Positions 1 to 64,000 of a stretch of 64,000 nt of DNA are shown here, piece by piece. A program made the position numbers and the translations under genes. Position 1 is the stretch's first letter. Each line of letters opens with the position of its first letter. Origin of the DNA: Octopus vulgaris (Eukaryota); the NCBI GenBank assembly GCA_951406725.2, contig OX597818.1, positions 51,956,001 to 52,020,000 of the forward strand, in the 5' to 3' direction. The notes under the pieces were generated by a model. The model saw only the letters and a program-made list of their open reading frames with translations. It did no database searches and was not told where the DNA came from.

Positions 1-2
1 TA

Positions 3-47
<45 letters not shown>

Positions 48-51
<4 letters not shown>

Positions 52-274
52 ATAAAACGGTAAGATAACAAAAGAAAGAAAGAGACCTCAATATTATGTA
101 AATAGAGGAAATTTATCTATACAATATGTTACATTACTCGGTAGTCAAGATAAAACTCTGAGTTTCAGATGCCGAAGTGGAAATCCACAACACCATCTGA
201 TGGTGTTGTGAATTTCCACTTCGGCATCTGAAACTCAGAGTTTTATCTTGACTACCGAGTAATGTAACATATTG

Positions 275-278
<4 letters not shown>
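48..278. mobile_element. Putative Penelope-like element (PLE) terminus ending in an 80-bp-arm palindrome
   Basis: 118-197 and 199-278 are reverse complements (1 mismatch, 1-nt loop); 51-197 recurs at about 4020-4171; embedded in (TA)n. Confidence 0.55.
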
Positions 279-343
<65 letters not shown>

Positions 344-425
344 ATACGTACATACATACATATGATGTACATTATTATAACATAAATATAACACAGACAG
401 ACATGCATACACATACACACACACA

Positions 426-488
<63 letters not shown>

Positions 489-711
489 GTGTGTCATAAT
501 ATTGTGTTTAGGATAAGGTTGATAGATACAAAATAGTATACATGCAATATCTGCTAAGTGGAACATATTATATCCATGAAGAAGTGGATTTCGACTCATT
601 TAATGCAGTATGTAAAATGCATGTGTAATTATAAGTATAAAGTGTGTGTTCACATATATGTATATATATATTTATACATACATACATATATGTACATGCA
701 TATATATATTT

Positions 712-751
<40 letters not shown>

Positions 752-841
752 GCATATACATATTTGTATATACGTGTGTATATATATACATATATGTGTG
801 TATGTGTACAAAAAGAAATATATATTGCTACGTATATATTC

Positions 842-929
<88 letters not shown>

Positions 930-1135
930 AACATAATGCATATACACTATATGGTAATTTGCATTTAGAAATACATATACATATATATAAATATATTGTC
1001 ATTCACACGAATATATATGTATATATATGTGTATACTCACATATACACACATGCATTCAAACATTAACTCTTATATACATTTCGACATCAATCAATTTTT
1101 ATGCATTAATGGTCCTTCTTAACATTTCCAGTTAG

Positions 1136-1175
<40 letters not shown>

Positions 1176-1201
1176 GTAGTACTACTACTAACACCACCAC
1201 C

Positions 1202-1233
<32 letters not shown>

Positions 1234-1307
1234 CTACCCATGTATGTGTTTGTTTCAGAGTGAGTTATAGTACATATATGTATCCACGCATATGCGTGAG
1301 TACATAT

Positions 1308-1366
<59 letters not shown>

Positions 1367-2088
1367 TGTGTATGCGTGTGTGTGCGTCTGTGTGTATGTA
1401 TACAAATGTATTTGCATGCTATTATCTGTAGTTATTTTTGTGTGTGTGTGCTTGCTTCGAGATCCACTTTTCAATACATGCAATTGTTTCACGTTCTCTC
1501 GAAAGTTTATAAATTCTTATGACGTCAGCACACACAGCCTCTCTCTCTCTGTCTCTCTCCCTCCCTCCCTCCCTCTCTCTCTCTCTCATTCTCTCTCTCT
1601 CTCTATCTCTCTCTTACACACACATGCATGCGCGCCGCATTTCGTGTTTTGGTCAAATAACCGATTAAGTCGGCACCATTACTTCTTTAACTAGTTTTAT
1701 GAAACCCGGATCGGTGAAACAGGAAGTTGACCAAGCCAGGATCTGAACTCAAGAACGCATAACACGAGAGCTCTCAGACCTGTCTAGCAATCCACCGCTA
1801 CTATACACATCTCTGCCTCTCTCTCTCTCTCTCTTTCTCGTTCTTTCTTTCTTTCCTTCTGTCTCTATATGTATCTATCGATCGATGTATTTGTCTGTCC
1901 GTCTATCTAAAATATGTGTGTGTGCTTGTTTGTGTTTTTGTGTGTACATACATATATCTATAAATACATCTATACACGTATATACACACTCACGAACACA
2001 TGCACACACACACATACACTTGCACACAGAGATACAAACACAGACACAAAGATGCGTATATCTATAAATACATATCCGAGAGAGAGAG

Positions 2089-2160
<72 letters not shown>

Positions 2161-2251
2161 TGTGTGTGCGTGTGTGTGTCTCAGTCTGTCTGTCTGTCTG
2201 TGTGTCTGTATGTCTGTATGTCTGTTCTATGTCAATATGTATATCCTTTAC

Positions 2252-2497
2252 ACTCTTTTACTCTTTTACGTGTTTCAGTCATTTGACTGCACAGCCATGC
2301 TGGAGCACCAACTTTAGTCGAGTTAATCGACCCCAAAACTTATTCTTTGTAAGCCTAGTACTTGTTCCATCGGCCTCTTTTGCCGAACGGCTAAGTTACG
2401 GGGACATAAACACACCAGCATCGTTTGCCAAGCGATGGTGGGGGGACAAACACAGACACACAAACATATACACCCACACACACACATATATATATAT

Positions 2498-2561
<64 letters not shown>

Positions 2562-2723
2562 GACGGGCTTCTTTCGGTTTCCGTCTACCAAATCCACTCG
2601 CAAGGCTTCGGCCGGCACGAGGCTATAGTAGAACACACTTGCCCAAGGTGCCACGCAGTGGGACTGAACCCGGAACCATGTAGCTGGTAAGCAAGCTGCT
2701 TACCACACAGTCACTCCTGCGCC
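2252..2723 (-). mobile_element. SINE family A (tRNA head, CORE-like domain, internal microsatellite, CR1-like tail)
   Basis: Minus strand: GGCGCAGGAG head, A/B boxes (TGACTGTGTGG, GGTTCAGTCCC), CACCTTGGGCAAGTG core, tail CAGCATGGC..CAGTCAAATGACTGAAAC..(AAAAGAGT)n; about 20 copies in window. Confidence 0.9.
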
Positions 2724-3239
2724 TGTATGTATGTATGTAACGGCGGTAGATATTCTTTATTAGTATCTAGTCTTAACTGTAAACATCTTATCTTACAACA
2801 CAATAAAATATATATTCTGTGACTGCAATCTTCCATGGTTAACGATTAATTTTTCTGCTTTCGTTTAATGGCTACCAACTACAGAACTAACTTTATACCC
2901 TTACATATAAATATTAGAATGTATAACTTTACAGAAATACGTCTCAGAATATCATAACTGCGTACATCGATATGCATTCACTGACGCATGTATATATTTG
3001 AGGACATGTTTGAGGACGTAAGCCTGTACAATATGGAGACATTCGTGTGTGTGTTTATACATGTTGATGTCTATATTTATTATACATATATGTGCAAATA
3101 TGTGTAAATTTATGTTTATGGATGAATATTTTTGTGTATGGTATAACCCTTGATTTTCTGGATTATTACAATTGTTATTTTATCTATCTATCAGTGCGTG
3201 TGTATGTCAATGTGACTGTGTGTGCGTAGTTACACACAC

Positions 3240-3286
<47 letters not shown>

Positions 3287-3287
<1 letters not shown>

Positions 3288-3525
3288 CATTTTGGGGTTT
3301 GGTTTGCAAGATTCTTTATATGAGTTCGTGTGTTGAAGCATATTCTGTTGTGTCTGGGGACAGTCATGTTCTTTTTTGTGCCTTATTATTTAACACACTC
3401 ACCGGTAAAATTTCCACTTATTTCTTATTTTTATTTTCCTAAAATTTTCATTGCGTCTTGCAACCTTTTCAATAGTCTTGACTCTGTCCGTTATTTGCAC
3501 TGCGTTCCTTTTTGTTTGTTTCTGT
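3287..3525 (-). mobile_element. Putative PLE-related fragment with short ORF start (MTVPRHNRICFNTRTHIKESCK)
   Basis: Homologous to 5601-5670 with many synonymous changes; flanked by microsatellites. Confidence 0.4.
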
Positions 3526-3894
3526 GCATGTGTGGGGGTCAGTGTGTGTGTGTGTCCCCCTATGCATGCATGTATGTATGTATGTATGTATGTATGTATG
3601 TATGTATGTATGTATGTATGTATGTATGTGTGTATGTACGTGTGTATGCATGCATGTGTGTGTATGTATACATGTGTGTGTATGCATATGTATATATGAA
3701 GGTATGTGTGTGCATCTGTATGTATGCATTCTGCATATTCATGTGCTTGCATGTCCGTGTTTGTGTATTTTTTATGTATGAGTGTGTGACCGTATGTTTG
3801 TATATGTATGCACCTCTGTCTCCTTGTGTGTGCATGTGTGTGTGTGTGTGTGTTATATAAATAGATAGACAGACAGATAAATATATATATATAT

Positions 3895-3967
<73 letters not shown>

Positions 3968-4019
3968 GAGAGATAGACAGGTAGATAGAGAGATAGACAG
4001 GTAGATATATATATTATTG

Positions 4020-4732
<713 letters not shown>

Positions 4733-5509
4733 TATATATATATACTTACGTACACATTCGTAGTAAAGCCCTTACTCCAAAATCTAAAGTCATGCTTGTT
4801 ATCCTTTCTTTATTCGTCACAGAACACCGACTTCTGTATGTGTGTGTGTGCGCTTGTGCGTGTGTGCATGTGTGCGTGTGTGCATGTGTGCGTGTGTGCA
4901 TGTGTGCATATGTGCGTGTGTGCGTCTTCTAAATATCTATCATTTTTACATTATTATCTAAAATAAGGTTCAGTTAAGAATTATAAACTTTCTCGATTTA
5001 GGTCGGATGTTTTTTTTAATTTATTCATAAGAATATTTCGTTGCTTCTTCCTCATATTTTGTCAACCTTTGGGGAAATATCTGTACAAAAATAAAGCTTT
5101 GGAGTAAAGTAAAGTTGTGTGTCTGCCATATGATTGTCCCTTATTTATTTCTATACAGCCATGTTGACTGTGAATATGTGTGTGTCTGGACCCGTCCATG
5201 TCTGTATGTGAGTGTATACATACATATATGTATGTGTGTTTGTGTGTGAGTGTGTATGTGCATATATTTTGTTTATACTTGTTTCAGTAATTTAATTGCG
5301 GCCATGCTTGGGCATACACACACACACATAAATATTTACAAGCAGGTATGTATGTATGTATGTATGTATGTATGTATGTATGTATGTATGTATGTATGTA
5401 TGTATGTTTGTGTGTACGTATGTATGTATGTATGTATGTATGTATGTATGTATGTATGTATGTAGGTATGTATGTATGAATATATATATATATTTGTGAG
5501 TGTGTGTAA

Positions 5510-5555
<46 letters not shown>

Positions 5556-5600
5556 ATATATATATTTATGTGAATATATACATATATATACGTTTATATA

Positions 5601-5915
5601 TTTGTTTTGCAAGATTCTTGATGTGAAATCGTGTGTTGAAACAGATATTGTTGTATTTAGGAATGGTCATGCTACCAGTTTAGCCAATAAAAACACACGC
5701 ACTATATATTTGGTGTTAATTTGCTTCAGCTTTATTTATTTTTTACATTAATCTTAATCTTATTCTTTTTTTATATCTTAGATTAAGATTAAGATTAGAT
5801 TTTATCTAAGATTAAGATTAATGTAAAAAATAAATATAGCTGATGCAAATTAACACCAAATATATAGTGCGTGTGTTTTTATTGGCTAAACTGGCAACAT
5901 GACCATTCCTAAATG

Positions 5916-5920
<5 letters not shown>
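5601..5920. mobile_element. Inverted-repeat insert (arms about 5649-5760 and 5808-5920) in TA microsatellite
   Basis: About 110-bp arms, reverse complementary with few mismatches; related to 3287-3370. Confidence 0.55.
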
Positions 5921-5976
<56 letters not shown>

Positions 5977-5990
5977 TATTTATATATGTT

Positions 5991-6033
<43 letters not shown>

Positions 6034-6151
6034 GTATATATATATATATATTTTATATGTATATATTTACGTATATATATATATGTGTGTATATATATAT
6101 TTATGTATATATATATATTTATATATATATACATGTTTATATATATGCATG

Positions 6152-6182
<31 letters not shown>

Positions 6183-6259
6183 GTGTATTTATATATATGA
6201 ATGTATCTATGTATGTATATATACATATATTTAATATGTATATATAGATATTTTTTATA

Positions 6260-6303
<44 letters not shown>

Positions 6304-6322
6304 TAGATAGATATTTTTTATA

Positions 6323-6356
<34 letters not shown>

Positions 6357-6597
6357 TGTATGTATCTATGTATGTATGGATGCATGTATATATTTGTGTA
6401 TATATATATAATATAAATGTTCATTTATATTATAGATAAAAATAGAATTCCTGAATGCACAAACCGCAACCATTGACATTAGCACTCCGGATTTACAGCA
6501 TACATGCACACATTCCATAGGCATATATACACAAACATACAAACACTAATATATGTGAGTGTAAGTCTGTATGTATATAAATGTTTATTTTCTTCTC

Positions 6598-6657
<60 letters not shown>

Positions 6658-6849
6658 CCTGTCTGTCTGTCTGTCTTTGTACCTATCTGTCTATATGTAC
6701 AGTTATGTATGTATGTATGTTTGTGTGTGTATGTGTATGATAATACATGTAAACATATACAAACACAAACATATTGACAGATAGCGAGGAAACAGAAATG
6801 GTCGGTGAGGGATTGATAGAGAGGCAGATAGGAAGATAGATAGATGGAT

Positions 6850-7195
6850 AAACTGATCGATAACTATGGGATTCTAAATACGCATAATTACTATAACCGT
6901 AATGTAACATCGTCTGTTTTTCCGTCCTTGTTTTCGTATACATTCGATGCTTTTTTCCAAGAAATCTAATACTCTTAGCTTAGTTTTTCCTTGGGACTGG
7001 CCAGATTGAAGCAATCTCAAGATTAATCAGCTGAAATTGCGAGGATGATCCGACTCTTAAACTGAGGATAAAAGGCTTCAAATGACCCGTCCTTGTTTTT
7101 TTGTATCGTCTATCTGGATATTTTGTTGTCCCTTTTTGTATCACCTAGTTGTCCGGATGTTTTGCGTTCTTGTCCCATTTTGTATTTTTTTATAC
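6850..7195 (+). mobile_element. Repeat family carrying a permuted hammerhead-like motif (putative PLE terminus)
   Basis: Reverse-complement homologue at 8543-8756, partial at 56010-56125, diverged relative at 42700-42950. Confidence 0.55.
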
Positions 7196-7197
7196 AC

Positions 7198-7355
7198 GGA
7201 GTGGCTGTGTGGTGAGTAGCTTGCTAACCAACCACATGGTTCCGGTTCAGTCCCACTGCGTGGCATCTTGGGCAAGTGTCTTCTGCTATAGCCCCGGGCC
7301 GACCAATGCCTTGTGAGTGGATTTGGTAGACGGAAACTGAAAGAAGCCTGTCGTA

Positions 7356-7398
<43 letters not shown>

Positions 7399-7645
7399 GT
7401 GTGTGTGTGTATTTGTGTGTCTGTGTTTGTGTGTCTGTGTTTGTCCCCCTAGCATTGCTTGACAACCAATGCTGGTGTGTTTACGTCCCCGTCACTTAGC
7501 GGTTCAGCAAAAGAGACCGATAGAATAAGCACTGGGCTTACAAAGAATAAGTCTCGGGGTCGATTTGCTCGACTAAATGCAGTGCTCCAGCATGGCCGCA
7601 GTCAAAATGACTGAAACAAGTAAAAAGAGTAAAAGAGTAAAGAGT
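7198..7645 (+). mobile_element. SINE family A
   Basis: Near full-length match to the other family A copies. Confidence 0.9.
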
Positions 7646-7813
7646 ATATGGTGGCGAAAGCATACACGTTACTCTTCATATTTTGAAATGACTTAACTGA
7701 AGAAGACATTGTATAAGAAATGATTTCTTTTTCTCTCTTGTATAATTATCTGAAACACGTGTATCAAATATATATTTGGTTTGACTTTATTACTATATGT
7801 TATATGTGTGTTT

Positions 7814-7870
<57 letters not shown>

Positions 7871-7877
7871 CGCGTCT

Positions 7878-8262
7878 GTATGCTGACAATTTTTCTGCAA
7901 TTTAAGGACATTATGCTGTTCATGCTGTTCATGCATTTAAGAATAAATTATCTCCATTTCTGTATACCTGAAAACATCTCAACAATTCCTACAATGCAAA
8001 CTTTGTTTACAATATATCGTAATTTGAATTTCACATATCGCATCTATAAAAAAGCTAAGTTTATAAGTTCAAAAATTGCAGAAAAATTTGTCACCGAGTA
8101 GTTTAGCTTATAGGTAAAGCACTTGACCGGTAATCACAGAGATGCGAGTTTGCGTCTCATGGTTCACCGCTGACAAATTTTTCTACAATATAAGGATATT
8201 ATCCTATTCACGCTGTCCATGCATTCTTCTGCGCTTGAGAATAAATTATCTTCATTTTTGCA
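7878..8262. repeat. Repeat with direct duplication (7878-7965 vs 8168-8262) and a tRNA-like sequence between 22-bp inverted repeats
   Basis: ATTGCAGAAAAATTTGTCACCG (8075-8096) / CGCTGACAAATTTTTCTACAAT (8168-8189) flank a decayed cloverleaf-like segment. Confidence 0.5.
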
Positions 8263-8282
8263 TGTATATGTGTGTTTAATGA

Positions 8283-8465
8283 TAGATCGCTAGCCACTAA
8301 TCATTTATTATTTTCTCTCCCTGTTTATTTCTGTGTTCCTTTCTGTCGAAGAGCGTAGGCTCGAAACGTAAAAGACGTTCTCACTTCCCGAGCGTTAAAC
8401 TAATACACCTGTTTGTTGCTTACACACCCGTCTTCGTCTCTTTTTTTTTTGTAAATTCTCACTAT
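8283..8465 (+). mobile_element. Putative PLE terminus with minimal hammerhead-like motif (8339-8374)
   Basis: CTTT-CTGTCGA-A-GAGC-GTAG-GCTC-GAAAC-GTA-AAAG; homologue on minus strand at 16765-16960. Confidence 0.6.
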
Positions 8466-8466
8466 G

Positions 8467-8542
<76 letters not shown>

Positions 8543-8549
<7 letters not shown>

Positions 8550-8755
8550 CAAAATGGGACAAGAACGCAAAACATCCGGACAGTTAGGTGATACAAAAAG
8601 GGACAACAAAACATCCAGAAAGACGATACAAAGAAAGCAAGGCCGGGTCATTCGAAGTTTTCTTTCCTCAGTCAAGCACCAGATTATCCTCGCAATTTCG
8701 GCTGATTATTTTTGATGATTGCTCCAACATGGTCATCCCCAAGGAAAAACTAAGC

Positions 8756-8756
<1 letters not shown>
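8543..8756 (-). mobile_element. Second copy of the permuted-hammerhead repeat family
   Basis: Reverse complement of about 6975-7190; inserted in (TG)n/(TA)n. Confidence 0.6.
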
Positions 8757-8825
<69 letters not shown>

Positions 8826-9661
8826 TGGACTCTGTCTTCGATTGTGACGTACGAACCTCCAACTGCATTAAATTAGCATTTGAAGTGGTTGAGTATTCCG
8901 TAGATACTGTCATTAATGCGATTCTAAAGCAAAATGTTTTTGACGTAGTGAGTCATCTCCGAACTTTTGAATTATAACTATACTCCATTCGATGGGATTC
9001 TACACAGTTTCCGTGTACCCGAAGAAACTTGGGCGTGCCCCGAACTGTGGTATTTGAATCCCTCACCGGACCTCATGCCTTTGAACTGAAATTCTTAACT
9101 ACTCAAACATGCGTGCCTAAGATACATACATACATACACACACATACGCACACATGCATGCATGCTTGCAAAAACACATGGTAGTTGTCAACTCGTAGAC
9201 GAGTGTGACTATCACTGACAAATTAACATCTTATCCTAAATGTTAAAGGCAGTGGTTGTCAGTTTGTCCATGCTGAAATTTAACTTCAGTAAAAGCTTGC
9301 ACAACACTGCTAAGACTCTAGTCTACAATGCCAAATAGTCCGGTAACAAGCAGGAGCAAGGTCTCCGCGTTTGCAATCAATGAATTGTCTGTCATTTCGG
9401 AACTTCCTCTTCCTAGACAGATATCTAAACAAAGACCGGGGGTCCCTCCACTTCAAACAGGCCATTGGCTCAACTGAATTGATCATGTTTTAGACAGGTT
9501 TTGCTTTTCTTCTTGTAGGGTGTCCAATGAAAACCATCCACCTTACCAAGCAGGTTTGATAGGGTTGTTGGTTTGGTTGCTAAGGGGCCCGACCATACGA
9601 CAGGTTGTACTTGATTACATGTTATCAATAGTACTAAGAGTGGTATGTACTATACACTATT

Positions 9662-9895
9662 AAGGCGACGAACTGGCAGAGACGTTAGCATTGCGGTCAA
9701 AATGCTTAGTGGTATTTCGTCCGCCGTTTCGTTCTGAGTTCAAATTCCGCCGAGGTTGACTTTGCCTTTCATCCTTTCGGGGTCGATAAATTAAGTACCA
9801 AGTTACGCACTGGCGTCGATATAATCGACTTAATCCGTTTGTCTGTCCTTGTTTGTACCCTCTGTGTTTAGCCATTTGTGGGTAGTAAAGAAATA
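9662..9895 (+). mobile_element. SINE family B (tRNA-like head, central GCCTTTCATCCTTTCGGGGTCGATAAATTAAGTACCAG domain)
   Basis: A box-like TGGCAGAGACGTTA, B box GAGTTCAAATTCC, tail GTGGGTAGTAAAGAAATA; many copies in window. Confidence 0.85.
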
Positions 9896-9979
9896 AATTG
9901 GTGTGTCCAATACATACATCCATCCATCCATCCATCCATACATACATACATACATACATACATACATACATACATACAT

Positions 9980-10136
9980 AGTGGCTGTGTTGTAAGTAGC
10001 TTGCTTACGAACCACATGGTTTCGGGTTCAGTCCCAATACGTGGCACCTTGGGCAAGTGTCTTCTACTATAGCATCGGGCCGACCAATGCCTTGTGAGTG
10101 GATTTGGTAGACGGAAACTGATAGAAGCCCATTGTA

Positions 10137-10231
<95 letters not shown>

Positions 10232-10440
10232 TTGTGAGTCTGTGTTTGTCCCCCCCAACATGACTTGACAACCGATGCTGGTGTGTTTACGTCCCCGTAA
10301 CTTAGGGGTTCGGCAAAAGAGTCCGATAGAATAAGTACTAGGCTTACAAAGAATAAGCCCTGGGGTCGATTGCTCGACTAAAGGCGGTGCTCCAGCATGG
10401 CCACAGTCAAATGACTGAAACAAGTAAAAGAGTAAAGAAT
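9980..10440 (+). mobile_element. SINE family A
   Basis: Match to family A with internal (TA)n(TG)n. Confidence 0.9.
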
Positions 10441-10854
10441 AAACATACATACATAGAGTTAGACAGACAGACAGACAGACAGAAAACACACACATGTATA
10501 CAAATGCATATTTACGAATGTTGCGTTATGTTAGCGAAACAGAGAATATTTATTGTATATCAAAATGGAATCCTTTTAACTGTGACTCGAATTTTGTGTC
10601 ACTAGAGACTTCGATCATAAACTCTGTTCTTCGCATATTAATACTAGCTTTATAGACACTGTATCTATTTTTTTTTTATACTATGTTTAGCATTTTTATT
10701 TGTTGGTTGCTAATGATATTCAACTTGCATGTTTTTCTACGGTTGTTGTTGTTTCACTCGTCAGTTCGTTGGTAGATCTATTTTTTCATTCTTTGACTAC
10801 TTGTTTGACAATTTTCTTTCAGATCTTGTTATCCTGTAATCGTTTTTAATTGTA

Positions 10855-11076
10855 TACTCTTTTACTCTTTTACTCTTTTACTTGTTTCAGTCATTTGACT
10901 GCGGCCATGCTGGAGCACCGCCTTTAGTCGAGCAAATCGACCCCGGGACTTATTCTTTGTAAGCCCAGTACTTATTCTATCGGTCTCTTTTTGCCGAACC
11001 GCTAAGTGACGGGGATGTAAACACACCAGCATCAGTTGTCAAGCAATGCTAGGGGGACAAACACAGACAGACACAA

Positions 11077-11109
<33 letters not shown>

Positions 11110-11275
11110 CATATATACGACAGGCTTCTTTCAGTTTCCGTCTACCAAATCCACTCACAAGGCATTGGTCGGCCCGGGGCTATAGCAGAAGACACTTGCC
11201 CAAGATGCCACGCAGTGGGACTGAACTCGGAACCATGAGGTTGGTTAGCAAGCTACTTACCACACAGCCACTCCT
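10855..11275 (-). mobile_element. SINE family A
   Basis: Match to family A; (AAAAGAGT)n tail. Confidence 0.9.
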
Positions 11276-11827
11276 TGGTTTATCTTTCTCATTTCCAATT
11301 CTGTTGTTTGCTCTCACTGTTTTTCTATTACGTAACCACATCCAATTTATGCGAATTATGTTTTTCCCTTCTGTTTGTAGATGTTCTTTAGTTGACTGCT
11401 GATTACGTTTTTCATATCTTGTTCTGTTAGAGTTATCTCTTGGTAATTCGTATCTGAAATCACTAAAGGCATTCTTGAAGTTCTTTTTTGAGAAGTATAT
11501 ATGGCATGTCTCGAAACTATTGTTCTTTTCTGTGAGTTAATTTCTCTGTAGTGTCGTTGATATTGGGTCAGATCGCATACACAGACATATATGTATATGT
11601 GATTGTATGTTTGTGTATGTGCATGTGCGGCTGTGTTTGTATCTTTTATTGATATATATCGGCATAAAAGCTATAAACACCAACGATAAAACGGATTGAC
11701 TGATACCTTCAAAACAAAAACAAAAAAAAGAAAAAAGGGAGAGAGAGAAAGGGAAAAAGAGAAAATGAAAGAGAACATTGTGATATTTTTGACGAAAGCG
11801 TTGACTGATTGCTAATCTTTCTCCTTA

Positions 11828-12219
11828 TCTCTCTCTATATAAAGCTGAAGTTGTCTGTGTATGGCAGGTTTGGTAGCCTTCAACTAACACTATCTCCTCC
11901 GAAACCCTGCGGCGCAAGTTGACCAAAATTGAGAGTATGATAGAAGAAGGCTTGTTCTTCATTCCGTAGAAGAAAAAATTCAAATCAGACCATGTTAACA
12001 CCAAAAATTATTTACATAAAAAAGGTGCTTTTTTTCTATGAAAATCCCTATTTTTTACGATTTTTTTACTGCTGTGTCGCCATTTTTCGGTGTATTCCAA
12101 CCAGAAAAATGTTCACTTAAAGGGGATAACAAGCTACATGATGCAAAATTTTTACTTTTCAAAAATTCCAATTCTAAAGGGTTGAAACAAACCCGAGCAA
12201 CGCCGGGCAATACTGCTAG
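11828..12219 (+). mobile_element. Non-autonomous Helitron
   Basis: 5' TC..TATATAAAGCTGAAG start after A; 3' hairpin CCCGAGCAACGCCGGG followed by CTAG then T; no TSD. Confidence 0.75.
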
Positions 12220-12347
12220 TATTATCTAAAACCTATTTTAACAACTCATCCAAAAACTGATGCCACTCCTGTTCCATGACAGAAATTGGAACCACCAAGC
12301 AAAAGTTTTGACACTTAACTCGGTTTCTACATGTATGTATGTATTAA

Positions 12348-12905
12348 ACCCCCCCAAAAAAAGAGGTATAAGGACTTGCTGAAGGCTTCTTAAGAGATGC
12401 TTGCATCTCTCCCGACACATGGGAGGACATAGCTATTGATCGTAGCAGGTGGAGAAGGATTGTGCATGAGGGGACAGCCACATTTCAGAAATCTCGAGTT
12501 GCACATGAGAAAGTAAGGATGGATGTCAGGAAGGGCATCGCTGTTACACTTCCAGATGGGAAGGGTCTTACTATGATGCTGACATGCAGTGTCTGTGCAA
12601 GATCCTGCCTCAGTAAAGCTGGACTCAAGAGTCATCTTCGTAGTCATAAAGCGAGACAGATGAGTGACAACATGGCCACTGGTGGTGGTGTTACACACCA
12701 TACTAATCATATCTGCCAGGCATGTGGAAGATAGTGTAATTCGGCAGGAGGACTTAAACGACATGCAAAGGTACATGAAACCCAGTTACAACTACAGCCG
12801 GCTATTACCAGTTAAGGTTTTAGCTGCCAATTCTGTACAAGACATTGTAGACCTTTAGCCGGGCTAAAAAGTCACATTCGATCACAGCACCAATAACACC
12901 TAAGC
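12348..12905 (+). pseudogene. RTE-clade LINE ORF2 C-terminus with three C2H2 zinc fingers (5'-truncated, disrupted)
   Basis: KRYKDLLK..WEDIAIDRSRWRRIVHEG..F motif, then CSVCARSCLSKAGLKSHLRSH, CQACGR*CNSAGGLKRHAKVH, CQFCTRHCRPLAGLKSHIRSQH. Confidence 0.8.
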
Positions 12906-12929
12906 TTCGTGCAACTTATGAAGGAAAGA

Positions 12930-13003
12930 AAACAAACCAGCATCGGTTATCAAGCAGTGGTGGGAACAAAGACACACATATACACACACCTATACACACA
13001 CAT

Positions 13004-13038
<35 letters not shown>

Positions 13039-13045
13039 CACATAC

Positions 13046-13090
<45 letters not shown>

Positions 13091-13360
13091 ATCAATGGTA
13101 AAGAATAGACTACTCCGAGAGAATTTAAATGTGTGGTATAATCCGGGAAGGTAATGCAGGTGTAGAGAAGATCCAGGAATTAGGTAATCCAAAATATCAG
13201 TCAGACACGAGGGGCTTCTCTCAGCTTGCATCAGTCAAATAATCCACTCACAAAGCTTTGGTCGGCCTGGGGCTCTAGCAGAAGGCACTCGCCTAAGGTG
13301 CCACGCAGTGGGACTGGACCCGAAGCCATGTGATAAGGAAGCAAGCATCTTAGCACAAAC
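12930..13360 (-). mobile_element. Degenerate SINE family A with an insert (13093-13205) in its internal microsatellite
   Basis: Head and partial 3' half recognisable. Confidence 0.7.
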
Positions 13361-13874
13361 CGATGCCTCACCAGTCATCCTTGATCCAACAGACCTATGA
13401 ATCAAAGACATTCTTTCCGCGACCATTCTACCGGTTTTTCCCTAAGATTGTTCACCTCAAACAGTACAAAACACACCTGTTCTTATTTCTATATTTTTTT
13501 CCCTCTCAAAATAGCAGGTTGTATTTTGAGAGAGAGAAAAATATAGCAACAATTTGTAGGAGGTCGAAATATCACGTGGATATTTTCTCAATGGCTGCCA
13601 TATCGCTATATCGGTATAAAGTATATTGATTATATGGTGAAACTTTCATATAGTAAATAATACATTCTTTTCAACAGGCTAGACATATCGGCTGACATCG
13701 TTGTGCATTAATGATACTTACTTTTATATTATTGGAAATGAATGGAGTGAGAGAAGGAGGTGAACAGTAATATCAAGTGAAACGAAATTAAATACTATAC
13801 GGTATAGCTTCAGCATTAAATAGAGATATTTGTTTCACACACACGCACACACACAAAAAACACACACACACACA

Positions 13875-13937
<63 letters not shown>

Positions 13938-14079
13938 ATGTATGTATACTTATATAAACCGATGTTCGTGTGTATGAATATGTATATATACATATGTGTA
14001 TTTATATATGTATATAGATATAAATTTATACTATATATATATATATGTGTGTGTGTGTTGTGTGTATGTGTGTGTGTGT

Positions 14080-14314
14080 GTGTGAAGTATATTTGCCACT
14101 TAAATGTGGCTAACCACTAAGGGTGGATACTACTGTAGCTTGTAGCCCCAGGAGGACATCTTCTCCAGCTGGCTACTGACACACTTTCTATGCCCTCTCA
14201 GTATTTGAAAGTGTGTCAAGAGCCAGCCAGAGAAAATGTTCTCCTGGGGCTACAAGCTACAGTAGCATCCACCCTTAGTGGTTAGCCATATTTAAGTGGC
14301 AAATATACTTCACA
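14080..14314. repeat. Long inverted repeat (arms about 14080-14188 and 14206-14314) in microsatellite
   Basis: About 108-bp arms, roughly 90% complementary by eye. Confidence 0.8.
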
Positions 14315-14355
14315 TTGTTGTGCAGATACTGTTTATACCTCGTTCCGAGATTTAT

Positions 14356-14409
<54 letters not shown>

Positions 14410-14413
<4 letters not shown>

Positions 14414-14745
14414 AAAGATCCTAACATCACCATCAAAATGCATGACCAGATGCTGCAACAGCTTGGGTTTCAGGGAACCACAGCTCTTCAATATCCTTCC
14501 TAAATGCCTGAGAGACCTGCATGGTGTGGATGTGTGTTTCTTTAAAACTAAACTGGATCTCTTCTTGTCAGGGGTTCCAGATGAACCTACCTCTCGGCAG
14601 GAAACACAAATGCGGACAGCGGCGTCGAACTCTCTTGTTGATCAAGTGCCACGTATCAGAGGTGGTTTCACATACTAGTGTAGCTCATTCATCGGTGGTG
14701 CCCCAGCATGGGAGCAGCATTCGGGCTGAAACATTTTAAAGGATT
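14410..14745 (+). pseudogene. CR1-like LINE 3' end (ORF2 C-terminus plus 3' UTR)
   Basis: NSLGFREPQLFNILPKCLRDL..FKTKLDLFLSGVPDEP..SNSLVDQ; 3' UTR GGTGCCCCAGCATGG..CTGAAAC shared with SINE A tail. Confidence 0.8.
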
Positions 14746-14764
14746 TATATATATATATATAAAA

Positions 14765-15199
14765 ATGTTAAATAAAATGAGACAACAAAACCAAGGCTGT
14801 GTGGAATTTATAGGACATTTATAAAGAGATTGGTAGTCTTACAGCTGTTTCTGGGATATTAGGGATATCCCTTCATCAGAGACTATATGAGAGAGTTAAC
14901 TAGAGGGAAATAGCAGAGTTCAATATAAGGGGTTATTTTGGAAAAGGATAGATATAAGAAGTATGTTATTACTTTATTTTTATTCTCTTATTTCCCTTTA
15001 AACTTCCTGTGCCCATCCTTTTCTAAAATAACGTCTTATATTGAACTCCACTAGTTCCCTCTACTTAACACTCTCATAACGTCTCTGACGACGGGAAATC
15101 CCTAATATATCAGAAACAGCTTTAAGACTACCTTTCTCTATATAAAGGTCCTATAAATTCCAAACAGCCTTGGCTTTGTTATCTCATTTTATCTAACAT
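14765..15199. mobile_element. Tail-to-tail inverted PLE termini, each with a hammerhead motif
   Basis: About 200-bp inverted arms (14765-14962, 15001-15199); hammerheads at 14834-14885(-) and 15081-15128(+). Confidence 0.75.
14834..14885 (-). ncRNA. Minimal type I hammerhead ribozyme (candidate)
   Basis: TAGTCT-CTGATGA-A-GGGATAT-CCCTA-ATATCCC-A-GAAAC-AGCT-GTA-AGACTA: intact core, stem I 6 bp, stem II 7 bp, palindromic stem III, GUA site. Confidence 0.75.
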
Positions 15200-15346
15200 A
15201 TACATACTCATACAAGACCCGCATTAGACGCCTTATTCGCATTATTATCGAAACGAGAGTCTAAACACGGTCCTCCCGTAGTGCTTACATACCCATAACT
15301 GCCATCTTGGTTTTCTGGATATCAATGCCTCTCATATTACACACAC

Positions 15347-15413
<67 letters not shown>

Positions 15414-15499
15414 ATACATGAATATATATAAATATACATAAATATATAAATATATATACGTACATATATATATGTACATACACACACACACATATATTT

Positions 15500-15712
15500 T
15501 TTCTGTAGTTTTAGCTCAGAGCTGCGGCCATGCTGATGCATCGCCGTTTTGCTACACTGTTATTACTGAGAGCCTTCTCCAATATGTGGCACTTCGTGAA
15601 GAATGGAGTTTCATGTAGCTACCCTCATTTGCACCTCTTGTCGTGAGGTAGGTTCATCTGGGACTCTCGACAGGAAGATGTCCAGCTTTGATTTAAAAAC
15701 GCCTACATCTAC
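15500..15712 (-). pseudogene. CR1-like LINE 3' end, second copy
   Basis: [30 protein letters not shown]; tail CAGCATGGCCGCAGC. Confidence 0.8.
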
Positions 15713-15773
15713 ATATGTGCACGTTCCTCGGGTTGCTGCAGTAACTGTCCTGAAGCACGATAGCGTTGCTGGG

Positions 15774-15808
<35 letters not shown>

Positions 15809-15888
15809 CATACATATACACACACATATGTTCATACATACACATACGTATATATACATGCATAAATACATATATATATGCATATGTA

Positions 15889-15935
<47 letters not shown>

Positions 15936-15950
15936 GTATATACATACATA

Positions 15951-15995
<45 letters not shown>

Positions 15996-16000
15996 ATATA

Positions 16001-16037
<37 letters not shown>

Positions 16038-16068
16038 ACGCATATAAAATATCCAAGGGTATATCTTT

Positions 16069-16163
16069 CTCCCTCTGAAGATATTATGCTTTGATCATAT
16101 CAATTTCACATTTACTTAATATTTACTGAGTATTAAAGTATTAATTGAAGCAGCTGTAAAAGA
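16069..16163 (+). ncRNA. Degenerate hammerhead-like motif with long stem II
   Basis: CTGAAGA (16075) .. long AT-rich stem .. GAAGC-AGCT-GTA (16147-16158). Confidence 0.4.
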
Positions 16164-16379
16164 TGATAATTAATTTGCTGTTAATAATGAATAATTATTA
16201 ACTTCCCAATCTCCATTTTCCTTTTTCTCCTGGTATATGAATATAAGCTATATATTTATATATATATATATATATCTTAAGGAAATTAATTCACCCAAAT
16301 ACTAGGCATTGAGTCAGTATTTCTTTGGATGAAGCCATACCTTCATAAGGTTAACATAACCTCAATCGATATATATCTC

Positions 16380-16732
16380 TCTCTTTTACTTTTTTACTTG
16401 TTTCAGTCATTTGACTGCGGCCATGCTGAGCACCGCCTTTAGTCGAGCAAATCGACCCCGGGACTTGTAAGCCCAGTACTTATTCTATCGGTCTGTTTTG
16501 CCAAACCGCAAAGTGACGGGTAGGGGACGTAAACACACCAGCAATGCTAGGGGGACAAACACTGACACACAAACACACACACATACACATATATATTATA
16601 TACGACAGGCTTCTTTCAGTTTCCGTTTACCAAATCCACTCACAAGGCATTGGTCGGCCCGGGCTATATCAGAAGACACTTGCCCATGATGTGGTTGGTT
16701 AGCAAGCTACTTACCACACAGCCATTCCTGCG

Positions 16733-16735
<3 letters not shown>
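16380..16735 (-). mobile_element. SINE family A with internal deletions
   Basis: Match to family A. Confidence 0.85.
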
Positions 16736-16764
<29 letters not shown>

Positions 16765-16766
<2 letters not shown>

Positions 16767-16962
16767 TAGAGTTTATGAAAAAACAAAAGACGAAGACAGG
16801 TGAGTGTACAAAACAAACAGATGTATTAGTATAACGCTTAGGAATTGAAAAAGTCTTTTACGTTTCGAGCCTACGCTCTTCTACAGAAAGGGACACAGAA
16901 AAAACAAGGAGAGAAACAAGGAGAGAAAAAAATGTGTGTAGTGGCTAACGATCTATCATGGC
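16765..16962 (-). mobile_element. Putative PLE terminus with hammerhead-like motif (16855-16890)
   Basis: Homologue of 8283-8465; CTTT-CTGTAGA-A-GAGC-GTAG-GCTC-GAAAC-GTA-AAAG. Confidence 0.6.
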
Positions 16963-16981
16963 GACTACATACATACAGACA

Positions 16982-17030
<49 letters not shown>

Positions 17031-17212
17031 GTATAACGGGAAGCTTTATGAAAATAATATAAATATATATATATTTATATATATATATATACATATACGT
17101 ATGTATATATCTATATATGTATGTATATATCTATATATGTATGTATATAAGTATGTATGTATGTATGTATGTATGTATGTATGTATGTATGTATGTATGT
17201 ATGTACGTATGT

Positions 17213-17635
17213 GTATGGCTGTATGGTAAGAAGCTTGCTTCCAAACCACATGGTTCCGGGTTTAGTCACCCTGTGTGATACCTTGGGCAAGTGTCTTTTA
17301 TTATAACCTCCAGCCGACCAAGGCCTTGTGAGTAGACGTGGTAGAAGGAACCTGAAAGACGCCCATCGTATATATATGTGTGTGTGTGTGTACGTGTGTG
17401 TGTGAGTGCGTTTATGATTGTGTGTCTCTGTGTTTGTTTCCCCGCTACCATCTTTTGACGGCCGACGTTGGCGTGTTTACGTTAACATAGCGGCGCATCA
17501 AATGAACCCAACAGAACAAGTACTAGGCTTACAAAGTAATATTCCTGGGCTCAATTTCCTTGACTAAAAACCCTTAAAAGGCGGTGCTCCAGCATGGCAG
17601 CAGTCAAATGTCTGAAACAAGTAAAAATAAAAGAA
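17213..17635 (+). mobile_element. Diverged SINE family A
   Basis: Head, core and tail recognisable; further fragments at 17775-18030 and 18395-18550. Confidence 0.8.
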
Positions 17636-17661
17636 TACACACACACACACACACACATACA

Positions 17662-17726
<65 letters not shown>

Positions 17727-18029
17727 ATATATATATATATATACACACATATATAGGCATACATGTGTATTTTCTCTTTCATGTTTCAGTCAATTGACTG
17801 TGGTCATGTTGAAGCACCGTCTTTAGTCGAATATATCGACCCCAGGACTTATCCTTTGTAAGCCTAGCACTTCTTCTATCGGTTGTTTTTTGCTGAACCG
17901 CTAGGTTACGTGGACATAACACACCTGCATCGGTTGTCAAACGATGGTGGGAGAACCCGGAGGTTGGCAACAAGTTTTGCTCAAAGCGATGCCCCAGCAT
18001 GGCCGCAGTCTAAAAGACTGAAACATGTA

Positions 18030-18057
<28 letters not shown>

Positions 18058-18064
<7 letters not shown>

Positions 18065-18320
18065 CAAAATAAGCAACTAGTATATCCGATGTAATGTGGT
18101 ACAATCGTTTCATGCTACCTCATTTTATTTAAAACTGATGTAATACTTACAGTGTTTAATAAAATGTAGCATAGAAAGATTGTACCACATTACCTCGGAT
18201 ATACTTGTTGCTTATTTTGATTATAATCACCCCATGGATTTATATGGATAATACCATACAAAATTCTGGTGCCTTTGACTTAAGTACCATATTCATCTGA
18301 ATCTAAATTTTGCTGAACTT
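18058..18320. mobile_element. Putative PLE terminus with inverted repeat (18058-18130 / 18158-18226)
   Basis: Same family as 54205-54470; carries the 3' half of a hammerhead (GAAAC-GATT-GTA-CCAC). Confidence 0.6.
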
Positions 18321-18393
<73 letters not shown>

Positions 18394-18881
18394 ATGGTCC
18401 TCTTTCACTTTTCATCTACCAAATCCACTCACAAGGCTTTGGTCAGCACTAGGTTATAGGAGAAAACACTTGCCCAAGTTGCCACGCAGTGGGACTGAAC
18501 CTGGAACCATGTGGTTGGGAAGCAAGCTTCTTACCACACAACCACTCCTGAATATAGTTAATTCATATATTTAGTGTTGTAGGACTCTTTGCCAGCTTCC
18601 TTCAGTCTGTTCAATATACCATTCACGTTGAAAATATTCTTGTTTTTTCCTAATATTTCAATCACCTTTTGTTAGTATTGAATGTCAAAGCTGTCTCAAA
18701 TCTGAGATTGATTTTCGCGCGCCTGACATGACTTTAATTTCCTCTCTCTTTCACTTTCGTTCTGTCTTTATCACTTTATGCGTTGTTCCGGCGTATGTTT
18801 GCGCATGCGTGTATGTGAGGCGTTTGTGCTTGTGCGAATGTGTGTATTTATGTGTATGTCTGTCGCTGGAGCTTAACAGTC

Positions 18882-19124
18882 ACTCTTTTACTCGTTTACT
18901 CTTTTACTTGTTTCAGTCATTTGGCTGCGGCCATGCTGGAGCACCGCCTTTAGTCGGGCAAATCTACACCAGGACTTATTCTTTGTAAGCCTAGTACTTA
19001 TTCTATCGGTCTCTTTTGCCGAACTGCTAAGTTACCGGGACGTAAGCACACCAGCATCGGTTGTCAAGCGATGTTGGGGGGGACAAACACAGTCACACAA
19101 ACATATATACACACACATATATAC

Positions 19125-19182
<58 letters not shown>

Positions 19183-19345
19183 GACGGGCTTCCTTTCAGT
19201 TTCCTTCTACCAAATCCACTCGCAAGGCTTTAGTCGGCCTGAGGTTATAGCAGAAGACATGTGCCCAAGGTGCCATGCAGTGGGACTGAACCCGGAACCA
19301 TGTGGTTGGTAAGTAAGCTACTTAATACACAGACACTTCTGCGCC
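18882..19345 (-). mobile_element. SINE family A
   Basis: Full-length match. Confidence 0.9.
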
Positions 19346-19445
19346 TATGTACAAAATGTGTATATAACTATGCGACAAGACGCATACAAACACATGCATG
19401 TGTATATATTTATACACACATATTCATATTTACTCATAAATAGAC

Positions 19446-19524
<79 letters not shown>

Positions 19525-20011
19525 CACGCACATACGTGAACGCTAGATGAAATCTGCAAAAGAATATTCAGCAACGTATATTTCTTATTAAATCCCAACG
19601 GACAAACATACGCCATTATGAAAATTTCTTTAAGCTCGTAATATATATATTTTAATTTCGCAAATGGCAAGCAAAGTAAGCGATCCCTGACTAATATTTA
19701 ATGAAAGACAAAACTGTATTACTTGATCCGCTCTTCTAGCTATAGCAAATGTTCGGTTTCCAAATATTGTCACAACCAAGAGCGTGCCTTGCTTATTGTT
19801 ATATATCGATATATTATTAGTCTCGAATATAAATTTATTTCATTCCAATAAACAACTTCCCTATAAACTTCTGTCATTCGAATTCTTTCTCTGTTGTTAC
19901 ATGTTTGTGTGTATGTGTATTGTTGTATTTCGGGACGGTCATTTTTTTTTCTCAAATAAACACACGAACTATATATTTTTGTTCACTCATTTATTAGTTT
20001 TTATTTTAACA

Positions 20012-20060
<49 letters not shown>

Positions 20061-20064
20061 TCGT

Positions 20065-20880
20065 GTGTCGTCTGCCGTTACGTTCTGAGTTCAAATTCCG
20101 CCGAGGTCGACTTGCCTTTCATCCTTTCAGGGTCGATTAAATTAAGTACCAGTTACGCACTGGGGACAATGGAATCGACTTAATCCGTTTGTCTGTCCTT
20201 GTTTGTCCCCTCTATGTTTAGCTCCTTGTGGACAATAAAGAAATAAGAATCGTTAACACGCGGGGCGAAATACCGATAAGTTCAAATTTCGCTGAGATAG
20301 ACTTTTCCATTCAGGTTCGATTAAATAAGTACCAGTTGCGCACTGCGGTCGGTGTAATGGACTTAATTCCGCCTTCCCACAAGCTGCCCCTGCGACAAAA
20401 TTTTGAAATTATTATTATCCTTTTCACTATGGGCACAAGACATGAAAATTTTGTGGGGAGGCTGGATGCTGGTCGATTACAGCGGCCCCAGTGTATAACT
20501 GATGATTTATTTTATCGACCGCGACGGGAAGAACGGCAAAGTCGACCTCGGTAGAATTTGAACTCAGAGCGTAAAGCCGGAAGAAATGCTAATTAGCATT
20601 TCGACCGACACATTATTTGTAACATAGGGAAGATGTTAGCCGATTATATCGCCCCAATACTTGAGTCAATACAAATAATTCATAAGGAAATAGGTATTTC
20701 GTCTGTCTTTACGTTCTGAGTTCAAATTCAGTCGAGGTCGACTTTGCCTTTCATCCTTTTCGGAGTCGATAAATTAAGTACCAGTTACGTACTGGGGTCG
20801 ATGTAATCGACTTAATCCGTTTGTCTCTCCTTGTTTGTCCCCTCTGTGTTTAGCCCCTTGTGGGTAGTAAAGAAATAGGT
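20065..20880. mobile_element. Cluster of SINE family B copies and fragments in both orientations
   Basis: Plus copies 20065-20400 and 20690-20880; minus fragment 20470-20610. Confidence 0.8.
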
Positions 20881-21235
20881 ATATAGTATAAACAATGACA
20901 TTATCTTTCCAAATATGGCAGCATTTCACATCGAAGGTTTGGTCTTTCGAAGTTATCTTGGTGTATTAGTCGACCTAACTCTTTTGGGAGTAAATTTTGG
21001 TTTGAAAAATTCGTCTTGTATGCCGGATAATACGTAACAAGCAGGTTCGTTTTTCCAGTAATTATTTCGGTTATTTTGGCGATTTAAATATAATTAAGTG
21101 GCACATTGTGCTGAAAATGCTCCCCAGTGCCGCAGGTGGTGCACGTCTTCAGCTGAATCGATTAGAGCCTGATAATTGAAACCCATAAGCTAGCGATTGC
21201 CAGCTTAACACATCGTAGGAACGTTATACATACAT

Positions 21236-21268
<33 letters not shown>

Positions 21269-21269
21269 T

Positions 21270-21698
21270 AAGCATTTCACCCGGCTTACTAACGTTTCTT
21301 ATTTCTTTATTGCCCACAAGGAGCTAAACACAGAGGGGACAAACAAGGACAGACAAAGGATTAAGTCGATTACATCGACCCCAGTTCGTAACTGGTACTT
21401 ATTTAATCGACCCCGAAAGGATGAAAAGCAAAGTCGACCTCGGCGGAATTTGAACAAGTAACGAGACGAAATACTATTTCTTTATTACCCACAAGAGGTT
21501 AAACATAGAGGGGACAAACATAGGGATTAAGTCGATTACATCGACCCCAGTGCGTAACTGATACTTAATTTAATCGATCCCGAAAGGATGAGAGGCAAAG
21601 TCGACCTCGGCGGAATTTGAACTCACAACGTAACGGCAGACGAAATACCGCTAAGCATTTCGCCCGGCGCGCTAACGTTTCTGCCAGCTCGCCGCCTT
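21270..21698 (-). mobile_element. Tandem SINE family B
   Basis: Two head-to-tail units plus part of a third head. Confidence 0.85.
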
Positions 21699-22245
21699 AG
21701 CCATTGTGAATATTACAATACACTTGATTATGCATTAAACTACATACACAAATAATGAGTGAACGAGTGAGTGAGGAGTTGAGTGTGATAGACAGAGTGT
21801 GAGTGAAACAGTGACAGTAATAGAGAGTGGATTCCCCTTGCTAATTGACCATATATTCACATATTGAGAGCTATGGCTTTTCTTTTTCTTTACATATCAT
21901 ATATTACATTTATACTTTCGAAAAATCAATATTTTAAATCTTCCATCCTTCGATTACTCTCCTTTTTGGTGATTGCCTTTACCACCGAATATATGACCCA
22001 TCTTCAAATTATGTGCAAAAGTCAGCTTTATTAATTATCAACTGCATTTTATACTATTTAATTAAAAATAAACTTAATTAAATTCTTTAAAATTTTTGTT
22101 GTATATTCATAATTATCTATATAACTTTCTGTCTTTATCTACGTAATTACGTATCTATTATGTAAATGTGTGTGTGTGTACATATATAAGGGTGTATATA
22201 CATGTATGCCTATACGATTGTATATACGTATGCATAGACATATAC

Positions 22246-22313
<68 letters not shown>

Positions 22314-22327
22314 GTCTATCTATCTCT

Positions 22328-22383
<56 letters not shown>

Positions 22384-22392
22384 GCACACGCG

Positions 22393-22432
<40 letters not shown>

Positions 22433-22552
22433 GATCGATAGGTATTTAGCTAGATTAAAAATATAGCTAGATCGATAGACAGACAGACAGATAACATTCT
22501 ATATTGGCCACACAGGACTGAACACAGAGGGGACAAATACAAATGTTGAGAG

Positions 22553-22687
<135 letters not shown>

Positions 22688-22709
22688 TGATAGAAAACAT
22701 GACTTTTAA

Positions 22710-23616
22710 CCCCTCGACTACGGTTGACGCAAATATGCGATCACGCTTTTGCTTGCCAATCCGCGGTTAACGTAAATATACGATGTAGAGCTGCCCTACA
22801 TCTATCACGGACTTTTTAGCGGCTGACTTATGTTTACGTTCGCTATCGTGTACTTTATCTCTTGAGGCGCATGCGCTCGGCGTCCCGTGTTATTTCAGGT
22901 TACGTTCAAGTCATGAGATTTGAAGTAGACCAATGACATGCGGATACTTTACATGCATAATGCCGTGTTTTGAGTTGTACCACACGCAAGATATTTTCTG
23001 AACTTGAGCAGAATAACTCGTGCATATATATTTCTTTACTACACACAAGGGGCTACACACAGAGAGGACAAACAAGGACAGACAAACGGATTAAGTCGAT
23101 TACATCGACCCCCAGTGCGTAACTGGTACTTATTTAATCGACCCCGAAATGGATGAAAGGCAAAGTCGACCTGGGCGGAATTTGAACTCAGAACGTAGCG
23201 GCAGACGAAATACTTATTTCTTTACTACCCACAAGGGGCTAAACACAGAGGGGACAAACAAGGACAGACAAACGGATCAAGTCGATTAGATTGACCCCAG
23301 TGCGTAACTGGTACTTAATTTATCGACCCTGAAAGGATGAAAGGCAAAGCCGACCTCGGCGGAATTTGAACTCAGAACGTATGCCAGCTCGTGCATATCT
23401 TGAGTAGAATAACTCATGCATATCACATTATGATAAATAGCTTCACATAGTTTGTTTTCATAAAACCGGTAGACGTAAATGTACGACGCTATGTTATTGT
23501 AATGGTGAACGTAAATAGACGCGAGCTCGTTGGCACTTGTGTGTTTGTGTGGCTTCAGATAAAAAAAAAAACGGAGCAGTGTCTCGCATACTTCGGGTAA
23601 TACCGGCGTCAAGGGG
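22710..23616. mobile_element. piggyBac-type MITE (TTAA TSD) interrupted by a SINE B dimer
   Basis: TTAA-CCCCTCGACTACGGT ... ACCGGCGTCAAGGGG-TTAA; subterminal ACGTAAAT-like repeats. Confidence 0.75.
23028..23387 (-). mobile_element. SINE family B dimer flanked by one TSD
   Basis: CTCGTGCATAT at 23017-23027 and 23388-23398. Confidence 0.85.
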
Positions 23617-23647
23617 TTAAAGGAGTGCTGTCATACAAATGGGTAAA

Positions 23648-24051
23648 GGGATCTTTTCGCTTTGACCGGCAGTTTTTTAGAATAATTTCTAGGTAACTAA
23701 ACATTTTTAAACTTCGTATACTGGTAGAATGTGTTTATAAAATATCTTTTTCTCTTGGCTTTATTGAGAAAATTCTATAGTTTGTAAGATATTTGTTGCT
23801 GTTTTTTCTTCAATTTCTGCAATTTCAACCAATCAATGACGTCTATTGAGGTAAAAAAAACATTCTGTGCCGTATGAATATGTCCCTCGTTTAAGAAACA
23901 GATGGGTTTATTTACATTTGGGAAGAAAAAAAGATACCCTTCCCCATACCCCTAACCCTAACCCTAACCCTAAAACAGATTGAAATGCAATAGATCGATA
24001 CTAGGGTCATAATTATGGGTGACAATTTCATATGACACCGCTAGAAAAAAC
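23648..24051. mobile_element. Probable non-autonomous DNA element containing (CCCTAA)4
   Basis: Telomere-type hexamers 23950-23973; partly complementary ends GTTTTTTAG / CTAGAAAAAAC. Confidence 0.4.
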
Positions 24052-24059
24052 GAGAATAA

Positions 24060-25250
24060 TTATAGGTTTGGAGGAAGAAAGAAAAAGCAATGATGAGCAA
24101 GAATGAAAGATGAGTTATTAAAGCTAAAATAGGTAAAATCCAACGATATCATCGTGTGAACCTCTTGTAACAGATTCAGAGCGTGTACTGTCAGAAAGAA
24201 CAAGGATGAAAAACAAAAAAAAAATGCTCTATCAACGGATTTGCAAACAATAGAGAGAAATATCTGCGATGATTGAAATGTGACGTGATTTGCCATGTTT
24301 GGTTATATATTGCAATGAAAAGCTCATTCCTTTAAGTAAGTAATATAGCCATCAGGCTCTTTGCAAAAAGAAGAAAAAAACTGAGCTGAACGCAGACATG
24401 GCTGTGCGATTAAGAAGCTCTCTTTGCAACTAAATGCCCCAGAATGACCGCAGTCCAATGACTGAAACAAGTAGAAGGGAAAAGATGAAACAGACGAAAC
24501 ATTTCTGAAAATTGTCAGTGGTTCATCACGTTTAGAAAACCTTGTAGAATCTCCATTGTTAGCGTTATACGGGAAAGTGCAAAAGCAGACGACACTACAG
24601 CGGTCAGATATTATGTCGAATTGAGAAGATAGAGATTATGTAATGAATAGACTATAAATGTTGACGAACAGGGATTGGTTAGGAATAGCATGCCGAACTC
24701 TAATACTTGGAGAAGAAAGAAAAGCTGTGACATGGGTCTAAAGTGTGTTTTATAAGGTAGAAATGCTACGGGTGATTTAAAATTGAAAGCCATGTTAATT
24801 ATCGGGCTGAATAAAAAAACTCATGTGTTTTTAGTTCTGCAAGTATTCCCAGCAAATTTATTAGAAATTCAACTTTTTTTTAAAAAGAAAAAATGGGACA
24901 AGAAAGTATCTTGAGCTACAAATCTTTCTTTGAAGATTGGTTCCAGAATTTTTTCTGACATGAGACTCTCCGGAAATTATTAAACATAAATTTAGATTTC
25001 GAAATTTAATTAATTTGGATAATGATTTGCGTAACACAACACTTGGTAATTGACTTGATAATATTATAATTGTATTTTTATCACCAAATATGACGTCGTC
25101 GCTGCAGCCAATGGGCCAGTAACATTGAGGCCCACAACTTTAGCAAGACTTTGATTCAAGTTATCGAGGAAACACAAAGAAAAAGAAAACAGGAGGAAAT
25201 GCAATTAATTTTGGGGAAGTATTTTAACATAAAGAAATAGACATGTAATG
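24060..25250 (+). pseudogene. Decayed Tigger/pogo (CENP-B-like) DDE transposase
   Basis: Frame-shifted motifs GESAKAD, NVDEQGL, NATGDLKLK, EDWFQNFF, LDN, FLSPNMTSSLQPMGQ in the expected order. Confidence 0.7.
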
Positions 25251-25316
25251 GTGAATGTATCACTCGTCTAATTGCTTATAACACTGCACAATGTTAAAAC
25301 AATCAGACAACATATA

Positions 25317-25551
25317 TATATTTCTTTACTGCCCACAAGGGGTTAAACATAGAGAGAACAAACAAGGACAGACAAACGGATTAAGTCGAATACCTCGACC
25401 CCAGTGCGAAACTGGTACTTTGTTTATCGACCCCGAAAGAATGAAAAGCAAAGTCGACCTCGGTGGAATTTGTACTGAGAACGTAACGGCAGACGAAATA
25501 CCGCTAAGCATTTCGCCTGGCGCGCTAACGTTTCTGCCAGCTCGCCGCCTT
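25317..25551 (-). mobile_element. Full-length SINE family B with 17-bp TSD
   Basis: CAATCAGACAACATATA at 25300-25316 and 25552-25568. Confidence 0.9.
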
Positions 25552-26089
25552 CAATCAGACAACATATAAGTGCCATATATACAATAAACACGTGATAGAT
25601 GACGTGTAAATTTACTGTCGTCACTTTGTTCCACCATTAATTCTATAAGAAATTACAGATTGAGAAAACTGACGACTCTCTCGTGGACACTTTAAGGGTG
25701 TGAGTATCACCTCACCCTTGTGTACAAATTTCGGATATCTTTTGCCTGGTTAGAAGCATTGCCAGTTCAAAATAACTGGTTCAGAGTTCGAGTATTGCTT
25801 GTTTGTAGAGTTCTGTCTTTCAGTTGTTGTCATGTATAGTTCTGATCCGGTAATCAACCGAGGCCATCTCCCTGTTCTTTTCGTTTGACCGGGAAGAGCT
25901 GACAGTTACCTTTTACTTCATGGCTATGGTGAAATGGTTCTAGAGTGGACAAAACAATCTTCAAAGAAAGTTTTGTTGCCCAGCTATTATCTATTTATTT
26001 ACTCTTTTTTACTCTTTACTCTTTAACTTGTTTCAGTCATTTGACTGCGGCTATGCTGACAAGCAAATCTGTGGTAGTGAGCAGAATAT

Positions 26090-26700
26090 TTACCCCTTGT
26101 GGGTAGTAAAGAAATAGGTATTTCGTCTGCCGCTACGTTCTGAGTTCAGATTCCGCCGAGGTCGACTTTGCCTTTCATCCTTTCGGGGTCGATAAATTAA
26201 GTACCAGTTACGCACTGTGGTCGATGTAATTGACTTAATCCATTTGTCTGTCCTTTTTTGTCCCATCTGTGTGTAGCCCCTTGTGGGCAGTAAAGAAATA
26301 AGAAACGTTAGCACGCTGGGTGAAATGGTTAGTGGTATTTCGTCTGCTGCTACGTTCTGAGTTCAAATTCCGCCGAGGTCGACTTTGCCTTTCATTCTTT
26401 CGAGGTCGATTAAATAAGTATCAGTTACGCACTTGGGTCTATATAATCGACTTAATCCGTTTGTCTGTCCTTGTTTTCCCCCTCTGTGTGTAGCCCCTTG
26501 TGGGCAGTAAAGAAAATGGTATTTCGTCTGCCGCTACGTTCTGAGTTCAAATTTCGCCGAGGTCGATTTTTGCCTTTCATCCTTTCGGGGTTGATTAAAT
26601 AAGTACCAGTTACACACTGGGTTCGATATAATCGACTTAATCTGTTTGTCTTTCCTTGTTTGTCCACTCTGTGTGTAGTCCCTTGTGGGCAGTAAATAAA
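26090..26700 (+). mobile_element. Tandem array of SINE family B (3+ units)
   Basis: Repeated GGTATTTCGTCTGC..GTAAAGAAATA units. Confidence 0.85.
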
Positions 26701-27259
26701 TGATATATTTAATCACTATAAACAAATCATTTGTGCAAGTCGATCAGCGAAAATTGAACTCCCATACGTCGTCTTCGACTGGAGATTCCTTCAAATATAT
26801 ATAATATCTTGCAGACGTTCTTCCTGGGTTGTTTTTTTTTTTGTTTTTGTTTTTTTCATGAAACTCTGTCGAATTCTGGAATTCTTACAAATTTGATTAA
26901 TCCTTTTCTCATCATGTTCAAGACACTACTAATGATTGGAAATGTTGATACATATACATCACTTTTATTCGTTTCAAATATCACTAGACGTTCCAGCTAA
27001 ATATATGGAACTGTCTTTTATTTAGACTTATTCATAGTTCTTTAAATCAAATCGATCACCGAAAAAAAAAAAAAAGAGAAGAAAAATAAAGAAGAGAAAA
27101 AAATCAGTACAAAGTACAAGAAATATCGACCTGGAAATGTCCGCTGATGGAGTCAGTGTTGTATAATAGTAATTTTTTTTTTTTATATGAGTTCTGTCTT
27201 GTGTGTTTTGTGGTCGTAAATTCTCCCACCAGGAATTATTGGTTTCAAAGTCCAGCAAT

Positions 27260-27650
27260 TTCGGTGAAGAGAGTAAGTCGATTACATCAACCCCAGTGCT
27301 CAGCTGGTACTTATTTTATCGACCCCAAAAGGGTGAAAGGCAAAGTTGACCTCGGCGGAATTTAAACTCAGAGCGTAAAAACGAGCGAAACATTTTTTCC
27401 TGGCTTGCTAACGTTTCTTATTTCTTTATTGCCCACAAGGGGCTAAACATAGAGGGTACAAACAAGGACAGACAAACGGATTAAGTCGATTACATCGACC
27501 CCAGTGCGTAACTGGTACTTAATTTATCGACCTCGAAAGGATGAAAGGCAAAGTCGACCTCGGCGGAATTTGAACTCAGAACGTAACGGCAGGCGAAATA
27601 CGGTTACGCATTTCGCCCGGCGTGCTAACGATTCTACCAGAACGCCGCAT
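27260..27650 (-). mobile_element. Tandem SINE family B
   Basis: One full unit plus one diverged unit. Confidence 0.8.
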
Positions 27651-27847
27651 TACCTGGACTTATTACCCTGGTCAAAAACATCTTGGTTGCAGTGATACCA
27701 ACTATTGCTATTACCTAATTTGCGTATGCTACATTCAAATAAGATTTAGTTTTTTTCTCTGTAAGGTCTAGATTTTTTGCAGTTACGGTTTTTTTTTAAT
27801 ATATTTTACTACTTTCGAAAATTTCTCGAGATATGATGTAATCCTTA

Positions 27848-28058
27848 TTCTTTTACTCTTTTACTTGTTTCAGTCATTTGACTGTGGCCATGCTGGAGCA
27901 CCGCCTTTAGTCGAGCAAATCTATCCCAGGACTTATTCTTTGTAAGCCTAGTACTTATTCTATGGGTCCCTTTTGCCGAACCGCTAAGTTATGGGGACGT
28001 AAACACACCAGTATCGGTTACCAAGCGATGTTGGAGGGACAAACACAGACATACAAAC

Positions 28059-28091
<33 letters not shown>

Positions 28092-28255
28092 AACGCATAT
28101 ACACGATGGACTTCTTTCAGTTTCCGTCTACCAAATCCACTCACAAGGCTTTGGTCGGCCCGAGGCTATTGCCCAAGGTGCCACGCAGTAGGAGTGAACC
28201 TGAAACCATGTGATTCGTAAGCAAGCTTCTTACCACACAGCCACTCCTTCGCCTA
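27848..28255 (-). mobile_element. SINE family A
   Basis: Match to family A. Confidence 0.9.
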
Positions 28256-28439
28256 TGTTTCCTTGTTATACTATTTTCTTGTTATACTATCTTCAAACTA
28301 GGTGGAAAAGAGCAAATATCTATGCATTGAGATTCTAACCTTATTCTTATATACGAGTTAAAACACTATAATAAGAATTAAGCTATAAAAGTAACATTCC
28401 TTATTCCGATACTGGGTAAAAATAAATGATATCATACTG

Positions 28440-30730
28440 CAGTTGTTTTCGTCATCTGCTTTTCAGTTGAAAATATATATCAAATACAAATGATAGGTAT
28501 TTATAGTTGAGAAATTTATTTGAATGGAAGATAAAGCATAAATAGATTTTATTCAGGCCAAAATTTGCGCTTGAAGCTCTTGCGTTCGTAGACTTTCTCA
28601 GGGAAATTTTGTTTAATTCTCCACCAGCAGTCTGCTATCATGTTTTTGTCCCTTCGCCCTTCATAACGCTCCTCTATGGTTTTGAGATCTTACATCTTCA
28701 CTTACATCTCCAAGGTTTTCAGGGAATTGACCGAGCTGACTTTGAAGGAAATAGAGTTTAACGCTCATGTTACACCTAAGACCATGGAAAGCTGACAGTA
28801 TATTATTTACAGGAATAAGGCGGCGAGCTGGCAGAAACGATAGCACGCTGGGTGAAATGCTTTGTAGTATTTCGTCTGACGCTGCGTTCTGAGTTCAAAT
28901 TCCGCCGAAGTCGACTTTGCTTTTCATCCTTTCGGGGTCGATAAATTAAGTACCAGTTACGCACTGGGGTCGATGTAATCGACTTAATCCGTTTGTCTGT
29001 CCTTGTGTGTCCTCTCTGTGTTTAGCCCCTTGTGGGCAGTAAAGAAATAAGTATATTATTTACAGTCATCTGCTTTTCTCTTTCCAAGAAAATCTTGCTA
29101 CGAATGACAGCCATGCTGCTCTTTCCTTGTCATTCATCTTTCCAACAAATTCCTCATGACGTACAAGGTCTGAGGTCTGTCAAACACACTTGTTCTGATC
29201 TACCCGAATGACAAACCAAGAAATGCAGGGACTATATGTTGAAAACATTCACCATCAGTATTCATTGCCTTAGTGAATTGCTTCATAAAGCCTAGCTTTA
29301 AATGGAGGGGTGAGAAAATAATCTTTCCCCGGTTGACAATTGGATCGTTCACCATATTTGGCATTCCTGCTTCCAGAGTCTTACGAATGGGTCACTTCTT
29401 CAGAATCCAGTGTTTCTTTCGAGCTCGGCTGTCCCACATGCAGAGATAGCAAGAATACTTTGTGAAACCTCTCTGTCGTCCGAGAAGGAAATTGACCATT
29501 TCAAATCTACATAATTGGTCTAGATGTGCTCATGATATTTTAGTTGGTCAATAACCATTTTTATGTCACTGTATTCTTCTTACAAGTACACTGAGTGACC
29601 AATTGTGACATTTCATAAACATTGCCATTGCATGAGAGAACACACTTTAGACAGCACTTAGAATTATCTACAAATGGTTGCCAGTCAGTTGAACTGTACG
29701 AGGGAATTCCCAATTCCTGGAGAAGACCAAGAATGTTGTGAAAGTAAACAAATGGTTTCTTTGAAAAAGAAAAAATGACACAAAAATCTGGTCGCGTTTT
29801 CGCAAATAAGAAAGTTTTGTAGCTTGTCAAGATGTTTTTCTTGCAGCCTGGATGCTAAAAACTGCAGCTGCAGTCTTTGGAGAGTCCCAAATCACGCACT
29901 AAATCGTTCAGTTCTGTTTCACTAAACTGTTGAGGAATAGATTTTTCGGCACCATAAAAGGATCTTGGAATTATGAAGTAATTTCTTGATCTTCGTTATC
30001 ATCCTCGTACTCTTGTTTGCTAGCTTCATCTTCAGAAGAGGTAAACCCAAGGAAAACTAGAATCGAGAGCATCGATTTTTATCGTCTTTGCAGACATTCT
30101 TCTCGCAGTTTCCTCAATTTTATACTGCACCACCACTGTGGCATACTTATAACCTCTTGCGAGGAATACTATTTCTTCTTCTGTTGTTCTTAAGGCCTCC
30201 TCTATCGTTTCCATGTTTATTATTAAGTCTAATTGCAAAAGGAATATTGGAATAAGATATTTTACGCCTATTTTTCTTGCCAATACATTCTGTGTCACCT
30301 GTGTGGCTCTTGGGCTCTCGCCAAACCACAGGAACTCCAAATGACAGGCCCTTTAGTTTTTCTTTTGTCCACAAAGCATTTCCTCTCAGTTATGACGCAT
30401 AACATGAAAGGCCCATTTAGTTTTTTGTCTTGATCACCGTCTCACAAACATTTTGATATTGCGCCTTTGATGAATAAGTGTGAAGGAGCTACGGGCATAG
30501 CAGAAGCCATCAGGATTATTCACGCACATACGTCTTCTTGAAGAAGCCATGATCTGGAAAAAAAAACCCCACACAATTATCAATTCTTTGTAAGTAGGAT
30601 ATGTGTATCTCAATATAAATGTATAAACAGTTAATGTTCAATTTGCAAAAAAAAACAAAAAAAACTAGAGCATGAAGAACAAAACCGATTACAGATTTGA
30701 AATTAGCCCAAAATAGACAGAATAAAAAAA
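28440..30730 (-). pseudogene. Decayed Chapaev3-like (CMC) DNA transposon; transposase from ATG 30550 to about 28560
   Basis: MASSRRRMCVNNPDGFCY, FGVPVVWREPKSH, DWQPFVDNSKCCLKCVL.CNGN, GFTKYSCYLCMWDSRAR, PLHLKLGFMKQF, CNMSVK..FPENLGDVS, MIADCWW; frameshifted. Superfamily name is from motif recall. Confidence 0.7.
28813..29049 (+). mobile_element. SINE family B inserted in the transposase, 16-bp TSD
   Basis: AGTATATTATTTACAG at 28797-28812 and 29050-29065. Confidence 0.9.
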
Positions 30731-30752
30731 AAACCGCTATGCAATATCTATA

Positions 30753-30980
30753 TATTTCTTTACTACCCACAAGGGGCTAAACACAGAGAGGACAAACAAG
30801 GACAGACAAACGGATTAAGTCGATTACATCGACCCGAGTGCGTAACTGGTACTTAATTTATCGACCCCGAAAGGAAGAAAGGCAAAGTCGACCTCGGCGG
30901 AATTTGAACTCGGAACGTAACGACAGACGAAATACGGCTACGCATTTCGCCCGGCGTGCTAACGTTTCTGCCAGCTCGCC
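30753..30980 (-). mobile_element. SINE family B with 19-bp TSD
   Basis: CCGCTATGCAATATCTATA at 30734-30752 and 30981-30999. Confidence 0.9.
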
Positions 30981-31049
30981 CCGCTATGCAATATCTATAC
31001 TTAAATTATGAGAATCGATGTAGCTACGATCAATCAGCGTACCGTGTGA

Positions 31050-31501
31050 GGGCTCTGCATTTGTCAGGTGTTTGTCTCTCTGTTTCAATATCTCTTGTCT
31101 TAGAGAACTATTGATTCATTTTCCTTCGTCTTATTTGGTCGAATGTGGATTCAGTGCAGTTGACAATTTGCTGAAAGCCAAGAGGAACCGGCTTGAAATT
31201 ACAAAACGTGGCGATTTACGACTGAAGTTAACGAAATCGTCTCCTACAATCAAGGATCTGTGCAGTTTGCACCAGGCACAGGGTTCTCACTAAATGAGTT
31301 GATATATCCGTCAGCCAGGTAACTGAATTAAAAATCGTGTTTCTATATCAAAAAAAAAGGAAGAAAACAATGTTGATTGGCATCAGATTTTTTGTCATTA
31401 AAAAGTGAGACATTGGAAAATCTGTTATTAAAATGTGGGGCAGTACCGGAAATTTTCTATTAAAAAGTGGAGCTCCAGAAAAAATGGTTTGGGAAACACT
31501 G
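31050..31501 (+). pseudogene. hAT (Buster/Charlie-type) transposon 3' end
   Basis: FPSSYLVECGFSAV..KRNRLEITKRGDLRLKLT..HQAQGSH*; terminal GTTTGGGAAACACTG followed by GTCTAAAT (NNNTANNN-type site). Confidence 0.85.
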
Positions 31502-31935
31502 GTCTAAATTCAAGTTCTGAAACTTTTGAGTAAGGTACAAGTCGATCTCAGTCTGTGGGTCATACAAATGCTAGGATTTTCTTGGTTTCAATCTGTAGAT
31601 ATTTCTTTGATCTATAAGGAGAAGAATTTCGGCGGTTCCCAGTGGTTTTCTGGTTTCCGTCGCCCCAGTGGTTCCCGTCGCCTAAAGGGACAAGATTAAC
31701 ATCGTTCAAAACCTAAATGCACTCAAATTACAATACAAATGGAAGTGTTATCAAGGAACTTGAATCCAAAGGTCTCATGCATTATAAATCCCCGACCTTT
31801 GCCATTTAATCCACCATTGGTACTAACTATGCAGATCACCCTTGGAACGTTGGAGGCAATATTGTTCATAATATATTCTTCATAAAGAAATTATTTTGAA
31901 TCATATTGTCATTATTGTTACTATTTGAATGGTGT

Positions 31936-32540
31936 GAGGCGGCGAGCTAGCAGAATCGTTAGCACACCGGGCGAAATGCGTAGCCGTATTTCGTCTGCCG
32001 CTACGTTCTGAGTTCAAATTCCGCCAAGGTCGACTTTGCCTTTCATCCTTTCGGGGTCGATAAATTAAGTACCAGTTACGCACTGGAGTCGATGCAATCG
32101 ACTTAATCCGTTTGTCTGTCCTTGTTTGTCCTCTCTGTGTTTAGCCCCATGTGGGTAGTAAAGAAATAGAAATAGGTATTTCGTCTACCGCTACGTTCTG
32201 AGTTCAAATTCCGCCGAGGTCGACTTTGCCTTTCATCCTTTCGGGGTCGATAAATCAAGCACCAGTTACGCACTGGGATCGATATAATCGACTTACTCCC
32301 TTTTTCTGTCCTTGTTTGTCCCCTCTGAGGACAGTAAAGAAATAAGAATCGTTGGTACGCCGGGCGAAATACTTAGCAGTACTTCGTCTGCCGCTATGTT
32401 CTGAGTTCAAATTCCGCCGAGGTCGACTTTGCCTTTAAATCTTTCGGGGTCGATTAGATAAGTACCAGTTATACACTGAGGTCGATGCAATCGACTTAAC
32501 CCCCTCCCCCAAGTTTACCTTTGTGGCAAAAATCATTATT
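31936..32540 (+). mobile_element. Tandem trimer of SINE family B
   Basis: Three head-to-tail units. Confidence 0.85.
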
Positions 32541-32897
32541 TGAAATCATTATTATAGCGAATAGAAAATATATAGAACTTTTTTAAAAAAAGAATTTAAA
32601 TAAAAATAAATAAATGAATACAGAAAAAAATTCATGAAAATTATTTAGTTACATTGAAGTGTATAACTGAATAAAAGAGTTACTTAGAAGTGAATATCAG
32701 TTCTCAAAATGCCGTTCCTTTGCTTATTATTTTTGTATTAAAAAACTAAAAGCTGTTGTTGGAACGTTTGTTTTATTAAGTAATTTATTAAATAAATACA
32801 CTTGAAATACGAAATATGATGAGATAAGAAAAAATAATAGTGTTTTATATTAAACGCAGCAATAGCAATATGTGCCGAAGATAAAGAAGGAGAGAAA

Positions 32898-32988
<91 letters not shown>

Positions 32989-33030
32989 TATTGCTCAAGA
33001 TAAAGAAGGAGGGAAATGTATGTGTGTGTA

Positions 33031-33075
<45 letters not shown>

Positions 33076-33148
33076 AATTGAATGTGAGCATGTATGTGTG
33101 CGTGCATAAATGTATGTATGTATATGTTTAAATAAGTACATGTAGGTG

Positions 33149-33194
<46 letters not shown>

Positions 33195-33360
33195 CATATA
33201 TAAACATATATGTATATATATATGCACGTATGTATATGCAAAATGTGTGTTTGTGCGTGTATGTGTATGTGTATGCCTCTGTGTTTGTGTGTGTGCATAT
33301 GAATGGATACATGTATGTGTATGCATACATATATATCTATATCTATATCTATATATATAT

Positions 33361-33404
<44 letters not shown>

Positions 33405-33879
33405 TTTACATTATATCACACAACAGGTATGCTTGCGCGTGCGTGTGTGTATGTCTGTGTGTTTGTGTGAGTGTAATATTGTGTTTACCACATATTATAG
33501 AATACACCGAAAGAATGAGAATAATAAAAATGGTCAGAGAAAAATATATAATTAAAGAAAGAGAAAGTGAAAGAGAAACCCTCCCACTTCTTACCCGCCC
33601 CGCACTTCTTATACGTCTGATGTCAAGGGTGTATTCTTAGCCGTGTGGTTAGGAAGTTTGTTAAGCAATCCGTAGTCCCTGTTTCGATTCTACTGCCCTA
33701 TATTTTCGACAAATATTTTCTATCATATTTTCGGTTCTCCCCAAGCCTTGTGATTGGATTGGCGGATATCGTGCGGATGATTTTTTAATGAATTTTATCG
33801 GTTCTCAGGTGCTATTTATTTAATATGTCTCTCGGGTTAACAACACAACCGGGACCTTAAGGTCGCTGATCTAAAGATC

Positions 33880-34092
33880 CTAAGCTCCACGCGGCTCCGG
33901 CAGAAGATAATGGCGAACTTCTGCTGACCCTTTCGCCACAACTTTCTCTCACACATTCCTCCTGCATCTTGCAGCTCACCTGCGACGGACCGGCATCCCG
34001 TCCAGGTGGGGAACCTATACGCCAAGGAAACCGGGAAACCGGCCCTTATGAGCCCTTATGAACCAGGCATGGCTCGAGAAGGAACAAACAAA
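33880..34092 (+). mobile_element. SINE 3' part with V-domain-like segment
   Basis: CCTGCGACGGACCGGCATCCCGTCCAGG; upstream part matches the body of 35328-35830. Confidence 0.55.
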
Positions 34093-34227
34093 GATGAAGT
34101 ATTTGTGTCAAATGCTGATATGGGTACCCAAGCGCGGAAATCGACCTAGAACATCTATGAACCAACTGGGTGAAGACTCTGGTCAACTGAAGAGCAATAT
34201 ATCAAGTGCATTGCAGGAGAGATTCTG

Positions 34228-34330
34228 TGGAGGCACATGGCCTAGTGGTTAGAGCAGCGGGCTCGCCGTCGAGGGATCGCGGGTTCGAATCTCAGACCGG
34301 GCGATGTGTGTGTTTTTCGCTCATAAACAC
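34228..34330 (+). mobile_element. tRNA-derived SINE head (family C)
   Basis: TGGCCTAGTGG A box, GGTTCGAATC B box; same head as 35328. Confidence 0.7.
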
Positions 34331-34517
34331 ACACATCTTTGCTACAAAAGCAGTGTCCATAAAATCACAATCCAGTCTTCTTTTCTTTGCAAGATTACTA
34401 CAAAGTACCTAATTTTTTGTATAGGACTGCCATTTGATGTTAAGTGCTAAACACAACATAAAAAAGAAATCTGTTGAAATACGTTATCTTTATTTCAGAT
34501 AATTTTGAATATAATGA

Positions 34518-34922
34518 AGGCGCAGGAGTGGCTGTGTGGTAAGTAGCTTGCTTACCAGCCACATGGCTCCGGGTTCAGTCCCACTGCGTGGCACCTTGGG
34601 CAAGTGTCTTCTACTATAGCCTCGGGCCGACCAAAGCCTTGTGAGTGGATTTGGTAGACGGAAACTGGAAGAAGCTCGTCGTATATATGTATATGTATAT
34701 GTATATATATATGTGTTTGTGTGTTTGTGTGTCTGTGTTTGTCCCCCCAACCGATGTTGAAGTGTTTACGTCCCCGTAAGCTAGCGGTTCGGCAAAAGAG
34801 GCCGATAGAATAAGTACTAGGCTTACAAAGAATAAGTCCTGGGGTCGATTTGCTCGACTAAAGGCGGTGCTCCAGCATGGCCGCAGTCAAATGACTGAAA
34901 CAAGTATAAAGAGTAAAAGAGT
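34518..34922 (+). mobile_element. SINE family A
   Basis: Full-length match. Confidence 0.9.
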
Positions 34923-35327
34923 ATTTAGTAAAACAACTTTGTAATTAAATAAGCTGGTGTTTTGATCATAAGTTAACATAATTAATTAACATAAATTAAG
35001 AGATGGGAGGTTTTAATCTAAATCCCTTTAAAACGGGAAGTTTGCATCATAGGACTAGTGGCAGTCTCGTGTGAGTTGGTATCATAAGGATTAAGATATG
35101 AACAAGCAGATCTCAGAAATTGTGAGTTTCCTGGCTTTTCTAATTTGTTGACAGCGTGACAGATGTCAGATGTAAAATGGAAGTCTCTGAGGATCTGACC
35201 ATAGAGCCACATTGCGAACGAGAATCATCAGGCTTTTGGTGAGGTGGCAATATAGGTGTTGGTTTATATGGTCATTTTTTGTCCTGACGTCATTCTCGGT
35301 TTTTATGAAATGTATTAGATGCATAGT

Positions 35328-35835
35328 GGAGGCGCAATGGCCCAGTGGTTAAGGCAGCGGACTCGCGGTCGAAGGATCGCGGTTTCGATTCCCAGACCGG
35401 ACATTGTGAGTGTTTATTGAGCGAAAACACCTAAAGTTCCACGAGGCTCTGGCAGGGGGTGGTGGTGAACCCTGCTGTACTCTTTCACCACAACTTTCTC
35501 TCACTCTTTCTTCCTGTTTCTGTTGTACCTGTATTTCAAAGGGCCAGCCTTGTCACACTCGGTACCACTCTGAATCTCCTCGAGAACTACGTTAAGGGTA
35601 CACGTGTCTGTGGAGTGCTCAACCACTTGCACGTTAACAAATGTGCTGCGACGTCACAGGTGCCAAGCTGTATCGGCCTTTGCCTTTCCCTTGGACAACA
35701 TCGGTGGCGTGGAGAGGGGAGGCTGGTATGCGTGGGCGACTGCTGGCCTTCCATAAACAACCTTGCTCAGACTTGTGCCTCGGAGGGTAACTTTCTAGGT
35801 GCAATTCCATGGTCATTCGTGACCGAAGGAGGTCA
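35328..35835 (+). mobile_element. SINE family C (tRNA head) with a 3' half shared with family D
   Basis: TGGCCCAGTGG / GTTTCGATTCCC boxes; 35645-35830 matches the reverse complement of 42075-42268. Confidence 0.8.
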
Positions 35836-36165
35836 CACACACATTGGATGCATATGACCGTGTTTTAAGATTTCTCTTTTATAACAACCTACCGGCTTCA
35901 GTACATTGGACAACATAGTTCCTGAGATACAAAACGAACGAATACTTACTATTGGAACATTTTTCATAACAGATCGACTCGAGACACAACAAATACTTTG
36001 ACATTTCTTCTGTCTTATTCATACTTGATTCAAAAGTCATAAATGTTTGCATCAAATTGTTTAAAGAATGCTTAGCTGTGACTTCTAGAAGATTGAATAA
36101 CCTGAAGTCCTTGTTTCTTTGTTTCGTGAAAATTTCTATCTTTGATACGATGGTATAGTTGATTA

Positions 36166-36270
36166 TAGGCGACGAGCTGGCAGAAACGTTAGCATGCCGG
36201 GCGAAATGCTTAGCGGTATTTCGTTTGCCGTTACGTTCTGAGTTCAAATTCCGCCGAAGTCGACTTTGGC
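36166..36270 (+). mobile_element. SINE family B 5' part
   Basis: Head match. Confidence 0.8.
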
Positions 36271-37589
36271 TATCATTCCCCCGGAATTGAAAGAATATCT
36301 ATCAAGCACTGGAGGTAGATAGTCCCAAACTTTTGCTTATCATGTCTCTGAAATTGGAAATATAAGAAACATCTAGCAAGCGCTAGATGTTTCTTACTTT
36401 TCTTAATTTTATTAGTTCCCAGTGTTTCATAGATATTTTTATTTATCAATTCTGGAAACATAACAGGCAAAAATCGACCCCGTCGTTAATATTCGAACTC
36501 AAAGCGGAAGGGAATCAAACTTAATATCACTAGGTATTAATCCAACACTCTTTCAATGCTAATAATCCACTTCCTTTGTTATTTTAAATAAATAAATATT
36601 GAAGACAACTTCCAAGATATGTGATGGCCAACAACTTTAAACTGTAGCCTTAATATCTCATGGGTGAAATCTCATTTTGTTGTTATCATATCTTCCTTCA
36701 CGTGATTATTCTAAAGTATCAGAACTTAGCTATACCCTGCATCCGGGCAATACAAAAGTTTAAATTTCGAGTTAATAGAGCATATGAAGGAGATAAGTTT
36801 AATCTCTCAGTATGAACGACAAAGTAGAAAATATATTAAGAAACAAAACTTATGAAATACTGAAAATATAAAAATTAATATAAAATGTTAACATATTCAG
36901 CAACCCACCTCCTTTTCTTATTCTCTTTTCAATACGAGCAAACACACATTTAAATAAACAATAGTCTTGATGCAGACTTTGTGTGGACGCATATAAACAC
37001 ACACGTTATCATACTCAGGGAGACAAGACACAACTAATATTTTAACATTTCTTCTGTCTTATTCATTCTCGATTCAAAATTCATAAATGTTTGCATCGAA
37101 TTGTTTATAGAGAAATCTTAAACACGGCCATATACATCCAATACATTTCATAAAAACATTGTTCCTAGCTGGGATTAAATTATATATTAGTAGAAGGCAA
37201 TAAATGGCCATCTGTAACTTTTGTTTCGTAAATTTACTATTGATTCTAACATGACAGAATCAATTTTGAAGCGTCACAATTTTGAGCGTTAGTTATAGTT
37301 GTAAAACAGACAGACATATTTATATTATATTTCAAAATGGCCGATGAACATTTATAGTTAGGAGGGAAGAGAGAGACTAATGTTTAGCGTCTGCCATAGA
37401 AAATAGCTTGTATACCATAAGCAATTTTAGATCGTTGAATATTGATTTTGTTTGAGGCAATAGAATTTTATTCATAACAAAAACAAGTAAAATTAAATAC
37501 GTAAATAAATACTAAATAAATAAATGCACATACATATGTATGTAAGCCTGTACACACACACACACACACACACATAAATATGTCTCTGT

Positions 37590-37812
<223 letters not shown>

Positions 37813-38184
37813 TATATTCACACATACACATATGTATATAGGTATGTATGTATATATAAACTCACATACGAATAAAACGATATTTATGATTATATAAAAT
37901 AGATAACGCTTGTTTGGAATTTTCGTTTGAAGATATGATGTAGATGTTTCCTTGTAATCTTTTAAAACACCAATGATTGAATTCTGTTTTTCTTTTTGAA
38001 AACTTTTATTCTTTTATTCTATTATTTTTATTTTCATTTTTGAATGAAAGGTAAAGCGAAATACGAATACAAATAAAATAAACCATGTTTATTTGATTAA
38101 GCTGTTGTACTTTTAGATGTCTGATGTTACAGCTATCTACCGCAGCAACAGCAACTTCTAACAAGAATTGTATAAATTCTAGCA

Positions 38185-38261
<77 letters not shown>

Positions 38262-38313
38262 ACTGTCTGTCTGTCTGTGTATATATGTATGTATGTATCT
38301 ATTATTTATCTAA

Positions 38314-38354
<41 letters not shown>

Positions 38355-38817
38355 CTTTATATATTTATATGGATACTTACATACATACATGCACACACAC
38401 AAATATATATATACATACGTATACATGTATGTATATATATATCTATATATGTATGTGTGAGTGTATGTATGTGTATGTAAACGGATATATGTATATACAT
38501 GTATGCGTGTCTGTATATATGTGTGTCTATGTGTGTAAATATGTATGTGTGTATGTATGTATATAATCATAGCCTTAACACGTCGCCCGGTGTACCCTCC
38601 CCTTAACTACCTGGCCCTTGTTTGCCTTTAGCAGAGTTCACTTTGCTGGAAGTATCCTAACAACACCCTCATCTTCCTCATTTCACCTCCCCACCCATGT
38701 TTTTCTTTTAATTTTTTCTTTTTCCCCTATTGAAATTGACTTCAAGATGGAATCGATCTTCCAAGTGTGTGGGAGCCTGGAAACGGCGTGGGCTCTTTTC
38801 TGACTAAATTGTTTAAA

Positions 38818-38820
38818 ATG

Positions 38821-38915
<95 letters not shown>

Positions 38916-38927
38916 AAGAAGAAGAAG

Positions 38928-38960
<33 letters not shown>

Positions 38961-38964
38961 AATG

Positions 38965-39004
<40 letters not shown>

Positions 39005-39022
39005 TAATAATAATAATAATGA
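38818..39022. repeat. Compound trinucleotide microsatellite (ATA)n(AGA)n(ACA)n(ATA)n
   Basis: Direct reading; further (CTT)n and (CAT)n tracts at 39680-40120. Confidence 0.95.
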
Positions 39023-39902
39023 AAGAAAATAATTAAAAACAATAAAAAAAGATTTATGTTCCTTGAGCAAATAAAGCAATTTCGATGTAGGTCGACATAG
39101 TTCTTATTAACCAAGCCTAAGACGAGCAAATCAACAAGATACAACGAGAAAGTGAATCTGTAATAATCACGTGATGAATGCCCCGGGAAAAAGGCTTTGA
39201 AGAATTTGCTATAATCTATAGAAGAAAACAAAGGAATGACAAAAACAAAACAAAACAAAACAAATAAAATCAATAGTGCTCGTACTTAATAATTCATCAA
39301 TATGACGCTACCGAAATCCATATGTATCTGATCTATATTTTTTATTGATATTTCTTTCATCGATGTTTTTATATCATATATATATATATATATCAGACAT
39401 TTTTTTTTTTTTCGATTTGTTTTTCTTCAAAATCGAACTTCTGTTATTCTGTTAAATACCTTTTGAATTTTTATCGTTGTTTTGAATATTTTCAGGTTAA
39501 GAAATTTTGGGGTTTTTTTTTTTCATATTATTTAGTTTATCTTTATTTTTTAAATTAATTTACTATGTTAAGTGTTAAACATATATTTACGAAGTTTTTC
39601 CTTTATTCTGACAATTACTTACGTGTTTATTTAAACAATAGTGTTTGTTTATATAGGTAAACTATAACGCACTTAAGCATTTCTTCTTCTTCTTCTTCAT
39701 CCTTCTTCTTCCTTCTTCTTCTTCTTCTTCTTCTTCTTCTTCTTCTTCTTCTTCTTCTTCTTCTTCTTCTTCTTCTTCTTCTTCTTCTCCTTCTTCTTCT
39801 TCGTTTCTTCTTCTCTTCTTCTTCTTCGTCTCCCCCTCCTCCCCCTCCTCCTCCTTCTTCTTCTTCTCCTCCTCCTCCTCCTTTTTTCTTCTTCTTCTTC
39901 TT

Positions 39903-39933
<31 letters not shown>

Positions 39934-40137
39934 TTATTATTTTAAACAATGACTACCCGTCTGATAAGAGCACACCAGGCACATGCATCACAACCATATG
40001 TACGCGACATAGTGATCATCATCATCATCACCATCATCATCATCACCATCACCATCATCATCATCATCATCATCATCATTATCATCATCATCATCATAAT
40101 CGTCGTCGTCGTCGTCGTCATCAATATTTTTATTGCT

Positions 40138-40460
40138 AAGGCGGCGAGATAGCAGGATCGTTAGTATGCCGGACAAAATGCCTAGCGGCATTTCGTCCGT
40201 CTTTACGTTCTGAATTCAAATTCTGTGTATGTGTGTGTCTTTGTACCTGTGTTTGTCCTTCCACCATCGCTTGATAGCCGATGCTGGTGTGTTTATGTCC
40301 CCGTAACTTAGCAGTTAGCAAAAGTGAAACGATAGAATAAGTACTAGGCTCACAAAAAAAATAAGTCCTGGGGGGTCGATTTCTTCGACTAAAACCCTTT
40401 AAAGTGGTGCTCCAGCATGGCCGCAGCCAAATGACTGAAACGTGTAAAAAAATAAAAGAA
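40138..40460 (+). mobile_element. Chimeric SINE: family B head joined to family A 3' half
   Basis: B head to 40222, then TGTGT..TTGTCC..CAGCATGGCCGCAG tail. Confidence 0.7.
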
Positions 40461-40694
40461 TTAGGACAGACGGAAATTGTGTGGTCAATATCACCCATGG
40501 GACAACATATTTGACCCCTTGAAGGGATTCAGAAGATTAAGTGAACGTTGTTCGAAAACAATTATACGAAAAACATTTATTCGAATGGAAAATTGTATGA
40601 ATGTAATTTTTTCGAAAGGACAATTATACGAAATGTTAATTATTCTAAATTTTTTAATTTTATTTAAACAAAAATGATAATATTAAAAATCAAG

Positions 40695-41150
<456 letters not shown>

Positions 41151-41159
41151 TTTTGGCCA

Positions 41160-41295
41160 AGTTGTGGACCCTTAATTCCCAGTCTATTGCATTACATAGT
41201 CTTCACTCTAGACGAGATTGCTAGGACCTTTGGAACAGTGTAGCGACGTCCAATTCGGGGTTTAGTATAGCTCTCAACGCCGAAGTTTGGTCTAA
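41160..41295 (-). pseudogene. CR1-like ORF2 fragment
   Basis: PNFGVESYTKPRIGRRYTVPK..RVKTM*CNRLGIKGPQ overlaps the motif seen at 14410-14500. Confidence 0.55.
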
Positions 41296-41544
41296 GTTTG
41301 TAGGTACATAGCCTATATATGTATGTAAGTATGCATTTATGTATGTATGTATGTATGTATGTATGTATGTATGTATGTATGTATGCATTTATGTATGTAT
41401 GTATGTATGTATGTATGTATGTATGTATGCATTTATGTATGTATGTATGTATGTATGTATGTATGTATGTATGTATGTATGTATGTATGTATGTATGTAT
41501 GTATGTATGTATGTATGTTTGCATGTATGTTTGCATGTATGTAT

Positions 41545-41950
41545 GGATTCATACAGATTTGTATGTTTTGTTTTATGTATGTCTTCTCATGCATATAATT
41601 GCATATCTAGACATGCTAATATATACTTAAATGATAAACGTCTGGGAAAGTTTTATAAATTTTTACAGTTCCAGTGATGGCTTGAATCTCTAGTCTTCGA
41701 ATTAGCTTTCTCCTTTCTGGGTTTGAGAAACGTAAATTCTCAAGATTGGTATTTAGGCAAAGTGATACATATCCCATGTCCCAGATGGTTGCAGGTATAA
41801 ATCTGAGCTTGTAATCTGAATAGAGTAACTGCAGATTTCTCAATAGTTCAGCGTGGGTAATTTCTTTTGTTCTTCAGTTTTATGTTAGCATCCGCTGTGC
41901 AGCAAATTTGCACAACTGTGCACAGTTTCTCTTCTCTATCGTATATACCG
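41545..41950 (-). pseudogene. R4/Dong-like (RLE) non-LTR retrotransposon 3' end
   Basis: IYDREEKLCTVVQICC.AD.N..AELLRNLQLLY..FIP..GYV..L..LRF..LIRRLEIQAITGTVKIYKTF; 3' end abuts (CATA)n. Confidence 0.65.
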
Positions 41951-42074
41951 CTTTTCTTGTTATAAAACGTTATATTATAGCGATCATTACTTAAGAACAT
42001 TACAGTGTTTAATATAAATACATACATATGTATATGTATATATGCATGTATGAATATATATATATATATATGCC

Positions 42075-42395
42075 GAGACCCCCTTCGGTCATAACTGACC
42101 ATGGGATTGCACCTAGGAAGTTACCTTCCCAGGCACAAGTCCAGACAAGGTTGTTTATGGAAGACCAGCAGTCACCCATGCTTACTTGCCTCCACTCTCC
42201 AAGTAACCAGTGTTATCCAAGGGAAAGGCAAGGGCCAATACAGCTTGGCACCTGTGACGTCGCAACTCATTTCTACAGCTGAGTGAACTGGAGCAACGTG
42301 AAATAAAGTGTCTTGCTCAAGAACGCAGCACGCAGCCAGGTGTGGGATTCGAGTTCACAACCTCGCGATCGTAAGTTCGACGCTCTAACCACTGA

Positions 42396-42400
<5 letters not shown>
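42075..42400 (-). mobile_element. SINE family D (tRNA head)
   Basis: TGGCTCAGTGG A box, CTCGAATCCC B box, TTGAGCAAGACACTTTATTTCAC core; inverted head copy at 42435-42515. Confidence 0.8.
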
Positions 42401-42439
<39 letters not shown>

Positions 42440-42511
42440 TCAGTGGTTGGAGCGTCGAACTTACGATCGCGAGGTAGTGAGTTTGATTCCCAGACCTGCC
42501 TGCGTGTTGCG

Positions 42512-42558
<47 letters not shown>

Positions 42559-42608
42559 TATATATATGTGTATATATATATATATGTATATATGTATATA
42601 TATATATG

Positions 42609-42699
<91 letters not shown>

Positions 42700-42703
<4 letters not shown>

Positions 42704-42950
42704 AGGTTTGAACAGACAGGACTTAACAAAGAGGGAAAGTTAGACAAAGCAGAGCAAACGGGAAACTAGACGAAAACTTAATATAGACAAAGAACGCAAT
42801 ACAAGGAATATTTGCAGTTGAGTTTTCCTCCTCAGTCAATGAACCAAAATATCATAGTGGTTTCGCGCCATTATCACTGAGACCACTCAATCCTGGAGAC
42901 ACCAGTGCTGTTATTAAGCTACCGGGGAAAAGGTAGCGAATGTATACTGT
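42700..42950 (-). mobile_element. Diverged relative of the 6850-7195 family with permuted hammerhead-like motif
   Basis: Shared CTGAGGA, GAAA and CGAATGTATAC landmarks; inserted in (TA)n. Confidence 0.5.
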
Positions 42951-43249
42951 GACAGAAACAAACAAACACACACACACACACACATACACATGGCATAATG
43001 TTTTTTTTAAGTTTCCATTTATATTTTAGAGTGGCATTAGGTTTCTTTAAAATAGTTATTGATGAATAATAACATTTGGTTGGATGCGTGTTACTTTTAT
43101 CATGACCACACTAATATTGACATTAACTCTCATGCCTCTTTATTAACCTGGATCTTTTATCCGCTGCATATATACAACATTTGAATAATGGAACGGCATT
43201 CAAGGGGTATCGAATGGAATAAGTACAAGTTAAGTTTCTACTGCATAAT

Positions 43250-44200
43250 ATTCTAAATAATCTAGGAAGACAGTTCATAATTACTGAGAACAAATTAAAT
43301 AGAGAACGCCTTAGCACAAAGGTGACTGACAGAACCTCGAGTAACTCCTCAGGTCATTGTGTCTGGGAAATCAATTGCCAGCTTTTTATAATGACCAGCG
43401 GAGGTTCTAGAATGTTCGACCAAGTTATTTGGCTAGAAGACACCCGTTCACTCGATACGCACCGGATGATCTGATTAGGCAAGACATGTTCTCTTAGGTG
43501 TTAACGTATTTTACTGCAACGCAAATAATTTCTCGTAAGTGGCCTTGCTTTTTATGGCAGTATTGTAGGCCGTGGTCCTGAACTGGTTCAAAACTCACCA
43601 GGAGCTTAGTTACTATATCTTTCAATCAGAAGCGATCATTATTTTCTTTCGTACGTAGTTTGTATTCAATTGAATGTCATTTTATGTATTTCAAATATTT
43701 ATCGTTCCAACCCTTGAAGCATGACAGACACACTCAGCCTCAGCGCTGGCTTAATCTTGGAATGCTGCGAGCCGTATTGACCGCTGTCTTGCTATAATTC
43801 CTGTTAGTCAATAATTTTAATAAATTTCTGATTAAATTGCCATTTTTCTATGCTGAAATCATTTGTTCTGTGTCTGATGCAGTCATCAGCGTTTAGTCGA
43901 GTTTACTTTTACGATTTGGTTATCAACGACAATAGATTCTTATAACATATAGCAAAAGGTGTTGTACAGCCTTAGGGAAGTTCTGTTGAAGCAGAAATAT
44001 GTATACAGATTTAGGTTGTCATTGAAGATGTTATGAGTGCTGTATATTGTTTTTTGTAAGATATTATTGCTTGTTGTTGAAAAATTTGGGAACTGAGGCT
44101 GGGCTGTCCTCGTGTGTGACAGTTCTAATGCAGCTTTTCCTTATGAACATTTAGAGGAATTACACGAGATGTCTTTAAATAAATGCTTTTTAAGCCATTA
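43250..44200 (+). pseudogene. Highly decayed CR1/L2-type reverse transcriptase
   Basis: Residual motifs in order (G..QG-like region ..FLLVNN..FYAE, IWL, DLGV); many stops and frameshifts. Confidence 0.35.
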
Positions 44201-44339
44201 ATATTATACTGCATTTAGTTTAAATTGTGTTGTCTTTAGATGGTTTGCTTCTGTATGAAGTGGTAGAATTCCTAGGTTGATTTTCATATTATTCGCAACG
44301 CTGTCTGACTGGAGAGAAAGACACGTCATCTTCCCTTTC

Positions 44340-44760
<421 letters not shown>

Positions 44761-45596
44761 TATGAAGAAATTTATCGGTTTTCTATATTGTCTTCATCAG
44801 AACCCAATATGGCTACTGTTGCTTCAGCTGTTGTTGTTGTTCTTGTTCTTGTTCTTGTTAACCCCGAATTCGTCCCCAGTCTTGAAGGCACTATAAAAAA
44901 CATCCTAGCCATTGCAATCTCATCCTACCATCTTTTATTCAGTGTGTCCAGGATTACATTATCCAATGTGTCTTGGATATTCTAAAAGTCCAAATGTGAT
45001 TTGAAGGAGATTTGATTGTTATATTGTTATTTCTAACTAGCAGTACAAAGATCAAAAGGGTCCCCTGCCACTGCGTATTGGTTAAAACAGGATACGCTTT
45101 TGTTACTATATGTATATGTGTCTGTACAAATACAGAATGTGGTAAAAACCTTCTCAGACTCACCAAACTTAAAAGAATTTTTAGCACTTAATGCACGGTG
45201 TGCATCGATCAAAACTATAATGGTAATTAAAAACATCGATAAAACATTAGCCACATAAAGACCCCATTACAACCAGCCTATCTTCCCTAGCACCACAGCA
45301 ACGGCTGAGTAAAGTATGCGAAGTTTTGTAGTTGCACTATATAAATATGTGTATGTGTGTGGTTCTGTGTGTGTGTGTGTGTGTGTGCGCGCGCGCGCGT
45401 CTGTGTGTGTGTACGTGTGTGTGAGCTTGTAGGTGGATAACAGGGTACAGAAAATAGTACTTGAATAACAGAGGTAGAGTAAAATAGTGCTTTTTTTGAA
45501 GCTGAAAAACTTCACAAACTGTTGATCAGAGTTTCACATAACCTCTCATCAGACTAAAAGGGATAGCCAAACAGAGAGATAGAAAAGTACTTACCT

Positions 45597-46005
45597 AGGC
45601 GCAGAAGTGGCTGTGTGGTAAGTAGCTTGCTTACCAACCACATGGTTCCGCGTTCAGTCTCACTGCGTGGCACCTTTGGCAAATGTCTTCTACTATAGCC
45701 TCGGGCCGACCAGAGCCTTGTGAGTGTATTTGGTAGACGGAAACTGAAAGAAGCCCGTCGTATATATGTATATATATATATATGTATGTGTGTATATATG
45801 TTTGTGTGTCTGTGTTTGTCACCCCAACATCGCTTGACAACCGATGCTGGTGTGCTTACGTCCCCGTAACTTGGCGGTTCGGCAAAAGAGAGACCCATAG
45901 AATAAGTACTAGGCTTACAAAGAATAAGTCTTGGGGTCGATTTGCTCGACTAAAGGCGGTGCTCCAACATGGCCTCAGTCAAATGATTGAAACAAATAAA
46001 AGAGT
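45597..46005 (+). mobile_element. SINE family A
   Basis: Full-length match. Confidence 0.9.
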
Positions 46006-46465
46006 ATGAATATATGTGAATACGTATTTCCGTGATGAAATTTTAGTACATACGGATCCGGTTATAGATTATGAAATAACTAACTAATGTTACCATGATT
46101 CTTTAAATTTCAAATAAATATACTTACTGTCTAACGTATACATGCTTATATATCTGTGCATGGTGTGCACGTGCTTACGAGTATGTATGGGTGTGTGAAA
46201 CATGTAGCAATATTACATGCATCTACAGGAATCTATCTATCTATCTATCTATCTATATATATCTATCTATAAATGTGTGTATATAAATACATGCACACAC
46301 ATATATACATGCATACATCTTTGTAGGTGTATGTATGCAGTATGTATACATGTATACATATGCTTATATATATATATATACATATATATATACACATATA
46401 TAGGAAGAGAAAGAGCTAGGTAAGTAGATACATGCACACATACATGCATATATATATATACATAC

Positions 46466-46557
<92 letters not shown>

Positions 46558-46959
46558 GAATATATTTATATATATATATATTTACACTAACGCATACATA
46601 CAAACCAGTGTAGCATTACAGTGGAGAAGAAGAATAAAAATTCAAATTTAATCACTAAATTTAAAGCATTCGGGTGAAAAAAATTTTTTTTTTCTCTCTT
46701 TTACTAGTTGAAGTTCATAATGATGACTATGATGATGGTGATGGTGATGGCGATGATCATTGTTACTATGACGAAGAAAATGATAATGATGATGGGGATG
46801 ATCGTGGTCATGCTTATAATGAAAATGTTAATGACGATCCTGGTAGTGGTGGTGGGGTTGGTGGGTGTGGTCGTGTTGATCGCGATCATATTGTTGGGGC
46901 GGTGTATTTTTTCTTTTTTTTTTTGATAGTGGCATCAATAATAAAAAAAAAGCAAAGCA

Positions 46960-47016
46960 ATGATAACAACAACAACAACGACGACGACGACGATGATGAT
47001 GATGATGATGATGATG

Positions 47017-47100
<84 letters not shown>

Positions 47101-47135
47101 GTAATGATAATAATAGTAATAATAATAGCAACAAC
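46960..47135. repeat. Compound trinucleotide microsatellite
   Basis: (AAC)(GAC)(GAT)(AAT)n. Confidence 0.95.
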
Positions 47136-47695
47136 AAGGAGAATAACAACAAATACCCACTCTGAAAAGAAAAAAAAAAAAAACAAAAACAAAAAAAGAA
47201 CAGACGTTTCGCCTTTAAAGTTCTCTCATCATCAGACATCTTTTTTTTTTTTAAGTCTCCTGTTGTTATTGTTCTCTTCAGCCATTTTGAAAAAAAAAAA
47301 ACAGAAGGAAAGAAGAAAGAAAGAAAAAAAGAATCGCGTATAAAATAAAAGGAAAAAATATAGAAAAAACATTTACTTTTATCTTTTGTCTGTGTTTTCC
47401 AGAATTTTTTTATTTTAATGTTGATTTTAGTTCTCTTTACATCCAATATTTTGTCAGGAAAAGAAAGAGAAAGAAATTTTTTTTATACTTAAATTTTTTT
47501 TAATATGTATGTATTATGTATGTATGTGCGTGTATGTGTGTGTATGTAAGTATATATGCAGACACATATATGCATATTATACATATAAATTTATATATAT
47601 ATATATATATATACAAACATACAGAGAAATATATACGCATGTATATCTATATCTATCTACCAATATATATATATCTATTTATCTATCAATCAATA

Positions 47696-47754
<59 letters not shown>

Positions 47755-47771
47755 ATCTATCTATCTCTTTC

Positions 47772-47833
<62 letters not shown>

Positions 47834-47996
47834 CACAGGATACATATTTGTGTAGATAATATATATATATAAAAACATACATACATATATATACGTATAT
47901 TTATATATATATATATATATGATATATATGTGTAAATATTGGTATGTGCGTATATATATATATATATGATATATTATATATATATATAAATATATC

Positions 47997-48079
<83 letters not shown>

Positions 48080-48420
48080 TATCATATATATCATATATAT
48101 ATATGATATATATATTTATATGTATATAAATATATGTACACATATATATGTATGTATGTATGTTTAGGTACATGAATGTGTGTTGTGAATGCGTGTGGGT
48201 GTGAGCGATGTGTGTGTGTTTTGTTTTCATTTGGAACCACATATAATTCTTTACTTTACTTTTTCTTTTTTTTTTCTTTTTCCTTTTCAATCTCTAATGT
48301 TTGTTTTGTTCAAATTATTATTTTCCTTTCAGTGTATTTGTAAACAAACCAACAAACCAATAAATAAATAAATTATCATTACTACTACTACTAATAATAA
48401 TAATAGCAATAATAATAGTG

Positions 48421-48470
<50 letters not shown>

Positions 48471-48889
48471 CAATACAAAAAAATGCACAAAAGTTAAATC
48501 AAATACCAAATCTATTAACATCATAATAATACTAATAAAAATTACAAAGTCTTCTTGTTGTTGTTGTTGCTGTTGTTAGTATTAGTATTATTATCACCGT
48601 TATAATCATCATCGTTGTCATCATCATCATCATCATCATCATCATTGTCTTAATCATCATCATCATCATAATTCATCATCATCCCCATCAAAACCACCAC
48701 CATCATCATCATCATCATCATCGTCATCGTCATCATCATAATCATCATCACCATCATTTTGATTATTATTATTATTATTATTATTATTGTTACTACAAGT
48801 TAAGCTATCTCTTCTGTTCGCCGCCATTTTACCCCCACATTTTTTCCTCTTTTTTTCTTCATGTAAACTAAAGAAATGTTTTTTTTTTG

Positions 48890-48941
<52 letters not shown>

Positions 48942-48962
48942 CAAAAAAAAACATTTCTTTAG

Positions 48963-49012
<50 letters not shown>

Positions 49013-49206
49013 TTATTTGTTTGTTTACCACGGCTGTTTTGTTCCACTATTCCGCATGATAAACTTCTAGTCTTTTCACTCACTACCACCTATCCTAGCA
49101 TTTCCCATGAGTCCATTCGCGTTAAGCTCTTTCTTATCTCCCACAGTCATTCAGTCCGTCACAAACAAAATGTTTCTAGACTCGATCTATTGATTTATTC
49201 TTTGCT

Positions 49207-49284
<78 letters not shown>

Positions 49285-49382
49285 GTTTATCAGTCTGTTT
49301 GTCTGTTTGTCTGTCTCTTTGTCTGTCTGCCTGTCTGTCTGTCTATTAATCTATCGAATGATCTATGAATAAAAGATATATG

Positions 49383-49431
<49 letters not shown>

Positions 49432-49814
49432 CACATATATATATATGTTTGTATATATAACATATATATGTATATATATATATATATAATATATTTATAA
49501 ATAAATAAAAAAAGTATGTATGTATGTATGATTGTATGTATGTATAGATGTGTATATATATATATATGTGCGTGTGTGTGTCTATGTATGAATGTATGCA
49601 TGCATGTATGTCTGTATACATACTTATAAAATAGACATATAAATTGATAGATAGATATATGGATGGATATGAGTGTGTTTGCTTATATAGATATATATAT
49701 ATATACCATATGATATATATTTTATATATATATATACTATATACGGCATATATAATATATATATATTAAAGTATATGTTATATATATGCATATATATATA
49801 TGATATACATATAT

Positions 49815-49851
<37 letters not shown>

Positions 49852-50304
49852 GTATGTATATACATATATGTTTATATTTATATTATGTGTATATATGCAA
49901 ACATATATATATGTATATATATATCATATTATATGCATATATATTATATACATGTATATACATATACATTCATACATACATACATACATACATATATATA
50001 CATTTATATATATATATAATCACCTATCAATCTACCTGTTTTGTTACATTACCAGTTAATCTACGTACATACCAAACTGCTTCCTTCCAATATACCCATG
50101 TATGTATATAAATATGTATGTATGTATGTATGCATGGATAGATGGATTGATGGTTGTATATATGTATGTGTGTATATATGTATGTAAGTGCATATATAAC
50201 TAAATATATGCGCGCTAATATGTGTGTATTTGGGTGTATTTGTGTATATGTGTCTGTATATATTTTTCCGATCTGTCTGGCTACATACATTTTCTACTAA
50301 GCAG

Positions 50305-50337
50305 GCATTATTATCATCATTATTATTATTATTATCA

Positions 50338-50408
<71 letters not shown>

Positions 50409-50672
50409 TGTTATTTGTTATTATGTTTTTGTTCTCTTATTTTCGGTCTTATGCTTTGCATTTACTCCCTTTTCTCCTCCTCCTCCTCCTCCTCCTTCAT
50501 CTCATTGCTGTTATTCTATTATTTTATCATCATGATCATCATCATCATGATCATCATCATCATGATCATCATCATCGTCGTCATTATCATCATCATCATC
50601 ATCATCATCATCATCTGCATCATCATCATCATCATCACTTTTGAGAAAATAAAACTACCATTATCGCTATTA

Positions 50673-50741
<69 letters not shown>

Positions 50742-50845
50742 AATAATAATAATATTATCATCATCATCATTATTATTATTATTACTATTATCATTAGCAC
50801 CATCATCATCACCACCACCATCATCATCATCATCATCACCACCAC

Positions 50846-50917
<72 letters not shown>

Positions 50918-50970
50918 CAACATTGTTGCCGTTGTCGTCGTCGTCGTCGTCATCAACACCATCAGCATCA
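50305..50970. repeat. Extended (TTA)/(TCA)/(CCA) trinucleotide tract
   Basis: Direct reading. Confidence 0.95.
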
Positions 50971-51342
50971 AAATGTCCACGCAGGAGATAATTTCTTTCT
51001 TGTTATTTATTCCATTTTTATTTTTAACCAATTCCGTCTTTATTTATATTGAGTCTCTCTAAGTTTCTGTTTGCATCTTTGTAGCTGCTGCCTTTATCCA
51101 TTTTCTTTGTAGTTTCACCATTTTCCCATCCATTCCCCACCTTCATCTTATTGATTTTCAACCTTCCTTCCAGTTCACTTCTATCTGTTATTTATAAAAC
51201 CCCTCCCCGCACCCTCATCTTTTTTTTCTTCCTCTTTCCTTCCCTCACACCGTCCTTCACTCTTTTACACCCCGCTTCATTCTTCTTTACGTCTTATTTA
51301 AGTTTGACCAGAAGCGCCAACATCTTCTCCCACTATATCTAT

Positions 51343-51418
<76 letters not shown>

Positions 51419-51459
51419 ATATCTATCTATCCATCTATCCATCTATCTATCTATCTATA

Positions 51460-51521
<62 letters not shown>

Positions 51522-51539
51522 CTATGTCTCTCCGCGTGC

Positions 51540-51640
<101 letters not shown>

Positions 51641-51954
51641 CTATATAAGGACACACTTATTCACATTGGTAAAAATGCATATATACATACAAATATATAC
51701 ACACACTTACACACACACACACACACACATACACATACATATATTTATATACATACATGCACACATACACATATATGTATATGTATCATATGTTTTATAT
51801 ATATATATATATATATGTATTTGTGTATATAAATATATGCAGTAGAAGGTATATTAGAAAAAATAAGGTCCTCAGAAATCAGGATGATTGTAAATCTGTA
51901 AATGTACAACCATCCAGATTTCTGAGTAGCTTATTTTTTTCTAATAAATATATG

Positions 51955-52044
<90 letters not shown>

Positions 52045-52406
52045 GTGCGCGCGCGTATGTTCGTGTATATATATATATATATATATGTATGTTTATATAT
52101 ATATATATGTATATATGCATATGTATATGTATATGTAAATGTGTTTATATATATGTATATGTATATATATATATGTATGGATATGTATATATATATATGT
52201 GTGTGTATGTATATGGATGTGTATATATATGTATATATATGTACATATATGTATATGTATATATATATGTGTGTGTGTATATATATATTTATATATACAT
52301 ATATATAAATAAATATAGAGATGATATTATTAAAATACCATCACGAGTGGTAAGCTTATTATCAGCCGTACAGGCAAATTAATAAAATATATACATACAT
52401 TATTAG

Positions 52407-52679
52407 ATATGTACATATATACACAAGGGTACTATATGAGTATCTATATCGCTAAAAAATAGAAATCAAAAAATACTTCTGTACCATTGAATAGTCACAA
52501 AATCATTATATATATGATAGGAAAAAATATCAGTGAACAATAATAATCTTTTACCTCAACTGGGTCAGAAGAAGTAAATGGTGGCTTTGCGACTATTCGG
52601 TGGTACAGAAGTATCTTTTGACTTCTATCATTAGCGATATAGGTACTCATGTAGTACCCTTGTGTATATATGTACATGT
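52407..52679. repeat. Inverted repeat (arms about 52407-52508 and 52577-52679)
   Basis: About 100-bp complementary arms; further short hairpins at 52695-52771. Confidence 0.75.
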
Positions 52680-52784
52680 GTGTCAAATAGCTAGCTAGAG
52701 GCGGTGGCCTCTTGGAGCTAATCAGCGACAGCTTTAGTCTTATATTTATAAGACTGCCATATTAGTATGGCGATAACTATTAAT

Positions 52785-52947
<163 letters not shown>

Positions 52948-52962
52948 ATGTATGTATGTATG

Positions 52963-53034
<72 letters not shown>

Positions 53035-53037
<3 letters not shown>

Positions 53038-53382
53038 GGCTGTATCATGCGCGGGGACATAGAAATAATCGGACTGAATACTCGATCGCGCGGTTAAACC
53101 ATTGGGAGTGCAGGACTCTTAACCTTTGTGAGGGCATCCTTCTAGGAGAAGGTGACTCAGGTAACTGGGATAACTCCGACATAAAACCTGCGGCTCAGTG
53201 GTTACCGATGATGCTGACGAGTTCTTCTTTTCGGATTATGGCTGCTGTTGCTTAGTGAGTGGGATTGACTCAGTGCACAGCCTTTCCTCACTTTAAAAAA
53301 ATCTTCTTGCACAGGCATTGCACGGTAACAACATTGATTAAGCTTCGTGCAATCGCCATACTCGGTAACTAGGGGGCAGCCA

Positions 53383-53385
<3 letters not shown>
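53035..53385 (+). mobile_element. Possible RTE-type LINE 5' UTR fragment in (TA)n
   Basis: GGCATCCTTCTAGGAGAAGG motif resembles RTE 5' UTRs; similar decayed motif on minus strand near 9395-9435. Confidence 0.35.
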
Positions 53386-53458
<73 letters not shown>

Positions 53459-53741
53459 ATATATATTTATATATATATATTTATACACATACATATATAT
53501 GCATGAGTGTGCAAGGTTATCTGCATGCATATATGTATGTACGTATATATGTATATGTGTGTACATATGTACGTATGCATGTTTATATATCTCTGTGTAT
53601 TTCTGTGAGTTGGTGTGTCTATTGAAAAGACGACTGTGTTTGAGTATGATCTTGTTTATTAAGAACTTCTCATGTTTGGAACAATAACACTGAAACAGTT
53701 ATATACATATGCATGTATATATGTAGACATGCATACATATG

Positions 53742-53967
53742 TACAAGGAGTTGCTGGAAAGTTTTGGGTTTTGGGTAAAAGAAAATACAGGAGGATCAGT
53801 CAATTATGATTTTATCCAACGCATCTCTCTCAGATTCACACACTTATTACAGTGCTCCTTTAGTTTTTCTAAGCCCTGTAAAAGAACTCTGAATGTTGGG
53901 CCTCCAACCAGGCCTTTCACGACACCCTTAAAGCCAGGAACTTTTCAGCCCCCACCCCTCCTTCGTA
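53742..53967. mobile_element. Mariner-derived MITE
   Basis: TA-flanked TIRs (GCTGGAAAGTTTTGGGTTTT / AAAGCCAGGAACTTTTCAGC); minus strand encodes GLEKLKEHCNKCVNLR, a mariner C-terminus. Confidence 0.7.
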
Positions 53968-54204
53968 TATATAAGTCTTAGATGTCACAGTTTTGTTTGA
54001 TTGTACTATGTTCAAAGAGTGCGTAGATAGTAAATATGGCGTCTGATAGTAAATATTACATTCCACAGTAGAACAATACTCATTGACCGGACTATACACA
54101 CACACAAACAAACACAGACGCAGATGTATATATATATATATATATATATATCCAATGAAATCAACCTCTCTGTCTATATATCTACCCTCTTTATAATGTT
54201 GGCA

Positions 54205-54466
54205 AATGAAATAGAGATAAGAATGTGCATTGACCGTTTAATTGGAAAATCCTATAAGTGGCTGAAGATTGCTCGACATTTTAAAACTGATGTAATACAC
54301 AGTGTTTAATAAAATGAAGTAGCATGAAACGATTATACTACACTACCTTGGATATCCTTGTTGCTTATTTTGATTATAATCACATCATTTGATTTATATG
54401 GATAATACCATACAAAATTCTGGTGCCTTTAACTTAAGTACCATATCCATCTGAATCTAAATTTTG

Positions 54467-54470
<4 letters not shown>
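54205..54470 (+). mobile_element. Putative PLE terminus with long-stem-II hammerhead (54258-54341)
   Basis: GTGG-CTGAAGA-TTGCT..AGCAT-GAAAC-GATT-ATA-CTAC; homologous to 18120-18320. Confidence 0.6.
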
Positions 54471-54533
<63 letters not shown>

Positions 54534-54555
54534 TATATATATGGTAAATACATAC

Positions 54556-55455
54556 TTACAAGGTGGGTGAAATGTAAGTAGGCATTAAAAATTGGTAAGA
54601 AAATTCATATTCCTTTTACAAATTTATTGAAACAAACGATACATGTTCTTTATTAAATGGGAAAATGAAAGTAGATCTTCACATCTGAACGTAAGCTGAG
54701 GTGGCGTCAGCCAGTTTTCTTAAACGGCCAGGGATGGAATGAACAACCTTCTGAAGGAGGTCGTCTGGGATATCATTGAAAAACCTCCTGAATCTGTGTC
54801 TCCAAGTCCTCCTGTGTACGATGCTTTTGCCTTGTACATCTCTTTCGTGTAACCCCCAGAGGAAAAAAATCACATGGAATGAGATCTGGACTTCTTGGAG
54901 TTTTGGACTTCTGCACTTCTGCACTTCTGCAGTCACAGTCTTCAAGTTGTTCTATGTTCAAAGAGTGCGTAGATAGTAAATATTACATTCCACAGTAGAA
55001 CAATACTCATTGACCGGACTATACACACACACACAAACAAACACAGACGCAGATGTATATATATATATATATATATATATAAATCCATCCAATGAAATCA
55101 ACCTCTCTGTCTATATATCTACCCTCTTTATAATGTTGGCACGTAATGAGGTTTCAACGGACGAAAATTCAATTCTTTATGCAACACCGTATGCGTTGTG
55201 TGTCTTGTTAGTCCACTTTCACGAGTTGCTTGACGTGTTGATTTTTGCGGGCTGCGATTAAACATTTCCCGCGCTGTTGCCACGTTCTCCGCTGATCGGA
55301 ATGCGTTTGGGCGGCCATTTCTTCTTGCATCGTTCACAGAGCCAATGGTCATCAGCTTTGCACGACAACATTTTTATTATCTCCGGACGTAGTGTTGCAT
55401 GCTTACCTTTCCATCCATGTTGCCATCTCTGATCCAAAACTATGAAATTCCACTT
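54556..55455 (-). pseudogene. Tc1/mariner transposase relic, internally deleted and interrupted
   Basis: N-part GSVNDARRNGRP..RSAEN..SPQKSTRQ..LHKELNFRP; C-part PRSPDLIPCDFF.WG..IPDDLLQKVVHSIPGRL; another fragment on plus strand 55875-55985. Confidence 0.8.
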
Positions 55456-55459
55456 ATTT

Positions 55460-55860
55460 ACACTCTTTTACTCTTTTACTTGTTTCAGTCATTTGACTGC
55501 GGCCATGCTGGAGCACCGCCTTTAGTCGAGCAAATCGACCCCGGGACTTATTCTTTGTAAGCCCAGTACTTATTCTATCGGTCTCTTTTGCCGAACCGCT
55601 AAGTGACGGGGACGTAAACGTACCAGCATCGGTTGTCAAGCGATGCTGGGGGAACAAACACAGACACACAAACATATACACGCACATATATATATACGAC
55701 GGGCTTCTTTCAGTTTCCGTCTACGAAATCCACTCACAAGGCTTTGGTCGGCCCGAGGCTATAGCAGAAGACACTTGCCCAAGATGCCACGCAGTGGGAC
55801 TGAACCTGGAACCATGTGGTTGGTAAGCAAACTACTTACCACACAGCCACTCCTGCGCCT
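55460..55860 (-). mobile_element. SINE family A
   Basis: Full-length match. Confidence 0.9.
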
Positions 55861-56122
55861 TATTTACATTCGACAGATATTTGTCCTCATCATGTTCATT
55901 CCATGTGATTTTTGCCTGTGGGGTAACACAAAAGAGGTGTACATGACAAAACATCGCACACACGAGGACTTGAAGACACGGATGTGTATGTATGTATATC
56001 TATGTTTATAAAACAGAATACAGAAAACGGGACGAGAACGCAACAGGCGACTACAAAACATTCAGGCAGTTAGATGATACAAAAAGGGTACAAGAAAAAA
56101 CAAGGACGGGTCATTCGGAGTT

Positions 56123-56174
<52 letters not shown>

Positions 56175-56176
56175 CC

Positions 56177-56212
<36 letters not shown>

Positions 56213-56330
56213 AAATACATGTATATATATATATATATATATACACAAAAATATGTATATATATGTATATATATATACATTGGTATACATGTAGATCAAT
56301 GTTTATATATATAACAAATTCATACATACA

Positions 56331-56415
<85 letters not shown>

Positions 56416-56730
56416 AGGTAAATATTTAAGTGTTGAGTATGTTCCTAGTAGTTAACCGATAAAGCATGTTCATGTTCACTGCGTATGGCAACCTAACGTC
56501 ACCTACGGTCGCTGGATCTTCCTCGGAAATTCCTCAGTCTACGTTGACCGTAGAACAAATGATAGAAGCGGAAAATGGAATTTACGAGAAACTCTATTGC
56601 GATAAAGTTTCTCCTATATTCCATGTTCCGTCTCTATCATTTGTTACACACACACGTGTGTGTGTGTGTGTGTATGTATGTACTTATGTATATGTATGTA
56701 TGTAAGTATGTATGTATATGTATGTATATG

Positions 56731-56771
<41 letters not shown>

Positions 56772-56786
56772 ATGTATGTATTTATA

Positions 56787-56851
<65 letters not shown>

Positions 56852-57084
56852 GCATGTATGTAAATGTGTGTATAAGTATGTATGTATATGTATACATATG
56901 TGGTGGTCGTTAGCTGACAGGTTTATGCTAATGACCGAATGTATGTACGTATGTATGTGTATGTATGTATGTATGTATGTATGTATGTATGTATGTATGT
57001 ATGTATGTATGTATGTATGTATATGTATGTATGTATATGTATATATGTAAGTATGTATATGTATGTATATGTATGTATATGTAA

Positions 57085-57131
<47 letters not shown>

Positions 57132-57469
57132 AATGTATGTATAAGTATGTATGTATATGTATACATATGTGGTGGTCGTTAGCTGACAGGTTTATGCTAA
57201 TGTCTGGTCATCAATAATCGACTGATTATATTACATAAATATGTAGGATATAATAATTGAGTAGACTATATTGATATCTAAGGTTATGAAACTGACCACT
57301 CGATGATAAATATCTCTGGTCAGTATCTGGCCAATATCTAGTCAATCGTTGTGTTTGATATCATTAGAGTTTATCATTATCTGTGATAACTTTAGATTAT
57401 GATACCCAAGTGTCAACAGCTAAATCACCAATACGCAACTAATGTCCTGGCTCTGTATTTAAATCTAAT

Positions 57470-57880
57470 TACTCTTTTACTCTTTTACTTGTTTCAGTCA
57501 TTTTGACTGCGGCCATGCTGGAGCACCGCCTTTAGTCGAGCAAATCGACCCCAGGACTTATTCTTTGTAAGCCCAGTACTTATTCTATCGGTCTCTTTTG
57601 CCGAACCGCTAAGTGACGGGGACGTAAACACACCAGCGTCGGTTGTCAAGCAATGCTGGGGGGACAAACACAGACACACAAACACACACACATACATATA
57701 TATATACATATATACGACAGGCTTCTTTCAGTTTCCGTCTACCAAATCCACTCACAAGGCATTGGTCGGCCCGGGGCTATAGCAGAAGACACTTGCCCAA
57801 GATGCCACGCAGTGGGACTGAACCCGGAACCATGTGGTTGGTTAGCAAGCTACTTACCACACAGCCACTCCTGCGCCTAT
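57470..57880 (-). mobile_element. SINE family A
   Basis: Full-length match. Confidence 0.9.
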
Positions 57881-57952
57881 AGCCACTTCTGCGCCTATAG
57901 CCACTCCTGCGCCTATAGCCACTCCTGCGCCTATAGCCACTCCTGCGTCTAA
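57863..57952. repeat. 18-bp minisatellite x5 derived from the SINE A 5' end
   Basis: AGCCACTCCTGCGCCTAT repeated five times. Confidence 0.9.
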
Positions 57953-58039
57953 TGATAATGTTATCGTCATGACTCCAGTGATACTAAGATTCTACAAGCA
58001 ATTTCTAATGCCTAGTTACTTTCCATCCACCCTGTATAT

Positions 58040-58325
58040 ATATATGGGAAACTACCACCTGTGTCATCTCTTGTGAAAGGTAGGAGAGTCCAGTTTGCTG
58101 GACATTGTTGTAGAGCTGAAAAAGAAGTAATTTCTACTCTTCTCCTCTGGAAGCCATCTACTCGCAATACCAGAGGGCGCACACTCTCCTACCCTGATGT
58201 AATCTCCAGGGATACAGGCATCCAGCAACAGGACCTCCGTAATGTCATGATGAACCGTGAAGTCTGGCGTACCATGGTAAATTCCATTGTCTCGACCACG
58301 GTCGAACAATGATGATGATGATGAT
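58040..58325 (+). pseudogene. RTE-clade LINE 3' end with (GAT)n tail
   Basis: LPPVSSLVKGRRVQFAGHCCRA..LLLWKP..GRTLSYPDVISRDTG..MMNREVWR; stop followed by (GAT)n. Confidence 0.8.
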
Positions 58326-58756
58326 ATATACATACATGTATATTTATATAAGGAGAGGACCATGTACTGCAGTAGTTTGGGATTCTAGGGCCCACAGCTA
58401 TTTAACGCCTTACCAAAACATCTTAGGGATCTCCATGGTGTGGGAGTAGATGTTTTCAAGAACTTAACATCTTGCTGTCCATCGATATCTAACGAAAATG
58501 TCAGCAAATGATATGCTGATGGTAGTATTTAGCGTTAATATTTCTAATTCCGAGTGTCACAGGTAAATTTTGCGAATATTCTAAATGTGTAAGCAATAAC
58601 CGTTTAAAATGTTGGCACAAGTCTAGCAATTTCAAGGGAGGATATAAGTCAAGTACATCGACACCTTGTTCTCATTGTATGAACCCTCCGAAAGAATGAA
58701 AGACAAAGACGGATCCAGCGAAATTTGAACCCAGAAACCAATGAGCCAGAAAGGCT

Positions 58757-58969
58757 TCTTTTACTTGTTTCTTGTTTCCGTCATTTGACTGCGGCCATGC
58801 TGGAGCACCGCCTTTAGTCGAGCGAATCGACCCCCAGGACTTATTCTTTGGAAGTCTAGTACGTATTCTATCGGTCTCTTTTTGCCGAACCGCTAAGTTA
58901 CGGGGACGTAAGCACACCACCATCGGTTGTCAAGCGATGTTGGGGGGACAAACACAGACACACAAACAA

Positions 58970-59066
<97 letters not shown>

Positions 59067-59228
59067 TACGACGGGCTTCTTTCAGTTTCCGTCTACCAAA
59101 TACACTCACAAGGCTTTGGTCGGCCCGAGGCTATAGTAGAAGACACTTGCCCAAGGTGCCACGCAGTGGGACTGAACCTGGAACCATGTGGTTGGTAAGC
59201 AAGCTACTTAGCACACAGCCACTCCTGC
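58757..59228 (-). mobile_element. SINE family A
   Basis: Full-length match. Confidence 0.9.
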
Positions 59229-60429
59229 TGTTGCTAAACATTATTGTCCGACTCGCTAACGATTCGCCACTTAAACGTAGAAGCAATAACAAAACCTGAA
59301 AACCATTATAACATTCTTGGCAGATATTTCGAGAAGTGAAATATTTCCGGCATGCAGTATACTTTACATAACAACGAACTGGTTACCTCTGTATTACATT
59401 ATGCCATATAAATAGTTTTTATTCATCCCTACATATTAATACGTCTTATCTCATTCAAACTATTCGTACTGTCTCTTATACACGATGTACAACACATTAT
59501 GTATCACGTGTATTTCAAATATGGATAATACATGTCCCCAATTATTATAGCCATTAGTCTATTTACTTCACCGTGTTCAACAGATTTTAAAGGAAACAAT
59601 TAAAGGATCCCTTTCTTATACTTTCTTTTTTTTTTTTTGCATGCATGTGTATTGCTTTTAGCAACAAACTCGTTGCTGTTGCGCAAATATTTGCAGTAGA
59701 GCGTTAACTGCTACATTGCTTTGATGGGATAGAATGTGTCTTAATTTATTATAACCCACACCACATTAAGCTGATCCCTATCACTGTGCTATCGTGTTGT
59801 TTTTGTATGAATCGACTTGAGGGGTTATCTCTCTCTTTTACACTCTTTAATCTCATGGCAAAATAACTTAATATGTGTGTGTATCTGTCTTTCATTTCTC
59901 TCCTCTATTTGTTGGACCCATTTGATAGCAATCCGCAGATATTGTATAGCTCTATCGATTTTACCATAATTTTACTCTATTAAAGCTACCTTTGGGTATA
60001 AACCTCCTTCATAGATCAAAGAAAACGCTGATAAATTGAAAGATAAACATATGCCGCCAAGTCGAAGATGATCCTTGTTGATCCCGTAGAAGCCTCATCT
60101 ACAGAATATTTTCTGTGAAATGACTGACCAGAGTGATTTCTTGTATTTTTCTATGGCACATCATGATTTCCTTGAAATAAGACAGTTTCTAAGGAATTCG
60201 GAAACAATATTACAGCGGTGATGGAGTGGAACAATAGCATTACCAGTTTTATAAAGATTTATGGAATGGCAGAATCATTAGAGTGTCGGGCAAAATTCTT
60301 GCTATATTACTTTTAGTTCTTTATATTCCAAGTTCAAAACCCACCGTGGTTAACTTTGACATTCATTCTTGTGGGGTGAATAAAAATAAACTACGTGTCA
60401 AGTATATGGATCGATGGTATTAGATAAAG

Positions 60430-60825
60430 AAGGCGGCGAGCTGGTAGAAACGTATTTCGTCTGCCGTTACGTTCTGAGTTCAAATTCCGCCGGGGTCGAC
60501 TTTGCCTTTCATCCTTTCGGGGGTCGATAGATTAAGTACCAGTTACGCACTGGGGTCGATATAATCGACTTAATACCTATGTCTGTCCTTGTTTGTCCCC
60601 TCTGTGTTTAGCCCCTTGTGGGTAATAAAGACATAGGTATTTCGTCTGCCGCTACGTTCTGAGTTCAAATTCCGCCGAGGTCGACTTTGCCTTTCATCCT
60701 TTCGGGGTCGATAAATTGAGTACCAGTTACGCACTTGGGTCGATATATAAGACTTAATCCGTTTGTCTGTCCTTGTTTGTCCTCTCTGTGTTTAGCCCCC
60801 TGTGGGTAGTAAAGAAATAGGTATT
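60430..60825 (+). mobile_element. Tandem dimer of SINE family B, with older degenerate copies at 60260-60420 and 60900-61270
   Basis: Two head-to-tail units. Confidence 0.85.
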
Positions 60826-61269
60826 AAATAATACCTCTCAAAATTATTGGTCTTGTGTATAAATTAAAACCGATAATTAATTTTCACAAAAGTTCTGCCT
60901 TCTTTTTTTGCAATCTCAAAGATAAGAGATTCTTGTTAGAACAACTAAATGCTTTGTGATATTTCTTCCAGCCTCCTGCTTTCAAATTCCACGGATACCC
61001 ACTTTGCCTTTCATCCTCCTGGGTTCGATAAACTAAAATACCAGCCAGGAAGTAGTCGGGTATCAACAAACTGCTGCCCCAGAAATTACTGGGTTTGCAG
61101 TGAGATGGCAGAACCGTTAGTGCATCAGACAAATTGCTTAACGATATTTATTCTGGCTTTTTTACTTCTTGAGTTCAAATTCCTCTGATATCAACTTTAC
61201 TTTTCATCCTTCAATGGCCGATAAAGTAAAGTCCTTAAAATTTTAGGCTTTGTGCCTATTGTAGAAAAG

Positions 61270-61322
<53 letters not shown>

Positions 61323-61325
<3 letters not shown>

Positions 61326-61427
61326 TCTTTTACTTGCTTCAGTCGTTTGACTTATTCTTTGGAAGCCTAGTACTTATTCTATCGCTCTCTTTTGCCGAAC
61401 CGCTAGGTGACGGGGACGTAAACACAC

Positions 61428-61482
<55 letters not shown>

Positions 61483-61647
61483 CGGCGGGCTTCTTTCAGT
61501 TTCCGTCTACCAAATCCACTCACAAGGCTTTGGTCAGCCCGAAGCTATAGTAGAAGACACTTGCTCGAAGTCCCACGCAGTGGGACTAAACCCGGAACCA
61601 CGTGGCTGGTAAGCAGGCTACTTAACACACAGCCACTCCTACGCCTA
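61323..61647 (-). mobile_element. SINE family A with deletions
   Basis: Match to family A. Confidence 0.85.
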
Positions 61648-61849
61648 TATTATTATTATCATCATCATCATCATCATCGTCGTCGTCAGTGTCAACAACA
61701 CCATTGTCATCAATATAAACATCGTCACCGTTTTCCCTATCATGACCATCAAAACACCAAGATCATGTCCCCCGCTTCCATATCACCGACACCAGCACCG
61801 TTGCCACCACCACCACCATCACCACCACCGCCACCACCATTATCACCAC

Positions 61850-61918
<69 letters not shown>

Positions 61919-62269
61919 AATCATCATCACCATCATTATGAATCATCATCATCGCTATCGTTGACAGCAACAAAAAGCAACTATAGCAGCAGCAGCAGCC
62001 GCAGCAGCAGCAGCAGCAACGGCAGCAGCAACTACAACAGCTCAATGGAGCATCACCAATTTATGCCTAGCTTAAAAAGTGCAATGAATGGATCGAAGCC
62101 AATCAATAAAAGGCATTAAACAAAGATGGCCGAACAGGAGGGGAAACCGCTCTGTTTATTTTCTCAGCCACCATTATTACCACCTTAAATTCGGGAACAT
62201 TCCAAAATTACGATTATTATTGTTTATTTATTGCTTTGTTGTTTTCATTTTGTAGAAAATTTCTATTAT

Positions 62270-62325
62270 ATTGTCGTTATCATCATTATCATGATCATCA
62301 TCAGCAGCATCATTATCAGCATCAT

Positions 62326-62356
<31 letters not shown>

Positions 62357-62432
62357 AGCAACAACAACATTTATTATTATTATTGCTTTCATTATCACCC
62401 ACCTCCTCCTCCTCCTCCTTCTTCTTCTTCTT

Positions 62433-62521
<89 letters not shown>

Positions 62522-62604
62522 CATCATCATCATCATCACTATTATTATTATTATTATTATTATTATCATCATCATCTTCATCATCATTATTATTATTATT
62601 ATTA

Positions 62605-62635
<31 letters not shown>

Positions 62636-62637
62636 CA

Positions 62638-62713
<76 letters not shown>

Positions 62714-62733
62714 TCATCATCATCATCATCATC
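62270..62733. repeat. Compound trinucleotide tract
   Basis: (CAT)(CAG)(CTT)(TAT)n. Confidence 0.95.
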
Positions 62734-62860
62734 GTTTAACGTCCGCTTTCCATGCTAGCATGGGTTGGACGGTTCAACTGGGGTCTGGCAAGCCCGAAGG
62801 CTGCACCAGGCCAGTCAGATCTGGCAGTGTTTCTACAGCTGGATGCCCTTCCTAACGCCC
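62730..62860 (-). mobile_element. SINE/LINE 3' fragment with RTE-type (GAT)n tail
   Basis: GGCGTTAGGAAGGGCATCCAGCTGTAGAAAC..GGACGTTAAAC(GAT)n. Confidence 0.65.
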
Positions 62861-63031
62861 ATTATTATTATCATTATTATTATTATTATTATTATTATTT
62901 TTTTTTTTTCTTCTTTCAAATTTGCTTCCATTTCTTGCCGAGTGTCTTCCCGACTCCTAGGGCAAAGAAACTCATAGTATACATTGGTAGGCCATTAAAT
63001 CAAACTCAGTAGTTCGTTCATTTAAAAAAAA

Positions 63032-63112
<81 letters not shown>

Positions 63113-63135
63113 CATTATTATTATTATTATTATTA

Positions 63136-63348
63136 GGGCAGTGAGCTGGCAGAATCGTTAGCACACTGGATGAAATGTTTAGCGGCATTTCGCCCATCGC
63201 TACATTCTGAGTTCAAATTCCGCGGAGGTCGACTTTTCTTTTCATCTTTTCAGGGTCGATAAATTAAGTACTTGTGAAACACTTGGGTCAATGTAATCGA
63301 CTAGTTCTCTCCCCCAAAATTTCAAGCCTTGTGCCTATAGTAGAAAGG

Positions 63349-63350
<2 letters not shown>
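63136..63350 (+). mobile_element. SINE family B, alternative-tail subfamily in (TTA)n
   Basis: B head and centre, tail CCTTGTGCCTATAGTAGAAAGG(ATT)n. Confidence 0.8.
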
Positions 63351-63418
<68 letters not shown>

Positions 63419-63419
<1 letters not shown>

Positions 63420-63712
63420 AGCCTCTCGGATAATTCTTAATTACCGGTTGTTATTTACTCGAAAGCAGGCAATAACGAATCACCAAAGGTTTCAAGTAGA
63501 GCCTTCTCCTGTGACTCAAACAGACAATACTCTCCTTAGAATGCGAGCTGTACCCAACAATGCTGTCTTCTGGATCACCTCGAGCTTGACAGCAGCTCCA
63601 ATATTCTTAATATATTTTTCAAAGCCCTTGGAAACTGCTCCTAATGCTCCAATTACCACCGGTATCACCATTACTTTCCTCATGTCCCATAACTTTCCTA
63701 TCGCGTCCATAA
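63419..63712 (-). pseudogene. R4/Dong-clade non-LTR retrotransposon 3' end
   Basis: KLWDMRKVMVIPVVIGALGAV..IQKTALLGTARILRRVL* then 3' UTR running into (TAA)n. Confidence 0.85.
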
Positions 63713-64000
63713 TTATTGTTGTTGTTATTAATAGCGTTGGAGTGGCAGATTCGTTGTTGTGTCGGCCAAAATACTGGGCGTTTTGATCGATTCTTTACGT
63801 TCTGAGTCCAAGTTACACCTAAAATCAAAAAATTTTAAAGGGAAAAATTTGACAAGTCAATCAGTCACCGGCTGACACTCGCTGACGATACATCGAAGTG
63901 GCCAGGGAACAGAAGAAAGAAGAAGAAAGAAGACATGCACCCAACACCAGAGCTGAAGACACCTCCGAAATGGGTGGGGGGCCGCCACATTAAAACGATA

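Follow-up and report, generated by a model that had tools for sequence, protein, structure and literature searches.

An apparently undescribed hammerhead ribozyme topology with a split core, predicted at the 3' end of Naiad-like repeats in Octopus vulgaris

The 3' end of a repeat without open reading frame (ORF) in the genome of Octopus vulgaris carries a hammerhead-like motif, located on the minus strand at 42896-42820 of the analyzed window (the whole stretch of 64,000 nucleotides from contig OX597818.1, to whose first letter all positions refer), with a predicted cut 3' of C42881. Very probably, the sequence is an inserted copy of a repeat that lacks an ORF and was likely mobilised by Naiad-type elements, and its 3' region is predicted to fold into an apparently undescribed hammerhead topology that would cut tandem or read-through transcripts once per unit. 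The motif behaves as a hammerhead in all sequence tests and is predicted to be self-cleaving; its split-core topology appears to be undescribed and to fall outside the block rule formulated by Eckert 2023 (PMC10085705). The host repeat, referred to as family A, is represented in the window by a 5'-truncated 3' end (42701..42966, minus strand) of an ORF-less Penelope/Naiad-like unit of ~950-960 nt. This copy ends at a (TA)n tract (42515-42701), with (TG)n at its 5' break, and 7.7% of its positions differ from the majority sequence of the family (family mean 8.0%); it is best described as one of many decaying insertions of this repeat.

In the proposed order of elements, the 5' part would consist of P4a, the P5 hairpin, a stem II strand, a strand of helix H, a stem III strand, the UH cut site and a stem I strand; the 3' part would continue with a stem II strand, GAAA, a stem III strand, helix H, a stem I strand, CUGANGA and P4b. 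Reading the minus strand of the window copy in this direction, the 5' strand of P4 (42925..42930, with one mismatch) is followed by the P5 hairpin (42903..42924), which ends directly 5' of G10.1 (42902) in the 5' strand of stem II (42898..42902). The interaction helix H contributes its 5' strand CCAGGAT at 42890..42896. Block S, i.e. stem III strand, GUC triplet and stem I strand, lies at 42874..42886 and includes the predicted cut 3' of C42881; block G, i.e. the 3' strand of stem II, GAAA and stem III strand, lies at 42857..42869 (C11.1 = 42865, G12 = 42864). The 3' strand of H, ATTTTGG (42844..42850), precedes the stem I strand and the CUGAGGA core (42829..42842; C3 = 42835, A9 = 42829), and the 3' strand of P4, GGAAAA (42823..42828), begins directly after A9. 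Core positions carry the customary hammerhead numbering. [quoted passage not shown]

Part of this arrangement had been recognized in the original prediction. The minus-strand sequence quoted there is found at 42896-42820, its GUC triplet, GAAA and CTGAGGA are present, and the cut site is C42881. Stem III pairs as GTGGT/ACCAC, with one more A-T pair possible. Stem I (TCAGTGA/TCATTGA, one G-U) pairs as proposed, but TCAGTGA is limited to the window copy; the majority sequence of family A reads TCAATGA. The stem II partner, P5 and P4 (42930-42898 and 42828-42823) fall outside the motif as it had been delimited.

According to a descriptor that combines the order site-GAAA-CUGANGA with stems I and III of at least 4 bp, 42896-42820 is the only site in the 64-kb window. 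The chance expectation for this descriptor is 0.02 per window-equivalent, and with the upstream strand of stem II added it is matched in 0/100 resamples. A looser scan of the same block order yielded one further weak site in the window. In an Rfam search of 42710-42965 with E up to 10, no hammerhead match was obtained, as expected because of the non-standard block order; for the whole window, microsatellite-driven miRNA matches are found among the best 150 of 352 Rfam matches. Elsewhere in the window, 47206-47235 on the minus strand contains a hammerhead core in canonical order (CUGAUGA, GAAAC, GUC) with a poor stem I, which is likely a decayed minimal type-I hammerhead of another Penelope-like family. 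Head-to-tail copies of an interspersed repeat of 185-217 nt, presumably a SINE, occupy 26117-26700 and 31986-32327.

A genome pattern for the motif gave 549 matches, versus 2 for the reversed control, and led to further repeat families; majority sequences of the ribozyme region were built for eight families (A, B, C, C2, D, E, F and H). For family A, all 40 scored of 253 candidates matched, with 84-90% identity. Its copies show 5' truncation and stop at (TA)n, with a short tail at tandem junctions; same-strand spacings of 951-962 were observed in 4/10 cases and an inverted partner at 5/49 loci. No RT-like match was found in the family A unit (~960 nt). Core and stems I-III are intact in 3/30 family A copies, a set that was seeded with the window copy. 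Family F is young (99% identity) and forms head-to-tail tandem units of 699-719 nt with one motif per unit; core and stems are intact in 16/17 of its copies. Short or truncated matches are excluded from such per-copy counts, which cover 14/30 pattern loci for family C, 29/30 for B, 17/20 for F and 19/20 for H. Families F and H are both very young and ORF-less, with 98-100% identity, and F occurs in arrays of ~708 nt units; the RT copies found in the genome are old and broken, in contrast to the recent spread of these two families. Family E comprises two subfamilies with a compensatory change in stem III (ACAG/CTGT versus ACTG/CAGT).

Two copies of the related family B also lie within the window. 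The first (6903..7182, plus strand) has the same layout and is damaged: with CTTAAA in front of CTGAGGA, it has lost an intact stem I, and T stands in place of C11.1, at odds with the stem I of TCAAG/CTTGA that had been assigned to it at 7011. CTTGA does occur in family B, namely in its majority sequence and in the copy near 8700(-). The second copy (8550..8756, minus strand) is 5'-truncated inside P5 and has a 2-nt insertion near the cleavage site.

The feature that sets the octopus motif apart is a stem II whose 5' strand is supplied from upstream of the cleavage site. Where a single G-C pair had initially been seen, the window copy possesses a helix of 5 bp, formed by GTGTC (42902-42898) and GGCGC (42869-42865) with two G-U pairs; the majority sequence of family A has GCGCC/GGCGC. 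In 8/8 majority sequences, the strand preceding GAAA forms 5-6 Watson-Crick pairs with a partner 20-22 nt upstream of the cut, and the chance of finding such a partner is 0.004-0.009 per family. Five distinct helices are observed overall, i.e. GCGCC/GGCGC (A), GGCTG/CAGCC (B, F, H), GACAC/GTGTC (C, C2), GGACA/TGTCC (D) and GGGCA/TGCCC (E); when strands are swapped between different helices, 1-4 of 5 pairs are left. The idea of an upstream stem II already existed when families E, F and H were assembled, and F and H share the helix of B; hence, E contributes the sole new helix among these three. The 3' end of the published Naiad_Obim has the same layout with another sequence, the bases before GAAA pairing upstream of the cleavage block.

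The hammerhead core, i.e. C3-U4-G5-A6-N7-G8-A9, G12-A13-A14, A15.1-U16.1 and H17, is present in the window copy and in 8/8 majority sequences. Around it, each of stems I, II and III is found, with G10.1-C11.1 closing stem II, whose 5' strand comes from upstream. CUGANGA, GAAA, UH, A15.1-U16.1 and G10.1-C11.1 are fixed in all eight families, while the helices turn over. Position 7 of CUGANGA is A, C, G or T across the families, and family A itself has CTGACGA in its majority sequence; the invariance once attributed to CTGAGGA thus does not hold. We also scored 15 genomic copies, i.e. the copies nearest to the majority sequences and the window copy, from which the structure had itself been derived; the families are related, stem I is misaligned in the three family C rows, and the figures are not to be read as probabilities: 98.7% of stem II cells are paired and 4/5 of its pairs have changed on both sides, G10.1-C11.1 is found in 15/15 copies, stem III is paired at 100%, and the whole structure is paired at 97% versus 19-43% in slid controls. 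Within family A, core positions mutate somewhat less than others (13/296 versus 182/2871, CpG excluded); in this comparison, subfamily differences count among the other positions, and copies were picked for resembling the window copy. The sequence itself shows every core base along with stems I-III and H, with covariation across the families. The selection seen as covariation acted on master elements, and the window copy gives no indication of being maintained. The proposal of a rearranged fold with compensatory changes is upheld between families, but not with the one-pair stem II that had been part of it.

P4 and P5 are predicted helices. Two-strand folding of the region before G10.1 and the region after A9 proposes P4 plus P5 in 7/8 families; in these, P4 begins at A9 or at most 2 nt from it, and P5 ends at G10.1 or at most 2 nt from it. 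The two helices are flush in families A and B, leave a single base unpaired on each side in C2, D and E, and are looser in F and H. For family C, P4/P5 were not recovered by two-strand folding and are visible by eye with a mismatch. Interruptions or loose pairing of P4 in families C, F and H mean that not every family would form a perfect four-way junction. Helix H comprises 4-9 bp in 8/8 families; it follows the stem II strand after 0-3 nt, directly precedes the stem I strand and encloses stem III as well. The extension CCAG..TGG, which had been described as kept, corresponds to this helix and occupies the place of the interaction helix between stems I and II of Eckert.

Six block orders of the hammerhead have been named, of which types SGC and CSG were shown to cleave (Eckert 2023, PMC10085705). 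According to the part of this source available to us, type SGC was found in metatranscriptomes and not in the genomes of known organisms, non-circular permutations were reported from environmental sequence plus one weak bacterial candidate, and block C, consisting of CUGANGA and a stem II strand, was assumed to be unbreakable. With type SGC (HRIMA-1 and its variants; PMC10085705), the octopus motif shares the block order S, G, C, i.e. site, GAAA, CUGANGA, and also the short linker between stems I and II, a helix joining the far ends of these stems, and at least two pseudoknots. In type SGC as described there, however, no more than 1-2 nt separate CUGANGA from the stem II strand that follows, whereas in the octopus motif this strand is placed at the 5' end and P4/P5 lie between A9 and G10.1; because its block C is split, the octopus motif is not a member of type SGC. 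Type CSG, known from two metagenomic sequences that both cleave, has the same circular block order as the octopus motif, which corresponds to a CSG hammerhead with its ends moved into the A9-G10.1 link; CSG, as far as described in PMC10085705, keeps A9-G10.1 contiguous and is without P4/P5. A term search of the supplement of the same paper (PMC10085705) found no split fold, and a literature search outside subscription papers and bioRxiv supplements found no description of the split fold or of hammerheads in Naiads.

Since P4/P5 are placed between A9 and G10.1 and H takes the place of the interaction helix, the CSG/SGC circle would be opened at this point, both ends leaving via P4. P4 would stack on P5, and stem II on the core, with the four-way junction replacing the A9-G10.1 link. 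Such stacking would hold in place G10.1 and A9, which have a role in the metal site of the hammerhead. H would tie stems I and II to each other, as the corresponding helix does in type SGC/CSG, and catalysis would follow ordinary hammerhead chemistry. If transcribed, the window copy would cut after C42881; on the level of the element, cutting read-through or tandem transcripts once per unit would define the element RNA, the same role that is proposed for other Penelope-like elements and retrozymes.

The relationship to other hammerheads is more distant. Canonical types I, II and III possess the circular order CUGANGA, GAAA, site in a pseudoknot-free three-way junction; the order of the octopus motif is reversed, and it is not a member of these types. 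The hammerheads of non-LTR retrozymes and Penelope pLTRs have the canonical order, too. These type-I hammerheads occur in non-autonomous tandem units tied to Penelope-like elements, which resemble the octopus families in this respect (bioRxiv 10.64898/2026.07.22.740005, as far as available to us), whereas the octopus units measure 700-960 nt and carry a non-circular, split ribozyme. The PK hammerhead is likewise a natural variant in which stem II is rewired, a further helix is present and the G8 2'-OH chemistry is kept (Zhan 2024, PMC11300833). Its stem II is, however, replaced by a loop pseudoknot with pistol-like connectivity, and the available part of that paper (PMC11300833) describes neither a reversed block order nor a break between A9 and G10.1. 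Other hammerhead variants with extra helices differ from the octopus motif by their descriptions, to the extent that these are accessible.

Minimum-energy folding of the window copy, with a program unable to form pseudoknots, gives no knotted structure; the result is a competing fold that is no better than those of shuffled sequences (z -1.2). Knots would be avoided if the helices formed between two RNAs or tandem units, with cleavage taking place in dimers and the monomer being inactive or slow. The elements do occur in tandem, a monomer would require two or more pseudoknots and has the competing fold, and other Penelope hammerheads reportedly cleave as dimers. We nevertheless regard dimer cleavage as improbable: dimer-type hammerheads have a palindromic stem III, whereas stem III of the octopus motif has 4-7 bp and is not palindromic, and its stems I and II are joined by short linkers of 2-7 nt, similar to the linker of SGC. 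Moreover, identically knotted RNAs of types SGC and CSG undergo co-transcriptional cleavage in cis (Eckert 2023, PMC10085705).

Very improbable, in our view, is a structure that is conserved but no longer catalytic, serving the Naiad RT/endonuclease as a signal for binding or packaging, with the core bases as leftovers. In line with such a role, many Naiads proliferate without any hammerhead (Craig 2021, PMC8557442, together with the 3' ends read here). The core, however, is fixed in 8/8 families and, by eye, across phyla as the helices turn over; a fixed core with changing helices is the pattern required by catalysis, which disfavors a non-catalytic signal. A type-SGC hammerhead of the ordinary kind, whose stem II is reduced to a vestigial single pair provided by the base after CUGANGA and whose pairings upstream are merely incidental, could draw on the G that follows A9 in family A and might pair with C11.1, and on the existence of minimal Penelope hammerheads with a very short stem II, but is extremely unlikely, given that this base is G, A, T or C across the families, that the canonical downstream position after CUGANGA yields only 1-2 pairs with the strand before GAAA in 8/8 majority sequences, and that the upstream G10.1 is fixed in a helix that covaries.

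A split-core hammerhead acting in cis remains our preferred reading, and its distribution leads to the Naiad group of Penelope-like elements, which have been reported without canonical hammerheads (Craig 2021, PMC8557442). Naiads and family A have in common (TA)n as target, truncation at the 5' end, partial tandems, inverted partners and a tail of 30-40 nt (PMC8557442, in the part available). Naiads, however, encode an ORF with an N-terminal GIY-YIG, CxC and a C-terminal RT (PMC8557442), whereas family A has no ORF. By eye, family C matches the 3' ends of the published Naiad_Obim and Naiad_Ovul, and the C/C2 motif region lies downstream of an RT on the same strand at 13/30 RT loci. For families A, B, D, E, F and H, no RT partner was found in the 30 RT loci or upstream of copies (1.5-kb flanks); because no RT is joined to any of these families, the Naiad link of family A is indirect, and at the 3' end the ribozyme layout is all that is shared. 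A single ORF from the RT loci was searched; it matches Pfam RVT_1 with an E value of 2e-4, below the curated cutoff, and contains motifs that by eye resemble the Naiad alignment of Craig 2021; four short RT fragments gave no Pfam match. Family A was likely mobilised by Naiad-type Penelope-like elements.

In order to place the octopus motif among Naiads, the last ~400 nt of 53/54 published Naiad consensus sequences were read by eye, not computed. The split form was recognized in 11/53 of these 3' ends (Bfor, 3_Chem, Amil, Aacu, Anas, 2_Movir, Plae, EuTe, Obim, Ovul and Esco), with P4/P5 lying outside the sequence read for Plae and EuTe and not resolved for Esco. They represent about 8 independent families from a ctenophore, cnidarians, an acanthocephalan, a crustacean and cephalopods. 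Naiad Amil is the clearest case, with stem II GGCTCC/GGAGCC, P4 GTAACTGT/ACAGTTGC and a flush P5; stem II is imperfect in Naiad_Esco, and stem I has only 2 bp in Naiad_Bfor. The unsplit type CSG with a long interaction helix was seen by eye in 6 nematode Naiads (Naiad-1/2/3_Nbra, Hcon, Hpol and Asuum). The other 36 3' ends are twister-like, HDV-like, unclear or have no motif in the stretch seen. We take the motifs of 4_Chem, 1_Movir, Mgal, Bpla and Mphi to be twister-like and apparently permuted, with related ones in Scon and Mmer; the 3' end of Naiad Parc has what we take to be an HDV-like look. In Naiads Ptep, Smim and 1/2/4_Dst, CUGANGA is part of motifs that are not a clean match to either the split or the CSG layout. 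A further structured motif, CGGGTG ... GCTYAC ... CACC, is shared by Naiads CGi, Sglo, Olur, Tgra, Pmar, 1/2_Skow, 1/2_Pfla and 1/2_Chem; it occupies the ribozyme place of other Naiads and is a candidate for an undescribed self-cleaving RNA. Craig 2021 had flagged 'HHR_core' or 'HHR_half_core' in 5/11 of the split-form and 3/6 of the CSG Naiad families and, in the part of the paper accessible to us, gives no description of a split hammerhead fold in Naiads (PMC8557442). We consider it likely that an active split-core hammerhead outside the six block permutations is spread over Naiads from five or more animal phyla and can interconvert with the nematode CSG form, and that the Naiad 3' UTR represents a slot for split, CSG, twister-like and possibly undescribed ribozymes.

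The octopus repeats appear to break the assumption that CUGANGA is inseparable from stem II, and they apparently place rearranged hammerheads in hundreds to thousands of copies in an animal genome. The young families with 99% identity are ready substrates for cleavage assays and structure work, and a junction that occurs naturally at the base of stem II would offer engineered ribozymes a new site for the insertion of control domains. As an answer to the question why Naiads seemed to be free of hammerheads, we propose that standard descriptors are blind to the reversed order; if this is true, Naiads do not lack ribozymes.
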